DNA of 10,611 nucleotides from a bacterium (GTDB taxonomy: Bacteria > Arandabacterota > Arandabacteria > Arandabacterales > Arandabacteraceae): contig DATKKY010000095.1 of NCBI GenBank assembly GCA_035542695.1, positions 1 through 10,611 of the forward strand, given 5' to 3'. Below are positions 1 through 10,611 of the stretch, in pieces; within the stretch, counting starts at the first letter, position 1; the number at the start of each line of letters is the position of its first letter. The position numbers and the translations under genes were made by a program. The notes below the pieces were generated by a model. That model worked only from the letters and a program-made list of their open reading frames with translations, did not search any database and had not been told where the DNA came from.

Positions 1-44
1 GTGCTGATACTAGACCCGCCTTAGAAGGTCAGGACACAGACAAC

Positions 45-3000
45 ATGATCGGTAAGACAATTTCCCACTACAAGATTCTCGAGAAGCTGGGCGAGGGTGG
101 GATGGGTGTGGTCTACAAGGCCGAGGATATCCATCTGGAGCGGCTGGCGGCCTTGAAGTTCCTGCCTCCACACGTTTCCGAGGACTCCGAGGAGAAGGCT
201 CGCTTCATTCATGAAGCCAAGTCTGCCTCGGCCTTGAACCACCCCAATGTCACGACAATCTACGGGATAGAGGACAGCCCCGAAGGGCTTTTCATCGCCA
301 TGGAGTATGTCGATGGCAAGACCCTGAGACAGGTAATCAAGGACGGCCCGCTCCCGCTCAAGAAGGTCTTGGACATCGCGACTCAGATCTGCGAAGGCAT
401 GGCTGCGGCCCACGAGAAGGGCGTCGTTCACCGGGACATCAAGTCCGAGAACATCATGGTCACGGCCCGCGGCCAAGTCAAGATCATGGACTTCGGGCTG
501 GCCAAACTCAAAGGCGCGAGCCGGCTCACTCAGACGGGCACGACTCTGGGCACCATCGGCTACATGTCGCCCGAGCAAGCCTCCGGGGAAGATGTGGACC
601 AGCGGAGCGACATCTTCTCCTTCGGCGTTGTGCTCTACGAGCTCTTGACCGGGCGGCAGCCTTTTCAGGGCGAGAATCAAGCGGCCATCATCAATGCCAT
701 CATCAACGAAGAACCGCAGCCGGTGGCGCGCTTCAACTCCCAGGCCTCGGCCAAGCTTGAGGACATGGTGGCAAAGGCGCTGGCCAAGGACCGAGACGAA
801 CGGTACCAGCACATTGATGATCTGCTTGCCGATCTCCGGCGCGAGCGGAAATCTCTGGAGTACGCGCGGACTGCGAAGTACGCCGAGGCCGCTCGTGCCG
901 CTGAAGGGGCGAAGGCGGCGAGCGGTGTCGGAGCAGGAACCAGCCCACCTTCCGGTTACGAATCTGCGGTGGGAGCGCGGCGGGGGCTTGCCGCCCGGCT
1001 GCCCCTTAAGAAGCTTCTCGGCATTGGTGTTCCTGTAGCGGTGGCGCTTGCGGTCGTTCTGATCCTCTTTGTTCTCGAACCCTTCCGGGTGGAGATGGGG
1101 CCCAAGAAGGAAGCGGTGGCCAGGGAAAACTCTATCGCCATCATGTATTTCGACAACCTCACGGACCGCGCTGACACGGAGCGACTCGGCGAAATCGTCA
1201 CCAATCTGCTCATAACATCGCTATCGGAGTCCAAGTACATCAATGTCGTCTCAAGTCAGCGGCTCTATGACATCCTGAAACTCCTGGGCAAGGAAGGCGC
1301 GAAGTCGATCGACCGGGATGTAGCGACGCAGGTTGCGACCCGGGCCGGTGCCAGGTGGATGCTCCTGGGCAGCATCATCCAGATTGAACCGCAGGCGATC
1401 CTGACATCTCAGCTCGTGGACGTGGAGAGCGGTCAGGTTACGGCATCCCAGCAGATCACCGGCGAGCCGGGGGAGAAGATATTCCCGATCATCGACCGGC
1501 TGGCGGCGGGTCTCAAGCGAGACCTCTCGCTTCCGGCGGAGGCCCAGAAGGAACCCGAGCCCAAGGTTGCCGACTTGACGACCAGTTCGCAGGAAGCCTA
1601 TCGCTATTACCTTGAAGGCAGAGACCTGGCCTACAAGTACTACAACACCGAGGCCAAGGCCAGCCTTAGAAAGGCTTTCGAGCTGGATTCAACCTTCGCC
1701 ATGGCCTACCTGGGCCTGGCTCTGGTGGAGAGCGGCCAAGAGCGGCGGAACCTGGCTGCAAAGGCCCTGAAGTACTCCGACCGAGCCACTGAAGCGGAGC
1801 GCCTATACATAAAGGCTATGGGGGCCTACATCTCAGGCGACTATCCCGAGGCCGTCAAGGGACTCGAGAGGGTGGTGGCCGTCGAGCCTGACAACAAGTA
1901 CGCATTCTTCTGGCTGGGGATGATCCTTTTCGATAATCTCCAGCGGCCGGAGGAGGGGATTCGTAACCTTACGCGTGCGATCGAGATCGACCCCCTTTTC
2001 AAACCCGCCTATAATGCGCTCGCTTATAACTACGACGGGATCGGTGATTTCGAGAAGTCCATCTGGGCCATAGATAAGTACATCTCCTTAGCACCTGAGG
2101 AAGCCAACCCCTACGATTCTCGCGGAGACCTCTACGCCTGGAACGGCAAGCTGGACCAGGCGCTTGAGTCCTACCGCAAAGCAATCGAGATCAAGCCGGA
2201 CTTCTATATGTCTTTGTTCAAGCTTGGAGACATGTACTTGTTCAAGCGCGAGTATGCCAGGGCCGAGAGCTGCTACAAGGAGCTTTCGTCTTGTCCCGAC
2301 AAGTCGACCCGGTCGGGGGGTCGAGAATGCCTGGGCATTATCCCCGCATACCAAGGCAAATTCGATGAAGCCTTCCGAGTTCTGGACGATGGGCTGGCCG
2401 CTGACCGCATGGAGGGGGCCGAGGGCAGCTATCATATGGGCAAGTATCTTGTGAAGGCCGAAATCTATCTCATTAAGAAGGAGTTCGATCTGGCGTTGAA
2501 GGAAGGCGGCGCCGGGGTGGAGGCCTCCAGGAAGATTGAATCGCTCCAACCTGTCTGCAACCGGGACTTTTACTGCTGCCTTCTCGCACGTGCCGGCAGA
2601 ATCGCGGAGGCCCAAGATCTTGCCGAGGCCATAAGGCGGGCCATAAGCGGGAAGAACGAGAACTACATGTCGAGCTATTGGATTCCGCTAGCCGTGATCG
2701 AGATGAGCAAGAAGAACCCGGGCGCCGCTCTTGCGTATCTCGAGAAGGCGGCTGCCGCAGATAAGAGTGTCCTATCGTCCTATTGGTATCGTTGCTTCTG
2801 TGCCCGGGCGTACCTCGAGGCGGGCAAGCTCGGGGAGGCGGTGGCGATGCTCGAGAAGATGGTTTCCAGTTACAGTGAGGATAGGTTCTTCTTCGCTCCG
2901 ATGTGTGTAGAGGACCATTACCTGCTCGGGACCGCGTACGAGAAGTCGGGCTGGACCAGCAAGGCTATAGAGCAGTACCAGGAGTTCCTTGAAATCTGGA

Positions 3001-3074
3001 AGGACGCCGACCCGGGTATCCCCAGCGTCGAGGACGCCCGCCAGCGCCTCGCCGCCCTGACCGGCAAGACATAA
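45..3074 (+). CDS. Receptor-type Hanks Ser/Thr protein kinase, 1009 aa: kinase domain, single TM helix, conserved juxtamembrane module, TPR array (paralog A)
   Basis: Long uninterrupted ORF with an ATG start preceded by AGGA. Kinase motifs are intact: Gly-loop LGEGGMGVV, catalytic Lys in AALKFL (K38), catalytic loop HRDIKSEN (aa 129-136), DFG (aa 149-151) and GYMSPE. One hydrophobic helix LLGIGVPVAVALAVVLILFVL lies at about aa 324-345, with positive residues (RR..KK) on its N-terminal side. Multiple TPR-like 34-aa repeats run from about aa 515 to the end. Confidence 0.92.
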   Translation: MIGKTISHYKILEKLGEGGMGVVYKAEDIHLERLAALKFLPPHVSEDSEEKARFIHEAKSASALNHPNVTTIYGIEDSPEGLFIAMEYVDGKTLRQVIKDGPLPLKKVLDIATQICEGMAAAHEKGVVHRDIKSENIMVTARGQVKIMDFGLAKLKGASRLTQTGTTLGTIGYMSPEQASGEDVDQRSDIFSFGVVLYELLTGRQPFQGENQAAIINAIINEEPQPVARFNSQASAKLEDMVAKALAKDRDERYQHIDDLLADLRRERKSLEYARTAKYAEAARAAEGAKAASGVGAGTSPPSGYESAVGARRGLAARLPLKKLLGIGVPVAVALAVVLILFVLEPFRVEMGPKKEAVARENSIAIMYFDNLTDRADTERLGEIVTNLLITSLSESKYINVVSSQRLYDILKLLGKEGAKSIDRDVATQVATRAGARWMLLGSIIQIEPQAILTSQLVDVESGQVTASQQITGEPGEKIFPIIDRLAAGLKRDLSLPAEAQKEPEPKVADLTTSSQEAYRYYLEGRDLAYKYYNTEAKASLRKAFELDSTFAMAYLGLALVESGQERRNLAAKALKYSDRATEAERLYIKAMGAYISGDYPEAVKGLERVVAVEPDNKYAFFWLGMILFDNLQRPEEGIRNLTRAIEIDPLFKPAYNALAYNYDGIGDFEKSIWAIDKYISLAPEEANPYDSRGDLYAWNGKLDQALESYRKAIEIKPDFYMSLFKLGDMYLFKREYARAESCYKELSSCPDKSTRSGGRECLGIIPAYQGKFDEAFRVLDDGLAADRMEGAEGSYHMGKYLVKAEIYLIKKEFDLALKEGGAGVEASRKIESLQPVCNRDFYCCLLARAGRIAEAQDLAEAIRRAISGKNENYMSSYWIPLAVIEMSKKNPGAALAYLEKAAAADKSVLSSYWYRCFCARAYLEAGKLGEAVAMLEKMVSSYSEDRFFFAPMCVEDHYLLGTAYEKSGWTSKAIEQYQEFLEIWKDADPGIPSVEDARQRLAALTGKT
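66..830 (+). other. Protein kinase catalytic domain of paralog A (about aa 8-262)
   Basis: All Hanks subdomain motifs fall in this span. The matching span in paralog B is 3193..3957. Confidence 0.85.
1014..1079 (+). other. Predicted transmembrane helix of paralog A (the paralog B equivalent is about 4153..4218)
   Basis: A hydrophobic stretch of 22 residues flanked by R/K on the N-terminal side. This predicts the kinase domain is cytoplasmic and the C-terminal two thirds extracytoplasmic. Confidence 0.7.
1080..1529 (+). other. Conserved juxtamembrane extracytoplasmic module of paralog A (about aa 346-495), an alpha/beta-type domain resembling the IAVLPFxNxS...YFxDGxTEELI module found between TM and TPR in many bacterial signalling proteins
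   Basis: The motif ENSIAIMYFDNLTDRADTERLGEIVTNLLITSLSESKYINVVSSQRLYDIL is followed by ARWMLLGSIIQ..LTSQLVDVESGQV. It is almost identical in paralog B (4219..4668). The family assignment is an inference from memory of this motif pattern, not a search result. Confidence 0.5.
1588..3071 (+). other. TPR repeat array of paralog A (about aa 515-1009); the paralog B equivalent is about 4720..6204
   Basis: Recurring TPR signature positions (W/L-G-Y, A..A, P) appear in units such as AYNALAYNYDGIGDFEKSIWAIDKYISLAPEEANPY and DSRGDLYAWNGKLDQALESYRKAIEIKPDFY. Confidence 0.75.
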
Positions 3075-3080
3075 GTAACG

Positions 3081-3092
3081 TGGTATGATAAT
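3081..3092 (+). promoter_or_regulatory. Candidate extended -10 promoter element (TGgTATGATaat) in the 97-nt spacer between the two kinase genes
   Basis: The sequence tggtatgataat reads as TGn plus TATGAT, a 5/6 match to TATAAT. No convincing -35 is present and none is needed for an extended -10. Only weak 4-bp hairpins and no intrinsic terminator follow paralog A. Confidence 0.3.
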
Positions 3093-3171
3093 CTGGTGAC
3101 ACGAAGCTGATTTCTCCCGTTCGTATGCGAATGAAAGGTGGATACGAGAAAGGCTGGATGCAGGCAACGCG

Positions 3172-6100
3172 ATGATCGGCAAGACGATATCTCACTACAA
3201 GATCCTGGAGAAACTCGGCGAGGGCGGCATGGGCGTAGTGTACAAGGCGGAGGACACCCGCCTCGAGCGCCTGGTGGCCCTGAAATTCCTGCCGCCTCAC
3301 ATATCCGAGAACTCCGATGAGAAGGCTCGTTTCATCCACGAGGCAAGATCGGCATCGGCGATCAACCACCCCAATGTGACCACGATTCACGGCATCGAGG
3401 AGAGTCCCGATGGCGTGTTCATAGTCATGGAGTACGTCGAAGGGAAGACGCTGAAGGCCCTGGCCAGCGAAGAGCCCCTCACGCTGAAGCGGATCCTCGA
3501 CATCGGAGTCCAAATCTGTGAAGGTCTGGCCCTCGCGCACGAGAAAGGCGTGGTCCATCGGGATATCAAGTCCGAGAACATCATGGTTACCGCGCGCGGC
3601 CAGGTGAAGATCATGGACTTCGGCCTGGCCAAACTCAAAGGTGCAAGCAAGCTGACCCAGACGGGCACGACCCTGGGGACCATAGGCTACATGTCACCCG
3701 AGCAGGCCTCCGGTGAAGAGGTGGACCAGCGCAGCGACATCTTCTCCGCCGGGGTAGTCCTTTATGAGCTCTTGACGGGGCGGATGCCTTTCTGGGGAGA
3801 GAATCAAGCGGCGATCATCAATGCGATACTTAACTTGGAGCCGTTGCCTATAGCCCGCTACAACAACCAGGTGTCAACGACACTTGAGTACGCCATATCC
3901 AAGGCCTTGGCGAAGGAAAGGGATGAACGGTACCAGCACATAGACGAGCTGCTTGCAGACTTGAGGCGAGAGCGGAAGGCCCTTGAGTATGCACGCACCA
4001 CGAAGCTGGCCGAGGCCGCGAGAGCCGCGCAGGCGACCGCTTATCGGGAGCCGGTGGCCCAGGGCGAGGTTGCCGAGCCTGTGCCGGCTGGCCAGCGCCC
4101 AGCAGGTGCTGGGCGCGGTGGCCTGCGGGGCTGGCTAGGTTCGCGGAAGAGAGTCCTTGGTGTCGCGATTCCCGCCGTGATCGCGCTTGCCGTCGTTCTC
4201 ATCCTCTTCGTACTTGAGCCCTTCCGGGTGGAGATGGGACCCAAGAAGGAAGCCGTGGCCAAGGAGAACTCGCTCGCCATCATGTACTTCGACAACCTCG
4301 TGGACCGCGCGGACACGGAGCGCCTCGGGGAGATCGTCACCAACTTGCTGATAACGTCGCTGTCCGAATCTAAGTACATCAATGTGGTCTCGAGCCAGCG
4401 GCTCTATGACATCTTGAAGCTCCTGGGGAAGGAAGGGGCGAAGTCGATCGACCGGGACGTTGCCACGCAGGTTGCGACCCGGGCCGGCGCCAGGTGGATG
4501 CTTCTGGGCAGCATCTTGCAGACCCAGCCGCAGGTGATCCTGACGTCGCAGCTAGTGGACGTGGAGAGCGGCAAGGTGGGGGCGTCCCAGCGGATCACGG
4601 GGGAGGTTGGGGAGAAGATCTTCCCAATAGTTGACCGGCTGGCGACGGGCCTCAAACAGGACCTTGCCCTGCCGGCGGAGGCCCAAAAGGAACCCGAGCG
4701 CAAGGTTTCCGACCTCACCACGGACTCACCCGAGGCCTATAGATATCTCCTCGAGGGAAACGATCTCCAGATGAAGATGTACGCGGCCGACGCTCAGGCC
4801 AGCTATAGAAAGTCCATCGAGTTCGATTCTACGTTCGCGATGCCCTACATATTCCTGGCCATGCTCGCGACCGGCGCGGAGCAAAAGGACTTGGTCGGCA
4901 AAGCGGTTAAGTACTCCAATCGAGCCAGTGAGAGGGAGAAGATCTTCATTGGCGGTGTAGCCGCCTTTGTCTCAGGTGACTATCCCAAAGCGATCAAGAC
5001 GTTCGAGAGGCTGTCGGCGGCCTATCCCGATGACAAGAACTGGCCCTGGTGGTTAGGAGCTACTTATTATAAGGGCCTGAACCAGATGGAACCGGCGATT
5101 CGGGAACTCACCCGGGCAATCGAAATCGATCCCCTCTTCAAGCCGCCCTACAACATGCTGGCCTATGCCTACGATGCTATCGGCGATTTCGATAAATCCA
5201 TCTGGGCGATTGATAAGTACATCTCCATGCCGCCCGAGGAGGCCAACCCTTACGATACCCGCGGAGACCTCTACGCCTGGAACGGCAAGCTGGACCAGGC
5301 GATCGAATCTTACCGCAAGGCGGTCGAGGTGAAGCCGGATTTCTATGTTTCCTGGCTGAAGCTCGGAGCCATGCACCTTTTTAAGCACGAGTATGCCCAG
5401 GCGGAGAGCTGCTGTAAGGTGGTGGCGTCCTGTCCCGACAAGGAGACCCGCTCCCAAGGGCGGGGTGCGCTGGGTATCATCCTGGCGTATCAGGGCAAGC
5501 TCAGGGAGGCCCTGAGAGCTTTGGATGACGGCCTGGCCGCGGACCGGATGGAGGGCGCGGCGGGTGAGGGAGTTTGCGTGAAGCACTCGCTTAAGGCCGC
5601 TATCTATCTCATGGAGAAAAACTTCGACTCAGCACTAGGGGAAATACAAGCCTATGTGGAAGCTGAGAAGGCCTTGCACCCAAGCGATCCCGTCTATGGT
5701 CGGGACTTCTACGTGTATGCTCTCGTCAAGGCTGGCAAGCTTGGCGAAGCCGAGCAAGTCCTCAAGGACTTGAAGCGCGATATCGGGGACAAGCATCCGA
5801 CTTACATGTACCTGTACTGGGGGGCGCTGGGCCAAGTCGAGGAAGCCCGCGGAAATCTCGCTGCCGCAATCGCCGACTACGAGAAGGCTGACCAACAATC
5901 TCCAGGACCAATCTATCCGTGTCGGGCGGTGCTGGCCCTGGCGTACCTCAAAGCGGGCAAGCTAGGCGAGGCCGTGGCGATGTTCGAGAAGGTGCTCTCG
6001 CGTTACGATGACTACCGGCTCTACGAAGCTCCCGGATGCGTCAAGGACCATTACGACTTGGGCAGGGCCTACGACAAATCCGGCTGGACGGCGAAGGCCA

Positions 6101-6207
6101 TCGAGCAGTACCAGGAATTCCTGGAAACTTGGAAGGATGCTGACCCCGGTATTCCCGAGGTTGAGGATGCCCGTGCGCGCCTAGCGAAATTGAAAGCCGG
6201 CGCCTGA
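3172..6207 (+). CDS. Receptor-type Hanks Ser/Thr protein kinase, 1011 aa: kinase domain, single TM helix, conserved juxtamembrane module, TPR array (paralog B)
   Basis: The domain order and all catalytic motifs are the same as in paralog A (LGEGGMGVV, VALKFL, HRDIKSEN, DFG, GYMSPE). The TM helix VLGVAIPAVIALAVVLILFVL lies at about aa 328-349. The ATG at 3172 sits 97 nt after the stop of paralog A. Confidence 0.92.
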   Translation: MIGKTISHYKILEKLGEGGMGVVYKAEDTRLERLVALKFLPPHISENSDEKARFIHEARSASAINHPNVTTIHGIEESPDGVFIVMEYVEGKTLKALASEEPLTLKRILDIGVQICEGLALAHEKGVVHRDIKSENIMVTARGQVKIMDFGLAKLKGASKLTQTGTTLGTIGYMSPEQASGEEVDQRSDIFSAGVVLYELLTGRMPFWGENQAAIINAILNLEPLPIARYNNQVSTTLEYAISKALAKERDERYQHIDELLADLRRERKALEYARTTKLAEAARAAQATAYREPVAQGEVAEPVPAGQRPAGAGRGGLRGWLGSRKRVLGVAIPAVIALAVVLILFVLEPFRVEMGPKKEAVAKENSLAIMYFDNLVDRADTERLGEIVTNLLITSLSESKYINVVSSQRLYDILKLLGKEGAKSIDRDVATQVATRAGARWMLLGSILQTQPQVILTSQLVDVESGKVGASQRITGEVGEKIFPIVDRLATGLKQDLALPAEAQKEPERKVSDLTTDSPEAYRYLLEGNDLQMKMYAADAQASYRKSIEFDSTFAMPYIFLAMLATGAEQKDLVGKAVKYSNRASEREKIFIGGVAAFVSGDYPKAIKTFERLSAAYPDDKNWPWWLGATYYKGLNQMEPAIRELTRAIEIDPLFKPPYNMLAYAYDAIGDFDKSIWAIDKYISMPPEEANPYDTRGDLYAWNGKLDQAIESYRKAVEVKPDFYVSWLKLGAMHLFKHEYAQAESCCKVVASCPDKETRSQGRGALGIILAYQGKLREALRALDDGLAADRMEGAAGEGVCVKHSLKAAIYLMEKNFDSALGEIQAYVEAEKALHPSDPVYGRDFYVYALVKAGKLGEAEQVLKDLKRDIGDKHPTYMYLYWGALGQVEEARGNLAAAIADYEKADQQSPGPIYPCRAVLALAYLKAGKLGEAVAMFEKVLSRYDDYRLYEAPGCVKDHYDLGRAYDKSGWTAKAIEQYQEFLETWKDADPGIPEVEDARARLAKLKAGA

Positions 6208-6231
6208 GGATCGGAGATTCGGAGCCCCGCG

Positions 6232-6594
6232 ATGTTTGAACACAAGCACGATCCAATGCTCACTCGCGCCGCCTTCATCAGGCGCATGCTGCTACATGGA
6301 TTGATCGCGTGTGTGATCGTCGCGGTGGCACTCACGATCGGAGTACTCGGCTACCGCGGGCTGGGCGGCCTTGCTTGGGTGGACGCCATTCTCGACGCGT
6401 CGATGATCTTGGGCGGTATGGGCCCGGTGTCGACGCTGCACACCGCCGGAGCCAAGCTGTTTGCGTCTGGCTATGCTTTATTCTCCGGGCTCATCTTCAT
6501 CGCGGTCGCTGGGCTCCTCTTCGCCCCGATCTTCCACAGGGTGATACATCACTTCCATATGGATGAAGGTGGCGAGGGCGATAGGGAGTCGTGA
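6232..6594 (+). CDS. Small integral membrane protein, 120 aa, about three predicted TM helices and a His-rich acidic C-terminus (HRVIHHFHMDEGGEGDRES)
   Basis: The ATG at 6232 has a GGAG 7 nt upstream and sits 24 nt after the kinase B stop. Hydrophobic segments are LLHGLIACVIVAVALTIGVLGY, AILDASMILGGMGPV and YALFSGLIFIAVAGLLFAPIF. I do not recognise the family. Confidence 0.55.
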   Translation: MFEHKHDPMLTRAAFIRRMLLHGLIACVIVAVALTIGVLGYRGLGGLAWVDAILDASMILGGMGPVSTLHTAGAKLFASGYALFSGLIFIAVAGLLFAPIFHRVIHHFHMDEGGEGDRES

Positions 6595-6657
6595 GCGGGA
6601 CCATGCCCCGCTTAGGCTTCCGGCGAGGTCACGGTGCGGGCGGCCGGCCGCGAGCAA

Positions 6658-6861
6658 TCAGTAAGGTGTCGGTCGGTTTCCGCGGTCCTCTAAGTTTGGT
6701 TCCTTCTTCTTCAAGCCTAGCCGTCCTGCGCGTCGCGCGCTATCGGCGAGCAGAAACTCGATCTGGGCATTGATGCTTCTCAAGTCGTCTGCCGCCCACT
6801 TCTCGAGCACTGCGAACAGCCGGTCATCCAGCCGGAGTAGGAATTTCTTCTTCTCGCTCAT
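6658..6861 (-). CDS. Arc-like ribbon-helix-helix (RHH) DNA-binding protein, 67 aa
   Basis: The N-terminal core KFLLRLDDRLFAVLEKWAADDLRSINAQIEFLLADS fits the RHH beta-strand/helix A/helix B pattern of Arc/MetJ/CopG-type repressors (compare the Arc-family motif ..FNLRLP..L...A....RS.N.EI...L). The RBS is weak (GGGG). The C-terminal tail is low-complexity. Confidence 0.55.
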   Translation of the reverse strand: MSEKKKFLLRLDDRLFAVLEKWAADDLRSINAQIEFLLADSARRAGRLGLKKKEPNLEDRGNRPTPY

Positions 6862-6910
6862 CGCCCCACACGCTGCCTAAGTTCGGCTGAATCAGCCCGC
6901 GTCTACCTGC

Positions 6911-6966
6911 CCCTGGGACAGGGTGCCGGTCAAGGGGACCCGGCACCCATTCGCCCTGTCCCATGG
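6911..6966. repeat. GC-rich imperfect inverted repeat (stem-loop) in the 108-nt spacer between the SPFH and Arc-like genes
   Basis: tgggacagggtgccgg (6914-6929) pairs with ccggcaccc (6940-6948) and ccctgtccca (6954-6963), with a 5-nt bulge (attcg). Neither strand has a U-tract after the stem. Confidence 0.6.
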
Positions 6967-6969
6967 TTT

Positions 6970-7881
6970 CTATTGATAGAGGGTTCCCGTGTTTATGATC
7001 GGCTGCACTTCGGTCTCAGACACCAATGCCACCAAGAGATTGTTGACCATCGTGGCCCGCTTCTCCTGGTCCAGCTCGAGGATCTTCTGTTCAGTCAGCG
7101 CGTTGAGCGCCATCTGGACCATGCCGACCGCGCCCTCGACAATCTTCTGCCGTGCGGCGATGATCGCCTGGGCTTGCTGACGCCGGAGCATCAGCTGGGC
7201 AATCTCCGGTGCATAAGCCAGGTGGCTAATGCGGGACTCGATTATCTCCAGGCCTGCGACCTGGAGTCTTGCCTCGAGTTGGCTCTTGAGGTTCTCCGCA
7301 ATCTCCTGAGGACTGCCTCGGAGCGAGGTCCGTTGCTCGTCCTGGGCGTCGTAGGGATACTCGGAGGCCAGGGCGCGGATCGCGGTTTCGCTCTGAATCG
7401 ACACGAACTGCTCGTAGTTCTCGACGTCGAATAGGGCGCGGGCCGAGTCCACCACCCGCCAGACTACCACGGCGGCTATCTCGATGGGATTGCCGTGAGA
7501 GTCGTTGACCTTGATCTTCTCGCTCGCGAAGTTGTGGATCCTCAAGGACACGTGTTTCTTCACCGCGAAGGGCTGAGCCCACCAGAACCCGGAATCGCGG
7601 ATCGAGCCAACGTACTTCCCGAACAGGACGAGCACGCGGGCCTCGTTGGGCTGAACCACCATGAGCCCCTTGGCCCAGATGAGGGTCACGAACAGCATCG
7701 GGAGCAGTACCCAGAACAAGGTCGGGGGGCCGGCCTCCCGGCCATAGCGCATGGCGTCACTGTGAGTCTGCGAGGCCATCGCAAATATGGTGTAGATGTC
7801 CAGCGCGATCAGGGCTACCAGGATCACAAGGGCGACGAACCCATTGATCCGCGTTGCGTTTCTTTCTGATACCTGCTGCAT
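6970..7881 (-). CDS. SPFH / band-7 (stomatin-prohibitin-flotillin-HflK/C) domain membrane protein
   Basis: Two N-terminal hydrophobic helices ([22 protein letters not shown] and [16 protein letters not shown]) are followed by a typical SPFH core ([31 protein letters not shown]...[23 protein letters not shown]) and a coiled-coil-like C-terminus. I chose the start at 7881 (MQQVSE..) because GGAGG lies 7 nt upstream. The upstream ATG at 7941 would place the start upstream of the -10 and TSS of the predicted promoter, inside the spacer. Confidence 0.8.
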
Positions 7882-7908
7882 GACGGCACCTCCTTCACCT
7901 TGGTTATC

Positions 7909-7941
7909 GGTGATATTGTTATGATATCTTACTGATATCAT
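7909..7941. promoter_or_regulatory. Candidate operator: perfect inverted repeat ATGATATC-ttact-GATATCAT (7921-7941) plus three TGATAT direct repeats at 11-bp phasing (7911, 7922, 7933), covering the spacer, the -10 and the start-site region of the SPFH promoter
   Basis: The 8-bp arms are exact reverse complements with a 5-bp spacer. The TGATAT copies at 7911-7916, 7922-7927 and 7933-7938 are exactly one helical turn apart. Both the inverted repeat and the phased repeats overlap the promoter spacer and -10, and the first repeat copy lies at the predicted TSS. Confidence 0.5.
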
Positions 7942-7949
7942 AATGTCAA
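7921..7949 (-). promoter_or_regulatory. Sigma70-like promoter of the SPFH gene: -35 TTGACA (complement of 7944-7949), 17-nt spacer, -10 TATCAT (complement of 7921-7926)
   Basis: The hexamers and spacing can be read directly on the minus strand: cgcTTGACAttatgatatcagtaagaTATCATaacaat. The predicted transcription start is about 30 nt upstream of the ATG at 7881. Confidence 0.55.
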
Positions 7950-7996
7950 GCGAAAAATGAAGGTCGGGGGAGGCTCTGGGGCAGCGGTGCCGATTC

Positions 7997-8758
7997 CTAG
8001 CTGATTAGCCCCTTGATATACTCCCGGGTCAGTTCCTGTTTGGGGTTTTCGAAGAATGCGTCGGCGGGACCGTATTCGATGAGATCGCCTAGATAAAGGA
8101 AGACTATGTAATCCGCGAGGCGCCGAGCCTGGCGGAGGATGTGCGTCACCATTACGATCGTGTATTCCTGCTTTATCTCCTGGAACTTCTCTTCGATCCG
8201 CTGGCTGGACTTGGGGTCGAGCGCCGATGTGGGCTCGTCGGCCAGGATGATCTCGGGTTCAACGGCGAGACCGCGCGCCAGGCACAGCCGCTGCTGCTGG
8301 CCGATCGAGAGCCGGGAGGCTGGGGCGTGAAGCCGGTCTTTCACCTCATCCCACAGCGTGGCTTCCTTGAGATAGTGTTCGACAATCCTGTCCAGTTCCT
8401 TCTTGGCCCGCACCCCGTGAATCTTGAGGCCATAAGCAACGTTGTCATAGATGGACATCGGAAGCGGGCAGGGCCGCTGGGAAAGCAGCCCCATCTTCTT
8501 GCGGATGTGCGTTATCTCTGCCTTCGGATCATAGACGTTCTCGCCGTCCACCAGGACTTCGCCGGTGATCTTGATGCCCTCCATCGATTCAATAAGGCGG
8601 TTAAAGGAGCGCAGGAGAGTTGTCTTGCCGCAGCCCGAAGGCCCGATGATCGCCGTTATCATCTTGTCGGGAATGTCCACGGTTATGCCCTTGAGGGCCC
8701 GCTCACCGGCGTAGGAAACCGTGAGGTTCTTAACGCTTATGTGCGGTCTCAGCTCCAT
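7997..8758 (-). CDS. pstB: Phosphate ABC transporter ATP-binding protein PstB
   Basis: 253 aa with Walker [13 protein letters not shown] signature LSIGQQQR, Walker [12 protein letters not shown], and a PstB-typical N-terminus (..[24 protein letters not shown]). GGAGG lies 4 nt upstream of the ATG and overlaps the pstA stop codon. Confidence 0.93.
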
Positions 8759-8766
8759 CTTGCCTC

Positions 8767-9768
8767 CTACTTCACGATGTACTTGGTGTACTTGCGACTT
8801 AGCATTCTCGACCCGATGCTGATTACGAGGATGATGATCGTGAGAATCAGCGCAGAAGCATAGGCACGCTGCTGAACCTCGGGGAAGGGCGTGCCCAGCT
8901 GGAAAAAGATCGCCAACGGCAAAGTCGCTGCCGGACGGAGTAGCGAGTGAGGTATCGCGTCGCTGTAGCCGGCCGTGAATATCACCGAGGCCGCGTCGCC
9001 CACGCCGCGGCCAAAGGCAATCAGGATGGCCGTGAGGATCCCCGGGAAGGCCTGGCGCGCCACGACCCTGATTGCGGTCTCCCAGCGGGTAGTGCCAAGT
9101 GCGTACGACGCGTCAGAGAGCTCCTCGGGCACCATGCGAATCACTTCGTCCATCGCGCGGCACATTATTGGCAGGACCAGCAGAGAGACAGCGATGATGC
9201 CTCCCAAGAGCGATGCGCCGACGTGGAAGAAGAGCATCAGCGAGAATCCAAAGGCACCGTACACTATCGAAGGAATTCCCCACAGCACGTCCAACGAGAA
9301 CCTGACCAGGCCGGCCAGGCGCGAGCCCCGCTTGGTGTTGACGTTGAGATAGAGGACCACCGGAAGGCTTATGACGATCGCAACCAGCGTTGCCCCTCCC
9401 GCCACAAAGAGCGATCCCACAATCGCATTGAGAATGCCGCCTTCCTTGCCGAGGTAGTAGCCGCCCTTGGGAGCTTGCGTGATCATCGACAGCTTCATCG
9501 CCGGAAGACCCTTGACCGTGATGGTCGCAAGTATCAGAACCAGGCTCAAGAGCACCAGGGCGGTCGAGGCAATCATCAAAACCCTAAAGAAGCCCTCCTC
9601 GAGCCTCCTGGGCTCGAAGCGGCGCCGCTTGGTGAGGATGCTCAGCGCTTTGCGGCCGAAGGGGTCTGTGGACAGGCCCACCGGGATGTCCCGCATACCA
9701 CGGGGTTGCCACGACGGCGTACTGGACCGCTTGCGGGTTCGCCCATCTTCCCATCTTTCTGCCGACAC
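8767..9768 (-). CDS. pstA: Phosphate ABC transporter permease PstA
   Basis: A multi-TM permease with an ABC-permease EAA-type loop (ASYALGTTRWETAIRVVARQAFPGI), lying between pstC and pstB. The start shown is a GTG with GGAGG 10 nt upstream. The first in-frame ATG is at 9696, so the true start is uncertain. Confidence 0.85.
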   Translation of the reverse strand: MSAERWEDGRTRKRSSTPSWQPRGMRDIPVGLSTDPFGRKALSILTKRRRFEPRRLEEGFFRVLMIASTALVLLSLVLILATITVKGLPAMKLSMITQAPKGGYYLGKEGGILNAIVGSLFVAGGATLVAIVISLPVVLYLNVNTKRGSRLAGLVRFSLDVLWGIPSIVYGAFGFSLMLFFHVGASLLGGIIAVSLLVLPIMCRAMDEVIRMVPEELSDASYALGTTRWETAIRVVARQAFPGILTAILIAFGRGVGDAASVIFTAGYSDAIPHSLLRPAATLPLAIFFQLGTPFPEVQQRAYASALILTIIILVISIGSRMLSRKYTKYIVK

Positions 9769-9796
9769 TAGCCTCGTACCTCCGTATGCAGCTATG

Positions 9797-10611
9797 TCAC
9801 TTGATGCTGCGGGTCACTCGGACAAGCACCAGCCGCGCGCCCACGTTGAAGAGCACCACTACCACCAGCAGGATCAGGGACGCAAAGAGCAAGGCCGAAT
9901 CGTACATCGGGACCGAGAGCATTTCGCCGTAGTTGTTGGCAATTAGGGCCGCCAGCGGGTATGAGGGATCGAGCACCGAGTGAGGCACCTGCGGCACGTT
10001 GCCGGCGACCATCAGCACCGCCATCGTCTCTCCGAAAGCCCGTGACAGGCCGAGCAGGACTGCCGCCACTATTCCGGGGAAGGCCTTGCGGACGACTGCA
10101 TACTTGACTGTCTGCCATCGGGTCGCGCCCAAGGCAAGCGAAGCTTCCCGCATCTCGCGGGGCACTGACGCGAAGACCTCGAGTGAGACGTTGATTATCA
10201 GCGGGAAGATCATGATCGCCAGCACTATGCCAGCTGCCAGGACACAGTAACCGGAGGAGAAACTCCCCGTGAGCGGCGCAATGTGGTCCTTGATGAACGG
10301 CACGATGATTAGCACGCCCCACACACCGAAGACCACCGACGGAATGCCTGCGAGCAAATCGACAAATGGCCGGGCAAACTCGCGCATCCGCCGCGGCGCG
10401 TATTCCGAAAGGTAGATCGCAGTCAAGAGGCAGAGCGGCACGGCGATCACCACTGCTGCCAGCGTGACCCAGAGGCTACCGACTATGAACGGCAGGAATC
10501 CGAATTCACCCCGCGAGGGGTGCCACGATGACGAAAAAAGCAGGTGGCCCAGCGACTTGACGGCCAGGATCGGCCGCGACCGCTGATAGAGGCCAAGGGT
10601 CATGAAGACCA
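9797..10611 (-). CDS. pstC: Phosphate ABC transporter permease PstC, N-terminus truncated by the window edge
   Basis: A multi-TM permease with an EAA-type loop (EASLALGATRWQTVKYAVVRKAFPGI). The reading frame is still open at position 10611. Gene order is pstC, pstA, pstB. Confidence 0.85.
   Translation of the reverse strand, partial: VFMTLGLYQRSRPILAVKSLGHLLFSSSWHPSRGEFGFLPFIVGSLWVTLAAVVIAVPLCLLTAIYLSEYAPRRMREFARPFVDLLAGIPSVVFGVWGVLIIVPFIKDHIAPLTGSFSSGYCVLAAGIVLAIMIFPLIINVSLEVFASVPREMREASLALGATRWQTVKYAVVRKAFPGIVAAVLLGLSRAFGETMAVLMVAGNVPQVPHSVLDPSYPLAALIANNYGEMLSVPMYDSALLFASLILLVVVVLFNVGARLVLVRVTRSIK

Follow-up and report, generated by a model that had tools for sequence, protein, structure and literature searches.

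A putative operator of three phased palindromic units in the promoter of SPFH genes paired with an Arc-type RHH gene: a probable autorepressed operon

Dimers of RHH proteins repress by assembling cooperatively on adjacent, regularly spaced sites (PMC3413123). For MetJ the site is the 8-bp palindromic met-box AGACGTCT, which takes one RHH dimer per box, and two to five arrayed boxes are bound cooperatively with repression as the outcome; ParG accepts its units in direct or inverted orientation (PMC3413123). In CopG-type RHH systems, several dimers bind cooperatively to an operator that lies over the promoter and deny RNA polymerase access (PMC2724298; PMC3413123). CopG (pMV158 copG-repB), omega of pSM19035, ParG and RelB are RHH proteins co-transcribed from one promoter with the gene that they control. 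The subsites of P22 Arc (immI, Pant) are reportedly centred 11 bp apart and occupied by cooperating dimers. Operators that can be recognized by sequence across many phyla have long been established experimentally for HrcA-CIRCE and for NrdR and its NrdR boxes. SPFH proteins (stomatin/prohibitin/flotillin/HflKC) are near-ubiquitous, and we know of no function or mode of regulation for most of their bacterial subfamilies. A survey of SPFH operon partners gives NfeD-type genes as the sole partners (PMC2636767).

Here we examine an SPFH gene on the minus strand of a 10,611-nt stretch of bacterial DNA (the window, i.e. the whole of the stretch analyzed). The features discussed below are, in order from the promoter:

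7949 to 7944, minus strand: -35 hexamer TTGACA of the SPFH promoter, with T1, T2, G3 and A4 near-invariant in 60 distinct homologous upstream regions
7919 to 7943, no strand: perfect inverted repeat TTATGATATC-N5-GATATCATAA with 10-nt arms, comprising units 1 and 2 plus symmetric flanks
7933 to 7940, minus strand: putative operator unit 1, TGATATCA, which is perfectly palindromic over its 8 bp and occupies the spacer at roughly -26 to -19 relative to the predicted start
7926 to 7921, minus strand: -10 hexamer TATCAT, with the 17-nt spacing retained in nearly all of 60 distinct relatives
7922 to 7929, minus strand: putative operator unit 2, AGATATCA, overlapping the -10 (family consensus TGATATCA)
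7911 to 7918, minus strand: putative operator unit 3, CAATATCA, straddling the predicted start site (about -4 to +4)
7914, minus strand: predicted transcription start (A), placed from promoter geometry 7 nt past the -10, giving a 33-nt leader
7893 to 7887, minus strand: ribosome-binding site GGAGGTG, 5 nt before the ATG at 7881, with a GGAG motif at the same position in relatives
6970 to 7881, minus strand: SPFH / Band 7 membrane protein gene, 303 aa (Pfam PF01145, E 4e-24)
6911 to 6966, minus strand: GC-rich hairpin in the SPFH-RHH gap, with no T tract after it
6658 to 6861, minus strand: gene of the proposed repressor, an Arc-type RHH protein of 67 aa, present downstream of SPFH at almost every related locus

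The earlier note, made from the letters of the window, had read TTGACA, 17 nt and TATCAT as a sigma70 promoter directed toward the SPFH gene; this promoter is present where it was placed, matches sigma70 at 11 of 12 positions, and is the top promoter-like site in 6000-8800. The three TGATAT copies that the same note had put at 7911, 7922 and 7933 of the + strand, at an exact 11-bp spacing, are there as well. They belong to three 8-bp units with centres exactly 11 bp apart (7911-7940) that span the spacer, the -10 and the predicted +1, so the putative operator lies across the core promoter. The SPFH start codon is the ATG at 7881..7879, with GGAGGTG upstream, and not the longest-ORF ATG at 7941, which we rejected; the repeats are therefore intergenic. 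A + strand promoter-like site at 7916-7944 (9 of 12) was rejected as a mirror image to which the site's own symmetry gives rise; it is followed by no gene on that strand. Most of the block precedes the predicted start and would be absent from transcripts of the SPFH promoter; an Rfam scan of 6600-8100 gave no covariance-model match at E up to 1.

The reading of the site that had been offered before also drew on an inverted repeat, ATGATATC-N5-GATATCAT at 7921-7941. This repeat exists, and its arms are longer than had been claimed (10 nt, 7919-7943), but it is not what the family shares. The exact 7919-7943 palindrome is specific to the window's lineage; close relatives with 80-90% SPFH identity (L004-L006) have lost it yet keep the three units, and partly for this reason we rejected the idea that the palindrome is what functions. 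What the family has throughout is instead an architecture of three palindromic 8-bp units, 11 bp apart, with the usual symmetry axis on the middle unit. Because the tandem units are themselves palindromic, direct and inverted repeats are both read automatically. A lone 10-nt inverted repeat is unexceptional in the window, which holds two other perfect ones (4095-4116 and 9617-9630), whereas the phased triple repeat within a promoter exceeds chance. Specifically, TGATAT-N5-TGATAT-N5-TGATAT with 2 mismatches allowed was matched in none of 200 dinucleotide-preserving shuffles, and the palindrome pattern with up to 3 mismatches, for which 0.04 matches are expected, was found twice, as overlapping matches that both lie at the operator site.

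SPFH homologues number more than 8000. For the analysis of upstream regions we used 83 loci with SPFH homologues of 60-100% identity, from both GC-rich and AT-rich genomes, and the block is present in all 76 of these that have enough upstream DNA and an alignment from residue 1. In the logo of 60 distinct upstream sequences, conservation over columns 10-39 roughly equals that of the -35 and -10, with many columns at 1.9-2.0 bits, and the flanks of the 30-bp block fall to 0.1-0.9 bits. Unit 1 corresponds to columns 10-17 (1.0-2.0 bits per column), unit 2 to columns 21-28 (1.5-2.0 bits), and the core of unit 3, ATA[G/T]CA, to columns 34-39, at 1.6-1.9 bits apart from the variable column 37 at only 0.8 bits. 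The core columns of unit 3 are conserved though they lie outside any core promoter element. A weight-matrix scan of 471 kb of the relatives' loci gave strong matches solely at the SPFH promoter; since both the matrix and the search pattern used below were built from SPFH upstream regions, such matches in close relatives arise partly by construction. The proposal that a repressor operator lies over the SPFH promoter is thus borne out insofar as different phyla conserve a 30-bp block in the same place within the promoter.

Could this conservation reflect promoter function only (extended -10, spacer and discriminator), or a DNA structure formed by AT-rich phased repeats, with no repressor involved? 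The block is wholly inside the promoter, and the middle unit of most relatives can also be read as an extended -10, TGnTATCAT, as such a reading would have it; the window's own middle unit, however, lacks the TG. Spacer columns 13-15 and start-site columns 35, 36, 38 and 39 stand at 1.9-2.0 bits, and sigma70 promoters do not constrain such positions. The outer units are moreover mirror images that covary, column 12 (A/C) with column 37 (T/G): the states are 21 A-T, 24 C-G and 13 mixed (Fisher p = 1.3e-5, a value that ignores shared ancestry). Bacteroidota loci retain the units and have no TTGACA -35, so that the conservation is not merely a promoter signal, and the same array is found before RHH genes in unrelated contexts. 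We consider a repressor-free explanation extremely unlikely. A further association, between Ile or Leu at RHH residue 11 and C-G or A-T in the outer units (Fisher p = 1.5e-6), also ignores phylogeny and is not relied on; residue 11 probably faces the protein core.

The 67-aa product had been taken for an Arc-like RHH protein, and profile comparisons agree. Searched against the PDB, the RHH family profile matches P22 Arc variants over their full length (1u9p, E 6e-5; 1nla, E 4e-3), and hhalign to P22 Arc gives 88% probability and E 3e-6 with 50 of 53 Arc residues aligned. Pfam Arc (PF03869) matches 35 of 37 family members with a best E of 6e-6; the window's own protein scores 14 bits against it, under the 20.4-bit cut-off. 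Judged by these profiles, the 67-aa protein is a member of the Arc/MetJ RHH superfamily (PF03869). Family members also match ParD-like, FitA-like and HicB antitoxin models, a likeness that, at the level of sequence, is one of shared fold. The beta-strand and the RS[VI]N[AG]QIE start of helix B are nearly invariant across the family, and the near-invariance of the strand parallels that of the DNA units; the C-terminal tail is variable, disordered and charged. An AlphaFold2 monomer model built on a 37-sequence alignment shows one long helix (residues 3-44, pLDDT 77) and not beta-alpha-alpha, and is uninformative because an RHH protein is an obligate intertwined dimer.

Among homologues of the 67-aa protein with a solved structure, Arc is the closest, at about 30% identity across 50 of Arc's 53 residues. 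The two share an F-x-L-R beta-strand, an RSVN..I start of helix B and a C-terminal K-x-GR; both are small, have no ligand domain and are associated with an operator inside a sigma70 promoter, with adjacent subsites 11 bp apart if the Arc geometry is as reported. They differ in that Arc uses two subsites (as a tetramer) in a 21-bp operator with non-palindromic half-sites, whereas three 8-bp palindromes are found here; in that Arc is a phage gene controlling an antirepressor, whereas this is a chromosomal cassette that would control an SPFH membrane protein; in the variable disordered C-terminal tail, which Arc lacks; and in the DNA-facing residues, K/L/R here and Q/N/R in Arc. With MetJ the site shares an 8-bp palindrome as its repeated unit, but met-boxes abut at an 8-bp period and the present units are set at 11 bp. 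MetJ further requires S-adenosylmethionine as co-repressor and governs its regulon from an unlinked gene, whereas no ligand domain is detectable in the 67-aa protein, whose gene belongs to the very operon that it apparently controls. The acceptance of direct or inverted units is a trait in common with ParG. CopG, omega, ParG and RelB serve plasmid copy-number, partition or toxin-antitoxin modules in which the regulator usually comes first; in the SPFH-RHH cassette the regulator is last and the cargo is an SPFH scaffold protein, and the operator sequence is conserved across phyla, unlike the single-plasmid operators of CopG-type systems. In this last respect, one operator beside the same kind of gene and recognizable by sequence across phyla, the case resembles HrcA-CIRCE and NrdR, from which it differs in fold and regulon.

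How far the site extends was assessed by scanning 185,579 species genomes, as DNA only, with the pattern TGMTATYNNNNNGATATCATNNNNATAKCA. At least 120 stretches match, compared with an estimated 2-20 or so by chance; among the matches listed, 89 adjoin an SPFH homologue and 88 of these lie directly upstream of it (34-73% identity). These SPFH-linked matches span at least eight phyla and include Lachnospiraceae, Treponema, Flavobacteriaceae, Sphingobacterium and Aminicenantes as well as Acidobacteria, Planctomycetota, Armatimonadetes and Latescibacterota, and recognizable operator variants occur in at least three further phyla, including the Bacillus cereus group and gut Bacteroidales. The arrayed-subsite architecture, i.e. 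three 8-bp units at an 11-bp period, is thereby seen in the window, in 60 distinct relatives and in at least 88 genomes. About 20 of the at least 120 matches adjoin neither an SPFH gene nor an RHH-family match. A few similar triple arrays adjoin unrelated RHH antitoxins or a ParA gene, so this type of motif is not exclusive to the SPFH-RHH family.

An association of the site with the RHH gene is evident from these loci and those of the relatives. An RHH homologue lies downstream of SPFH on the same strand in 64 of the 65 loci whose downstream DNA extends for 1 kb or more (57 counted by script and 7 in which the ORF overlaps the SPFH end), and in many loci the stop and start codons of the pair overlap (-4 or -1 nt); the gene pair in the same orientation, first noticed in the window, is thus conserved. 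The suggested pairing of operator and RHH protein gains support from loci in which the two genes are separated. Seven pattern matches have no SPFH gene and lie some 20-60 nt upstream of an RHH homologue (L092, L102, L110, L128, L173, L177 and L194), i.e. the site follows the RHH gene without SPFH, and the operator is absent at two SPFH loci without an RHH gene (one Listeria-type and one Enterococcus-type record). Among controls from annotated genomes that have the RHH gene (Bacillus thuringiensis, Bacillus sp., Qipengyuania, Deinococcus, Bosea, Parabacteroides and Nonomuraea), 7 of 7 carry the full site or a degenerate 11-bp-phased version.

This bears on whether the operator serves another, unlinked factor, such as a global regulator or an OmpR/PhoB-type response regulator, with the RHH protein doing something else. 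Winged-helix response regulators also typically use direct repeats at a 10-11-bp phase, so the spacing would suit them too, and PhoB is a candidate given that pstCAB genes lie just upstream, with the end of pstB 47 bp upstream of the -35. However, the Pho box consensus CTGTCATAWAWCTGTCAY has no match in the window even with 3 mismatches, and pstB neighbours the site in the window's own organism alone, being absent from that place at about 200 other site-bearing loci; a Pho regulon promoter was rejected on these two grounds. Against an unlinked factor in general, the RHH gene is the sole DNA-binding gene that stays with the site across phyla, even where SPFH is missing, the site is missing at the two loci where the RHH gene is missing, and palindromic units suit a symmetric dimer rather than head-to-tail monomers. 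We regard an unlinked regulator as quite improbable.

The site, the SPFH gene and the RHH gene thus occur together in many phyla, which makes a self-regulating operon very probable. For the window we infer RHH binding, a stoichiometry of three dimers, repression, co-transcription and the start site, and our preferred reading, which we hold to be probable on this comparative evidence, is autorepression of the SPFH-RHH operon by three RHH dimers that occlude its promoter. Positions 7911-7949 would be the strong sigma70 promoter of a two-gene operon, SPFH then RHH, with the three-unit operator embedded in it. One RHH dimer would occupy each 8-bp (pseudo)palindrome of the TGATATCA type, which has the symmetry and length to be expected of such a target, placing a two-stranded beta-ribbon into the major groove; as 11 bp between centres is about one helical turn, the three dimers would lie on one face of the DNA, touching and cooperative. 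Together they would cover about -26 to +4, i.e. the spacer, the -10 and the start site, so occupancy should exclude RNA polymerase or block open-complex formation. Since the repressor is the last gene of the transcript that it would control, the circuit would be one of negative autoregulation, which would keep SPFH and RHH output at a set level; if this is true, a strain that has lost the repressor would be expected to overexpress SPFH.

Binding of the RHH protein to the same units might alternatively activate the promoter, or act in both directions. AmrZ does so on some promoters, and Arc and Mnt do so indirectly. Some RHH proteins, AmrZ among them, both activate and repress (PMC3325190). The units, on the other hand, cover the -10 together with the predicted +1, which is where occluding repressors classically sit, and a promoter this close to consensus needs no activator; we consider activation very unlikely. 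Returning to autorepression, an extension of it would make the operon a feedback sensor, in which the membrane assembly of SPFH captures or releases the RHH repressor through its variable, charged, disordered C-terminal tail, in a manner comparable to the conditional cooperativity of toxin-antitoxin systems or to membrane sequestration of regulators; in Ignavibacteria-type loci the product of gene X is included in this scheme. We think such a sensor rather unlikely. If it were true, promoter occupancy would signal what state the SPFH scaffold is in or how much free capacity it has, and the operator conserved in at least eight phyla would mark a widespread, previously unrecognized membrane-to-promoter signalling module.

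The likeness to antitoxins raises another possibility, namely a pair of the toxin-antitoxin or abortive-infection kind, in which the RHH protein binds SPFH (or the gene X product) as well as repressing, and the partner modulates DNA binding. The matches to ParD-like, FitA-like and HicB models point this way, as do the PGAP name of the RHH orthologues ('toxin-antitoxin system HicB family antitoxin'), the variable, disordered and charged tail, which is a feature of many antitoxins, and very similar triple TGATATCA arrays before true RHH-PIN pairs (L195 and L138); a toxin-first gene order has precedent in hicAB and higBA. SPFH, however, is to our knowledge not a toxin family, and PADLOC returned no match for SPFH, RHH, gene X or a 120-aa neighbouring protein. 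Of the marks of a type II toxin-antitoxin system, neither a toxin-family partner nor a defence/toxin-antitoxin model match was found for the pair. In the Bacillus thuringiensis record the pair is flanked by a DUF2892 gene and purD, and pcrA lies a short way upstream, a position that looks like a housekeeping one, and SPFH similarity broadly follows taxonomy. The three complete chromosomes among the matches listed have one exact-pattern match each, two of these by SPFH (L158 and L160), so there is no sign of multiple copies. On balance a toxin-antitoxin-like pair seems decidedly unlikely, and autorepression of an SPFH-RHH operon is the reading that we retain.

Searches of the literature on SPFH together with RHH, Arc, HicB or CopG, on the Bacillus orthologues and on TGATATCA operators found no description of an SPFH-RHH system. 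Mechanisms of the proposed kind are known already; both the cassette and its cross-phylum operator seem to be undescribed. They define a distinct SPFH subfamily by its Arc-type repressor partner and 30-bp operator, and supply it with a predicted start and regulatory logic. The 30-bp operator is recognizable by sequence in Bacillota, Bacteroidota, Spirochaetota, Acidobacteriota, Planctomycetota, Alphaproteobacteria and other phyla; Actinomycetota and Deinococcota have degenerate variants of it that keep the 11-bp phase. The function of the subfamily becomes testable in the tractable Bacillus thuringiensis/cereus and Parabacteroides distasonis. The cassette would also offer a compact, apparently portable repressor-operator pair, with a predicted three-dimer geometry, for the study of cooperative RHH-DNA assembly. 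The records name the small gene variously as 'HicB family antitoxin', 'PTS ascorbate transporter subunit IIC' or 'hypothetical', and these inconsistent annotations can be corrected.

Some smaller features of the window deserve mention. The SPFH-RHH gap is 108 nt here, with no terminator called and no second operator, and the whole 114-nt stretch folds at -48.5 kcal/mol (z = -1.4, not significant). The hairpin in the gap was rejected as a terminator, given this z value and the lack of a T tract; it may tune RHH expression. Given this gap and hairpin, we infer SPFH-RHH co-transcription in the window from its relatives. TGATAT occurs 7 times in the window compared with 2.5 expected, and 4 of the 7 fall inside 30 bp at the operator. 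The 30-bp weight matrix gave no positive score anywhere in the window outside 7900-7951, including at 3085-3092, where the earlier note had pointed to a half-site-like ATGATAAT. That sequence is present but stands alone, with no phased partner, and is not supported as a related site; it looks like a -10-like sequence before the second kinase gene.

The window, a metagenome contig of about 11 kb, carries the genes listed here; SPFH proteins identical to its own occur on three contigs.

Genes in the window (coordinates, strand, product)
9797-10603, 8767-9768 and 7997-8758, minus: pstC, pstA and pstB (pstB: TIGR00972, 343 bits)
6970-7881, minus: SPFH/Band 7 protein, 303 aa (PF01145, E 4e-24)
6658-6861, minus: 67-aa ribbon-helix-helix (RHH) protein
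6232-6594, plus: 120-aa membrane protein, convergent
45-3074 and 3172-6207, plus: two tandem paralogous Ser/Thr kinases, ~1010 aa, with C-terminal TPR repeats

The minus-strand SPFH promoter proposed in the earlier note, TTGACA (7949..7944), 17 nt and TATCAT (7926..7921), agrees with consensus at 11 of 12 positions, and this TTGACA-17-TATCAT is the best promoter-like site within 6000-8800. The SPFH start codon is ATG 7881, preceded by GGAGGTG (7893..7887), and not the alternative in-frame ATG 7941, since the tblastn alignments of homologues begin at 7881 and relatives keep a GGAG motif at that position. This places the repeats between genes, 47 bp past the pstB stop codon; the plus strand at 7880-7950 reads:

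...cat gacggcacctcc ttcaccttggttatcgg TGATAT tgtta TGATAT cttac TGATAT cataatgtcaa gcg...

The three TGATAT copies start at 7911, 7922 and 7933, exactly 11 bp apart, as first described. The inverted repeat noticed with them is also present, but its extent had been understated: it is TTATGATATC-N5-GATATCATAA at 7919-7943, with perfect 10-nt arms. The palindrome pattern is expected 0.04 times by chance; the window holds two other perfect 10-nt inverted repeats, so a lone one is unremarkable. The non-random feature is the phased triple inside the promoter, which was absent from all 200 shuffles. The three hexamers coincide exactly with three 8-bp proposed operator units.

Proposed operator units in the SPFH promoter (coordinates, strand, sequence)
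7933-7940, minus: unit 1, TGATATCA
7922-7929, minus: unit 2, AGATATCA
7911-7918, minus: unit 3, CAATATCA

Units 1 and 2 are each close to a perfect palindrome and have symmetric flanks, which is what produces the palindrome at 7919-7943; in the nearest relatives (loci L004-L006, 80-90% SPFH identity) it is lost and the three units are kept.

Scanning metagenomes with the SPFH protein gave 80 loci, 60-90% identical and drawn from genomes both GC-rich and very AT-rich. The window's architecture recurs in all 76 of the loci whose alignment begins at residue 1 and which have 60 nt or more of upstream sequence. The -35-anchored consensus of 60 distinct sequences is cTTGACttt-tTG[A/C]TAT[C/T]A-ata-TGATATCA-Ttac-[G/A]ATA[G/T]CA. 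Across these sequences the information content of columns 10-39 reaches 2.0 bits per position, on a par with the -35 and -10, and falls to 0.1-0.9 bits in the flanks (before the -35, and after column 39 until the ribosome-binding site); the block thus resolves into three 8-bp units with centres at columns 13.5, 24.5 and 35.5. The consensus middle unit, TGATATCA, is a perfect palindrome and in most relatives is also the extended -10 (TGnTATCAT), while the outer units are inverted copies of one another and covary as mirror images (A12-T37, n = 21; C12-G37, n = 24; mixed, n = 13; Fisher p = 1.3e-5, uncorrected for phylogeny). Sigma70 places no constraint on spacer and start-site positions; that these hardly vary calls for a two-fold symmetric DNA-binding factor. 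Over all 471 kb of the relatives' loci, the block's weight matrix exceeded 15 bits at the SPFH promoter only, so the block is not a dispersed repeat. Conservation of the three-unit block at the same promoter position supports the proposal of an operator overlapping the SPFH promoter.

The DNA pattern alone, TGMTATYNNNNNGATATCATNNNNATAKCA, was then searched over 185,579 species genomes (596 Gb), giving at least 120 stretches where we estimate ~2-20 by chance (18 fixed and 3 two-fold positions, 596 Gb). An SPFH homologue, down to 34-45% identical to the window protein, lies beside 89 of the 120 matches listed, with 88 of those 89 matches upstream of the SPFH gene. The hosts include Lachnospiraceae, Oscillospiraceae, Erysipelotrichaceae, Treponema, Flavobacteriaceae, Sphingobacterium and Saprospiraceae, as well as Aminicenantes, Acidobacteria, Planctomycetota, Armatimonadetes, Latescibacterota and Ignavibacteria. 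Among annotated genomes, a full or degenerate 11-bp-phased site is found in Bacillus thuringiensis, Bacillus sp., Qipengyuania (Alphaproteobacteria), Bosea, Deinococcus, Nonomuraea (Actinomycetota) and Parabacteroides distasonis. Among the matches listed, 30 of the 89 SPFH-linked loci have a TTGAC -35 at the same 9-nt offset and 7 more have a TTGAT/TTGCT variant; the Lachnospiraceae are among these loci. Bacteroidota loci retain the three units without such a -35, which is expected given their different promoter type; the units are therefore conserved independently of promoter type. This persistence, the conserved non-promoter positions and the mirror covariation of the outer units argue against promoter function alone as the explanation for the conservation.

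The pairing of the SPFH and RHH genes first seen in the window recurs in essentially all loci with enough DNA: an RHH homologue lies downstream of the SPFH gene on the same strand in nearly all of L004-L083, and in 64/65 genome loci (57 counted by script, plus 7 with an ORF overlapping the SPFH end). Overlap of the SPFH stop with the RHH start codon (-4 or -1 nt) is frequent, implying one transcript. Seven matches lacking SPFH (L092, L102, L110, L128, L173, L177 and L194) carry the site ~20-60 nt ahead of an RHH homologue by itself; conversely, the site is missing from two SPFH loci, a Listeria-type and an Enterococcus-type record, that lack an RHH gene. The site tracks the RHH gene and neither SPFH nor any other neighbour. 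This linkage disfavours occupancy of the units by another transcription factor or by PhoB, for which pstB is the suggestive neighbour; the window contains no Pho box, and of about 200 loci compared, only those of the window's own organism have pstB next to the site.

The 67-aa protein alone falls below Pfam thresholds (14 bits for Arc, where the cut-off is 20.4 bits; 16 bits for ParD-like). Its family has more than 2000 members with the consensus M[SA]EKKKFLLR[LI]D..[LY].ALEKWAADDLRS[IV]NAQIEFLL..A.[RK]KAGR followed by a variable low-complexity tail, and supports the earlier Arc-like assignment: the profile matches P22 Arc structures over the full length (1u9p, 6e-5; 1nla, 4e-3; 1arq, 0.12), hhalign to Arc gives 88% probability (E 3e-6, 30% identity, 50 aligned columns), and PF03869 (Arc) matches 35/37 members. 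From the alignment, K6, L8 and R10 would be the DNA-facing residues, at the positions of Arc Q9, N11 and R13; neither the arginine nor the RS[VI]N motif that opens helix B varies across phyla. The AlphaFold model, of the monomer only, is a single helix, an uninformative result. Orthologues are inconsistently named in RefSeq: 'toxin-antitoxin system HicB family antitoxin' in Bacillus thuringiensis and Qipengyuania, 'PTS ascorbate transporter subunit IIC' in Deinococcus, 'Arc family DNA-binding protein' in Parabacteroides and no annotation in Bosea (L204 2728-2892, L207 2261-2452, L205 2876-3073, L209 2342-2542, L208 2280-2477). A TA-like or a sensor cassette would fit the disorder of the tail, the matches to antitoxin-like domains and the similar arrays found at true RHH-PIN pairs (L195, L138); with no PADLOC match, we consider the sensor reading unlikely and the TA-like one very unlikely.

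Raumann et al. reportedly described, in 1994, Arc dimers binding subsites 11 bp apart. Here, three units at that spacing span about -26 to +4 of a near-consensus promoter, relative to the predicted start. RHH proteins generally repress transcription as dimers that bind neighbouring, evenly spaced sites cooperatively, each dimer placing its ribbon in a major groove; the boxes of MetJ are 8-bp palindromes, and ParG tolerates units in either direct or inverted orientation (PMC3413123). CopG is co-transcribed with its target and blocks RNA polymerase from the promoter (PMC2724298). Most likely, three cooperating RHH dimers would occlude the SPFH promoter, and the SPFH-RHH operon would be negatively autoregulated, because the repressor is its distal gene. 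The comparative evidence for RHH autorepression is strong, and we regard the model as probably correct; an activator role is disfavoured because the units lie across the -10 and +1 in a consensus promoter.

In the window, co-transcription is inferred from the relatives; the 108-nt SPFH-RHH gap contains a hairpin and no T tract, called terminator or second operator. The hairpin (6911-6966, minus strand), a GC-rich stem-loop GGGACAGGG...GGGTGCCGG / CCGGCACCC...CCCTGTCCC between the SPFH stop and the RHH start, shows no significant gain in folding energy over shuffled sequence (z = -1.4); its effect on the distal RHH gene could be to reduce or to stabilise expression. Upstream, pstCAB ends 47 bp (7950-7996) from the SPFH -35 with no phoU after pstB. 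No terminator-like site was found between pstB and the promoter, so pstCAB read-through, with the bound repressor as a roadblock, is possible.

The proposed mechanism is conventional, a textbook RHH operator with autorepression. What appears to be new is the cassette, in which an SPFH subfamily is paired with an Arc-type partner and with a 30-bp operator that many phyla conserve. A survey of prokaryotic SPFH operons described NfeD-type partners only, with other subgroups lacking conserved neighbours (PMC2636767). Full-text literature, in which subscription journals are mostly outside coverage, yielded nothing linking SPFH/stomatin/Band 7 to RHH/Arc/HicB/CopG and, with the same thin coverage, no mention of the Bacillus orthologue accessions. 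The module combines unusually deep conservation with an apparent lack of description, and makes an uncharacterised SPFH subfamily accessible to experiment.

Several further features were seen around the operator. A mirror-image promoter-like site on the plus strand (TTGTTA-17-CATAAT, 7916-7944, 9/12) arises because the operator is symmetric, and has no plus-strand gene downstream. A possible weaker fourth unit lies just downstream of unit 3 (CGATAACC, 7902-7909; CGATAGAC at the equivalent position in L004 and L005), in the GC-rich clade only and with its centre ~9 bp, not 11 bp, from unit 3. Elsewhere in the window, each kinase has a mid-protein FlgO/CsgG-like segment, and ATGATAAT at 3085-3092, in the 97-nt kinase spacer, looks like a -10 element for the second kinase gene. 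Most Ignavibacteria-type loci carry, between the SPFH and RHH genes, a gene absent from the window (L033 4886-5398, L010 2522-3031, L080 3717-4232 and about 40 other loci); its ~170-aa product is membrane-anchored, with a hydrophobic C-terminal segment, and has no Pfam match, PADLOC match or known family.

The SPFH-less arrays have three or four units before the RHH homologue (L110 2881-3116, L128 4557-4781, L092 7569-7837, L173 3540-3758, L177 6971-7194) and other genes nearby instead: a divergent ~377-aa ORF in Planctomycetota, and in Acidobacteria a conserved ~200-255-aa ORF, which L092 has on the opposite strand and L102 downstream on the same one. The repressor-operator pair looks like a portable module. 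The Planctomycetota MAG DASXTT01 has at least three separate arrays (L110, L132 5747-5790, L149 260-300), four-unit versions included; one precedes the RHH gene and the others adjoin unrelated ORFs, one encoding a secreted protein with an EF-hand-like KFDKNGDGKLD stretch, and they may form a small regulon in that lineage. Very similar triple TGATATCA arrays in 11-bp phase also precede unrelated RHH genes (L195 6870-7607, L138 736-990, L090 751-1470, L145 6679-7088), namely RHH antitoxin-PIN toxin pairs and a 120-aa Arc-like protein of Liquorilactobacillus sucicola; RHH operators may have arrived repeatedly at GATATC-type units spaced by one turn. Head-to-tail 11-bp tandem repeats containing GATATCA, GATATCATTGA x4 beside a ParA ATPase gene and CCAATGATATC x4 (L113 7826-7870, L159 7362-7405), are probably partition-site or other iterons unrelated to SPFH. 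Finally, L127, a 7318-nt Clostridia contig, has an identical site at both ends (136-165 and 7154-7183), which suggests a circular element or a terminal assembly repeat; one copy is followed by a 1202-aa ORF.
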